From Klebsormidium nitens (taxonomy: Eukaryota > Plantae > Klebsormidiophyceae), in NCBI GenBank assembly GCA_000708835.1, contig DF237388.1, positions 1-64,000 on the forward strand: a stretch of 64,000 bases of DNA. The letters are read 5' to 3'. This document shows positions 1 through 64,000 of the stretch, one piece after another. Under the pieces are notes generated by a model. It made no database searches. It was not told the origin of the DNA and saw nothing but the letters and a program-made list of their open reading frames with translations. A program made the position numbers and the translations under genes. Each line of letters opens with the position of its first letter. The first letter of the stretch is position 1.

Positions 1-661
1 CAGTCATTTTTGGTACTAAATCTTGTTTCCTGTCATTTTTGCATTCTGCATGTCAGAATGAGGTCAAGAATAAGGGTTAATGTTTGAGAATGGGGCTGAA
101 TGCACAGAAATTAGGCTTCATTCAGTCAAACCTAGTCCTTAACCCCCAAACACTATTATTGGAGGGATGACCAGAGCCTTGGCGGGACTAGTGGAGACCG
201 TTGCCTACTGCGAGATATCCGAGCCTTGCCAGTCTGTCCTGTATCGACACCCACGTCTCAAATCAGGCGGGAACTGCATAGGGCATAACAGTACTGTTGA
301 GCGAGAACATTCGAGGATTCGGGTTTCTTTGGACTCAACGGGATGTTTACGCGCAGAGGCAAAGCGGAGGCAGAGCAGAGGTTACAATGTTGAAATCCGT
401 AGAGCAGAAGTCACAAACCCGGGTGTCAGAAACCCAAAACTCATGATTTGATGTCATAAACCAATCCGAAGGTCTGACTCCTGACGTTGACATTCTTAAG
501 AAAGAGTTGAGCTCTTCAAGGACGTTACGTTTGACTGAAAAGAAGGGCGTTCCGGGCGTGCAGATATCCTGAACGAACGCAAGATAGGGTGCAAAGTACC
601 CCATTCGTCCAGAGACCGAGCGCTCTCGTAAGGAAGCGCCAAGTTGGGAAAGTGGTTTTCG

Positions 662-3600
662 TTACGGAAGAAGAAGAACTCTCTGTTTGCCAACCAGCGG
701 AGGCGCTTGACGAGGCCGACCCGGCTTGGCCGGGTCAGGATCACGGGTTCCACGTAACGAAAACGTTTCATCCGGCTTATCCATCTTCGAAGGGGCCAAC
801 CAGATGCGCGAATACTCGGCAACCCGCCCCCGCGGAGCGCAGGAACGCATTCCGAAGCGACACGTGGGGAAACCCTCACCCTCCAGCTGCGCGTCCTTCC
901 AGGACAGCCCCGCGCCCGCGGCCGCGCCGCGCTCCTCGGCGAAGAAGGTGACCGCGCGCATCTTGCGCGGCCGCGGCCAGAACACCGCCGGGAAGCTCTC
1001 CCCGCTTTCGAGGGCCTCCCAGTACAGCTTCCCGACGTACGCGGCGAGCGACGCAAGGGACGCGACGATGGACTGCAGGAAGATCGCGCGGTCGATGTAG
1101 ATACGCGTGCCCCGGGAGCTGCCCAGTACGTATAGCACCGACTGGAAGATGGACTGGGGCAGCGCCCGGAGGAGGGTGTCCAGGTGCTGCCGCGAGGCGA
1201 GGTACTCCTCCATGCCCACGACCGCTGCGGGAAAAGGAGACGGGGTGGTTGATTCTCAATCGGAAGTGCGAAGACGCTTCTTGAACGAAGTGGTTTAGGT
1301 TTGAGCTGCTCATTTTAGTCGAGCGCGCAAAGGTCGTTGATTTCCAATCGAGAGCGGCGAAGATTACCTCTCGATGTCAGGTTGAGTAAGCGCAAATTGA
1401 CCAAGGAACATGCTCAGGGCAGAAGCCAAAGTTGAAAACCTACTCCCGACAGATGACGCGCTCCGCACTCAAAATGCCCGTATCATACCAATTCCATGAT
1501 TCAACCACAAATAGAGAGCTGTGTGCGAAGACGCTCACTGAACGAACTGGTTTAAGGGTGAGCTGCTTCTTCTGGTCGAGAGCGCGAATCGCTCACGCGA
1601 ACTGTCAGCCCTTTGTATCAGAAACCTCTAGCAAAAGACACTCCTCAAGTTTCGAGGATCCCCACTGATCTGACCTTGTTCTGTCTTTCAAGACAACGAC
1701 TAAAGGTTCATCTATGATATGAAGAAAAGTACGAAGCACAGGACGTCTTTCGAGCGGGTGACAAACACGTGGACGGTTCAGTTGGATGATGACGTCAGCG
1801 GTTGGTAAAACCAGGGCACAGTGTGAGCGGGTGATCTGAGCAGGCGAACGAGCATGTGGGAGGGCGTCCGGCCAGAAGAGGGTAGCCGGGGTTGGGACGG
1901 GGTCACGGGAAAAACTAAAGACGGAGGCACGGCCTAAGAGAGAGCGACAAAAAGCATCAGTACCTGTCCGGAACCCATACGGGTTAGCCGCAACAGTGCT
2001 CAACTCGCCATTGAAAATTTAAGCAGAGTTTATACAAACCCAAGACATCAGGCCCTTCCGAACTCACAGACCCGTCTGCTGAGTAACCGCGTAGAGACTT
2101 CGGCGATAAGCCCACGTAGGGCTTTTGCAAAAGGGAGAGCAGACCCCGAAAGGAGGGTCACAAGTAGAATTTCTGCCCGGTCGTAAATCACTGCAGGGTG
2201 TTCGTACGCCCTCCAAAAGGCGACAAGCAGAGCTTGAGCACACCCTTAGGATGTGGGAGCACAGATTTTCCCAGTGTTCTGTCCCCTACTTAAAAACATT
2301 CTCCATTTGAGACAAGGAAACTCAGAGGTTGGGGACAAAATGGGGGGACTGAAAAATCCCTAGCCTCAGATCGAACACGAGCCGAAGCTAGCGCCTCACC
2401 GGGCCCGGAGTCGAGGTCACGTGGCGCGCGCGCGAAGCACCCGCAGTTGGCGGCGATCCCCAGTACGTCCAACATGGGGAAGCGCAGAATGGCGAGGGGC
2501 CACAGGTAGAGCAGCTTCAGCCAGCGGCCGCCCTTCAGCAGCGGGGCGCCCTCGTACAGGGTCCTCCGAGACCACCGCTTATTGCCGAGGATATGGGGCG
2601 GCCACATCACGAACCGCAGCCCGGGGGGGCAGGACGGCAGGCCGAAGATGCCCCCCGAGACGGCCCAGGCGTCCGCCGCGAACAGGCCGGCAACTAGGAA
2701 CGGCGCGACGATGGACGGCAGGAGAATGTCGCGCGGCCAGGCGGCCCCCACTTGGCGCAGGACGGTGACGTCAGTGTACAGGTCGTAGTACGGCAGCAGT
2801 GACGTCAGGACGCCCCAAAAGTAGAGCGCGGCCTTCAGCGCGGCCGCGAGACGCGGGCGCTTGTCGAGCCCGGAGGCTCCGTTCCCGGCCCCGGCGCGCG
2901 CGCGCATCAGGCGCTGCGCGAGCGGGCACGCGACGAGCAGGAGCGCGAGGGCCGCGGCGAACGCCCCCCACGCGATCGCGACGGTGAGGCGCGCGTTAGG
3001 TTCCCGGCAGAGGTTCCCGTTCTGGACCCCAGTAAAGGAAACCCCGGTGTAGGTTAGGCTCCCCGGACCCAGGTCGATCTTGTCCAAGAAACCGCTGTCG
3101 TTAAACAAGTAGTTACCCTGGGCGTTTGTGAGGTAGGGGGGCAGCGGGCGACCGCCGGGGGTGCTCGGGGAAACGAGGACCGGGGAATCGCCCCGGATGA
3201 AAACAGAGATCTTGCTGAGGCAGATCTCCTCCCGGGTTCTCTGGGTTAAGCGCGCCCCTGTGCCGATGATATCGACCACGCACCCCTCTTTGCACCCCTC
3301 CCAGAAGCGGATGTCGATCAACCGGGGAGCAGCCCCGACCAAGGTCACCACCTTGCACCCGGCAGGGACGTGCGACAGGTCAACGGTTGACACCACCGTT
3401 TTGGAAACCCCTAGCCGCAGGCTCGTCAGGTTGGTGGCGTTAAGGAGGTACTGGGGAACCGGGTAGTCGAACCCGACGAGCCGGCGGGTTGTGAGGAAGT
3501 TCGAGGGGGGTGGGCCGTTCAGGCTGTTCTCGCTCAGGTCCAAGTTGTTGAACAGGGTGCAGTTTCTGGCAAAGGTCCGAGGGATCCCCCCGGTTATGCT

Positions 3601-6600
3601 GTTGAAGCTGAGGTCCGCCGTGGGGACGCAAAGGTCGTCCGGGAGGGGCCCCGAGAGGCGGTTGTGGGAGAAGTCTAGGAGCTCGGGTCCGGACGTCCGA
3701 TATCCGAGGTACAGAAGCAGCTTCGGGGGGACAGGACCGGTGAAGCTGTTGTTCCGGAGCCGGATGTTTTTGCAGAAGGGGAGGTTGGCGAGGGAAGGGG
3801 GGATGGGTCCCGACAGGCGGTTGTTGGATACGTCAAGGTCTCTCAGAATGATGGAAACGCTGCCTAGGAGGGGGAGGGGGCCCGACAGGTTGTTGTTGGC
3901 GAGGCGTATGGTCTCGATGGTGACGTTCGCCATCTCCACCGGGATCGGCCCAGAGAGGCTGTTGTTGGAAAGGTCGAGCGTGTTATAAAAGTAGCCCTGG
4001 CTGCCGCCGGGGAAGAGTCTCGGGGAGAGGGCGCCGGATAGGAGATTATTGGCTAGGTTGAGGGACAAACCGAGTGACGAGTTCCGGGTCCCAAAACTGA
4101 CGGGAATGGGGCCTGTCAGTCGGTTGCTGGAGAGATCGATGCCGTATGTAGTGACATTGGGCAGGAAGCCCAAATCTTCTGGGATGCTTCCCGACAGCTG
4201 GTTCGAAGCTAGCGTGAGCTCCTCCAAGTCGACGAGCTTGCTGAGATCTGGGATCGGGCCCGTCAGGCTGTTGTTGTTGAACCTCAATATGCGCAGCTCC
4301 GAAAGGTTTCCCAACACGGGAGGAATGGGCCCGGACAGGTTGTTCAACTGGAGAGTCAAACGGGCGAGGCTCGAGAGCTTGCCAAGGGGCGGGGGAATGG
4401 GTCCGTCGAGGGTGTTGTTCGAGAGGTCTATCTCCCGCAACTGTAGGTTGTCCCCCAATTCGAAAGGAATGGGCCCCGACAGGTTGTTGCTCGAGAGATC
4501 CAAGTAGGCGAGGTTTGCCATGGATGCAAACAGGCCGGGGGGGATGGGACCACTCAGGTTGCAGCGCGGGAGTTTGAAGGTGGACAGCTGGGTTAAGTTG
4601 CCGAAGCTCGGGGGAATTGCACCCGACAGGCTGAACAACTGACCCAGGTTCAGGATTCTGAGCCGGGACAATCGACCGAGTTCCCCAGGAAGGGGCCCCG
4701 TCAACTTCTGAGCTCCCGCCAGGTTGAGGACCTCCAACCGTGCCAGGTTGCCAAGCTCCGGGGGGAACGGCCCGGTGAGTTCTCGGTTACCGGCGCCGTC
4801 CAGGATCTTGGAGTCGGTGCCCAGGTTAAGGACCCGCAACCGGGTTAAGCTGCCCAGGCCTGGCGGGATAGGCCCCGTAAGATTGTCGTCTTGCAGGTAG
4901 AGCTCTTCCAGGCGGGCTAAGGCGGAGAGCTCCGGGGGGATCGGACTCGAGAACTCGAACATTCCGGACACGTCCAGGACGGTGAGGTTGGACAGGCGTC
5001 CGAGTTCCGGGGGGATGGGTCCGACGAGACCCCTCGAGGCGTTGGGGTACTTATCGTCGTATACTCCCTGGTTGTTGGACACGTTGAGCACGCGCAGGCT
5101 GCGCAGGTTGCCCAGCTCCCCTGGGATCGGCCCCGAGAAGTTGTTGCCCTGGAGGTGGAGCTCCTCCAGGGCGCCGAGAGCGCCGAGCGCCCCGGGGATC
5201 CCCCCCGAGAAGCGCTGCTCGCGCAGGTCCAGAATGCGCAGGTTGCGCAGAGCGCCCAGTTGCGGGGGAACCGGGCCGGTTAACGGGGTGTACTGGCCGT
5301 ACACGGCAGTGCCCCGGGCGTATAGCTTCCGCAGGTTGATTAGTCCGGCCAGCGCCGCCGGGAGGCCCCCGGCAAAGCGGTTGAAGGAGAGGTCCAAATA
5401 CTGCAGGTTACTAAGGCCGCCCAATTCGCCCGGTATGGTCCCGTTCAGGTAGTTGCCGCGAAGCCCCAGGTAAGACAGCGCGGTTAGGTTGCCAATCTCT
5501 GAGGGGACAGGACCCGACAGCCCGTTAAACGACAGCTCCAGGAGTTGGAGTTTCCGCAGGCGCCCGAACTCCGAGGGAATGGGGCCAGAGAGGGCGTTGT
5601 CCCACAAGAAGAGGGTTTCGAGGTTGTTTAGCGCGCCGAACTGCCGGGGGATGGAGCCGTTGAGATAGTTGGCGGCCAGGTTGAGGTAGGTTAAGAAGGG
5701 AAGGCCGCCGAGGCTTGCGGAAATGGGGCCCGTGAGGTTGTTGTTGTACAAGTCGAGCTCCGAGAGCCGGGTTAGGTTCCCAAGCTCAGTCGGCACGCCG
5801 CCAGTAAGGCTGTTGTTATAGAGGTAAAGATAACCCAGGTTGCTCAACTTGCCCAGGGTCGGGGGAATGGGCCCGGTTAGAGCGTTGACGGCGAGGTTAA
5901 GCACGGCAAGAGCCGTGAGGTCGCCCAATTCCGGGGGGATGCCTCCGGTGAGCTGGTTGTCGAACAATTCTAACCACCGGAGATTGCTCAACCGACCCAG
6001 CTCGGGGGAAATCCCGCCCGACAGCTGGTTCGAGAAGGCGTCCAGATACTGCAGGGAAGCCAACCGGCCCAGCGCCGGGGGAATCGTGCCGTTCAGATTG
6101 TTGACGGAGACATTCAGCGTCTGGAGACGGGGCAGGTTGCCGAGCGTCGCAGGAATGGGCCCCGACAGCGAGTTGACGTCTAGATCGAGCGTCTCCAGGA
6201 GCGACAGGTTGCCTAACTCGAGGGGGATCCCCCCGGTGAGCCGGTTCCCTGACAGGTCCACTCGCAGGAGCTTGCCGAGCCGACCCAGTTCCGCCGGAAC
6301 GGGTCCCGTCAGGCGGTTGTACCGGGCGTCCAGAACAACCAGGGAGGCGAGTCCCCCGACCTCCTGGGGGATGGCACCCGTGAGGCTGTTGTTGTACACG
6401 GACAACCGGACCAGCCGGGTTAGGGTGGCAACCAGGGCGGGGGGAATGGGCCCCGAGAGTTGGTTGTCGTACAGGTCCAAGGACTCCAGCACGGATAGCT
6501 TGCCCAACTCCCCGGGGATCCCCCCCGACAGCCTGTTTCCCGACAGGGTTAGAAACCTCAGGTTCGTCAGGTTCCCGAGCTCCGGGGGAATGGGGCCGGT

Positions 6601-6819
6601 GAGCGTGTTTGCGGCTAGGCTTAGGAGGGTTAGGTTGGTTAAGAGGCCCAGCTCGGGGGGGATCGGCCCGGTCAGGCCCCGGTTGTCGAGAGCCAGCGTC
6701 TGTTTCGTGCGGATGTCTCCCTGCACCAAGGCGGTGATATCGTCCATCGTTGCCGCGCGGGTTCCGCCGATAAGCGCCAGCATGAAGATGACGGCTTGGC
6801 GCAGGCTGATGAGCGTCAT
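662..6819 (-). CDS. LRR receptor-like multipass membrane protein: signal peptide, 43 plant-type LRRs, Cys-containing juxtamembrane region, TM helix, XK-like multipass domain; no kinase; ~1660 aa
   Basis: Exon 1 is 6819-2400: ATG in gcagccATG, hydrophobic MTLISLRQAVIFMLALIGGTRAA, then 43 LxxLxLxxNxL(S/T)GxIP repeats counted in the 2290..6876 ORF. Donor G|GTGAGG at 2399. Acceptor tctccttttcccgcag at 1225. Exon 2 is 1224-662 (phase 1: GP-A-VVGMEEYL...), ending in TAA at 664-662. Spliced length 4983 nt is divisible by 3. Confidence 0.9.
1266..1588. repeat. Diverged ~65-bp direct repeat pair inside the LRR-gene intron
   Basis: 1266-1330 gtgcgaagacgcttcttgaacgaagtggtttaggtttgagctgctcattttagtcgagcgcgcaa versus 1523-1588 gtgcgaagacgctcactgaacgaactggtttaagggtgagctgcttcttctggtcgagagcgcgaa. 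Confidence 0.75.
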
Positions 6820-9317
6820 GGCTGCCCACTTGAGTGAGGACTGCAGAGAGACGACGAAAGGTGTGGTGAGGTCCAAGGCTTTGAACGGCAGTTGCTTCCC
6901 AGTTGCTTGGATCAGAAAACTCAGTGGATGAGGGAACAGGGCACTAGAAAATCTAGAGTCTGCTCAGAAACTTGTCACGGGGTCAAGGGAAGTGGAGTCG
7001 GACACACACGAGTCGAGTCCCGGGATGCTCCTGCAGCTTTTACTCCCTTGAGTGAACATTCTCTGTCACTTGTGCTTGTATTCGTGCGGCTGAGAGGTAC
7101 GACTACTTATGGGCACCCTGAGCGGGACAGTGGCAGATGTTGGCAGGCGCACAAAGGTAGAACAAGGACGACCACGAGTCGCGCAAGCACCCATATGCGA
7201 AATGTTCAGAGATTGCTAGGATTGACTCGGTCAAAATTTTATCAAACGGCAGGGGCAAGCAACTAGAAAGCGTGGACAGGGACCTTTTGTAGACCTGCAA
7301 GAAACCACCGCTGACCACTGACCCCTCGTTATCTCAATCTCTTGGTAGTGTAAGCGCTGTCACATGAGTGTTATCATCCCTTCAATGTCATCCTCTTTGC
7401 ACTCTATCGGCCCACAACCAAACTGCGCAGAAGATTACATCTCCCAATAGTGGATTCACTGAAGGACAACATCCTGAGAAGGAATTGGAAACAATGTTGT
7501 TTGTGAATGCTACTGCACATGTTGGGCCAGGGACATGGCGAAAGCATAAAGATTCTCAGTCATAAGTCACTAATACATGGGGTTGTGAAAGCCCACCTTG
7601 AGTTACCGCCGTTCCTCCAGAAAACTAGATGTACTCAGGACTCAGAGTAAACTGCCCGTTTAGTACTGCTGTGAGAGAGAGAGACCTGATTAGATCCTTA
7701 ATGGATGTACGTGCGCATCAAATAAGCTCAAACACTGCGAGCTTCTCCAGGAAAAGTGGGGTTTGGTCCTGCTGTGAGGTGCATACAGAAGGCTGCAGCA
7801 ACTTCACGTTTCTTGTTGGAATGGTGGTGTTCGGGCTCCATTACCTGTGGGACCAAGCACATGCACCTAGTGGAAGAGAACCTTGCCCAATGAAAAGCGG
7901 GAGTCTGCTCCTTGTCATGGGAGGCTCAGCAAGAAGTGGTGGTAAGAGTAGAATTGCAAGCTTTGGCTGTTTGGAAGCGTACCGGCACAAGACTTGGATA
8001 GGTGATCAGGCATTATCAGGGAACATAGGCTATCAGAACATGGGAGGACCTTGTCATGTTTGCAGTTACGCAAGTCTTGTGATCTTAGGATACTCTTTTA
8101 ACTTGCTGATCCTCACAGGCCTTTCAGAGCTACGCAACATCCTCGGGGCTCACATGAGAACAGAAAAGAGCGAGCTTTTCTATGCATCATCAGAATCCTA
8201 TCTTTATGACCTTGTTTCCAGGCTTGGACACGTGTCCTAGATAGGAGTAATCACGAGCTTCAGAGCTTGACAAGCCGTACAATCTCTGGACATGAGGCCC
8301 TTGAAAATAACAAAAATCATCACTGTAATTTGCAGAAGTCGAAAACAAACACAGGCGTCTCCTTTCCAGAAAGAAAACCCGTACGGCCTTCAAGGCCCTA
8401 GGTCCTCCTCTTCTTCCTGATCACTACGGCCAGCTTTCAACTCTGCTATAGGTAGTATCAAATCTATCATCACTTGCTCCCAACAATTTCCGAGAGGTCA
8501 GACACCACACTGCATCAGTGCTTGTTGGACCAAGAAGAGCCCAAGCTCAACCAAAGAAGACAATGTTCTCACAATAAAATTAGGACTGTCTTGACAATCC
8601 CTCCAGTGGCAAGTACCGCTCAAAACCTTGATCAGTAACTGTCAAGGAATCAGTTCATTGCCGAGTCCCTTGAGGGCAAGATTTGGGAATCGCAGCGGCA
8701 TGACAGCTCACCTCTTCAACAGTGACAGGTTGCAGAAAAGCTCTCAGGTGGAACCATACGACGTCGCAGCGACGCAGATGATTGAAACCCCAGTATATTG
8801 ACGCCGTGTCCCGCCTGCCCCGGCGCCGGGTGTACTCCAAACATGGAAACGACCTGCTGCAACTCGCATCAATTGAAGCTCAGATCTTCCAGAAGAAGCG
8901 CAACCAGGCCTTCAATCTGCTTCCACAATACCAAGAATACCAAGCTTCTGCACGGGGTGCAAAGCCGTATCGCCCGAAACCTTTGGTTGCCCGTCAGTGT
9001 CAGGGCGTTCGTCCGCCAGCGAACGCGGTGTTCTTAGGAGACGATACCGCCCGGGACCGTCCTGCTCCCAAAGCTGCCAGCCGGACTCAGGATCGAGAGT
9101 TTTGACTCCTGAGACTCGAGCTGAGAGAAAAGTACCTACTGAGTCTGCGAGTACCAGGTGTAGCCTGCAGCCTGTGCAGGGAGGCTTGATGTCGACATCA
9201 CGATGTCGCAAGCTAGCCTGGCTGAGTCTGTTTTCGGCGCGCGAGATCGACTTTATTCGTGCCAGATATGGCGAACGGAATCCTAAAAGACCCTAGACAT
9301 TAGCAGAGTTTGGAATT

Positions 9318-9363
9318 GAACATTTCGCGGGAGTTTCGGGTCGCCGAAACTCCGCGAATGTTC
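9318..9363. repeat. Imperfect inverted repeat / hairpin (about 20-bp stem, 4-nt loop)
   Basis: gaacatttcgcgggagtttcgg-gtcg-ccgaaactccgcgaatgttc, with two single-base bulges. A partial third copy (ttttcgcggagtt) lies at about 9380-9392. Confidence 0.85.
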
Positions 9364-9396
9364 ACATTCGGGCTGCGAGTTTTCGCGGAGTTCAGT

Positions 9397-9430
9397 CGAC
9401 GTCAGCGCAGTGACGTCACCCGAATAAATA
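9397..9430. promoter_or_regulatory. Paired TGACGT (bZIP/CRE/as-1-like) boxes followed by AATAAATA
   Basis: CGACGTCA at 9397-9404, TGACGTCA at 9411-9418, AATAAATA at 9423-9430. No associated gene identified. Confidence 0.3.
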
Positions 9431-9785
9431 GGGGTATCAATAGATAAATTACTTGAGGTCCGACGGGTACCTACATTCGGCCGACGGTGTCGTCATGGCT
9501 GTGCTGACTCGTCCGATTCTCCGCGTCGCATCAATTTGTGACCATAAAAAATCAGAACATGACGGCATTCGGTGAAATGGACCGCCAAATGGCAGGCTTT
9601 GCTGCAAATCCCCACCTCGCAAGCAGTTCTGGTTCCTTGCCGCTTCTCGATACCCTCACCCAAAAAGTGGGGACCTCCATCCCGATCCTCCCCCCTGCCG
9701 CCAGCGGCCATGCTGTGGAAGGAGGAGCTTTTGTGAGGATTGCCTTCCTTGACCGCGAACAAGGCATTAAAGCGAACAAAAGGCC

Positions 9786-9820
9786 TGAGCCCAACTCGTG
9801 AGCCCAACTCGTGAGCCCAA
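9786..9820. repeat. 13-bp tandem repeat (TGAGCCCAACTCG x2.7); each unit carries TGGGCT (site-II-like) on the minus strand
   Basis: tgagcccaactcg tgagcccaactcg tgagcccaa, read directly. Confidence 0.85.
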
Positions 9821-10342
9821 ACGAAGCGCTCGTAAGCGAGCGAGGTCCAGTGGTGCTCAAAACCGGGGGCTATCGCGATGCAAAACCACCTGTCTCTCTC
9901 ATGTGGCGCTCCGCACTCCGCTACACCTAGGAGTAGCCCGAAGTGGAATCAGCTGGTTCTACCGGGCTGCGACAAACCACTTCCTCGACATCGAAGCTTG
10001 TACGGTAGCCTACGTCTCTTTCATTCTCAAATAGCGTTTTTGCGACTCTTGATGCGAACCTCCGAACACCCTTGACGTACTCCATATCAGGTTGCCCTTC
10101 TATTGAGCACGAAAGACCCTATTCAGAACCAGATCAATGAAGAGCTTGAGGATCTTGTCAACCATATTATGTACTTCTAGTTCTACCCCGATTCAAGGAA
10201 ACAAAATGTTGAAGACTAGCCCTCCGACCTGCTGAATTCCACAGAAAATCAAAACAAGGCAGCTACGTACAGGGATTGAACTCAACATTCAAGTGGGCTG
10301 GCAATATACTAGATGTGCAATCTGGGTAGTTCCTACTCGCAC

Positions 10343-11770
10343 CAGCCTCGTAAAGACTCCTCGCGCAGTGTCTGCCTGTGTGTTGTGTTCGTCACGCGGG
10401 GTTGCTTGCAAGCAGACTGCAGGCGGTCATTGATGTAAAGCAGCTCTGAAATTTGAGAATGCACTCACTTTTTGCCGGTCAGGTTGCCTCGGTCAATGAA
10501 GCCCTGTGCAATGAGGTCGTAGTCCTTTGCGTTGACGACACCGTTGCCGTCTGCGTCCAGCTGGCGGGCAAAGTGCTTCATCTGCGCCCACACCATAGAA
10601 TGGTCTGAGATTCCTTGGGATAGCCTGAGCTCAAAGATAATCTCTGAAATATTATTCAGCTGTTTCTATCGCTCTAGAGATTTCGTTCAGGACCTTGTGG
10701 AGAGGAGGTGGGAAGAAGCTGCAGGAAAAGACTGAGCAAAGGCGAACAATAAGAAAATACCTTGAAAATACCAGCACAAGACATATTTGCCCCTCAATAA
10801 GATGCGCCCAAATCCGCAAGTCACGTTATCCACTTGCCGCCAGGATATTGCACAATGCATGGGTCTACTAGAATGTAAGCTGTAACCATGTACGCAAGAC
10901 TGATGGAATAGATGCTTAAAACTTCTAAAAGGGAGCTATTTATGACATGAGCAAGAGTCACAGCTGCTGGTTAAGTTGGAGGTGCCAATCCGAACATTCC
11001 CTGAAGGAAGGCCCCCTTGTGAACCGTCAAAGCATCTTTCAAAGCGCTGCACTCTTCATAGGTTTGGCTTCATCATTTTCCAAATTCCCTTAAAGTGATC
11101 AAAGTTGCCACTTGACTCTTGAGAAAGCGGCGCACATTCAAGGATATAGAAGCGCTAAGTGACTAATTTGCAATGAGGGCAGCATGGGCAGAGAAGCAAC
11201 CCGAAGAAAAGTGAGCCCTCGGCATTCCATCTCTGCAGATGTAAAAGGTCTGAATGCCTGCAGCATTATAGTGTAAGCGGCACCGGAGAGTGAGCAACAC
11301 TTTCAAGGGCCACTTTCAAAATGACAAGATGATGCCCGCTGATCTTATCTCTGCCCTTTGTTGCAAAGTTACTACAGCTGGCCTACAACTTTAGCGGAAA
11401 GAGGGTCTGCACGGCAGCGCCGTAGTGGTCAGAACCTGAACGGTGTGTTGCTCTCCTTTTCAATCCGTCTGCTAGCGCTAAACACTTGCCAAATGCTTGG
11501 CACCCATCTCTTGGACTCCAAAGATCCCTCTACAAACAGCGTTATTGCTCACTAAGCATTCACCCTGGTTATCTGATGCATTTACATCTGCCCCTTCTGA
11601 GGCGTCCGCTAACATGCAAATTCCATCTGCAAGCTGCGGGGGCCATTGACGGTGTATGATAAGAGAAGGATAGATCAAGAACCAGAGCACCTTACCTTGC
11701 GCACCCAAAAGTCGCTCCCGAGGAAGTCCGCCTCCACATCGAGCAGATGCATGTTCGGATGAGCAACCAT
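10343..11770 (-). pseudogene. 5' fragment of an SCP / calerythrin / coelenterazine-binding-protein-like EF-hand gene (3 exons, 1-nt frameshift, 3' half not found)
   Basis: Exon 1, 11770-11696: gccaccATGG Kozak, MVAHPNMHLLDVEADFLGSDFWVRK, donor GTAAGG. Exon 2, 10581-10469: after cgcag, MKHFARQLDADGNGVVNAKDYDLIAQGFIDRGNLTGK plus AA, donor GTGAGT; canonical EF loop DADGNGVVNAKD. Exon 3, 10375-10343: after cacag, ADTARGVFTRL, donor GTGCGA. Exon 2 ends in phase 2 but the homologous frame of exon 3 needs phase 0. Confidence 0.75.
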
Positions 11771-12456
11771 GGTGGCAGACACGCTGACGTGATCCAACGT
11801 CGGGGGGCGCTTGTAAGAGCTGCGGCTTTGGGACGTACCACCTTCCGACTTCTGTCACCTGTGTATGCTGGTGCCCGTTAGACCTCTGAAAGTGAAAGAT
11901 GCTGAATCCTGAACAACGTCCTTCGTTGCAATGCCAAGAGTCACAGGAAAGTTGGACTGCTAGACACCGGGGCCGAACTTGAGTTCCAGTGACGCGCGCT
12001 CAGCCTTCGAGCAGTAGACTATGAGTCTATGAAGCAGTAGACTCTAGAGCCATTACTTCGCGCAACTGGGGGCCATTATTGATGGACCGGGTATTGTTCA
12101 ACGGTCGTCATTTAGGCCCCGAGGAAATTTTCCTTCCACATAGTACCAGGACTATATACCGGCTTCCATTTGAGTGGAGAGGTCAGCCTTTCTCTAGTCG
12201 GTTGAGACTAGCCAACACCCAAATCGAAGTCGGTGATAAATCCTTCTGAACGACCGTACTGCCGGTCGAGCCCCCGGTCCGTCATGGGCAATCTACCACT
12301 AGGAATGACGACAGGATCGTGATTCGTGACGTTTTGTGCTGACGACGTGTCCAATTATGGTACCTAGTTTGACGTCACGGTCAAGTCAGTCACAATATCG
12401 CGTCGGATCGCATGCCATGATGATGTTGCCGTACCAGTCGTTTTCGCCGGGTTGCG

Positions 12457-12534
12457 TTTGTACATCGATCCATTCGACGGCTGTGGTATAAGTATAGGCA
12501 CCAACCACAGCCGTCGATTGGATCGATGTACAAA
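12457..12534. repeat. Near-perfect 31-bp inverted repeat with 16-nt loop (hairpin)
   Basis: tttgtacatcgatccattcgacggctgtggt (12457-12487) versus accacagccgtcgattggatcgatgtacaaa (12504-12534); one mismatch. Confidence 0.92.
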
Positions 12535-14097
12535 ACCAACCACTCGACGCGCGCGGAGAACATCTTGAAGCAGGTGAACATTGGCCAAGCTTGGTGCCAA
12601 CAGCAACCTTGTTTCAAGTTGTATGCTACACGAGTACAGTACATGAGTAGGTAATAGAGGGTACCTATACGAGTGCAATACAGGAGCCTAGCTTCTTGTA
12701 TCCTAGGTTCCTGAAGTAAACAACCGGTACTGTAGCGACTAGGTAACTACAGTAGTAGCTGTAGCTGTGCTTCGTGTCGAGCTCACTCAAAACCTCTTCA
12801 ACGGCTACTTCACCTGATTTTAGCAACAGCCAGAGCATCTGAGATTGTTGGAGAGGTACATCTCAACCTCTGATAGCTGCCAGCAAGCCTTGAGCTTCCG
12901 CCCTTAAGCCAGCCGTCAACACATTCAAATATGCCGCCAGAGTTTGCCAGACAGTGCTACGTACCTGCTGATTCTATCCAGAGTTCGCTGGCTCAGAGTC
13001 AAAGCTAATCCTACTCAGTCTGCAACCTAATGTTGGTCTTCTGGGGTGACAAAAGACAAACCCACCTACACTGTTGAGTGCAATCTTGATCACCAGATCC
13101 TTGGTAGGTCTTTCAGTTTCTTCTTGAGCTCGACAGTCTGGTGCATGAGCTCACGGTTGACCACGAATACCTACCCACTGCCTTCGTTAGCTTGGATCCG
13201 AGTTCTATACCTACCTCGTACAGATCAGCTGATTAGACCGTACTTTCCATTTGTGCAATCTGGTTGACAACCTCGACAGACTTACTGTTTCTTGGCACCT
13301 CAATTTCGCACATTCATGGAAGCGACACCTCAACTCCCTACAGAGCTTGAAACGTAGCTGCATTTCCAGCTTATCCCATGAGAAGGGAGCTTCTGCAAGG
13401 AGCATTGAGTGCGTCTGTCTGTCTTGGACGGTTCATCTAGCTGCAAGCGCGAGGCACGCGCAACCCTCGCAGCACGCCTGCATGATCTTGTACCAAGGTG
13501 AGCTCATTCTGCTGCTTTCGCCGCACGATTCTTTCACTTGCGTCTTTGAGCTAGCAACACGACTTCAGATCATCTCAATGCGAGCTCTGCCCGCTTCAAC
13601 TACAATCTGTTCTATCAGATCTGCAGCTACCTTGTTTGTAGCTCGCTGTGTTTGTGTCCTTTGTCCGAGCTGACAAAGTTCGCTTGTGGAACCTGATTAC
13701 CCGCTCAATTTCGTCATACCCGCTCCATTCTAGCTGGACCTGACAATATTGCTTGGCGGCACATTGGGTCTGGCTGATCAATCTACAATGAGTTGCCCAA
13801 CTTATGATCCACCGCAAGTCGAGGTGTTTTGCTTGCCGTTTCAGTGCACAAGTTTATGCAACTGAAAGGTTCTGGAAGTCTATACTGACTACCACTCTAC
13901 TTTGCCTAGAATTGAAGCTGCCAGTAAAGTATAAGCTTGAGCTTGCGGAGCTCAAAACAAGGTCGATTCCCGTCAGCTAAATGATATTTTCTGCAAGCTC
14001 CTGTTCCAACTGCACCCCAGACTAAGAGCGTGAATCTGGAAAGTCAGCAGAAGGGGCAAACCCCAGAAAAGCAGTCACAAAGCTGACCGGATTCACC

Positions 14098-17000
14098 ATG
14101 GGTTCTCTTGTAGGATTCATCCTATCACGCCTTTGGAGAGCCATCATTAGAAGACCGCCCCTGAAAGCAGACCCAATGGACTCGGCCGTCTTGGACAACG
14201 GCCCCAGTTCCGCTTCCAACACTCCGACGCGCCGGCGTATCCACGGCTTCTCCGACAAACACGTGGACGAAGCGCGCGCGTCGGGCTCGCTCCAGCGCGC
14301 AGTTTGGTCGAGCCTCGCGGAGAAGTCGTCGCGGCAATGGACCCACACGTGGGAGAACACGGTCTTCTCCCCCGAGAAGAAGCTGGGCAACGTGCTGCTA
14401 ACCACCGCTAACCACCTCCGGAGTGCGGCCAACCACGTGCAGGACTCGATGGGTAGCGGGGGGAGCGGGTATAAGGTTGGGGCGGGGGTTAAGACCGCGT
14501 TCTTGCTGTTGCTTCTGGTGGGGGTTGTTGGGGTTAGTTTGTATGGAACGAAAGAGAGCGTTGAGGGGGAGTGGAGTGTGGGTGGAAGGAGGTTGCAAGC
14601 GGGAGGGGGTTTGAGGAGGGGACCGGAGCTGCCAAAACCAGTCCTGAGGAAAAAGTCATTGCATGTAAGTCTTACACACCTTCTAAGCAGTAAAGCTAGT
14701 CTTAAAGCTGCTAAGCTTGACCTTTCGGCTCTGCGTTTGAATGTAGGAAACAGCAAGCTCAGCGCAGGTAAGTGTCACAGGGCTTGAACATTTGAATGCA
14801 ATGGTTTCTATGTCTTTGACATTCGATCTGAGGCGCCTTCAAGTTATTCAGTGTCAAGCACCTACTCTGAGTCACGACCTTGACCTTGCTTGCTTGTGAG
14901 TTCAAGTTGAATAGGCAAGCTAATGTCAGAGGCTATGTTTCAAACCGCGAAACATGAGCAGATTGCACAAACAGCAGTACCAACGAGAGCGTAGTTTCTC
15001 ATGTTTTCCTTCCTTTGCAGGCAAGGCGATACCTAGCTGACAAATTGCTCATACCGGCACAAGACCCCGTGCCAGAAAGACTCAAACAGCTGGCGGGCAG
15101 CAAAAACAAAGCGCTTCGGAAGATTCTGATAGATGGTGGCAAGGGGACGACAAACGGGCTGGACTCGTTGACTCCCCTCAACTCGACTTGCAAAGATGGG
15201 AAGAGACTCATCGTCGACCCAGGTTAGACATCTTCTCTCCGCAGTCTCAAAGCGCTTCACGAACTTTGTTACTCCAAACTTGTAATCCCAGCTTTGACGC
15301 CTTTTCAGATGTTGTATGGAAAGACGGCTCTAGCTTTCGTTTCCTAATCACTAACCAGCTGGACTGTCTTTGATGCGTGACGCCTTCTCGAGTACTGAAT
15401 TTTGAATGCAAATCATCGTTGCGCCGTCGACTAAGCTGCGGACCATTCCCTTCGAAAAGCCAATGATCACAACAAACCCAATCGAAGGACTTCATATCTG
15501 CGAGACTGCAGGACAGCATACTTTAGAATAGGCGGATTTCGAGCGTTCCATTCTCTCCGAAAGCTGCCCACAAAAGCAGACAGCCCCACTAAGCCTTATA
15601 ATGTTTGATTCTCTTGCAGTCCTTCCGGAGAGCAACGGTTATCTCATGGTTCAGCTAAACGGGGGCCTTAACCAGCAGAGGGCGTCTATCGCAAACGCTG
15701 TCGCCGTTGCGTGGATGCTGAACGCGACGCTAGTGCTCCCGTCGTTAAGGGAGAACGCCTTTTGGCAAGACAACAGGTGAGACCTTCTTCCCGTGATCAG
15801 TGCCGCTTTTCTCCCCGATGCAGCTCGTTTGCCAAATACCTCGACGTCGAACACTTTACGGACGTCCTCAATTCTCGGACACCGTTCTAGCGTCCTCTTT
15901 TCAAGCAAATCAGGCTAGATGTTATAAAAGCACAGCTCAACTGATCGCGCCGAAAAGCAACCAGCTTTCTTCAACACGCCCCTTCCTTTTCCGCCACAGC
16001 TCGTTCGCCGAAATCTTCGACGTCGAACACTTCACGGACGTTCTTTCGGACACCGTCCGCGTCGCGTTCCAGCTGCCGATGCCGCTCCAGTACATCAAGG
16101 CGACCAAGATCGACCCGCCCGCTGACGCGAGCGCCGAGTACTACCTGAAAGAAGTGCTGCCGGTGCTAAAAAGAGAACAGGTCGTCACGCTCAGGCCTTT
16201 CACCGACAGGTGAGGACCCAGTTCTAAATGGATGGTTTGCGAGGAGATGGGTCGAACTTGGTTGCGAGACTGCCCAAAAGAAAGCCCTTTCTTGATCCTT
16301 GCTGGGCGAGATTCTTTCGCTCGTTTACGTAGTGGGTCCAAACAAGGCCGCGCCTAAATCAATCCAGCCCCCTCTCCCCCCCCCCCAAAGTTGCCCCACA
16401 CAGAAAAATGTGGGGTCAAAAGCGTGTCCTCAGACAGCGCGACTAACTCAAATCCCATTTTTTCCTCCGCCAGGTTGTCCCACACGGACGTCCCACCCGT
16501 TACGCAGTGGGTACGTTGCAAGGCCAACTTCGAAGCCCTTCGATTGGCGCCCGCGCTCGAAGAGATCGGGCGGCGCATCGTGCAACGGCTGACGTTGTAC
16601 GGACCGTTCGTGACGATCCACCTGCGCTTCGAGGACGACATCCTGGCGTGGTCCGGCTGCCGGTATGACGTCAGCAGGAAGGAGCAGCAGAAGTTCAAGG
16701 GTGAGCTGCGGGTGGTCGTGACGTCAGTAGGAGTGAAGATGAGCGTTTTCTACACCGGTACAGATGCAACCCAGGATTCTATCGTTTGGAAGGCGTTAAA
16801 GTCACACGAACAGCATCGATGTAAGAGTAAGGTGTGTTGTTTAGTGAAAACGAGATTTATTTCTGATGGCCTTTTTATCGTCACCTTCGCCGCCAAAAAG
16901 GGCCAGCAAAGGACGTTGCGCGCGCACATACCGTCAGAAAAGAGTACCCATTCTTTCGTTGAACATGCGGGGGAAAAAAGGTCCTTGAAACCGACCTGTC

Positions 17001-19157
17001 AAGTTGCGCAGCGAGAGGGCCCGAGACGGAGACGGAAGTGTACAGACACGCGACTGACATCTTGCCACGTGTCCTCGCGCAGACATGCGCAAGATGCTCG
17101 GGTGGTCGTACCGGGAGGAGCTGGGATCACCGGAGGAGAAGCGAAGCGAAGGGCAGTGCCCGCTAACCCCGGAGGTGAGGAAAGAAGCCGGTTACACCGC
17201 CTATTCTTTGTGTTTCTCATTTAACACTCTCTTTTTGTAGCTTTGCCGAAATGTGTAGTTCGAACGGCTGCGCTCTGTCCTGCGTTCGGAAGTGCCTGGA
17301 GGCTTTTTCAATCTAGTATCTTTAAACCTCTAAGACTCTCAATCGATTCGTGCGGAGCTTCTTCGAGTCGAGGCCTCTCAAGTCGTTTGCACTGGTCACG
17401 AGTTACCACAAAGCCGCGATATCGAGATTTAGATATTAGCTGCGGACAAGAGTTCTGATCTTTGCAGTTTAGCGATCGAAGGAGTGAAGCGGTCAAGTGA
17501 CACACTTTGCTCAACTCCCTGCCCGTGTCATGTATCAAACGGACCGGTTTCTTCTCAGCTGCTAATGTGAGGCCGCATTTGCGTGTGCACATCGGGCCCC
17601 GGGGGCCGGGGTGGGGCCGTACAGTGTACACCAAACCTGACCCGGCCGGGCCGAAACGGGGGAATCGCTGTCGCCAAAGATCGCAATTTCGACCGTCTCC
17701 ACTGGTCTTTTAACTCCAGACGACAAAGCCTCGCATTTATTGCCGATCTCGAACCATCACAAATGCTTGTTCCTCACTCAGTTTAAGAGCCCCAAAGTTT
17801 AAGCACCCAGAAAGTCACTTCTGGCTCAGAACTAAACCGTCCATCCTAAACCCCGCAGGAAATCGGGCGGTGGCTGCGCGGCCTCGGCTACTCGTCGCAC
17901 GCGCAGATCTACCTAGCGTCCGGCAAGATCCACAACGAAGAGGAGTCGCTAGCCAAGCTGCGGACGATCTTCCCCAATCTGCGGCGGAAAGAGAACGACC
18001 TCATGAGCCGCGAGGAGATGGAGGTGTTCGGCGGGCACGCGTTCCAAATGGCAGCGCTCGACTTCTACGTTGCCGCGCACAGGTGAGCGCGGAGTATGAA
18101 ACTTAAAATGAAAGGCAATCGGTGAAAACTCGCCAGCTCAACTGCACAAGTCGACCTCTTGTTTGGAAACGGAATCAATTGCAGGCAGAAGCTCGTACAT
18201 CAAAACGTTCTGATCTGGGCCAAATAACTTCCATCACGCAAAGTCATGGGCATCTTGTTCTTACCAAGATGCGCACGGACTTCTCAATCAAGGTCGTTCA
18301 AAGAGCAGCATTCATCAGCCAGAGAACTTATGCTGCCCGGCCAATCACCGGCCGCCCTCTTTTCCTCACCGACTTCCGGTAGAATCCATCCTAACCCCCG
18401 TAGATGACTTGGTGCTCAAGCCGCCAATCCCACCAACTTCTGTCCCTAATTGCTAAACCCAACCGCTGACGTCCCTTTGTCCGTTCGCAGCGACGTCTTC
18501 GTGGCCCCCTTCCCGAGCAACATGGCGGACCTAGTGGTCGGGGAGCGCGTTTACACTCGGCGCCCCGGGCAGGTGCTGGTCCCCGAGGACCGCAAGGAGC
18601 TCACCCGTCTGCTCGACGACACTGACCTCAGCGAGGACGAGTTCGCGGCGCAGGTGAGACGACGTTACGTCAACTGGTGCAGGGTTTGGTGGCGTTGAGG
18701 TAATGATAGAAGGGACTCCGATTTGCTAAAACCACAACTCTTTGAACAGGGTACTGAGAAGAAGCAGAAGCCTGACCCGTCCCATAATGAATTCAATAAC
18801 GGTCCGGAATTAGGTATCTTTCGGTCCATCCAGACAAACAGATTCTTTCCAACTGATTTGCTGGAGAGAGGGACGTTGCGATACACTCAACTTTCAAAGG
18901 TCGGCGAAATGCGACGCCAAGAACCTTCTTGAATCCAGATTCTTCCGGATGATACTCATAAAAGTTGCAGGGCCGCCTTGTGTAAGTTGGGATCTGACAG
19001 CTGGCATCTTTTCCCGCAGGTGAAAGCGCTCCGCAAGACGTCCATGTCGAAATTCGGCCCCGAGGGGCCGGTGTACAGTAACCCGCAGAGACCCGACTCG
19101 GTTTACGCTAACCCAAGGAAGCACTGCCAGTGCGACGACTCGGTTTCAGAGATGTAG
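14098..19157 (+). CDS. Plant O-fucosyltransferase-family (PF10250-type) type II membrane glycosyltransferase
   Basis: Exons: 14098 (or 14176)-14664, 15021-15222, 15620-15776, 16000-16209, 16474-16700, 17083-17174, 17859-18082, 18491-18653, 19020-19157 (TAG). All GT-AG and phase-consistent. Motifs: TM anchor AFLLLLLVGVVGVSLY, SNGYLMVQLNGGLNQQR, IFDVEHF, RCKANFEALR, IHLRFEDD, GQCPLTPEE, IYLASG, MAALDFYVA, SDVFV, VYANPRKHCQC. Confidence 0.93.
15800..15890 (+). repeat. Degenerate intronic copy of the acceptor and 5' end of O-fucosyltransferase exon 4
   Basis: gatgcag|ctcgtttgccaaatacctcgacgtcgaacactttacggacgtcctc (15824 onward) versus the real ccacag|ctcgttcgccgaaatcttcgacgtcgaacacttcacggacgttctt (16000 onward); offset 176 bp. 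The copy frameshifts to TAG. Confidence 0.85.
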
Positions 19158-20821
19158 ATACCCTGTACCAATTCCAACCACTTTCCAGTCCATATTTATA
19201 TCGTCCTACTTTAGTCATGCCAGATCTGGCAACCAGACGTCCTCAGTTCTCTAGGTAGAGACCGCTATGCTAGTTTGATACGCAGCATCGCTTTGCTCTT
19301 GGTTCCCTTTCACCAATCGGACCGTCGTCCCGTGACAACGAAAGTTGTCAACTTTCACTCCGGGGAGTTTAGGTAGCACGAGAAAGGATCGTAGAACGGG
19401 GTTTTGGTCCATGCAGAGTTTCACACTTATCTAACCCACGCTTACTTCGATAGTTGAAGCTGAACAATTGACGGTTCTCTCTGCAATATCGGCTATGCGC
19501 ACGGCGGCGTGCAAACTTGAAGGCACGCGAAACGGACGTATTTTTAAGGGTGGCGGCCAGCGGCTAGCATAAATAGGCCTGCAGATCAGCAAGGGTCGTT
19601 GAGTGTTGGACAAGAAAATGATCAAGCTATAGAGCAATCAATTGTGTCAGATCGCCCTAATTGCTGATCCGATCGACTCGGGGTGACCACCGCAGTTCGT
19701 GAATTCGTGAATGTTGAACGTGTCCGATTTAAAAGCAGTTTCAACCTGTAACAGTTGATTTATCTTGCGCAGAGCTTGGCGCAAATTGACGATCGGTATC
19801 GGACATGTTATCATCTAAGCGGGCCCTGTTGACCTCATGACTATGCCTCAGTGCATGACACTAGTCAGGCCGGCCGCCGGCTGGAGATAAGCTCCGAGCC
19901 TGCATGTGTCACTCCACCAAATCGATACGTACGTCTAGCCTGGCTGCACGTGCCGGTCAAAATCTCATGCAGCATACGCTTTTCATCATGATGATGAGTC
20001 TGTAGAGACGGGCCCAGCATATATCGTCTCCGACAGTTTTGGCAGCAGCCTGGCTGGCAAACGTTGACAGTGAGTGAATCGCTAGGCGCGCTTGATCGTG
20101 ATCATGCACACGCGCGCGCGACCAGACGAATCTTGTCAAAATGCATTAAATGTGGCCCGGTATTCGCTAATTGTCCTGCATGTCGGACGGTTCAATCGAG
20201 CCCATTGAACCGTCCCGACCACAGCTATGTCATAAGTTCGTTTCTTATGCAAGTGAGACTGTGGTGGTGACAGTCGGGGGCTCGGGTGAAGCGAGCCACA
20301 AGCACGGTAGCCCATTGCTAAACCGGTTTTGAGATCTACAAACGGCAGTCGCGCGGCGTGTCCGATCAATGTACATCCACCAAGCACTGGTGGACAATAC
20401 CGACTGAAGCGCACTCTATTGCGTTGGCAGCTTTGGCTAACCTGAATTTCTGCTAGACGACGCACGTCAGCACGTTATGCGAACAAGGTACCCTCGTTTG
20501 CGAGCTTAACAAGATTACACTTTGTCTAATTGAGCTACTGGTCGCTTGAGACCTGCAAAGGAATGAAAACGCGTCAGCAAAACCCCGCTTTCTTCCAAGA
20601 GGGTCAAACCGATCATTGAGCGGAAAGTATGTGAACCCACTGGGGTATTCTGTCGGCAGAAAGCACAAAGAGAGGTGACCGGACCGTCGTTGTCATTCCC
20701 TGTATCCTGGCACTTCTACTTGGCTGATTCGAGTCAGTTGCTTGCTCTCCAAAACCCTCGGGCTGGCCACTGTGGTACCCCTTCTGATTCTGCTCCAGAT
20801 TACAGCCATGAAAGGCTTCGG

Positions 20822-23800
20822 CTATTGCCACAATTTACCTTGGTAGCACACTCGACATGGCCGCGTTCATTCTTGAGTAGACGTTTTCCACGATTGCTTC
20901 GATTGCTCCATGTACTTAAATTGTTAGGAAGGCTCACCTTCTAGCACGCTTGCGATGGCCGGAGTCGGCACGTGCACCCCCACCACGCGGCGCCCATCGT
21001 CGGTCATCTCCAGCCGCACCACCCGCAAGCGCCGGTCGCCGATTCGTTCCTGCAAATCAAAAGCGCAATCATTAGGCGCAGTCATTAAGCACCCGTTACC
21101 AAAGCCTGCGGCGCCATTCCAAGACTCACGGAAGGGACCGACGCGAGGGTCGTCAAGCGGACCGAGCTCGTTCGAGTACCCATGAAAACACGATGTAAGT
21201 GCGGAGAGCAATAAACGAGGTGTCAGAAGAACGTGCCTTTGGTTGATAACAGCTGATCAATAGCAGATTCGCCTTTATGGAAAGGTGCAAACCCGTCGCC
21301 AATCGTCGCGAACAAGGTTACAACCCGCAGCCTTGATCTAGTGATGCGGGAAAGTGACTCGCATGGCAGATCAATGCATCAGGGCGACATAAACTGCAGA
21401 GACATGGAACACGTAAGCCGGAACGACGACTTGATCAAGGAGCACAGCAACGGACCTGTTTGGAGAGGGCCTTTTCCACGATGCCCCACACCGGCAGGAT
21501 TAGTCCGTTCAAGATGTGGAGCTCGTTGACGCGCCGGCCGACCGAGCACGCGGACTGCCACTTGCACTTGGGGCCGTGCATGCACTGCACAGGGGATGAA
21601 ACGACCTTCAGGAACGGTGCGCGGGATCAACCTCTGACCGAGTGTTGCTTAGAAAGATGGTAAGAATGCATCTCGGAGACTGGGCAAGAGGTACATACAT
21701 TATCTGCAAAAGTGGTCAAAAATAGGTAATAAAATTATCTTCATGTACTTTTTTGTTCAGCGCAAATGATAAAAAAGAAGATATGAATAAGACTTACATA
21801 GTCAAACTCAGATACTTTGGAATCCTATGTCCTCACTAGCGACCGGCCCCCCCTGCAACTGCTCAGCAGCTTGGCAAACGAAGGCCTCCTCTATCAGGTG
21901 CGGAAGAATACAGCTTCCTGAGATTGAATAATCAAAGTAGCTGTTTCTCGCTCATCTGAAAACACACCGACAAGACAAGTCTGTTCGCGTATCCGGAGCT
22001 TCACCCACTCAACCATGTCCAAGGTAGCTAAAGACGATGTTTTGGCGGTCTTTTTTCCGGCGCACCTGGCTGGCCGAAGCGTCGAAGTCCATGGTCCAAG
22101 CCGCTTTCGCTGCGTCCTCGCTCGCCACTTGTTCGTACTTGAGCCGCAGCTCCGCCTGCGGCATCTCTCTGCTCGGAAACGGAATTCAGCTATCAGCTTC
22201 TGGTATCAAAATTACATCCTGCCCTTTGACAGATCGTTGACACGAAGCAGTCTGCTTTTCAAACGAGCCGTGCTCGGTCGGCTGCTCGAGGTTGATCAGG
22301 AGCGAGAAACACGAGTAAGTACGTCACGCAGAAAAGTATCCAAAAACACACGCAACGTACACAAGAAAGAAGCGGGCGGATCTGTGTGTGGCTCGCGAAT
22401 TCCGTTCAAGGAACTTTCTTTTCAGCTTGCGCACTTCTTTATTTACATAAGATACCATTTACTCCAAGCAGAATCAACGCTTGATTTTTAGCACTTTTTG
22501 CATCAGACTGTAATCCTTCCGACAGACTCCTGACCTCAGGGGGTGAAGGGTGAGAGCGTTGATGGAATTAGGGACGTACCTTCCCGCACGCCCACTTGCC
22601 GGACGATAGATGGTGAACAGGGGCGCCGAGGAGTCAAAGCTGCATCCAACAAAGCGAACGCTCAGATCTGCAGCTAGAGGTTTCGTCTCGTTCATCGAAG
22701 CGTGCAGCATTCAAGGCACGGAAGATTCCATCGGCTTTCCCTTAACTGCGACTGCTTCTGCTTGTCACGAAAGTCTACATGGACTTCTGTATACTGACGG
22801 CCCCAAAGAGTCGCTAAAAATAAACGGTCGTGTCACCAGCTAGACCTGCTAATTTGTTGGCTCGTCACTTTTTCCGGAATGTTGCCTAGACAATCGTCAG
22901 AAGACGCAACGTTGAATTGAGTCGATGTAACAGGGTGACAGACTTCTCACCTTCGCACAGCCAGCAGTGAGTGTTTCCTCCCAAGCCACTCCCGTCGCGA
23001 GATGTAGAACCCGTTGCCTGGGTCCTCAGCTGGAGCCGCTTCCAAGGCCGCGCTTGCGTCCTGCAATCAGCAGACAACAACAATCGATTGCATCGTCATG
23101 CCCCCCTCTTTAACAAGTGTTTTTCAGATGGCCTCCCCTTAAGTGGAGCCGTTCTCTGAACGCCCTGAGCAGCAACCCGTTTGCCAAATTAAGGATGTCC
23201 TGCGCTGGAGTCTATTGACTCACGTCGACGATACCTGACGTCAGTCTGGCTGCACTGTGGGCCCAAGGCCAGCCATGCTGACCAGGCCTCTTGTCACCGT
23301 TCCTTAAGTTGCAGCTTTAGTACACTGACTGCATCCAACGGATATACTAAGTTGTCAAAAAAGAAAGAGAAAGCGTCTTTTGAAGTCCTGATCGCTGCTG
23401 AAATCCTGAAAGCGCACCAGATGACGGGAAAGACAGGCCAGCTTCGGTCAAGGGCGACAAAGCCCGTTACAATGCAAACCAGACGCTCACCTCAAACGGC
23501 AACCCCCGGTCCACCTTGACCACGCAGTGCAGCGTGGCGGCCGACCCGGACGCTTCCCGGAACACTTCCTCCGGTTCTCCGTCGAGAGCCACCCGGGCTC
23601 CCCGCATCTCGACGATGCCCGTGTCGAAGTGACCGGTGCGCCGCGCCTCGAGAACCAGGGCGTCGAAGTTGGCCACGAAAAAGTCGAATAAGCTGCGGGG
23701 AGGACACTCGCTTCAATAAGAAGTTGAGCGGATGCACGGCTATGAGTAAACCCCACACCCTGACAATCTCATAAGTGCGAGCCGACTGACAACGAAACTG

Positions 23801-26800
23801 CGAGAAAACCGAATAGCCAGCACCGAAATGGCCGTTACGCTATGCTTCGAGGACCAGGGCGTCAAAGACGGAGTAAGTCAAACAAGCTGCGGAAATGACA
23901 CACGCTTCACCAACAAATGGTGTAAGGAGTTTGCATAGGCCACGTCTAAGTGGGTGACGACAACGAAAACAGGAAGAACCAATCTTGGAGGCGGGGCGGG
24001 CCTGCATGAATTGTGGCCGTCAGCAAGCAAGTGGAGCTCCAAAAATAGAGTTACAGGGCGTCTTGTTCTGGTCTCTGCCACTATCAAAAAGGTTCCTTTC
24101 CACCACTCTGACAACATCGGCCAAGACAACAGGGAAAGAAGCGGGCAGCTTATATGCTTCGCCGCGGCGCTCCGTCTGTCTCCTAAACAATCTGATTTTT
24201 TTTGTTTTTCTTTTTTTTTTTTTGGCTCGAAAGCAAGAGTATCCAAAGCAAGAGTATCCTCACCTGTTTTGCAGGCCCGGCTCTAAGCCAAGCAGGCGGT
24301 TGAGGAACCGGGCGACGTCGTACATGTCGCTTTCGGTAATGCGCCCGGAGGCCATGCCCCGTATCGACCCCGCACGCGTGCTGTCTGCAAACGAAACGCG
24401 AGCCTTTTCAATTCTGCTTGACGAAGCGTCCCCATTTTGGGCTATTGGCCTTCACCAACCTCAGCCGTCCTGAAAAGACTTAGCCACTTCCAACCGACTT
24501 GAACCATGGAACCGTCTTGTCACGGACATTCTAAAAATACGAAGAGAAAAACTGTCGAAGGGATTCTCACCTGCGGATCTCACAAGGAACAAAGACAAGT
24601 CCAAACGGTCAAAATGATAGACAGCTCAACGGTCCTCTGAAGGTGGCCCACCTTGTATGATGTTGCAGGACACCAGGGCTGCCCGGGCATCGGTGATAAA
24701 GCGCGCCTCCTCAGGCGAGCTGCGCTTGCAGCCGGGTGGAGGGGCTGGGGAAGGAATCTACATCAAAAACAAGAACTTCAACTTTAGTGCGTCGTCAAGC
24801 ACGCCCCGTCGACAGACATTTGAAATTTCGTCTGCAGGAAGACGTTGGAGTCCAAGGACAAGTGTAAGCACGTGATGAGAGGCCTTGTGCACAGAAGATT
24901 GTGCAACGGGCAAGCGTTTCGTGCCACTGCAAAGAACGCCCGTCTGCAAAATCAGCACGGCTTTCATTGTCAACAATCAAACTGGGGCTACACACGAATG
25001 CTCGATGCCTTCGCTTCAAATCGGGAGTAGGAAGACTGCGCTCAATACAATACTTGGATGCTAAACGTCTCATACCTGCGCATTTATGGCCTTGTACACA
25101 GCTGCGAGCGCTCGCTTCCCCCAGTAGCTGTCATAATTGTATGCACCTAAGGAGGGGCCCGCTCTGAATGGATCCGGAAAATAGCAGGTAAGTACGATGT
25201 GCAATGGACCATTCTCAGAGATAGATGAAGTCAACAGGGCGCCACTTGTACAGCGGAAGCTCGAAACGGGACTCTTCTATGAACCAAGGCGACCAGGGGT
25301 CTTCAATAGAAGGTGCAACGCAGATGCTAATGCGATGCATCGTTTCCATATCGAGACGGCATCTTGATAAATATAACGCTCCTTCAGTCCACAGCTTGGA
25401 AGACTAGCAGTTCTACCAAAACCGTTTGAGGGAAAGGATGGCCCTACCGTCTGTCCCCTTGTGTCAGAGCACCTAGGCTTTCGAGTCGCTTTGCAACGAT
25501 CGACGCAAACCGCTTCTCTCCCCCCAGATTTGTAAAGAGGAGCCTGCAAACAGGAGGTTAGCAGTTGCTTCTCCCACTCGGCATTTGTGAGCTGTGCAGA
25601 ATAAGTCTAGTCAGATGGCAGCGGTAGCCGAAGCTCATGTGGACGAGGAGTCAAGACGTATGGCAAGGAGAAGGGCTGCCAAAGCGGCTTGAAGCATGAA
25701 GCAAGCCAGAGAGCATTGCCAAACGCACCTGTACTCAGGAGCGCTGGCTTGGTTCGACCGATGCGTGCGTCCAAACTGCTGGATGGCCTTGTCCGCACTG
25801 CATCCAAAGTCCAGCAGTCAGCACATAGATGGATTCTAGAAGTCTAAATTCGCGAAGCAGGAACTTATGACCGTCTCTTTCGTAAAGGTGGTACTGATGC
25901 GGACAGCAAGGGGAAGCTTGTCTGTACAGCTTACCTCCAGGGCAACTCGAGAGTGATGTGGACCCGGCGTCTCTGCAGAAATTGCCGGAACGTGTCAGAC
26001 AACCACGGCAGCAGACGAGAAAGACAGGGAATGCTGCGTTTGACTACGCAGTGTGCAATGGCCAGTGCTACTTCGCCAATGAACGGTACACAACTCGTTA
26101 ACTCCTATGTGTCTTAGCGAACGTGCTGTCATCCCAAGCAGTGCATTGGAGTCGAACAAAAGGCGCCGACAAGACGGCTTAGCTTACTTGGTTCAGCGCC
26201 CTCCTGTCGGCTTGAATCGAGATGCCCGCAGAAGCTGCTTCCGAGATGACGGCCACCAACTGTCACACCACAGCATGGCGTAAGTCCACCCGCAGCTTGA
26301 AATACGAGCTATTTCAGTAAGGATGCTCCAGCCTATCGTCAAAAATCGGTTTGATGCGAGGATCCTGGCAAGCGGTAGCTGACTATAGAGTAGCGAATGA
26401 CCACCAGGGAGACTCCAAGGGGAACGTGCTAAAGCCTAAGTACGCTGCAAGCTGAAAAGCGCGTTTTCGCCCACCTTCTCCCCGTCCATGAACTTTTGCT
26501 TCTCCACCATGTTGATCATCTCCAGGCTGACCTCCTTGCTGTTCCGGGCCCGCCACGTGACGCCCTTCCCGTCCAAGTTGCGCACCAGCATACCTTTACG
26601 CCCCGTCATCTCGGCCACCTTCTCCGGGCCCCCAAGCTGGATAGAAACAACCAGAGTGAGCAACCTTGGAATATTCTTCGCAAGATCTGTCGCCGTGTGA
26701 GGTCTGCCCTACAACCAGGTTGCTGCAAGCTTTCTCATGCTTGCGCAACGTATATTTCTAAAATGCTTCTCAGAAATAGACGCTCTGGGCAAGGCCCAGC

Positions 26801-29800
26801 TCATTTGTCTTTGTTGCGACAGAAGCTTTTGATGACGACTGCTGCAGCGCAGACTTGAGCAGTGAGCAGGGTCCTAGAGACGTTTCTCACTTGGTCTATG
26901 ACTTCGTCCAGTGGGTTGTTTGGCAGCTCAAGTTTCGTCCTGATGATCTCCAGCCAAAGCTCTTTGGCCGCTTTCATCTTATTGTACCTGCATCCAGAAA
27001 AACAGAAGCAGATCTCTGTAAGTCAGCATTCGTGCATGGCCCCTGTCCTACAGATGAACCAATGTACCGCGCTTCGGGGCCTGTTTGCAGGCTTTAGAGC
27101 CCGCATTGGTGCAGCGAGCTGGAAAGGACCACCTTTACGAAACTTACTTGCTAAAGACATCAAGACCCGAATCTGGACCTACTCTCCCAATGCAGAAGGA
27201 ACGCAGGGACTAGCGCCGGACACCGTGCGAGCTTTGATTAAATCATGATTGAATCAAGCAGATTCCATGCAAGCACATAGTACGACGCGTGACTTACTTT
27301 GCCCACTGATCCTTGATCAACGCCTCTCTCTGTGCCCTCGCCTCCTGATCTGTCTTATCGCAAGCAGGGCACAGCCACGGGGTGTCTTCTTTCGGGGGCA
27401 TCAAGGGGGGCGTCAGACAGGCGGCATGCGCCGCTTTGTCGCATTTGCTGCACTTCAGAAGTAGGACGTCGCCCTCCTGTTAGGCATCGAAGAAAAAAGG
27501 TCCTCTGTTGTCGACATACAAAATTTGAGGGGGTTCTAAGTGAACGAAGCGCTCGATAAGATGTGTGAGGTCGAAGTAAAGTTCTCCTTAACTTACGTTT
27601 CCGACAGCGAGGGTCCCGTAAGGAAGTCCCTTCAATCAACGGCATCAGCAGCAGTAGGAACGGAAATCTCAGCTACGATGCTTTTGGACCCATGGAACCT
27701 GCTCAAAGAATTATCGATTGCCAACGTCGATGGAGAACTTGCTTTTATAAGCCGTGCTTACCTGTTCTTGTAAACAGACATAACACGGCCGGAACAGCTC
27801 CACCTCCTGGTCGGAAGCCTCCCCGTCTTTGCCTTCCTCTGCATATCCGCAAATGTTTCAGCAAGAGAGCAGGATTGGGCATGCAGTGTTGCCAGATCAA
27901 GACATTTAAAGCTGTGCCGCCCTTGAAGACAAACACAATCAAATGCGAAAGACGCAACCTTTTCGCTGGCATGAAGGTGGTCGTCAGTACCGCCCACCAG
28001 GAGAAGGCTACCTTTGAATGAAGACACGTTCGAGGAGCATTAGGACCGAAAAAAAGAGCTTGCTCAACACGCAATTGTCTTATGGACATCCCTTCCAAAG
28101 GTCGGAGAAAGCGAGCGGAAGCGTCTCAAACGAAGCTCTTACCATCAGTGAACCTTTTGAAACGCGATCTGAATTGCAAAGTCGTTTTCATATTTGCTAA
28201 CGCTTTTCCGATCTCATGCCGTTTCCTGCCTCGGCAGACAAACTGTTACTCCTCACAGAGAATTCGGCAGCACTCACCTTCGGACGACGTCTCCTCTTCT
28301 TCAATCCACAGCTCGTCGTCACTGTCCGGCTCCTCATACTTTGGCTTCTTCAGGACCCGGCCTCGAGACGACCTCGTGACCTGTGGCTCCGCTTTGCCAC
28401 GCTTTCCGTTCCGGCCGGAGGGGCCCGCCTCCGGAGCTCCGCCAGCACGGGTTTTGCTCCGGGAGCTCCGAGCGGGCAGCTGAAGAGAGGCGACGTGGCC
28501 GTCGGCACCTGCACAACAACGCGCCAGCGAGCGGTCATTACCAAAGGTAGTACGGGAAGAGCTTCCACTTGATCAAGTTCCAATAAGTAAATAAGCACAA
28601 TGATGCAGAGTAGGGAGTGAGGCCATGCTCACCTGCGGAAATAGAAGCAGGAAGACTTTCCATTGTATACGCTGTTCAAGTTAGCTTCAAAGTACGACTG
28701 GGTTTTCGGGCCCAGCCCAAGATAGTCCTTAGCGTAGAAGTTTGCGAGCCAAGGAGTTGGAAACGAACGGTTCGAGTGCGCAGCATACTAGAGCAAATGA
28801 TTTGACTGGGACGCTACTCTCTCTATAAGTACGACAAATCCATGGGGCTCCATCACGAGTGCGGGTCTTACCAATCTCATCACTTGGTTCGTCGAACATG
28901 GGGTAATTGTCTTCCACTAGCTTGATCAGCAGCTCCCTGGGGCCAGACACGAAGTCGTCCAGCTCCTCGCCCTGCAATGATAAGGACAGATTGCCTACGC
29001 TTGGTCTTCTGTGAAACGATGCGCATTAGCAGTAGGGGCATCCAGAAAAGAAGACAACCTACCATCTTAGACTGTCCGTAAAACTTTGCTCAAGTCTTGC
29101 CAGCGCGTCCTACGGCCTAACAAAAATACAAAGGAGCTGTGTCTTATGTCAATGTTCCAAGCAAGCCAAGCAGAGATGCGTCTTTTCTACCTGCTTTCAT
29201 TGCTAGAATCCTCGTTTATGAAGGTTGCCGGCAAAAGTTAAATGGCAGCCAAAAGGGGCCTGCCGTCAGTCTCACGTATTTGCTAACTGCCTCCTCCGTC
29301 CTGGCCTCGCCCGTGCTTTGCAAACCGATGACCACGGAACGGCCGCTGGCCACCGCGTCCTTCGCCAGAGACACAGCACGGTGAACTTTGGCCGCCATGC
29401 ACATGTGCCGGAAGAAGCGCTACAATAGCCACAAATATCGTCCATAAGTTGGTGAAAGTTTCCGTATGTTCAGGTTATGAAGGGCCACATTCGATGTCTT
29501 TCTGGTTGGCAAAGCCCTCTCAAGCAAACAGCATGTAAAATGTGGACAACTGGCCTTGTCCAGATAACAGCGTCTTTCTAACCCTCAAGGGAAGATCAGG
29601 ACGAATTGCTTCAAGGCAAAGAGAGACAATGACCATCTTCTGAGAACCTGGAGTCGTCAGGAGGTTGAGTCGAACGTAACCCTCACTTGGTGAGAAGCCC
29701 AGAAGTAGCGCCACAAGGAGTTGCTTTTCTGTTTTCCATCAGCGACTGTCTCGATGGCGAGGAGCAGGTCGAGCCGAAGCCGATCCCAGAAGGAGGCAGC

Positions 29801-32800
29801 GTGTGTGTACATCTCCTGCAAGACACGCAGAAGCTTTTCAGACCATGCAAAAGATGGGTTACAAAGCTCTCCTTGCAACGAAAAAGGCAACGGCAGGAAC
29901 CAATGAATACGAAAGCGTCGAAGTAGCAAATGCTCAAATGGAGAATGAACACACGGCAAATTTTCCAAGTTTCTGATGATCACTAGGAGGCCGTTGGCCT
30001 CGAACCCTTTGTAACGAGCTGGATCGCACCTTCATTTTTGGTTCCAATGGTACTTCCACAATGTCGAAGTCTGCTCCCTTGAAACTCAGAGTTCGACAGA
30101 CATACATACCCCTGCGTCGACCGAAGGCTTGAGGTAAGCTGTGAACGCTTAAGCAGGCAAAAGGCAGTTGCGTCACGTTGCACGGGCCTGACACTAGACT
30201 TTAGCCAGACAGGAAAGATGAATGCTGCAAAGCAGATTGCGATATTTGATGCCGTACAATCATCTAGGTTCCTATGAACAACCTCACCGTGCTTTCATGT
30301 CCATCGCAACCAGCTCCAGCGCACCCACGCCTCGCTTTTCCAACATTGCTGGATCAGAGAAGGAAACACTGGTCAAAATGCTCTAAGCACTTTCCAGATT
30401 GTATCTGCTTCACTTGCCCAAATCACGAATGAACTACGGGCTCAAGTGGTCAAGGCATTTCACGAAGCTTTGGTGTAAGGAGCACTCACTCAGGAAATCG
30501 GGGAAGGAGCTGAACGCCGTGCGTGGGCCCCAGAGGCCGAGCCTAACCATGTACCTGGATTTAACAGGTAGTATGCTCGAGGCGGCACATATCGATAGCA
30601 TGACAAAGTCAACAACAAACAGAGTCTGCTCAACGTGGCAGGCCAAACCGGCTGACTGATCGAGCAGGCTGAGAATTAAAGTGGTACGAAACAGTGGACT
30701 ATCAACCTTCGCAGGTCTGCGGACGCTCAAACATGAAGAGAAGCGCGTGCCGCAAGCACTAACGCTTGAAAGTTTCCTCTATGGTACGGGAACATAGGAG
30801 AAGCAGCAAAGCAATGTTATGATTTTCGGATCTGCTGCAGTCAAGGCATTAAGCATAACTGGAGGGTGTGAAAGTCTTAATCCTGTGTGACTGACAGGAA
30901 CGGCTCACCCGAGATTGCGTGGCTCTGAAGCGCCCGTTGCCGAGCAGTAGACGATCCGGGCATTCGGCAACTTCGTCTACAAAAGTCCAGAAAGTACTAT
31001 GATTTTAAGCACAAGCTGAAAGTGTGAAGTCAGCACCGGAATCCACCCAGAAAGAGTACGCAGGAGATTTTACGACATGCTCAGGCTGCAGGTGATGCAG
31101 TGATGCACAGCACAGCAATTACGGACGAGTCGTTGGCGTACCTGCAACTCTTGCACGGCTTCTCCTGTTCTGGTCGCGTTGCCTCCACTCTCAGGCACTA
31201 GGTTCTTGGCTTTGTGACACTGCAGCCAGCCGAGATACACAATACAAATGGTCGAATTCATGAAAAACCGGCTATGCGAAGAACAGTAAGGCGAGCGTAC
31301 ACGACTGTACAGGCCAATACGCCCCAGCTGATCAGACTTCCATGTTGAGAAAAGGAACAGGTGTCTCCTAGAAACACGGATACGAAGACGGATTTGCACT
31401 TTTTGAGCCGCAGAGCGCTCGACTTCGTCAACAAATACAAAAACAGTTGCTGGTTGACGGCCCTGGTGTTACTTACCTCGTCGAAAACAATGAGTCCGTC
31501 AAAGTCCGGTTTAAACCACTGCACGAGCTGCTGGAGCCTGCTGCGCCCCTTCTCGGAGGTGGCAATCAGACTGCTGTAGGTCAGGAATACGACGCCCTCG
31601 TGTATGCCGATCGACTTGGAGTCCAGCTTGCCGTACGGCAACTTGTTGAGGGCATGCACTGGAAAACGACAGACATGAGTGATTGACGATGGCAAGGATC
31701 AGGTTTTGCAATTTGTATCGTCGTGCTTATCCCGAAGATGTTTGTATGAGTAAACAATAACGACAGCAAATTTCTACCGTAAACATCAAGGGTGCAATTC
31801 CATATCTACCACTTTCAAAAAGTTGCTGACGGGGTTGTGTCCAAAGGTGGATAAATGGGAAACTGTAAAACAAGAATAGTGCGTGAGGGAATGAACAACT
31901 GCCAGAGGTGTACGCCTCCTGAGACTACCGTGAGTCCAGTCGCACGAACGCACGTACCCTCCACCTCTGAAGCTCCGACGTCGTCCAAGTCCCTTCGAGA
32001 GTCGAACTTCAGATCCGATGCAACAGAGAGCCATCTGCAGGACAGACAGGAACTTTCTACAACCTTCCTTTTTGTTGGATAAATCGTTCTTGATCTTGAA
32101 AAGCGAGAACGAAAAGTAGCGTATGAATGAGTCTCTTTCATGTTATACTTTCTCTTCCATCGGATCCAGCAAACTTAGACAAAGAAGAAGCTGACGAGGT
32201 GCATGAGAGCACGGTCTAGCGCGTCTTGATAGAGCAGAAGTACAGGACTGGTGTAAAATTGCCAAACGACTTACAGCGCTTTCCGCCTGCCCTGCAGCCA
32301 GTTCTCCCATACAAGGCCCGCCACTGTTCTTCCTTTCCCGACTCCCGCTCCATCACCTGAAGGGCGTTGACAACATAAGAACGAATGTTGGAAACCCTTC
32401 GTCCACAACAACTCTTTCGGCATCAGTTTGTCGGTCGCAAGACGTCACTCTGCTCGACTACAACCATTTGGTTGCCAGGCAATAAACACGCGAATGGATC
32501 AAGAAAGTGGTCTTACCCAGGAAAAACCCTGCTCGAGATCCATCCGGAAGCATCTGGTCATGTCGCTGCATGCAGAAAAGAATCCTCTATTTCTCCTGTA
32601 TTCACGGTGAAAACTTGAATCGAGCAAACTTATTGGATTGCTGTCGCAACAGTCAACATCACCTTCAGGATACTCCTGTAAGAAGTGCTGAGAGGCAAAG
32701 GTCGGGCAGTAAGCATTCTCTGGCAACTTTCTCTTTGTTGGCCAACAGCAGGCTTTTCAATAGAAGCAGCGAAATTGAAATTGACACAGCTTTATACAGA

Positions 32801-34918
32801 TTCAAAAAGGTCGAGATGCCACATAAACCACCCAGAAGCTCCCTGCAAGTCCTTTGTCACAGCTTTCGTGGGGAGAGCATTACACAGGGAATCCCCTTCA
32901 TGTCCTTTTGATATAAGAGTGGGCCTACCTGACTGGCGTACACAATGCTTTCCATCTGTAACGAGGACAAGCAGCCGCTTGTCTCGACTTCGCCTCTTAT
33001 TTTCGGCTCGTATGTGGGGTCAGGAGGTTGGACAGCAGACAGACTGGTCGTCTCAACGATGGGGTCTGGATGCGGAAGACCATATGCCAGCTTCGAGGCA
33101 CGCTGCAGGGGGTCGGAATCAGACCGAATCAGTACTGGCTTATCGTCGAAGTTTGTTCCAGCTGCCTCTTTAAAGATTCTGTCTAATCGCTGACTTCTGT
33201 TCCTGACCAAAGACATGGTTTTCTCGACATGTTTGCAGAACGAGTATAAGTGGTAAGAAACCTACAAAAAATCGTTGACTGCCGTGTTTCAAGAGTTCCA
33301 GCTTCACCGTCCTTGGGTGGCCTAATCACTTGTCAGGCAGCTGGAATGTTGGTCTTGATGCACTGCAGGGAGACTCCGCAGGCATTGACATCTTCGATAG
33401 AACATCTTCGAGATACTCAATCTATTTGATTTGGTCAGGTCACAATATGAAGGAGTTGAAACGATGCAAGCGATTCAGCTTGAAAAATGGTATAGTCTCC
33501 CTACTCCACAGGTCAAGATACCTATTCAGAATGGTTGTGGAACCTACGTAGTCCATGAAGGTGTCCCCCGCCCCTGCCTCCTCTCCTTCTTCCCGCTCCA
33601 CATCCAGAACCATCTGCACAGAGCAAGTGGAACTAATTTTCACGGGAGATCTCGAGACTGTACCTTTTCAAGTGGCTGCGTCAGGAGTCAGCAGGTTACA
33701 TGATTGCCAGGACGTCGCAAAAAGATCGACTGATGCTAGGCTTAGCCTCGCATCTGTACATCGACTGTCACTTCTGATCACATCTTGGACGACCTGATGA
33801 AGATTGTAAAGGAGCAAAACCAGTCAGCAAAGCCTGCAGACTTGCCTCGTGGATCTCCTCTGGTGGTTGAGCAGGCATATGGAAGGGGTACCGTCCGGCT
33901 GCAAGATTCCCAGGCCCTAGCGGCGGCGCAAGGAAACCAGCGGCTCCTCGCATTGGTTGGGATATCGTCGAAGGCCCTCCATTTCGACCGACTGTGATTG
34001 GCTTCAAGCAACGGGGGCAAAGGAAGTTCTGGAGGCCAATCGGGACGTTGAGAAGCGAGTTGCAAGTGGGGCTTGGGCAATGAAACTGCAAGAGTTGGAA
34101 AGAGAGGCTCAGAAGGACTTTATGGAAGGGTCTCTTATGGAAGTTCGATTCATGTTGGAAGAATAGGTGGCCTCAAAGTTCGCGTTTTTGTTGGCAAGTC
34201 CGGGTCGTTGCCACATCTTCAAAAATCTGGGGTGGTGTAGCACCCTGATTACAAGAAAGAGAGCTAGCGAGCTAGTAATTCTGATCAGTAGTTGCCCCTT
34301 TTGCTTGTGAGAGAAGAACATCTCTGCTTCTTTTAGGCAAGGGAAAGGGAGTCAAACGACAAGTCCTCTTGTCAAGAATCTTTAGAGAACCTTGTATAGA
34401 CCAATCAAGTGATCATGGATTCATTGAGAGCAATAAGATCAAGATATGCGACTTTGAAATGATCATCCTCTGCCAGGCTCAGCTTCAACTCTATTTTCAG
34501 AAGATTCTTAAAGAATGCTATTCATTCACAGTCCTGGGACCTGCGGCACAAGCTCTTTTGAAGACCATACGGCTCCAGTAATAACAAGACAGGTCAAGAA
34601 TGAAACCCTCTGGTCCCCTGAGATCTGACACTCCCAGATCTACGAATGACATACCTGCGTGCTCCTCAAAGGAGCCTGCGCGCCTTCTGCCGGTCTTCTC
34701 AACTGCTCTGGCAGCGCTTGAAGCTGGCGGCAGAAGTCGTTGGGACAGGTGAAGGTGTGTGAACTTGTTGATACGTTCAGGTGTGCCTTGCACTTAGCAC
34801 ATTCGACTTTGACAAGCTGGTGACCCCCAGCAAGGTTCAGGCGGGGAGCGTTCAAGCCTGGGGGTTGGGGGAGCTGCCGTGCACTGCTTAAACTGGGGCT
34901 CGGTGGGGGGTCCGCCAT
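20822..34918 (-). CDS. FGT1: Strawberry-notch family protein, FORGETTER1 orthologue (N-terminal Cys-rich knuckles, DExD-like ATPase, PHD finger, helicase C-like domain); more than 30 exons
   Basis: Exons read on the minus strand include 34918-34655 (MADPPP...CAKC...CPNDFC), 34085-33846, 33613-33548 (GDTFMDY) and 33102-32929 ([17 protein letters not shown]). Further motifs: RAGFFLG|[34 protein letters not shown]|[64 protein letters not shown] (27780-27370), [12 protein letters not shown]|[18 protein letters not shown]|[42 protein letters not shown] (21049-20938). The final codons are uncertain: stop at 20924 by read-through, or at 20822 via a short last exon. Confidence 0.95.
23840..23925 (-). 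repeat. Degenerate intronic copy of the acceptor and 5' end of the FGT1 exon that starts at 23692
   Basis: Copy ccgcag|cttgtttgactta...tttgacgccctggtcctcgaagcatag (23886 down) versus the real ccgcag|cttattcgactttttcgtggccaacttcgacgccctggttctcgaggcg (23692 down). Upstream intron text is also shared (aagcgtgtgtc versus aagcgagtgtc); offset 194 bp. Confidence 0.8.
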
Positions 34919-36483
34919 CGCACCAAGGAAATAGAATCGTTCAGACAGCAGATATTGCCCTTTCAAGGCAGGCCCTCTGGAAAGCTTAAGGTCCTATAGG
35001 CTTTAGGCATTCAGGTAAGTCCTGCAAAGGAGCAAGTACATCTGGTGAGTTTCAGGAGAGACAAGTCACCAAGTGGTGAGGGGAGATGCGACTAGAACGA
35101 ATACAACGCCACAGTCAGTTAGAAAGTGTGCAGAATAAGCTCCCTGGCTTGACCACCAGAGTGCCAGTGCACCCGAAGCCTTTGTTTTAAGAAGTGACCT
35201 TGAAAGAGAGGATGCGAAGGTGATTTGTCATAGTCAATCAACAAAGACTGCCCTCACCTTCAGAATGCCAACGAGCTAAAGTTTTGTGCAATCACCAAAG
35301 GGGTGCACATTTGTATAGACTGCTTTTCATTTCCTTTGCATGCTTTAGAACACATCAGGATCCTTGCAAAGGGAAGGATCCTTTGTACTGAGTGTTGATG
35401 CCACACAGCATAATACCACCTGGTCCTCTTGCAGGGAAAGAAGTTGCAAAACTCACCCGAACAGAACCCCACTCCACTATTGAGAGGACACATTACATCA
35501 AGAAACGGCCTCCATCCATATATGTTCCAGCTATAGCCAGCACGCTTCTTCGCTGTACCTCCGGAAGCTGTGCCCCTTCAGATGAGGGATCATTGACTCT
35601 CTCATCAAAGCTACCCAGCTCTGAATGAGTTCCAAAAGTAAGCCTAGAGCTGTAAGGTGGAGGCTCAAACTTCAAAGCGCTTCCTGAGGTGTTCACTAGT
35701 TCAAGCCCAGCTTCCTCATGCAGGCTCAGTTCCTGGTCAGAAACCGAGAAAGGGCACCCCTCAGCAGAATAGAACGTACACACGCGCACGCGCGCGCTGT
35801 CATTCATGTGGGCGGCTGGACCCTGGTATGTACCTGACGGCCATGCGGTACGCACGCGCGGTGTGTATGGGCGGGGCCCGGCATTCCGCAAATGAACTAT
35901 ACCTAACCCGGGGCCTTGCTGAGCGCTCACTTTGGACGGGCAGGAAGCTCGACTCTACATTTGATTTGTCTCAGCTGCCAGGAGACTATTTTGCATGCCG
36001 ATGCATTAAGCTAGGCCTCATGAAAGGACAAGCGCTTCCGTGATCGTGACGTGCTTCATACCCGAGCAGATTGCTATTGCATGACTCTCAGAATCTGCAT
36101 CGACCAATTTTGAAGGTATCAGTGCGACGGTTCCCGCCATTCCTCATTCCTTAAATACATGATTGCAAAAAGCATACGTAGTCAAATTCCCAGTTGGATT
36201 GCTTATATGCAGCAAAAGAGGTCCTCGAGCTACAGTTGTGCAATGATCTTTGTGCAGCCGGGTGTCCAGCTTTGAAGTCAATACCCACTGTCAACGTGCT
36301 TGCAACCAGGAACAGTTGAGCCCACAAGAAATGCACCAGAAGTGAAAGAAGCGACGGTCTTTCGACTACGGCGAATTGACAGCACTAAGCATGGACGCCT
36401 GCACGCTTCCTCCGGCATCCGCTGTACTCCTCTTGCCCTAACATGCGCTTTGAAGATTTGTGACACTGTTTTTCCCTAAAAAG

Positions 36484-39400
36484 TTACAAGGCTGCTTCCT
36501 TCACGCTCGATGCAGCTGAGGTCTCCTTTGACGATGTTGTTGTGTGAACAGCCGCCGGCATTTCGTCGTAGCTGTCCAACACGCTTTCCAAGATGATCGC
36601 GGAGTAGCCGAGCATGGGGTACGTGTGCGCTCGCAAAAGGCCCGCATATTGTTCCGTTGCAATCTTCCTGTGAAAGCAGAACGAATCACAACTTCAGGAG
36701 GCAAGTCGTGTTACCCTTAGCTCGTCTTTCAGGATCCAGCTTCCTAGGAATTTCAAGGATCTCATAAGTCGGAAACAGGACTACGAAGATGTACATGTCC
36801 AGACTGATGTCATATGCGAGCAGAGCCTACCATACGCCAAGAATGAGTGGGTCTACATTTGAAGATGCAGCAAACTACAATAACGACGGCTCGGCTCTTC
36901 AGAAGCACCGTCTTGCCACGACCGCATCCCGTCGCCCGGCAGATTGGATTCCGACTAGGAAATAACACGGCAAACGAAGACCGCGAGAGAAGAAACCGGA
37001 CACGAGATGACAGCTGCGCTGTAGTACGACAGGCGTCCGTACCTGTCCGGAACATCGTCCGCGAGGAAGTCGTACGGCGCGAACTTGGCGGTGTCTACTA
37101 TGGGCACCCACTTGCAGCTCCAGTGCTCGGGCAAAGTGACCATCACGGGCAGGTGGCTCGCGTTGAATGCAACGTACAGGTCGCCCTTGTTCTCACGCCG
37201 CTGCAGGAACGAACAGAGGTTTTGAAAAGGAGCATGAAAGGACCGAGGCCACAGATGTTGCACCTTTCTGATTTGGACCTTACTACCCCCATAAAAAGTA
37301 GTAGAAAGCTCCATTGTAGGCCGTCAAACGCAACCGAACACAATGAAAACAGAGCAAACCTTCAACGCTCACCAGCGAGTAGGCAATGAAGCGGCTGGTT
37401 TCGGACCAGTCCGGCGCGCCCGGTCCGTGTCCGTGCCAGTCCAGGTTCCAGTCGCTGGGGTAGTCCTCCATCCGGAAAACCGCGTTGTCTCTGCACGACA
37501 CGTGTCACCCGTCAGGACCGTGTGCATCAGTGAGGGCCAAGATTTGGTGTCGAGCGGTCTCATTGGCAACCGTTGGGAATGCTGTTAGTCCACTGACAAG
37601 TGCAGTTTCTGGTTTTCGGAGAGCTCATTACACCGCATCCTCCATGGGGGCCGCGGAACCTCGTCTCCCGAACTGACCTACACCCATGACGTGGTGTTCG
37701 TTCGAGGTTTAGGTTTCTCGAAAGAATCGTTTTCTTGAAAAGCACCGTACCTCGCAAGGATTTTATACAACGTTGGGGCGGCATTAAAAACGTGGGCACT
37801 TTGGATCCAGGTATGTGTTCATCGAGGAGCACACTCTCGAATTGCAAGAAACTAGAACTGGGTCGTCAATATGGTAATCCAACACCCCGAGGGTTCTTCA
37901 AAATTGAGATCCAGATCCCACTGAGTTGGTTTCAAGGTTCTTGAAGTACCCGAACTTCGAAGCTTTGTAACGCTGGATGCCCTCTTTCTCCGACCCAGCA
38001 TTAGCGGCCTAGTGGGTACATCAAAAGTTTGTACGGAACGTAGACACTTCGTCGCTTATAATGTCGTCGTTTAGATTGGTTAACCTGTCCCGATAAAGCC
38101 CTAGGCTTTCAGCATTTCACTATGCTGAATTGCTGATTCTGGATACTTGAGTGAAAGGGAGGTCTTGACAGGGCTCTGACCTTCTTAGCTTCACCATGAG
38201 CTTGAAGAAGCGGACGAATCCGGTGGTGTCCTTCTCCAGCTTGTCCCACCGGAAGTAGTTCACCTAAAGGTACCATCGACCAGATATTAAGCAGCTGACG
38301 ACATGGCCATCTAACGGCTAGTACAAATGGCCGACGGTCGATCATGTACACATCACGTCCCCTAGCAATCAATCTCTCGTTTCGAAAACCTTACAGCAAC
38401 GGAGACAGGAAGAAGAATGTAAACGATACATGCATAGAAGAGTTGCGTCCGGAGCGGAGACTGCATTAACAGCTAGCCAACGTTGGACAGGGACAGATTT
38501 GCCTATGGTGGAGAGCGCCATTACTAGGTTGCGTCGTTCGCCATTTGACACCGACAAAAGCATACAGAGGTACGCAGTATTCTCCAAGGTATCCGATGAG
38601 GTACCCGATGGCAGACTGGGAGCCCAAACCTTCGCCTCCCTGTGCAATTGCGCAACAATTACGCTAGCCTTGGCAAACCGTTTTTTGACACCTGCTCTCT
38701 GCAGGTGACTTACCGCACTGTCGTGGCAGTACGTGTTGTTGTTGCCGCCTTTCGTGTGGCCGTACTCGTCGCCCATTGTAATCATAGGAACTCCCTGCAA
38801 GCGAGTCGCGAAGCCGTCAGCGAAAGTCATCAGAGTTTTCGACTCAATTGCTGGGACTTCTGAGCACTTGGGAGCTGACAGAACAAAGGGGAGACAGAGC
38901 CCGGAGGACTCTGCTATGATCAGACCGCTCCTTGCTGCCCGCTTGAGGAGGCAGGTAAAGTTAACAAGCGCTATCTCAGGCAGACCGCGGACGAATCCGT
39001 CCGGTGCCTATGACCCTGAAGAAAACATGGTATTGCATAATCGACCTGCGCACAAGGTAAGACGGACGGATGCCGCCATTGCAACTCGACCGCGCTGTCT
39101 TGTGTGCACAGCAGAACCTGCTATGTAAAAAGGAAGTGCACAAACGGCCTCTGCCGGTGCGGCGCAAATACAAGAGGACCGTACGAAGGCAGACTCAGAT
39201 ACGAAATGTTGAGCAACGCGCACCTGTGCCAGTAGGAGCGCCATCACCAGGTTTCGCATCTGCCTCTGCCGCAGCGTCTGGACCTGCCTCGTCACGTGCT
39301 CTCCTTCCTGTTATTGCCAGAAGAATCGCAAAACGTCATGCTACGAAATGCAAGAGAGCTCAGCAAAGTTGCTCTGAAGCAGAATCGAACAGGTGGTTTG

Positions 39401-42400
39401 ACGACTTCGTCTGCTGTCACTCTCCAAGATCCCTGTAGAGAAGAACGGCAGTTGCCTACCGGAATTTGCTGCATATCGTTCTTTCAATCTCTGGATAGCG
39501 TTGGCTTCCTTCTGAAAGGATCCAAGCAACGAGCCAGGTCTGGGGCACGTAAACCGCTGGCAACCCTGTCTTCATTCTCAAAAAGCTGTCCCAAACCTTG
39601 CGCTAATCCTATATGCAGACAAATGTCAGGCACTCACCGCCCCGCAGTTCCAGCTCAGGTTGTGCGACTCCCCGTCCATGTTCCGCTCCCCGTTCGCATC
39701 GTTGTGCTTCTCGTTGTACGACACCAGGTCGTTCAGCGTGAACCCGTCGTGCGCCGTCACAAAGTTGACGCTGTGCTTGGGCTTCCGCCCGCCCGCCTGG
39801 TAAATGTGCGGCGACCCGCAGAGGCACTGCGCGAAGTCGCCGGCTTGGCCGTCCGTGCCCTTGACGAACATGCGGACGACGTCGCGGAAGCGTCCGTTCC
39901 ATTCGGACCAGACGCCCCAGTGCGGGAAGGAGCCGACCTGGTACAGGCCGCCGCAGTCCCACGGCTCCGCGATCAGCTGCGAGCGGATCAAAGGTCGTGA
40001 GTAAGATATTGTGAGACCTTGAGCTTCCGGATGTCTACATGTTTGATCGATCGTTCTCCTACGGTTTTTGATTCAAATAGCCGCACATGTTTGGTGTTGA
40101 CTATGCCAGGATCAGCAACCTTATGATGGGTGGAATGCAGACGAAGAACGAACCACAACTTATTTTGGGCGTTATTGCGATGTTGGACGCATTTTCCTTT
40201 TGTAGCTTTTTGAACTTGCGGGTACCAAAAGATAGTTTGGCTCGCAGTCCAGCATATGTGAGGAGACTTACAAAGAAGGGAGCTGAACGGGAAGCGAGAA
40301 GATACGTCCTGTCTAACGATTGGTTACGTTCGCACCCACGGAGCGCCGCTTTTCCGCAGTTGTTGGCGCTCATGAACGCTAAGCTTCCTTCAGGCGGACC
40401 AGTACATGCATTGTGTCGTCTCACCGTGATCCTCGTCATTCTGTAACTGTACAATCGCTGCCACGTTCCACTCTCGTTCTTCCAAATCAGCAGATTCGCA
40501 GAGACCGTACGTTGAAAACAACCTTGCCTGTTTGGCACCTTGCTCAAAACTTTCGACCTCAGGTCACCATTCCGTAGCCCAATCCAAGAACCCTTGACGA
40601 TCTGCAGATGGTTATCTCAAGCTCATTTTGACCCCTCGGAGAATTCTGTCGTCCATGTCAACCATGTCAACCATAACGGCTTGGTCAGCGGTGTTTCTCT
40701 CTTGATGAAAGGATGTAGATCTACTTTGCAACCCAACGGAAGGAGACTTTGACTTTTAGTCTAGCTCTTTAAGCTCACCTTGACTCCTCTGAGAATCCCG
40801 TCGTTGCTGGCCGTGTCCACTAGCAGCGGGTCCTTGAACGGCGTTCCTCATTTCTTGAAAGGAATCGGATTTATTTCAAAGCAATGAAAAAAGACCAAAT
40901 GCTTGTAGTATGGCTATTTTAGCTCACCTTGACCCCTCTGAGCCCCCCGTCGTTGCTGATCATGTCCACTAGCAGCGGCTCGTCAAAAGGCGTTCCTCTC
41001 GTCTTGAAAGGAATCAAAACTTCTCGCTAACCCAATCCAAAAAGACCAAATGCTTGTAGTATAACTATTTGAAGCTCACCTTGACCCCTCTGAGCACCCC
41101 GTCGTTGCTGATCATGTCCACGAGCGGCGGCTCGTTCAGCGGCGTGCCGGTCGTGACGATGTCCGTCTCCTCCGACGTCCCGAACACCTCGGACCGCTCC
41201 CACGTGCCGCTCGCGCGTGTGAAGATGGAGCCCAGGTCGAAGCGGAAGCCGTCCACGTGCATCTCCAGCACCCAGTACCTGTCACACCAGGATCTTTTCA
41301 AAATAGGAGACGAGGGTGTTGAGTTACTTTGGTGTGACGTTCAACTTCTCGAAGCCGCCTGCTCGGGCAGACATACAACGGGATCTCCCAACGAAATTGC
41401 CAGCGACCCTCGAAGTGAGGCGAAGACGAGACCGCCGCATGACCCAGAATATGCTCTGCCGTTCGCATTTCTATAGGCGACACAGAGATTGCATGTAAAA
41501 CTTTGTTGAGTCCGAAAGTGGTTGGTGAGGAATCACCAGACCAGGAGATGCAGAAGTCAGGAGATCCATCGAAGCAGCAGAAAAAGCGGCTGGACAGGCG
41601 AGCAGATACTCTAAACGAACGGACAGGAAAATATGCGAGGTGCACCTTAAACAGTCGACGATGAACTGCCGGACAACGGGATGGTTGATGTTGAGGGTGT
41701 TGCCACAGCCAGAGTAGTTGTAGAACTCGCCCTGCAAAGAGCGACATGACAGGTATGAGATCAATCGGCCCTTTCGCAGAGTTCCGCGTTTCAAAACAGT
41801 CTGCCCCCTAATGCATCTGTCCCTGTGCTCCAAATTGCCGTTCCTCTGGGCAGAAGCTTTGGTCATTCAGGGAACGAAAGTAGCAAAAAGCGGAAGCGTC
41901 TTGGTACTCTGTGGGATGCATTGTTGAGTTTGTGCGGCCTTATGACACCCTTGAACGGAATCGGAAGGTCAAGCCAAACGACTGTGCTGCCATTGTAGGA
42001 GGGGACTAAGGTCGCAACGAGCCTAATGCGTTTCAAGAAGTGTGAACAGGCACTATATTCCTTTCTGCGTCTATGCCTCTGCTGCCATTGATTCACCACC
42101 AAACTGCCAAATGTTCGAGGCACTTGCTTATTTCAACTGTTGAAATAAGCTTCCCCCCCACCTGAGGAGCCACCATATAGTACACCTTATTTGCCAACCC
42201 CCGGAACGAAATCGTCGGCCCCATCTCGTTCCCCTCGGCGCTGTGGTTGAAAACCACGTCCATGATGACCTCGATGCCCTGCTTGTGGCACTCCTTAACC
42301 ATGGTTTTGAACTCGGTTACGGCGTCCCAACCCCGGTTAGCGGTTCCAGAGGCGGCATAACGGGTCATGGGGGAGAAGAAATTGACGGTGGAGTAGCCCC

Positions 42401-44961
42401 AGAAGTTCATCCTGAAGAACCGGGAAATACCGTGTGAGGAAGCGTGCTGAGTGTGTTTTGGCGATCCCATCTTCCTAGATGGCACTGAACTCAGTTCCTC
42501 AACTGATGCAATGACGGCTTGCTTTGCCAACCGAGCAAGCGGTCTTTAACCAGCTCTAAATGATTCCAAAAGGCCTCAGTTGTCTGTATGCAAAATGTTT
42601 CGCTTGATCCAGGAGGACAAACGTAAGTTTGAGATGCAAAATCTCAATTCTTTCGGCCCGGATTTGAGGCTGTTGAGCAGGCTTGCAATCCGCATGCAGC
42701 AGAAGCCACCTACTGAGCAGATTCCCAAGGTCCGTTTTGAATATTCTCCGTTGGAGGAACCTGGTGGACTGTCTTTGCTGAGGCCATCTGCTTTCAAAAT
42801 CTTGACTTCTTGTAAGGCAGTCATTTCGAAGATGCTGACTGGCTTGAAACCGTCAAAGCTAGGTGCTTGACCGACTGTCTGATCCAGAACACAAGTAAAG
42901 TGCCACTTACTTGTAGTCGTTCATCACGCTGTTGTATGCATAGTACTCCAGCTCGTTGAACTCATGCACCGGCATCAGCTCGATCGCATTAATGCCAAGC
43001 TGCTTCAGGTGCGGCAGCCGTTCAATAAGACCCTGGTATGTGCCGGGCGCGGAGGTCCCGCTGGATTCGTGCCGAGTGAAACCGCGCACGTGCATCTCGT
43101 AGATGATGAGGTCCTTCTGAGCAATGTTGGGGGCAATGTCGCCCTCCCAGTCAAACTGCAGGGGTACACACAGGGGCGTTGATTTTTGTGCCATGCTCTT
43201 CTAAATTTTCTGCTCAAAAGGTGTGAATCTACCAGTCCTACTGCGAAAAAGTGCTTCTTCAAGGGGTTTCAGGGGTTGCGGTGTTTGGCGAAGCTGTGAG
43301 CCCACACTAGGTTCTCAGTTGTACTCTGTACAATGAACCTGATTGCCAAGGGACTCTTTGAGCTTTTTAAGTGAAGTTGCTCAAAAGCAGAAACTTACCT
43401 CGTCCTCCTGATCCGGAACTGCCCCTGCGAGCTGTGGCCAGCAGTTCCCGTCTCCACCAGGGATGCCATATTGGGACCTGCTCACAACAGCCTGCACACA
43501 AACCAGAACATCACCGACTGAACAGGCATATTAAGGGGCCTCTTTCTGCTGACATGTTCGATTCAAGGTTTCAGAGATAGCAAAATTAATGGCCAGTTGC
43601 AATCAGACAAGAGCTGGCTCTTGATGTCAGCAGACTCCTACTGATTTCTCGATTCTGTTGCGCATAGATGTGCCCCGCAATGGGAAGCAACGATCAGGCG
43701 TTTAGCAAACTGCAAACTTGAGCCACGATAGGTCCTGTAGCTATTTCTCTCTCCGATTTGCAGAAAGTCTGAGCAGAAAGCACCGCGATTCTGCAGCAGA
43801 TAGACCACCTGTCAGCAGCATGTTTAGGGGCGTGCCCTCAATTTGCAGGCACAGTAAACTCTTCATGCTCTTCACGGCTTTCATGAGCTTCACATTCAAA
43901 AAAAAGATTGCAGGCACCTTTGCATACGGATCTAGCATGATCTTGGTCTCATCAAACCGCTGGCCGTCCTCTGGAAGGAAAGGTCCCCCAACTCGCCACC
44001 CATAGAGCAGGTTCTTGGACAGTGCAGGCAGGAGCACATGCCAGACATCGCCCGTCCGGTTGATGAGTGGATCAAGGGGCACCTCTGCTGTCACGGTTCC
44101 CTGGAGTGTTGGAAGATAGAATACGTTGGCCTTTCGGCTTGAAAATGTAGGGAACTGAGACGCGATCATCCAAGTTTCATCAACCATTGCAGAGGCAAAG
44201 AGCTGTTGAAGACAGAGACCTGTGCAGGCACCCTCCTCGACCACATTGCTGAACTAGGTCAGGGTGATTGGCATTGCAGAGACGCCGATTGCGGAACAAT
44301 CTATAACATCGTTGCAACTGTTTGGGATCCCTAGTTTCAAGTCACAACTCTCTCCTTCGAATAGCGATGTAGAGGAATGCAGCGAATCAGGGAATGCTGA
44401 AATGAGGTCTGGCACAGCATTCCATTGCCTCAGCCTGCAACATTGTCTCCTCACATTCTGAAGGTCTCCCTCCGTAAAGAGGCATAGCGACACTGTGTCT
44501 GCGCCGTCTGTTGTAATTGCAAAGTTGACTCCAACCCTTCCTTGCGCCAGAGAGGCCCCTAGTGGACTGGCAGCACCCCTCTGAGGGGTATCATAGAGCA
44601 CATTGAGTCCATTGCCAAAGTCCCTTCCATCACTCTGTTGAAGTGTGCTGTATCTCCTGGGGCCAGCGGTTGGGTCTAGAAGAACTGCTGTGGTCACACC
44701 AACTCTTGATTGAGACAAGTGAAGCCCTCTTCTTTGATCACGCGCAATGCGACTTGAATGAACATTGTGGAGCGGAACAGCCTTGAAGGGAATGGAACTT
44801 GAGAGGTGACTGCAACTGCTCAAAGATTTTGAATTGCTCTCAAGCGGACGCTGACTGATGAATGCAGCATGAGGGCGACTGCTCCTGTGTTGGCACTGAC
44901 TGGCGCTTGCCCCTAATGAAGTGTGCAAAGACCCCTGAACTGCCAGACAGAAGCTCTCCAT
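36484..44961 (-). CDS. ISA1: Isoamylase 1 (GH13 starch-debranching enzyme), plastid-targeted
   Basis: Exon 1, 44961-44455: Ser-rich transit-like N-terminus, PLGAS...GVNFA. Later motifs: [89 protein letters not shown] (nucleophile), LIAEPWD (acid/base), [48 protein letters not shown]. Terminal [11 protein letters not shown]...TAA at 36486-36484. The [13 protein letters not shown] and YPML segments fit ISA1. Confidence 0.95.
40771..41140 (-). repeat. ~150-bp tandem triplication spanning an ISA1 exon 3' end and donor site
   Basis: Real exon end GTCAAG|GTGAGC at 41080, with copies at 40928 and 40779 (periods 152 and 149 bp). The copies share the intron text aaagaccaaatgcttgtagta and ttgaaaggaatc. 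Confidence 0.92.
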
Positions 44962-46395
44962 TTCAGCCAGTCCGGCAGAGATCAGATGTCGCACTCGTGC
45001 TGCGAGCCCCGCCCAGCATTAGCATTATACGCAGAGAGAGCTATATCCTCCCATGTATGGTTCTCCGAGAGAAGCTGTTTACCCCCTCCCCCGCAAAGAT
45101 TTCAAATCCTGGTCGCTGCTGGACAAAACTACAAGCAAAATGTCTCAACCAGCATCGCTTTTGAAGCGAAAGGCTATCTTTTGGGGATGAGAAGAAGCGC
45201 CTGAGGCCTAGCAGGAGGAATGCAGGATCCACTCTGGACTTGCTTTTTCCATTCAGACTCCGACAGAGATTCTTTTTAATAGGAGAGCCCTTGACCACCG
45301 TCCGATAAGCTGGCTTCGACACTCACGGTTCTGTGCCGGCTTCTTGAAACCGTCAGATGATATCTGAACCATGGTCATCGGACGGCGGGAACTAAAAGCG
45401 CCTCAGGATCTGCACTTTTTGGCCACGTCATCCGAAAAGCGTGCATGAAGCATTGCGACCATGATGGTTCCAACGGGCCTGCTCAAACTTAAAGTGTCTC
45501 AGAAAGCCGCCGTCTCCTCAAGGAGGATGCATGGAACACTGGTTCACAGGACATCTGTTTTGCTAGCTTCTTCGCCGACATTTCGCCCCACGAGCCACTA
45601 GTTACAACCGTCCAGGCCCCCACTCCTTCGAAGCTGGATCTATCAGCGTGTGATCGTATTAATTGCGTGAGCCCAGTAAAGAGCTGTTCAACAGTGACAT
45701 GCACGTCTCCATGCGGCTCAAGCGCAAAGCATGTAATTGAAATCTCAGGGACTTGCAGCACAGCCAGCGTCTGCAGGACCTATAAAAACGACTCGTAATC
45801 TTTTGTTTATCACATCCAGGACAAAGGTTGTGTAGCTGGCTAGAATGAATGCATGCGAGATAAGTCCAATAAAAATGTCTGGCAATGTTGGGTCATACTA
45901 GGAAGGAGCGTTTACAAGATAAAACAGGAGACTGACATTGCTAAAGCTGAAACAAGTCGAGTTTCCATTCTTTATAATTATAGACGATGTTGTACTAATT
46001 GTACAATGATTGCACAAGAACACGAGTCGGTAACGCTCTCAACATACGATTTAGCACATGTGACTTGCAATCCGAGTCCTGTCTGCCCAGTTTGCATCAT
46101 GAACGTCGCTCACCATGATGTTTAGAAATCTTTTCACAGTTTCGGGAGACAACGGTCATGCAAATTCCCAACCCGTTGCTAGTACCTACATGGGGGCTAC
46201 ACAGCGAGAAAAACATGACTCAAGTATGTTCAACCCATTGATCTTGAGTTTACCCACAAATGAGACGCTGCTCATACGTGAGACACCGTCCAACCAAAAT
46301 GGTAAAATGTAGATTTTATGTTCTGTACAATCGTCCAATCGCTAACCCTCCGCTCTAAGGTCGGCGGCCCGCCCTACACAGAGCAGCAACAAGCC

Positions 46396-49300
46396 TTACA
46401 TGCGCCAAGATTCGGCCCCTGTGAAGTCTACAGGATCGTAGACGGATGGCGTGTACGACACAGGCACGTAGATTTCCTCAATCTTCTTGTGCGGCCAACT
46501 CGAATCCAAACGCCGCACTTCTTCCTTCTCGGATTTCAACCTGCACGGAGCAGATCAACGGTCACAAGCGTTCAGACCTTCTGTCACAAGCTTTCAAACC
46601 TTCTATTACAAGCTTTCAAACCTTTTGTCACAAGCTTCCGAACCTGAGTCCCGCTGGAAACGCAATTAGAAGACCCTCACGCGACTGCTCAAGCTTTTCC
46701 GGACAGAAACAGCGTTTCCCTGTCGTAAAGTTTACAGTTGTTTTGGCCCTATCTGATACGATTGACTCTTTGACGACGAAGCAGTACACGTTTGATCGTT
46801 TGCTTGACTTCGTCCACCTTAAACCATGTTGAAACTGGCTATGTAACCCACTTTGTCAGGAGTAGATGTGGCCTGTCGGACAACCATTAGCATGGGTTAC
46901 AAGTAACTCTTTTCGAAGGAGAGTGTGCATATAAACTAGATGCATCCAAGGCCATAAGCTACAACCAACTATCACTTACTCGATACCATCCTTTTTCAGA
47001 GCCCGAAGGAGAGTCCCCTTGGCACGCTCGACTGCGATCCACTCCTCTCCCTGTGACGACGAATCAGTCAAATCCATTGCGTACCGCCTGCGACAGAACA
47101 AGAGGAGACCGCTTTGAACTGCCCATCAATCCGCTCTCTCGACTTCGTCTGTTAGTCTCGAGACACCATCAAGACTGCTCCGTGGCCTCACGATAAACCC
47201 TGAACGACCGGGCATATGTCTTGAGAAAGTTGGCAAGGAGAATGGAATGAGAGCAATACTCATAAACCGCTCAAGAGCGAACGAAATAAAAACTCTCCGT
47301 GAATTGCAATTTTGAAAGGTACGAGCCCCGGGTGACGTTGACGCTATGCAATGGTCTCACGGTTCTGACACGAAAGATTGTCGGAACGTCACGCGATGTC
47401 AGAGGACCCCCTCAAAACCTGTCACCCAGGACAAAATCGTCCTGACAAACGGAATGTAAAGAGAGCAAAATTGTTCCCCACCTGATCTCGTAATACTTGG
47501 TCTTCCTGATGACTTCGTGGGGCTCGTCCCGGGGGATATTGAACGCCGTCATCGGCTGGAGCTGCTTGATGACCGACGAAATGGCGGCCAGCGAAACGGG
47601 CTTTTGCTGCAGCAGCAAGCGATGCAAACGATGTCACGAGCTCATTCAGAGGTTACCAATGCGCAGAACTTGTTTGACAGGTCAAATCGAACCCTTTCGG
47701 CGGTTAAGTCCTCGGATGAACTACGTCGCTTGAAAGTAAGTTCTAAGAAAGACCGGCAGAGAACCCAAGAGAAGCTGCTCAATTGCGGCATTTGAAAACG
47801 TGTATCTCGCTTCTCGACAGTGTTCTCGGCTGGGAACATTAACGCGAGCGACTGTCAATAGCACAGACAGCCCACTTTACGAAGCCAACTCAAACTGGTG
47901 ACGAGCCACCTGAAGTGGATATTTAGATGGTTTCAAAAAGAAGCGCTTCTGAAATAAACCTTGCTTGCGTACCTCCTTTCCTGCCAGGTTATCCCAGTAG
48001 TCGATGTGCGCGTTCAGCTTGGCATTCTTCAGATCCACGCCATACTTGGTGATCCCAGTGAGAATCACAGTCGGCGTCCTACAAAACACAATGGCTCGTT
48101 CTTCTATTCCGGTCTCAGACCCAGAGAAATTATCACAATCGAAGTGTTACAACCAAATATGACTCGTACCATGTTTCGGTTTCGGCAGCAAACAGCGCAA
48201 GGACTTCTCTTCCAAATACTCACTCGACTGTCAAAGTGACTGCGAAGTGCATAGACACGGTCGGCCTTCTGCATATCCACGGTTTGAATTGCAACAAACA
48301 AACGCCGCTCCTCAAATGGCATCTACAGACGTTCTTGACTCCTTCGACTGACTGTTTATTGGCTGAACTCTTGGAAGAAGTGAGCTCTCATTGGTGAACC
48401 GGCCAGGTTTGACTCACCAGGGCCAGAAACGTGCGGGCAGGTCGAACGTCCACCTGGCAGTGATCTCGTTCTCCCCGGTGGCCTTGATGTCGTGCAGCAA
48501 ATACTTGCCCCCCGCAAAGACGAGGCGAAGCACCCATACATTGAGTTTGAAGCCAATCAGACGATGCCAGTTGTTCTGGGGGTCTTGGAAATGCACCTGT
48601 ACGTAGTCGAATTCTGAGAAGTTACTGAAGTGCATTTTGTGTATCAGATCAAAGCCAGATCGCAGAGTGACTGGAAAACTGTCAACAGAGCCACCCCATT
48701 CAAACCAGAGTTTCCTGAACCAACTTGCGCTGAGCGCAATGCTGCCCAAAAGACTGGACTTGCCCAGATCGCAAAATAGGAGCACACACAGGGGAAGTCG
48801 TCCCTCCAGCCGGCAAGAACGTAAACATTATTATGCAAATGCAGCTTGCCAGCTGCCACCCTCCCCATCTAACAGCTGTCAGACGAGCTCTCTAATCTTG
48901 TAGTAGCGAACCCCTTTGGGAGAGACGCGATAACTTGGTTAGACCGTTACATATCACATAGTGCTCTGCTTGAAGGAAGACTATCCGAGGGCACTAACAA
49001 AAGTAATCACATGTGAAGAATCTAATCTTCCGTGATCCCCCAATCATCCGAACCCAACCAACGCTGAAGAACATGCACTTACATCCTCTCTGTACATTGT
49101 GGTAGTGATCCCGTTCTCCGAGAAGAACTTCGGCATCTCCTCTTTTAACACGTCAATCAGCAACTGCACGGATGGATGCACATCCTCAGGAACCAGTTGG
49201 CGGCCCCTCTCTTTGTCAGGATCATTCAGAAAGTCTGCACCGCCCACACCCAATCTGGAGGCAGCCTCCTCCTGAGTACTCGCTATAGAATCAGTGCGTT

Positions 49301-49637
49301 CCTTGCTGCTAGTCCCAGTGGCTTGCATGGTCGTCTTCTGGTTGGAGCCCCGTTTCCTGATCACTGGGGAAAACCCAGGCACAGTTGTTTGAAGAGAATC
49401 TGCTTTGTCCATGCTGAAGAGCTGCGAGTCTAGTGCTATCCTGGGCCTAATAACTTGCGGTCCAGTCTTGTCACAACGCGTCTTCTTGCTGCTCAGGCTT
49501 GCTGCAAAACCTGACGTGCCAAACGCTGCGGTGCAAGTCAGCGGGCGTGCCTGCTTTGATGGTATTGCTGAGGCACCAGAAACGGAGCTCAGGCGGCCGA
49601 GAATCTGCTTTGAGCTGACCAATGAAGTCACTGCCAT
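46396..49637 (-). CDS. HBP5-like plastid protein: transit peptide, DUF2358/SnoaL-like domain, internally truncated SOUL domain; ~405 aa
   Basis: Exons: 49637 (or 49703)-49083, 48596-48418, 48078-47973, 47606-47482, 47087-46980, 46540-46396 (TAA); all GT-AG and phase-consistent. Motifs: LKEEMPKFF..GI...YRED|VHFQDP, EITARWT, WPW|TPTVILTG, HIDYWD, KQL, EVIRKTKYYEIR|RY, LLRALKKDG, EEIYVPV. These resemble plant HBP5-type proteins as recalled. Confidence 0.85.
46562..46645. repeat. 22-bp tandem repeat (about 3.7 copies) in the last intron of the HBP5-like gene
   Basis: Consensus acaagctttcaaaccttctgtc: tcacaagcgttcagaccttctg / tcacaagctttcaaaccttcta / ttacaagctttcaaaccttttg / tcacaagcttccgaacc. 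Confidence 0.9.
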
Positions 49638-51705
49638 TTTCAGACAGTTGAGTATGAAGGACGACGCTACACAGCCTAGCTCTCCGCTGAGATCAGACGC
49701 CAACTGGTCAACTGATTAGGTTCAGACAGGGTTCATTCAAAATGGTCTACTGTCAAAAGTGCTCAACGTTGATCCTGGAACTCGTAGTTGAGAAGCGGCG
49801 TCCTCTGAAGCACCACTTTACATGCAATAACAAAGCAGGTTTCCTTCCAAATCAGACTGCTTTGAGTCGTTGTGTGGTCTTGCTTCTCCTTGGAAACAGA
49901 AGTGTCCAGCTTCAGGGCCCGTCATCTACAACCTCGTCCAGATTGCTCCAGCCAGGTCGCAAAAGTGAGCGTATTCATGATCGACACTGATCAGGGCTCT
50001 AGGATCCCCATTCTTGTCAGCTGCCGAAAGTCAGTCAGTCGTGGCAGCGAAGACAGTTGCAAGCGTCTCCGTGCCTGTTGCATGCAGTGAAAGTGCATGC
50101 AGGCATTCATAAAGTGCGTGCATGCAGGACCGAGCAGCTCGCTGAGCCTTGCTCCGAGCCCCCGCAGGGATCCCTCTGGGGGTGTTCAACTCAAAGCTCC
50201 ATCTTTAACCCTCCGATGATTAGCATCGGACGGAGCATGTGCCACCAGAACTAAATCACTTGGCCTCCAGTGTTGCCTTTGTAGTACCGACCGGTAGGAG
50301 GTACGGTACTTCTCAAGCCATGTTACTCCTCTGGTATGTACCTTGGGTTACCACGTGGATCTGAAAGGCCATCCGATTGGCTAAGAGATATGGAACGCAC
50401 TGTACGTGCAGCTTTTCGGTCGACGCGCACCCTTAGCCCAGCTGCGCGGTCTGAAGCGAATTGCATGAGGCGAATTTGTCCGAACGAAGCCCCGTCTACC
50501 TGCTTTTAGTCTCGTTGGGTTTTGCATGGAACTTTTCAAACATTCAAGTTGAGCAACTGAAAAAGGAAGACCTTGGGGCTGCTTCATCAGTCTATTCATT
50601 GGCAGCTACCGAGCAATTCCTCTTTACAGTGACAGCTGCATGGCATGCTTGTGACTTGTGCGGCATTGTTGGCAGCCTGCTCTTTGTGTGTATAAAACTT
50701 TTCCGGGCAGCAGACTTAGTCAACATAGCATGCAATAGCATACTTCGCATTGTGGGCCACCATTGGAATCGCCAATCAGTAGATTAAAGATTGGATATTG
50801 GGGCCGATCCTCATTCCAGGCCCGACGCGAAATGATTTGCAATAAATGCTTCAGCTATGCGTGGTCTAGGACGTGTGATGAAGCAGCTCCTTGCAGCGAA
50901 CTTGACTCGGGCCTCAATTTGATGTATACCACAATTGCCCGGGGGGCCCGGGCGTTTGCAAGGCAGACCAGTCAATTACATTTATATAACATGCTTCTAG
51001 AGCATAATAAGTTCATGTCAGTACCGTCAAAATACTTCACCTAAGTTGCATGGTATCCGGGTTTATAAGAACAAGTGACCATATCCGGCCGATGATCACC
51101 TTCATATGGACGTTTCTATGCATTTGAATGCCGCATGCATGCATCACATGATCAATTAATGTATGTGGATGGTGACACGTGACGTATGCAAAAGAGCTGC
51201 AGGTCCGTCACAGCCCGCCGGCAGCTGGCGGCCATCATCTTGGATGATCTAATGTAGATCATCGGACTATAGCACGCTGCTCAGTCACAGAGAGCTCAGC
51301 TGCGGCCGAGCTTGCAAAACAGCTGTGACGTAAGCTTAAACCAAATCGAGCATGATAGCTTTTACCAATCCTACGTTGATCCCGGCTAGGTTGATCCGCA
51401 GCATTGTCTGCCCAATCATTATATTGTGTTGGACACTAGGTGCTCCGACATTGAATGCGTTTGGCGAGTTTGGTGTTACTCTGGACAATATTCAACCTCT
51501 CATGCACTGAAAGGCAGCGGTAATTGATAGCATAACCTGGTTAACCGGAGCCTGCAGGCAGATACAATGCCAGATACAATGACGGACGATTCATCAAAGC
51601 GTGCACAGTCGTCAGGACAGACGGTATCATCATAGTATGCACTTCCCGAGCAAAAGCAACATAAATCAGTGGCTAACTGAAAACCCAGCAACACGCAGGT
51701 TACTC

Positions 51706-54700
51706 TTAAGGGGCTGTAAGAATTTCGACCCCGTTGTCAGTAATCAATAGCGTATGCTCGAACTGAGCACTCCAACTTCCGTCCACTGTGACGGACGTCC
51801 AGTTGTCGCTCCACACCCGGTCCCGCACTCCTCCCAAAGTGAACATAGGTTCTATACATGCGAGACAGTAGTGAGTGAGCAGAGACCGTTTCATTCAGCA
51901 AAGTGCAGCTTCGTACACCAACAGCTACAAGAGAGACTATAAGGAAGACTCTGTTGGCTCACGTGCACGGAAAGCGGATCATTAAAAGAGCGCATCTTTC
52001 TTGGACTTTCTAAGTGGGTCAAGACGAAGTCGCTCTGGCCCGAGAGCTTCGTGGTCCGATAGTAAAAGGTGAACGCAACAATTCCCAACAGATTAAACAA
52101 GCCAATCAGGTCGGGACACAGCGACTTGCGGCTCACCTATCGTGAACGTTTGGTTCTTCACCATAACACCAGGCTTGTTATTTCCTGCAGGCAAACACAT
52201 GAAAGCGCTCGGTATACCTTCTTTCGCGACCGTCGCCAATGCTTAAAAACGAGCAAGCGGGATTTCAACAGCCGCACATTCTGTAGCTAGTAGGTAGAGC
52301 TCAATAAAGAACGAAACTAGCTAGACACGTCTGTAGAAAAACCTTAAACTCTGAGGAGCTCAAGGGGGCCAGGCACGGCCAACCAGACCCTTCGGATGCT
52401 TCTGGGGGATGCTGACGACAGAAATTCCTCTCTATTACTCAAAACGCCTTCGGTTGTGAATAAACTCAACTAGCTTGTACAGGGCTTGCAAAAGCAACTG
52501 CGCTGAACACGATCCCGAACCGGAGAACTTTATGGTGTGCGCTTTTTGTTCGGTGCACAATTCTATGAATTGTCTGGAGATGATAATGATTCTTCGGTGG
52601 GAAAATTTGACTACAGTTAAGAGGTCTGACAAACGTGTGTTGTGGACTTGCTGGAGGCAGATCAAGCTCGGATGAGAGGGCTGACGGTGTGTTTTTATCA
52701 CGCTGAAAAAGACAGGTCCAACCTATATTACCCCGCCGAGCACCTAGGAACTTCAGAAGGGCCCATCAAAGAGACTTCAGACGGGCGCACAAAAAGGACG
52801 TCAACAAAAGCTTCGCAGAAACCCTTCAGCTCGCTCCCCCTTTTTCAAGGGCCGAAGATGCAATCTAGTGAGACGACTCGTTCTACAACGCATGCCGCAA
52901 CTTTACGCTTTTAGAACAGCAAAGCCTCTTGACGAGTCTCTGAATCCAGGTAAACTTTATCAATAAAGCAGAGCCAAGTCGCAGATCGCAGATCCGGCAC
53001 ATCCGACGTTCAAACTTCAAATAGATTTTAGCCGCGTTTTGTTGAAAGGACTCACGATTATGTAGGATCGTGGGGCCGGAATGAAAGATCTGCCCGACTC
53101 CATGGCCAATGTACTGATGCACAACGCCCAGCTTGTATTTGTCACCAATGGCACTGCACACAATGATTCGGGTCAGCGGCAAACCCTCAACAGCAAGTCT
53201 TGACCCTCAGGGTTAGTCCCTGACCCTCGATGGGGTGAGATCCTTGACAGTCCGGACCGAAACCTCAACGGTCAGGCCCTAACTTTAAACGGTCGGAATT
53301 TCACCCTCGACCAAATCCCCGGCGATTGGGGCCAAACCTTTGACAGGCGGAAAGCCCATCTTGATTTCAGACCGCCTTTTGAAGCTCTGATTGAGAACAG
53401 TCGACGATCCGGACTAATCTTGCATAGTTGGGAGTCTAAAAACCCAGAGTCAGGCCGGCTCCCTTGCGCACGCCGATTTTAATCGCCCATAAGGAGGAGA
53501 AGTTCATTTGTGTCAATTTGTCCAGTATACATCCAGTCCCGAATAGAGTGCACTTCCCGCAGTTGCTTGCAAGACCCAAACAAGAAAGGGGACAACGGCG
53601 ACGATTTCAACTTACTGTATCGTCTTGCCAATCTTGTTGTACGGCACCCCTGGTGCACAGATGGCAATCGCAGCGTCCAAAGCCTCCTTCGTAGCCTGAC
53701 AGACGACAACAGGAGACTCAAATTCAGTTCCTGATCCATCGTTTGTAGAAGGCCTAGTCGCTACTCCCCGCGAATGCAATCCAGTAGCACCAAGCGGTCT
53801 TCGATGTTCGAGCGGAAATATAAACACCCAACTTAAAGAGGGGCATCTAACGTAGCTATCCAATTTCCCCAAAAGTCAACGGCTCAGGATAACCGACTCT
53901 TATTCCGATCAAGGCGCTGGGACTTGGAGACGAAAGAAGCAAAAAGTAGCGAAGAATGTCGCCTATGGGTTCGTAAGGCAACGTACACTTCGGGCTGCGA
54001 ACAAGTCGCTTTTCAGAATGCTGCGTAACTCACCGCCACTAATCTTCTGGCCTCCGGAGCAACGTTGCCGCAGAAGAAGGTGGCGGACGTGTCTCCGTGG
54101 TAGCCCTGATTCACAAAGCGGAAGTATTTCAGTGATAACTGGTTGTAAGGTTCCGAGGTCGTCATTGACAAAACGGGCTGACAACCGAACAGGAGTCAGT
54201 GATGAACCTTTGCGAACCTCAGGAAAAAAGTGTCAGCGAACCTGACTTTGAAAGGTCCAATCTTGCACTGCATTTAAATCCAGATGTACGAATCTAGGGA
54301 CCTTGCAGAAACCTGACAAAACTCATTTACCGTCTCTAAGAAAGAAAGACATACCAAGAGCGTTAGGCGGTGTCTCAAGCCTAAGGCAAGGGTTCAAAAA
54401 ATAGGCTTCATGGCCATTTCAGGGAGATATAAAGCAGCGAAGAGCCTTATTTGAATGTCGGCGCCTTTTTGCCTACTGTTTCGGGGTTGTTTGGCCTCAC
54501 TTACATTCAGGAAGACTGTCACATCGATGTTGATGATATCGCCATCCTGCAACGAGAAACGGGCTGATTCAGCGAGTAATTCCTTGCAGGTTGACCGTAA
54601 GAGGTCTTCACGACGAGAGATTCCGTAGAAGCCCCTAACAGGATTAGGAAAAACTTCCGCTTTTCCAGACCCGTATCCGATGGAAAACACATGAACGTCC

Positions 54701-57108
54701 CCTACCGTCTTGCCAACAGCGGGTTTCAACCTCTTCTTTCCTGTTGCAGTCTTTCAAAATAACAAGAAGATTAGTCCGTCCGTGCGTATCTTCCGATCCA
54801 TTCTTCAACTTCCTCCCGTCACCTCAAGCCCTTGCGCTATGCCACCTCCAAACGATTGCACTATGTCGGAAGCCTTTGGCAACTGAAACTCGTATCTCAA
54901 CCTCGAATCAGCTAAAGGCAGGTGAAAACCGCACCTCCAGTGGTCTCGAGTCCGGTATGCCATGGCATATGCACTCGTTGACAGACGTGCAAACGCTCTT
55001 CGGAAATCTGCCGTAGTTGAGGGGGGAAGGGTATGCGCCAGCTTCGATGATCATCTTATGCACGGCCTTGTCGATGGAGTCCGTCGTGACACCAGGCTGC
55101 AGGGGCAAGGGAACAGTCAGAATGGCTCCTTTTGAGTAGTCAGAAATGTACATTCTGAGCTTCAAGAGATTGACAGAATATATCTTGCGCCCTTTATTGA
55201 GAACACACGAAGCCTCTCTTAATCTCCCTGCTCCAATCCCGCAGCTTCGAGCATTCTCCTGCGTTCTAGCGGAGAACGCAAACGTCCGTTGCTCTTCTTT
55301 CCTTGGAGATGGGGGCTTACATGTGCGGTTGCTGACTTGTGAGCGACCATTTCCAATCGGTGGGCTCATACGTTTCAAATTGAACCCTATGACGCGGGTA
55401 GTTGAAAATCGACTCAAGTCAGTAGGAACATTTCTGGAATATCATCTTCAACGATAAAAATCTCGGGTCTTCGAAATGTCATCCACAATCGGCTCTTTTG
55501 ACCAGTCCAACAGTTATGGGGTTTCGCACCAGGAGCAGTGTTTCAACCGCCCGGACTCGCACACCCTACCTCAACAGTAGCACCCATCAAGTCACGTGCG
55601 CTTAGAAGGAGACGGCGGTCTCAGTAAAACGGCCAGCATGCAAGCTCCAAAATCAGCGACGAAATCTACCTAGGCTGGGCCCCCTCAATCAACGCAGACG
55701 GGTCTGTGATTGTTTTACACCCACCTTGACGAGCGTCCCCGCATAGTCCCGCACCTCCGCCGCCAGTTTCCCCGCCGCGCGCATCCGCTTGATGCCCTCT
55801 GCGTCGTGGATCTGAAGGTGGTCCTCCTCAAAAGGGGGGGAGACGCCGCTTTCAGCGTATGAGGGACGGGGGATGTTGGGGGGGACAACTAGGGTGGGGG
55901 AGACCTGCCCTCGCTCCAGGCGCTTTGATCCTGGGCCCCTGCGGTACGTTAGGAGGGGGTTTGAAGTCCTTAGTCCTCTTGCAAAGCATAGAATCACATG
56001 CACACGCGGGATTTGTCGACCTACAAGACGTGTTAACCTACTAGTCGCAGTCTTGTTTGATGGCGATGGACAAATCCGATGTTGCGAGGTCTCTGTGGAA
56101 TAGAGAAAGGCAGGACGGTTGGGCATTCTGGTTTGTAGATTTTGTGTACCGGTAGCTAAAAGCAGCAGCAAATACCACTCAACTTTGAGGGGGTCAATCA
56201 GACCTGTAAGGAGACCAATTGAAGCACATTGTCTCGCAGACAGGGAAACATAAGGAAAGGCCACGCGCCTACCTCTCTCGGGTTGGCTTCATCAACTCCA
56301 TCAACCCAAACTTCCTTGCCGTCACCATAAAAGAGCGCTGGGCCTCCCTCGGCCTCTCTGCACGGTCAAGAAAGCAGACTTAGGGGCCGACCAACTAAGC
56401 TTCTTGAGGACCGGGGGGGCTTTCGAGGAATCAAGGCGGGGAGGGAATATGTGTGTCATAAGGGTTGCACTAGGGACTTGAAACCCCCAACTTCGAAGGT
56501 GATGCTTCATTGTGGAAGCAATGGAATCCTCAAATGGCATAATCAAGAACCTGTCAGAGCATCACAAAGCAAGAAGAACAGAGTTGGCGATTGTTGGGGT
56601 TGAGTGCTGGGGGCCCTTGAAAAAACTTTTCACACTGGTGACAGCATTGCATCTTTTCAAACGACCCGCTCTGTCTATGCTGTTTCACACTTTCTTTTGC
56701 CTATCCAGATACAACTTCGACAAGTGCAATGTTTGTACGTGCCGGGCCCCTCATTGATCGAGTCAGTCCGGTGTATAGATAGTGCCGAACAATAAGATCT
56801 TCAGAACTACATACCAGTCTCCAATTAAAGAAACCTCTAGAGGACAACAGACCAGCTTTCACAACTCACAATTGAAAAAGGAACTTCATACCTGTGCTTT
56901 CTTGAAGCAACTGGGCCCCGTTCGCAAAGTCTGAAGCAGCAGAACCAGACAGTTCCCTCCTCTGCACCCTAGCACTCGTCAGACACAACGCGCTAGGAAC
57001 GACGATGCCGGGTGGCAAGTCCTGAATCCTTTGAAGACTAGCTGGGCCCGCCAACTGCAAGCGCAGCGACGAAGCACAGCGGAGAGAGCCGCTTGTCATG
57101 GAGGCCAT
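51706..57108 (-). CDS. Organellar type I methionine aminopeptidase (MAP1B/MAP1D-like)
   Basis: Transit-like exon 1 from 57108. Then [20 protein letters not shown]...[17 protein letters not shown]|[41 protein letters not shown]|[14 protein letters not shown]|[10 protein letters not shown]|..[13 protein letters not shown]|..QTFTI|[30 protein letters not shown], ending in TAA at 51706. All five metal-ligand motifs (D, D, H, E, E) are present. Confidence 0.95.
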
Positions 57109-57530
57109 ACCCTTCCCTCAAAGAGTGACGCTTTCCGTGTCTCCTACCTATCTCAATCTTCTCCGGTTCCCTGGAGGAATCTTGCTACTTTAACAACAGC
57201 GCCTACAAGCTCACTCCCTGGATCCCTTTTGAAACTAGCTTGGCAAAAGTTGTAGCCCTAGCCAGCATGAGCAAGGTGTTTTGCCTTTTACTAAGTTTTA
57301 GGGTTTGCTTTCTAGGGTTTTGAGACGGCATTGATTAATATTGATAACCAAAACGAGCTGGCCCCCGGGCCCCAGCTGAGGAACCAGGGTGAATAGTGGC
57401 GGCGCGCCCTTTGCATGAGCGGCGCAGGGGACGCAAGGCCTCTCAAGTTCTGCTCAAGAGTGTCCTCGGGGCTTCAGAGGAGAGGAGTTGGTCTGCAGCC
57501 AGTCACTTATAAACAGTCTCTCCTGCCACC
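57109..57530. promoter_or_regulatory. Compact bidirectional promoter (422 bp between the MAP1 and EB1-like start codons) with two telo-boxes
   Basis: Head-to-head ATGs at 57108 (-) and 57531 (+). TAGGGTTT at 57299-57306 and 57313-57320. GC-rich GGGCCC segment at about 57360-57375. Confidence 0.6.
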
Positions 57531-60500
57531 ATGAATGAGGTCAAGGTGCAGCAAGTTGTGCGGATCGAGAAGAAGCTGGGACGCTTGGTGAGGAAGACAC
57601 ACCAATTTTGCGAAATGCAGGTCTCAAAATGTGATCTGCTATGTTGTACGACCTATGACAGCTGGGAATGTGGAAAGAGGGAAAGTAAGCAATCTGCATA
57701 TGGTACGGTAGCATGGTACATGCGCTGATTGAGTAGCATACTAACCAATGTGTCTACGATGTCCAAGAAAGTGGACTCTGGATGATGCGAAAGTTGCAGT
57801 TTCGTTTCTATTCTGCTTGATTGGAGAGACGTCGCTGAGCTGCATTGAAGAGAGGGGGAATAGAGCAAATCTTTCTGGTGGTGGTAGTTTTAACCACCAG
57901 CGCCTAAAGCAGCGGACCAAGACATGTGGACAATCTTGTGCTTGAGGTACATCCCAAGATTGTCCATGCACACTTGGAGTTTTCTCAGTATGGTACCGAT
58001 GTTGATTTCCAAGAAAGGGCGCAACTGAACATCTCCATGATGTACTTACTTGTACAATACTGGAGAGGAGTTGAGAGCTAGCCTGAGATAGACTTTCAAT
58101 GGACTTCAATCAAGTGCTGACGACATTGTCTTTCTTCTTCAGGAGCTGCTCAATTGGCTAAATGAAACGCTTCGGACTGACTATGCGAAGGTTCAGGACT
58201 GTGCCGATGGTGAGGCTGAGCTTAGTCTATCAGATCACTTAAGATTCACTCACTTGCTTGGCAGTCGTAATCAAAGCAAAAACTTTTGCAGTGCCACCTC
58301 TTACAAACCTTGACCTACCGGAAAGCTCGTTTTACTGTTCCGCAAAGGGGAGAAAGACACACTGTACAGGTTTACCTTTCTGAAACACATAATATGATTA
58401 TGCGATTTCTAGACCTTGTCTAAGTATCTCAAGTGCGTCCTCCTTATCACGAAAGCTGTACTTTTCTCCACTGTCGCCACCTCATGAAAGCTGTTCTCGA
58501 CACCTGATGATTTGTTGCAGTGTGATTGTAATTCTTGTGTCTCTGTAGATCTCTTCTATCTTGATTATCCACTCTCATCCCTTCACGAATTAAATAAGCA
58601 GGGCCATCAGTTCTCTATAAGAAACTTCCGTTGACTTTGCTCTGCAGTTTACAATGAGAGTCTCTACTTTTCTAGTGTGGCTCAAACCAAGATGCAACCT
58701 CTGATGCTTCTCTTGTACCTTTTCCCAGCCTTGGAAGAGACTCCACTTTACTTTGATACGCTCGTCTTTGTCAAGGCTGAGCCTAACAGTCAGTCGTCGC
58801 TTCTCAGCTTATGATACCTGGTCATTCCTCCAGGCATAGCTTATTGCCAGCTCATCGACACCCTGGCACCGGGGCTCGTTCCCCTCCATAAGCTGAGCTT
58901 CACAGCCCGGACGTTGGATGACAACATGAAGAATCTGCGGATCCTGGAGGAGGCAATGTATAAGCTCGGGGTTCGGAAGGACATTGACGTGCCGGGACTT
59001 GCAAAGGGCAAGTTCCAGGTCAGAAGACTCTTCCTTACGTGTCAAACATGCCACGCTCCTTCCAATTGACGCTACAATCATGAAAGAGGTGGTCGTTTTC
59101 GCGGCAATTGCTCGGAAGCGAGTGTTCATGAGCTGCAGACAGCACCGATTGCAGTGCGAACAAAGCTGACAGAGAGCCTGAGGATTGTGCAAGTGAAGCC
59201 AAATGACTTTTGAATACCTGTGAAGGAAGCTTAACCGTCGAGAAAGTCCTCGCAACAAAAGGAATGCGTTCTGTAGACGCGTGTCATCTTGAACGGCACA
59301 TAATACTATATTCAGAAAGGCTTCCAGCGCGAAGGCTGTGAATCGGTATCAAGGGGAGGTTCGACCAAGTCATCTTTTCAATGTTGTCCCCGTCTTATCG
59401 GTCGTTCAGGAGACTCATCAAGGCGAGAGCGAGATCCGTTCACGTAGCCTCACAGGTTGCTCTCCCCTGACGCGAGCAGGACCGCCCCTCAAATGCTCGA
59501 CAGACGCTCCCTCTCGAACACACGAAACAGACCGCTCCTGCGGCAAAAGCCTGACAGACCGCCCTCCCTGAAGCACTGCTAAATCGCCCCTTTGCTGAGT
59601 CTGACGGACCGCCTCCATTACACTGTGCAGGAGAACAACGAGTTTTTGCAGTGGCTGCATGCGCTCCTCCAAAAGAACAGTTACGTCCCTCCCGATGCAT
59701 ATAAGGTGAGCACCGCAGAAGCAATCAAAATTCTTCTAACTACGAAGGTCGACGCTGGATGTTCAAACCCAGCGCCAAGCAAAGTGTTACGACTCCAGCC
59801 GGTGCGCATTTGTCTTCACCGAGCTGTGATGTATCATTCCTTTAAAATCTAACAAAGAACAACCAGTAACAGCGGAACTTTGATCTGATCTTCTTTGATT
59901 AAGGACGGCTGGCAACCTGTGAGCACGCACCTTTGCCTGCAACACCCAGCACAGTCTTGACGATCAAAGGAATGAAATACGGAAGTTCAACGGAGAAGGG
60001 CCGCGCCATTTCTTTCTGATTGACCACACAATCAAAACGGAGGTTTGCAATTGTCGAAGTTCTAGAATTCAAATTGGAAACGTCTTTGCAGGCTTTCGAG
60101 AGGCGCTGGGCGGCTCAGGAGCGCCAGAAGAAGGGCGCGGGGGGGGTTGGGAGTCGGTCTAAAGGGCGGCAGCACCAGCTGAATAACAACCTGGTGCCGA
60201 ACGAGGTGAAAATCAACACCGTCTGAACTCTCCGGTTTCAACCAGCAAAGGGCATCTCCATAGCTCGACTCCTTTTTCGAGACGTGAGATTCCCTTTTGA
60301 CGGATGGTTATCAAAGTCAGCATAAACAGGATCTTCGCCCATTCCTGCCCACCGGAAGCGGTGTCTCCTCCGACCGTTCGAAAGTTTGGTTGAGTGGTTT
60401 CAACCTGAAATCTTTGTGAAAGACAATCTCTGCGCTTATTTAGTCTCAGCTCCACTGAACTCTCCCGCCCCCTTGCAACTTTAACCACACGGTTCCCGTC

Positions 60501-62265
60501 TGCAGTATGAATGGCACGAGGGCCCAGTACGAGACGCTCCCCCTCAGGCCAAACCCCCCATTCTAAACGGCGTCAAACCCGCTCGCCCTTCCGTGGACAC
60601 AGCAAAGCGACAGAGCAGTAACGCAGCCGAAAGCACCGGTCTTGACCCCCCGAGAAGACCGAGAGGCCCTGTTGGCGAAACGCCGAGCCTGGCCGCCCCT
60701 AGTAGAACTCGTCCCGACAGGGCCTCAGCTGACGGGCCGGTGTTAATGGAGAGTAGAACGGCTGCTCGGGGGAGTGACGATTGGAAGGGGTTGGATGAGC
60801 GCGTGAGCTGGATCGGGGGGACGCTCGGGCGCGGTAAAGAAGCCTGGTTGGCGGACCCCCTTTTTGCGGAGTTGGAGGATTTGCAGTTCGAGGGGGGCAA
60901 CAGCTTGAGAGACGCACGGGGAAGCGAGATCGACGCGAGAGAGGCGTCGCGAAACGCGAAGGGGGATGCGAGAAACAAGAGAGAGGATCTAGGAGGAGAG
61001 CGACTTTCAGGGATTGAGTCTCATCGAACGAGCGAACTAGACCGGGGAGCGAGAGCGTCGAGCGAGCAAGAATCGGGGAGTGAACGGATGAGCGACGCCG
61101 TGGGGGGGTCGAGAAGACCTAGCGGCACAGGCGGTGAGAGTCGGAGAGATAGCGAGCAGAAGGGGGGCAAAATAAAGTCGAGCGCGCAAGAGCGGGGGTC
61201 AATAGCGTCAGGCGGCGGGGGGGTGGCACAAACGAGGCGGCAACAAGCGGAGCTTGAGAGCCTGATTGCGTACTTGGAAAGCGAGCTGGTCTCGCGGTTG
61301 CGGGCATTTGCGGACCTCAAGAAGGAGGTGAGGGGTGCGACTCGGCATGAGCACTTGTAGCGCAGCTTCCGTGAGTGAGAGAAGTGTTGCGGGTTCCGTA
61401 CTTGGAACTTTTGGCGAAGTTGTCTTCATCGGTAGACGAAGTTCTTGACTCCAGGCGGGTCCAAGCCCGCTCTCCTGAGTGGCGGCTCAGATCCCCTCTT
61501 TATCCCTCCGTCAGCTCTTCCTGGATAAGATCGTTTTGTCGATTCAAAGCTGTGCCCAGTGCTAGGAATGCGAGAAGAGTAAAACGAGGAAAAGTTCGTT
61601 GAGATTGGGTGACACTAGGGCTACAGCGACCTGCCAAATCCTGATAACGCAAGATATGGAGACCCTTCGGTGAAGGAAGGACCAGACCTCGACGTCCGGA
61701 TTGACATTCAAAAAAAGGAGGGGGGTTGGGGGGCACACCATTTTTGCGGTCCAGTAATCTGCTTAGTTCCTTTGCTTCGCTGGCAGGTGAAGCTGGTGGA
61801 CGAAGAGAGAAGGTTCTATCACGAAAAGCTGCGGAGATTGGAGAAGGTGAGCTATCGTACTGCTAAGAGTACTGTTTAAGAAGAAAAATGCTTATGAAGC
61901 AGCGCTGGTTCATTCTCCAGGTGCCTGATCTTTCTCGTTCGCATCCAATCGCAAAATGAACGCCTGCGGGGTGAGGGTGGCACAGGTTTTGCAGGGCTCT
62001 AGAGCAGCTGAGCATATACTTACAGAGAGGCAAATTTTCTCTCAATCACTTGTGTAACGTGCATCATGAAGCAACATCTTGAAGGTCGGATGGTGCTTTG
62101 TTGTGTGCAAAAGCACCAAATGACATTATGCTGTTTTGCTGTGCGCAGCTATGCGAGCATGCTCACTCCGTTGATGCCGTCACTGAGATGGTGTTGCACG
62201 TGGTCGACATTCTGTCCAATGAAGACGACTGTCCAGCCATTAAGGACGTGTTGACAAGGACTTGA
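57531..62265 (+). CDS. Divergent EB1/MAPRE-family microtubule end-binding protein (CH domain, ~310-aa linker, EBH domain); ~498 aa
   Basis: Exons: 57531-57587, 58143-58209, 58834-59018, 59631-59705, 60092-60205, 60506-61327, 61787-61846, 62149-62265 (TGA); all GT-AG and in phase. CH domain: GRL|ELLNWLNETLRTDYAKVQDCADG|IAYCQLIDTLAPG..NLRILEEAMYKLGV..GLAKGKFQ|ENNEFLQW. EBH domain: EERRFYHEKLRRLEK|LC...VVDILS. Confidence 0.88.
59465..59616 (+). repeat. Degenerate short tandem repeats of the branch-point region in EB1-like intron 3
   Basis: Recurring caggaccgcccct / gacagacgctccct / aacagaccgctcct / tgacagaccgccctccct / tgacggaccgcctcc immediately upstream of the acceptor at 59630. Confidence 0.55.
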
Positions 62266-62901
62266 TCTGCTTTTTACTAGAAAGTAAGCAAGGGTCAGGT
62301 ACTAACAAACAGGCGCGTTTCGACGACCAAGGTCACCGTATTGGGTGGTAGTCAATATCTGTTCACAACGTCCTTAAGCTTTGGTTGCGGTGCACGGTCT
62401 TTGCTGAGACCCCTCTACCGAGGCGCTCAGTCACTCCCAGTGATTTGTTGTGAGACATCGTTGAGGAGATGTTGGATCACTAGGCAGGTCCTGTAAATGC
62501 TGCCTAGCATGCCGCTGCTGTTGATGGAATTCACTGGGCCTAAGGTGCACAACTGTAATCATACATGTGCTTTCAAGTTTGCCCTTGATTAGCATGCCAT
62601 ACGTGCAGCTTACTGACTGCAATGACGCCGATAATTGAGTGACCGTGACCCGGCACATACCTCAGCTAGGGACAACTGTGGCATGCTCTATATGGATAAC
62701 TCGCATATATTCGATTGACTGCGTGACATGTGTTCTAGTGCCACAATACAGGTTATACTCAGTCACGTAGGTATACGGTGAACTCAAGCTTTCAACCACG
62801 TACACCAAACTTATCATGCAGCGGGCCCCTGGTAATACAAACTGTTCGCAATTGGAGTAACAGGTCGCAGCTGCCTCCAACCCAGCCATGCGCACACGTA
62901 C

Positions 62902-63230
62902 CTTTTGCACTTGATGGATGATGTGGAGGGGACTCTTGCAGATTCCAAAGATGTTCAGAAGTTCGGCGCGACCCCAGGCGGCTATGCAGCTCCTGCACCT
63001 AAAATTGAACTTTGGAATCCAGTCCCCACGTGCTTTGCCTCGTCCCTCAACTTCTCTAATTGCGCTTACAGGCTAGCTGTCACATGATGATACCTCCGCT
63101 GGCAAAGTGCTAGGTCTTACACCATGTGCCCACAGCGCCGAATTACACATGCAATGGTGCAGCTCGCCAGTGCAAACGGCCGGCCGGTGACAGGTCGGAA
63201 AGGGAGGATTTGCAGATAGCAGATTAAGCA
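62902..63230 (-). other. Possible spliced RING-HC-like coding remnant downstream of PEN-2
   Basis: 63230-63121 reads CLIC...CVIRRCGHMV, then donor GTAAGA, a 122-nt intron and acceptor attttag. 62998-62902 reads CRSCIAAWG...FGICKSPL, then donor GTACGT. The seventh metal ligand is F instead of C. Confidence 0.3.
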
Positions 63231-63418
63231 GGCTCAGCTGACTCTTCATTCCCAGGCCCTAAACAACTCGACTCCCCATGACAATTTACTTTGCTCAGAC
63301 CAGATCGACTTAACTAGCGATTCAACTGTGTTTTGTCTCTCTGTGTTCCAATTACCCTGCCGCTGCAAGGGTGGAACACTCTCAACTAGCGCCAGATGTC
63401 TGTGAGGACCTCCTAAGG

Positions 63419-63962
63419 TTATGCAAGGTTCTCTGGCATGATGACATACACAGCTAACTTTTTCCAGACTGGGCCGATCACACTTTCTCCCCCAATGGCG
63501 AAGGTGAGGGTCCATGGAAGAAGAAGAGCAGTGAAGAGGGTGAAGCCGATGAGCGAATGTACCGTATCTACAGAAACAAGCGCAGAAAGTATCAACAACA
63601 AGTTTTGGGGCCACGAGTAATGCGCCCTGCAATATGGGAAAGTTGACTGAACAGAAATCATTGGGTCGTGCGAGCACTTTAGGACTGCTTGAATCCAACC
63701 TTCTTTGTCTTGCAACAGGGCAAAGCAAAAGCTTCTGAGCTCCACTCTAGCTAGAGTCAACAATTACAAAGACTAATACAGTCAGTAACCTGCACCAGGT
63801 CTTGTAACATAAGATGAGAAAACGTTTCTTCAACAACCGCTGTTGAGATCTGGTGCTTACTTTTCCTGATGACGGAGTCGCCCCCATAGCGCAGGACCGG
63901 CCAGAAATAGTAGCAATTGACGAACCACAGCCAGGGAAGCGCGAAGAACCCCCCAATGAACA
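63419..63962 (-). CDS. PEN2: Gamma-secretase subunit PEN-2, 3' part (5' exon lies beyond the window end)
   Basis: Exon 63962-63861 encodes FIGGFFALPWLWFVNCYYFWPVLRYGGDSVIRK, donor GTAAGC. Exon 63567-63419 encodes TVHSLIGFTLFTALLLPWTLTFAIGGESVIGPVWKKLAVY...TAA. Both match plant PEN-2 segments as recalled (GFALLPWLWFVNCFYFWPVL; SAIGFSVFTALL..WALTFSIGGE). Confidence 0.9.
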
Positions 63963-63980
63963 GTGCACATCAGTCAAGGA
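63963..63980 (-). other. Probable U12-type (minor spliceosome) AT-AC intron 3' end
   Basis: The minus strand reads TCCTTGAC-tgatgtgc-AC|exon. The branch-site consensus TCCTTRAC has its A at 63974, 11 nt before an AC terminus at 63963. No AG lies near the exon start, and an in-frame TGA lies just upstream. Confidence 0.75.
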
Positions 63981-64000
63981 GCTCAGCTTATGTGGAGATG

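Follow-up and report, generated by a model that had tools for sequence, protein, structure and literature searches.

A Klebsormidium LRR receptor-like family with a membrane module resembling the first repeat of XK-related proteins

The window analysed here, 64,000 nucleotides in length (positions 1 to 64,000 of Klebsormidium nitens contig DF237388.1), carries on its minus strand an intact, spliced and expressed gene, as is evident from transcript contigs and from its frame. We suggest that the gene probably belongs, as an intact and transcribed copy, to a family of cell-surface LRR receptor-like proteins confined to Klebsormidium, in which a module of about 220 residues, similar to the ND (first) repeat of the XK-related (Xkr) proteins, replaces the kinase or the short tail. 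On the same balance of probability, the module keeps the buried polar signature of that repeat, namely D-x-x-x-D in TM1 and E/R-x-x-P-Q in TM3. The sections below document how the gene is built and expressed, which family it belongs to, that a second repeat is absent, and that the models of two relatives have an ND-like fold; the coordinates of all features are collected in Table 1.

Table 1. Features of the gene and of the encoded protein (window coordinates; residues numbered from 6876, where the frame opens)
Feature	Position	Strand	Description
Coding exon 1	2400..6819	-	open frame of 1492 codons (open from 6876); GT donor 2399
Exon 1 content	2400..6819	-	signal peptide, LRR and juxtamembrane ectodomain, TM0, TM1, TM2, cytosolic loop, kinked helix
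Signal peptide, probable	6754..6819	-	MTLISLRQAVIFMLALIGGTRA; assigned by reading the sequence
Plant-type LRR ectodomain	3481..6633	-	Pfam and regex count
Juxtamembrane ectodomain with cysteines	2989..3480	-	…FLDKIDLGPGSLTYTGVSFTGVQNGNLC…; family-conserved block
TM0	2920..2982	-	VAIAWGAFAAALALLLVACPL; residues 1299-1319 (2982-2920); joins ectodomain to module
Basic loop, probably cytosolic	2919-2848	-	directly after TM0
TM1	2752..2847	-	contains D1365-L-Y-T-D1369 (2784-2770)
TM2	2656..2730	-	hydropathy, family alignment, helices in both models
Loop after TM2	2527..2655	-	cytosolic by predicted topology; conserved R-x-W-x-W-P-P
Kinked helix	2446..2526	-	…LLYLWPLAILRFPMLDVLGIAA; candidate counterpart of Xkr IH1/IH2
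Intron 1	1225..2399	-	GT..AG, phase 1; joint 1224/2400 in X9, X10, X13, X18
Coding exon 2	880..1224	-	in frame with exon 1; TM3, loop, TM4, cytosolic tail
TM3	1204-1121	-	R1512-A-L-P1515-Q
Loop GSSRGTRIYID	between TM3 and TM4, exon 2	-	from sequence
TM4	1090-1013	-	exon 2; cytosolic tail follows
Intron 2	274..879	-	GT..AG, phase 1; joint 273/880 in X9, X13, X18
Exon 3	1..273	-	codons V-P-A, stop TGA 265-263, then 3' UTR past the left end of the window

Gene structure and transcripts

All the peptide segments quoted in the original prediction are found on the minus strand, and the intron proposed at 1225-2399 is confirmed as an in-frame GT..AG intron. The 2400-to-1224 joint occurs in contigs of four sequencing runs from four studies and the 880-to-273 joint in contigs of three runs, the RNA status of these runs being the tool's guess. 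Contigs also span 2400-3400 unbroken. Exon 2 is used in the transcripts, which thus do not terminate without it. The spliced frame comprises 1610 codons with one stop only, at its end, and the protein, counted from the ATG at 6819, the first one in frame, is about 1591 residues long. The stop lies 8 nt into exon 3, and the protein ends in …KDAQLEVPA with a tail of about 47 residues after TM4. The polar tail that had been proposed is thereby corrected: with the 880-to-273 joint, positions 879-662 are a portion of intron 2 and therefore not a coding tail. Exons past the left edge of the window were considered as a place for a second XK repeat, and this is excluded because the spliced frame ends at 265-263.

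The reading that the fusion is an artefact of the gene model, or that the copy is a dead pseudogene, could appeal to the guessed RNA status of the runs, but it is close to refuted. The joints are seen in intron-less contigs from all four studies, with exact GT..AG ends and zero mismatches, and the spliced frame is uninterrupted. Moreover, the same fusion is present in relatives, in one of which (P0001) a single uninterrupted ORF stands where this gene has intron 1.

The receptor part and the family

LRR families are the only Pfam matches of the protein (LRR_1 7e-92, LRR_14 3e-67, LRR_8 4e-58), and no kinase domain is matched in the long ORF or in either exon piece. The kinase-less LRR architecture, with one TM helix followed by a polytopic module, is thus as originally described. 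By regex, 27 strict LxxLxLxxNxL units are counted with more degenerate ones interspersed (about 27-40 in all), together with 34 N-x-S/T sites within ectodomain residues 1-1295. The juxtamembrane block, which matches no Pfam family, recurs in P0001, P0007, P0012, P0014 and L003. TM0 reaches a hydropathy maximum of 2.45 and is predicted as a long helix (pLDDT 96) in the model of P0001.

The protein is similar to the plant RLPs (CLV2, Cf-9, RLP23) and LRR-RLKs (FLS2) in its signal-peptide-like N-terminus, as read from the sequence, its 24-residue plant-type LRRs (LRR_1/LRR_8), its juxtamembrane ectodomain and its TM helix, and it shares with RLPs the absence of a kinase. However, RLPs end with a single TM helix and a short cytoplasmic tail and RLKs with a kinase, whereas here TM0 is followed by four further hydrophobic TM helices and the kinked intramembrane helix.

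An exhaustive HMMER search returns only 16 relatives (representatives), the best at 7e-28, and all those that can be traced are from Klebsormidium nitens or K. subtile (GAQ84842.1, GAQ78274.1, GAQ78170.1, GAQ81339.1 and KFL_000650330 (K. nitens), plus a K. subtile transcriptome). A word-index search of proteins, queried by the TM region in long and short length frames, found no matches, and it gave relatives only when the query was the family alignment. Seven of the ten relatives scanned have Pfam LRR matches, and in addition to these P0007 and P0012 carry the juxtamembrane ectodomain. The full-length relatives end at most about 110 residues past TM4, mostly 40-70, and none of them has a second repeat, so that its absence, as had been predicted, is seen both here, by the transcript-supported stop, and in the family. 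P0015 stops short of TM3. P0016 was considered as a stand-alone module and rejected as such, since an 840-aa LRR ORF with TM0 was found 119 nt upstream. NCBI names two paralogues 'FLS2' on account of their LRRs, and some are called 'FLS2 kinase' in public records despite having no kinase domain. Judged by sequence, the design is a Klebsormidium-restricted multigene family and is not limited to one locus.

The membrane module and its likeness to XK-related proteins

The module consists of TM1, TM2, a cytosolic loop, a kinked intramembrane helix, TM3 and TM4. TM1 contains GVLTSLLPYYDLYTDVTVL (residues 1355-1373, minus strand), and in the alignment of 25 relatives and pieces its D, T and D columns are each conserved in 16 of 19 sequences. 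Ahead of TM2 the family has the conserved (E)VWGAWP, for which this copy reads QVGAAWP. In the loop after TM2 a beta-hairpin is predicted with low confidence (strands 130-133 and 143-146 in model 1, pLDDT ~60). The kinked helix is interrupted at a conserved Pro in model 2 (H95-103, H105-123) and may correspond to the intramembrane helices IH1/IH2 of Xkr. The segments HLDTLLRALPQSIFQSVLYVLG…IFLQSIVASLASLAAY are encoded in exon 2, and this exon lines up with the module's second half in every relative. In TM3 the family has P in 23 of 23 sequences, Q in 22 of 23 and E or R in 22 of 23; the Glu position itself is E in 13, R in 9 and Q in 1. The replacement of the conserved Glu by Arg, noted originally, is R1512 of this copy. 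Because the D/T/D, P, Q and E/R columns are conserved across the family alignment, the DLYTD and LRALPQ motifs of the original prediction are more than chance.

The fold was compared using AlphaFold models of two relatives, P0001:470-780 (model 1; pLDDT 83.2, pTM 0.79) and P0016 (model 2; pLDDT 83.5, pTM 0.75), which are about 35% identical to each other and whose modules are 52-56% and ~30-42% identical to that of the present protein. In a comparison of both models with 48,161 chains, rXKR9 is the best match of each, with Z 10.5 for model 1 (rmsd 3.5, 155 aligned) and Z 9.5 for model 2 (chain 4-193). The second rank goes to hXKR4 in both cases (Z 9.6 for model 1; Z 7.9, chain 109-365, for model 2), and hXKR8 ranks fourth for model 1 (Z 7.9) and sixth for model 2 (Z 6.7, chain 7-182). 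Z values of ~8-10.5 fall short of the level, ~13, below which the tool advises caution with helical bundles. The chain ranges correspond to the ND half alone. Among Foldseek's best 477 chains, model 2 gives Z 9.6 for 7p14, 9.5 for 7p16 and 8.4 for the hXKR8 entry 7dce, with the next chain at 6.2. Plain Foldseek of model 1 against the PDB stays at chance level among the matches listed (E > 0.4), and shape searches of the ESM Atlas return, for either model, unrelated bacterial proteins at TM <= 0.35. Comparison of language-model features gives a first match of 0.90, with 199 of 256 features in common, in a cluster with PF09815; 16 of the 30 matches are in the PF09815-bearing set, and the exon-1 piece of this gene as query also reaches a PF09815 cluster (score 0.85). 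Taken from the models, the fold and topology of the module agree with those of the Xkr ND repeat.

Sequence searches give a different picture. PF09815 is matched neither by the two exon pieces (Pfam at E 10) nor by any of the 25 family members or pieces at the same threshold, the LRR families being the only Pfam matches throughout. The family profile (hmmsearch) finds no match at E 10 among PDB sequences, XKR8/9/4 included, and phmmer of both pieces against PDB sequences finds nothing relevant. Thus the proposed XK likeness holds for the predicted fold of two relatives, in which XKR9, XKR4 and XKR8 are best or near-best by their ND halves, so that it survives the refuting outcome named originally (a model of an unrelated fold without an XK match), and fails as family membership by sequence, with no significant sequence-profile match.

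The animal proteins (XKR8, XKR9, XKR4, XK; PF09815) and the algal module share the order TM1, TM2, intramembrane helix, TM3, TM4 and a cytosolic module N-terminus, here presumed from the LRRs lying outside and from TM0. The register of the motifs was derived from ungapped range offsets because a residue-level structural alignment was not at hand. By these offsets, the TM1 D-x-x-x-D pair falls within one residue of D125/D129 of hXkr4 and D26/D30 of hXkr8, so that it and the E/R-x-x-P of TM3 would occupy the charged-stairway and TM3 proline-kink positions, with R in this copy where Xkr has E. The acidic stairway residues of hXkr8 we take to be D26, D30 and E141. D125, D129, E313 and P316 of hXkr4 have been named together with the pseudo-twofold arrangement of ND and CD, and D26/D30 of hXkr8 are likewise named as 'charged stairway' aspartates (PMC12334663). 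Unlike XK-related proteins, which have two repeats (ND and CD) with 8 TM helices and 3 intramembrane helices (PMC12334663), the algal module has one repeat, without CD, IH3 or the caspase-cleaved C-terminal helix. It is also preceded by a very large LRR ectodomain and one additional TM helix, and its host is a streptophyte alga. LRRC8/SWELL1, the subunits of volume-regulated anion channels, also join a four-TM module to LRRs and match the fold weakly (Z ~6, far lower than for XKRs), but their LRRs are C-terminal and cytosolic, i.e. in the opposite order and on the opposite side, and their pannexin-like fold differs.

Proposed mechanism and alternative readings

We propose that the ectodomains would bring two receptor chains together, in a ligand-driven or constitutive manner, and that the paired half-modules could then rebuild an Xkr-like unit. 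Instead of phosphorylating a target, the receptor would act on the bilayer near the acidic TM1/TM2/TM3 vestibule, for example by thinning it locally or by scrambling lipids, or it would recruit a partner. In this copy the Arg at the TM3 Glu position could pair with the TM1 aspartates within the membrane. hXkr4 is active even as a monomer (PMC12334663), so the two-repeat unit may not be what matters, and recent Xkr4 work suggests that the ND repeat may be sufficient for membrane thinning or lipid scrambling. In its strongest form, this would be a ligand-controlled half-scramblase, in which ND-like modules paired by the ectodomains thin or scramble the plasma membrane and the single repeat represents a pre-duplication or fissioned XK state outside animals; we regard this form as speculative and rather unlikely.

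The alternative to which we give the most weight is that the module is a lineage-specific helical bundle that resembles Xkr ND by convergence and serves as an anchor or docking platform, signalling via a partner kinase or co-receptor in the membrane. Plant RLPs without kinases are known to use adaptor kinases, the Z values do not reach the level at which the tool would trust a helical match, four-helix bundles and Piezo repeats come 1-2 Z units lower for model 1, and neither Pfam nor the profile searches connect the module with PF09815. Against this, XKR9, XKR4 and XKR8 are all first or among the first matches of two models that are about 35% identical, always by the ND half, the most conserved polar residues would, by the range offsets, fall on Xkr stairway positions, and the language-model neighbours are XK-related clusters. 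We consider convergence possible but doubtful.

Oligomerisation of the module into an ion-conducting or ion-binding pore would make the protein a ligand-gated channel-like receptor, following the logic of four-TM large-pore subunits, with the Asp pair as a cation site. The two conserved TM1 aspartates would fit this, as would the Ca2+ binding by the equivalent hXkr4 residues that others have proposed, as cited in PMC12334663, and LRRC8, pannexin and connexin four-TM subunits are among the weaker fold matches. Nevertheless, these matches have Z 5.6-6.5 with high rmsd, well under the XKR rows, this copy has Arg at the Xkr Glu position, and the oligomers remain hypothetical, which makes a pore very improbable. 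Still less probable is a module devoted mainly to docking a homologue of VPS13, a bridge-like lipid-transfer protein, at the plasma membrane via the hairpin after TM2. Human XK gives a precedent, since L2, the second of its cytosolic loops, has a hairpin that binds the PH domain of VPS13A (PMC9436381), and in the algal proteins a hairpin is predicted in both models in the TM2-IH loop near R-x-W-x-W-P-P, but its confidence in model 1 is low and among animal Xkrs such a hairpin is specific to XK/XKR2. We prefer the receptor with an Xkr-ND-like module, for which dimerisation remains our proposed mechanism.

Searches of the literature on Klebsormidium XK-related, Xkr or scramblase proteins and on Viridiplantae XK-related proteins returned no description of an LRR receptor with a half-XK module. 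XK-related scramblases have been studied mainly in animals, and in the solved Xkr structures the repeat is, to our knowledge, present twice. A version with a single repeat, in a streptophyte alga close to the land plants, would bear on the origin of the Xkr fold, and, if the half-scramblase form is true, the module would show, in a living organism outside animals, the XK-related fold before its duplication (or after a fission). It also raises the testable question of whether one ND vestibule, or a pair of them forming a dimer, suffices for membrane thinning or lipid scrambling. The combination of a plant-type LRR ectodomain with an ND-like module would extend the outputs of LRR receptors beyond a kinase or a short tail with an adaptor, and, if the half-scramblase form is true, Klebsormidium would possess a receptor that acts directly on lipid asymmetry instead of by phosphorylation.

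Gene structure and transcripts

The gene lies on the minus strand near the left end of the window, where the peptide segments quoted in the original prediction are found in the long open frame and exon 2 (see the feature table). Downstream of VAIAWGAFAAALALLLVACPL the same open frame continues with a basic loop and GVLTSLLPYYDLYTDVTVL, and exon 2, past intron 1, encodes HLDTLLRALPQSIFQSVLYVLG and IFLQSIVASLASLAAY.

Features of the gene in window coordinates
Feature	Position	Strand	Basis or remark
Open frame, 1492 codons	6876 to 2400	minus	sequence
Helix VAIAWGAFAAALALLLVACPL	2982-2920	minus	inside the long open frame
Intron 1	2399 (GT) to 1226-1225 (AG)	minus	in frame
Exon 3 beyond the stop	runs off the window's end	minus	3' UTR, from both joints and the frame

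Words of positions 500-3100, introns included in the share, were sampled in 24 public sequencing runs. Eight runs contain 60-98% of them and look like DNA, because the sampled share includes introns; a second group contains 27-44%, about the exon share. Contigs of four runs of this second group, from four studies, were aligned on window 1-3400. We take the runs used to be RNA, a status guessed by the tool, for which the intron-less joints argue. In all four runs 2400 is joined straight to 1224 with 1175 nt skipped (CT..AC on the plus strand, GT..AG on the gene strand), which confirms the predicted intron and the use of exon 2. In three of the four, 880 is joined to 273 (606 nt skipped, GT..AG on the gene strand); hence 880 is the last base of exon 2, and what had been taken for a polar tail, 879-662, belongs to a second intron. 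Once both introns are removed, the frame reads …KDAQLE-V-P-A and then the TGA stop at 265-263 (minus strand), giving 1610 codons with a single terminal stop, or 1591 residues counted from the first ATG at 6819. A second XK-type repeat farther downstream is thus ruled out, since it cannot be encoded past this stop, and the predicted absence of the repeat stands.

Low-depth contigs lie within intron 1 between 1417 and 1886, in run X9 at 1417-1577 (depth ~3) and in run X10 at 1506-1886 (depth 4.4); precursor RNA still unspliced, carried-over DNA or a small independent transcript could each account for them. Two other contigs (X9, 2809 nt; X10, 1334 nt) match the window only at 3206-3237 (32 nt, one mismatch) and diverge to either side of it; these contigs are probably paralogue transcripts that have a conserved juxtamembrane-ectodomain stretch in common.

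Domain architecture and Klebsormidium relatives

Pfam finds LRR families only in the long exon and no match in the membrane part, with no kinase in either, as expected of the kinase-less receptor proposed. Adjoining TM0, the helix linking the ectodomain to the membrane module, is a cysteine-containing juxtamembrane ectodomain of ~165 residues (2989-3480, minus strand), which belongs to no Pfam family. Its block …F(L/V)D.IDLGP.G.AYTGV.F..VQ.GNLC.NPEA… is conserved in relatives P0001, P0007, P0012 and P0014 and in the gene of locus L003, and the domain seems to accompany the half-XK module.

A word-index protein search with the membrane part came back blank. Exhaustive HMMER with the exon 1 membrane piece (window:2401-2868:-) against 1.84 billion proteins gave 16 representatives, the best being P0001 (7e-28, 52% identity). 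Named sources are K. nitens (GAQ84842.1, GAQ78274.1, GAQ78170.1, GAQ81339.1, KFL_000650330) and a K. subtile transcriptome. The module is present in all relatives, and members reaching upstream of it also have the conserved juxtamembrane ectodomain and TM0. Pfam LRR matches occur in seven of the ten relatives scanned; P0007 and P0012 are without a Pfam match, yet carry the juxtamembrane ectodomain. The C-terminus follows ~40-110 residues past the helix pair …LPQ..FQ..Y.LGSSRATR.YID..IF.QSI..SL… in all except P0015, which breaks off ahead of TM3.

P0001, on a 61-kb metagenome contig, is a single uninterrupted ORF across the position of the window's intron, and therefore independently supports the spliced reading. 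P0016 was considered as a stand-alone module and rejected: 119 nt upstream of it there is an 840-aa LRR ORF that includes the juxtamembrane domain and TM0, so that the P0016 gene has the same design as the window's, with the intron at a different place. The window locus is an intact, expressed paralogue of this family.

Paralogues differ in where their introns fall. The module of P0001 is free of introns (L001 3001-5343, one ORF); in the P0016 gene an intron separates the TM0 loop from TM1 (L003 5880-6000); in the window gene an intron separates the kinked helix from TM3, and a second lies just ahead of the stop. P0006 (GAQ78274.1) and P0008 (GAQ78170.1) of K. nitens are recorded as 'LRR receptor-like serine/threonine-protein kinase FLS2'; by Pfam they have LRRs alone and no kinase domain, and they end in the half-XK-like module.

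Likeness to the first repeat of Xkr scramblases

Xkrs consist of two pseudo-twofold-related repeats, ND (TM1-4, IH1, IH2) and CD (TM5-8, IH3) (PMC12334663). The topology that we infer for the algal module is that of ND: LRRs outside, TM0 inward, the basic loop, TM1 in to out, TM2 out to in, TM3 in to out, a short outer loop GSSRATRIYID, TM4 out to in, and a cytosolic tail of ~47 residues. The loop after TM2 would be cytosolic and contains the conserved motif R-x-W-x-W-P-P and a beta-hairpin predicted at low confidence; the following helix, kinked at a conserved proline, is a candidate counterpart of IH1/IH2.

By sequence, the predicted XK likeness fails. No family member matches PF09815 (Pfam's XK-related family) even at E 10, the family profile has no match among PDB sequences at E 10, and phmmer with the window's two pieces returned nothing relevant. 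The window protein, which also lacks the second repeat, is thus not a PF09815 member by this test. The likeness holds in the fold of two relatives, modeled in place of the window's exact protein from a family alignment with the window's two pieces as rows, and compared by VIA-align with 48,161 PDB representatives.

Structural matches of the two models; all XKR Z values fall under the tool's caution line for helical proteins
	Model 1	Model 2
Protein	P0001:470-780, TM0 + module	P0016, module only, ~31-38% identity to P0001
pLDDT / pTM	83.2 / 0.79	83.5 / 0.75
rXKR9 (7p16_A)	rank 1, Z 10.5, rmsd 3.5, 155 aligned	rank 1, Z 9.5, rmsd 3.7, 152 aligned, chain 4-193
hXKR4 (9boj_B)	rank 2, Z 9.6	rank 2, Z 7.9, chain 109-365
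hXKR8 (8xej_X)	rank 4, Z 7.9	rank 6, Z 6.7, chain 7-182

Residues 3-207 of model 2 align with these chain ranges, which span the ND repeat and nothing else. When the 477 chains that Foldseek itself ranks highest for this model are scored, 7p14 (Z 9.6), 7p16 (9.5) and 7dce (8.4) are followed by LRRC8A (6.2). Plain Foldseek with model 1 gave chance-level similarity only among the matches listed, and Atlas shape searches with both models found nothing. With two divergent models, and over the same half each time, the XKR representatives all take first or near-first places, a pattern that a generic bundle would not readily explain. The modeled folds reproducibly support the XK likeness. Language-model features give a third, weaker line: the first neighbour of the P0016 module is a PF09815 cluster (score 0.90, 199/256 features shared), 16 of its 30 matches belong to the PF09815 set, and the window's exon-1 piece scores 0.85 to a PF09815-carrying cluster.

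The ND 'charged stairway' comprises D125, D129 and E313 in hXkr4, equal to D26, D30 and E141 in hXkr8, and TM3 is kinked at P316 (PMC12334663). The algal TM1 has D-x-x-T-D (D, T and D each in 16/19) and TM3 has E/R-S-L-P-Q (E 13, R 9, Q 1; P 23/23; Q 22/23), and the most conserved polar positions of the family match the stairway pattern. With the register taken as an offset from the first aligned residues and no gap assumed within TM1, the aspartates fall on hXkr8 26/30 and hXkr4 126/130 in model 1, and on hXkr4 125/129 and hXkr8 25/29 in model 2; in the models they would thus correspond to the Xkr pair to within one residue. The window copy has D1365 and D1369 (numbered from 6876) and, as predicted, an arginine, R1512, at the Xkr Glu position. 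In this alignment column (1168-1166 in the window) the E-type sequences are mostly one close subgroup, and the window copy is among the R-type. P0007 misses both aspartates and retains the Glu.

We regard true relatedness to the Xkr ND as likely.

Possible mechanism and place among known systems

The locus encodes an expressed single polypeptide with a receptor-like ectodomain and an ND-like half module, in a paralogue family; this descriptive reading is very likely. In Xkr4 the lipid-relevant, membrane-thinning vestibule sits in ND (TM1-3 and acidic residues) (PMC12334663), the half that the alga has. Since ND and CD would share one orientation, packed about a membrane-normal axis, the half modules of two receptor chains could come together as an Xkr-like unit, with the ectodomains possibly controlling this pairing. 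Lipid scrambling or thinning upon pairing is a speculative outcome, which we consider rather unlikely.

Alternatively, the module may be a bundle that arose by convergence and acts, as in an RLP, as an anchor or as a platform on which a partner kinase docks. It might instead form an oligomeric ion pathway, or dock a VPS13-type lipid bridge via the hairpin after TM2, as human XK does via a hairpin in its second cytosolic loop (PMC9436381).

Literature searches on Klebsormidium XK-related, Xkr or scramblase proteins and on Viridiplantae XK-related proteins found nothing relevant. The protein is neither an RLK nor a standard RLP, in which a single TM helix is followed by a short tail. Unlike Xkr it has neither the second repeat nor a PF09815 sequence match, so we do not class it as an Xkr but as a protein that works or looks like the ND half of one. 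We rate it as a receptor-like protein of the LRR type that carries a previously undescribed membrane output module and is so far restricted to Klebsormidium.
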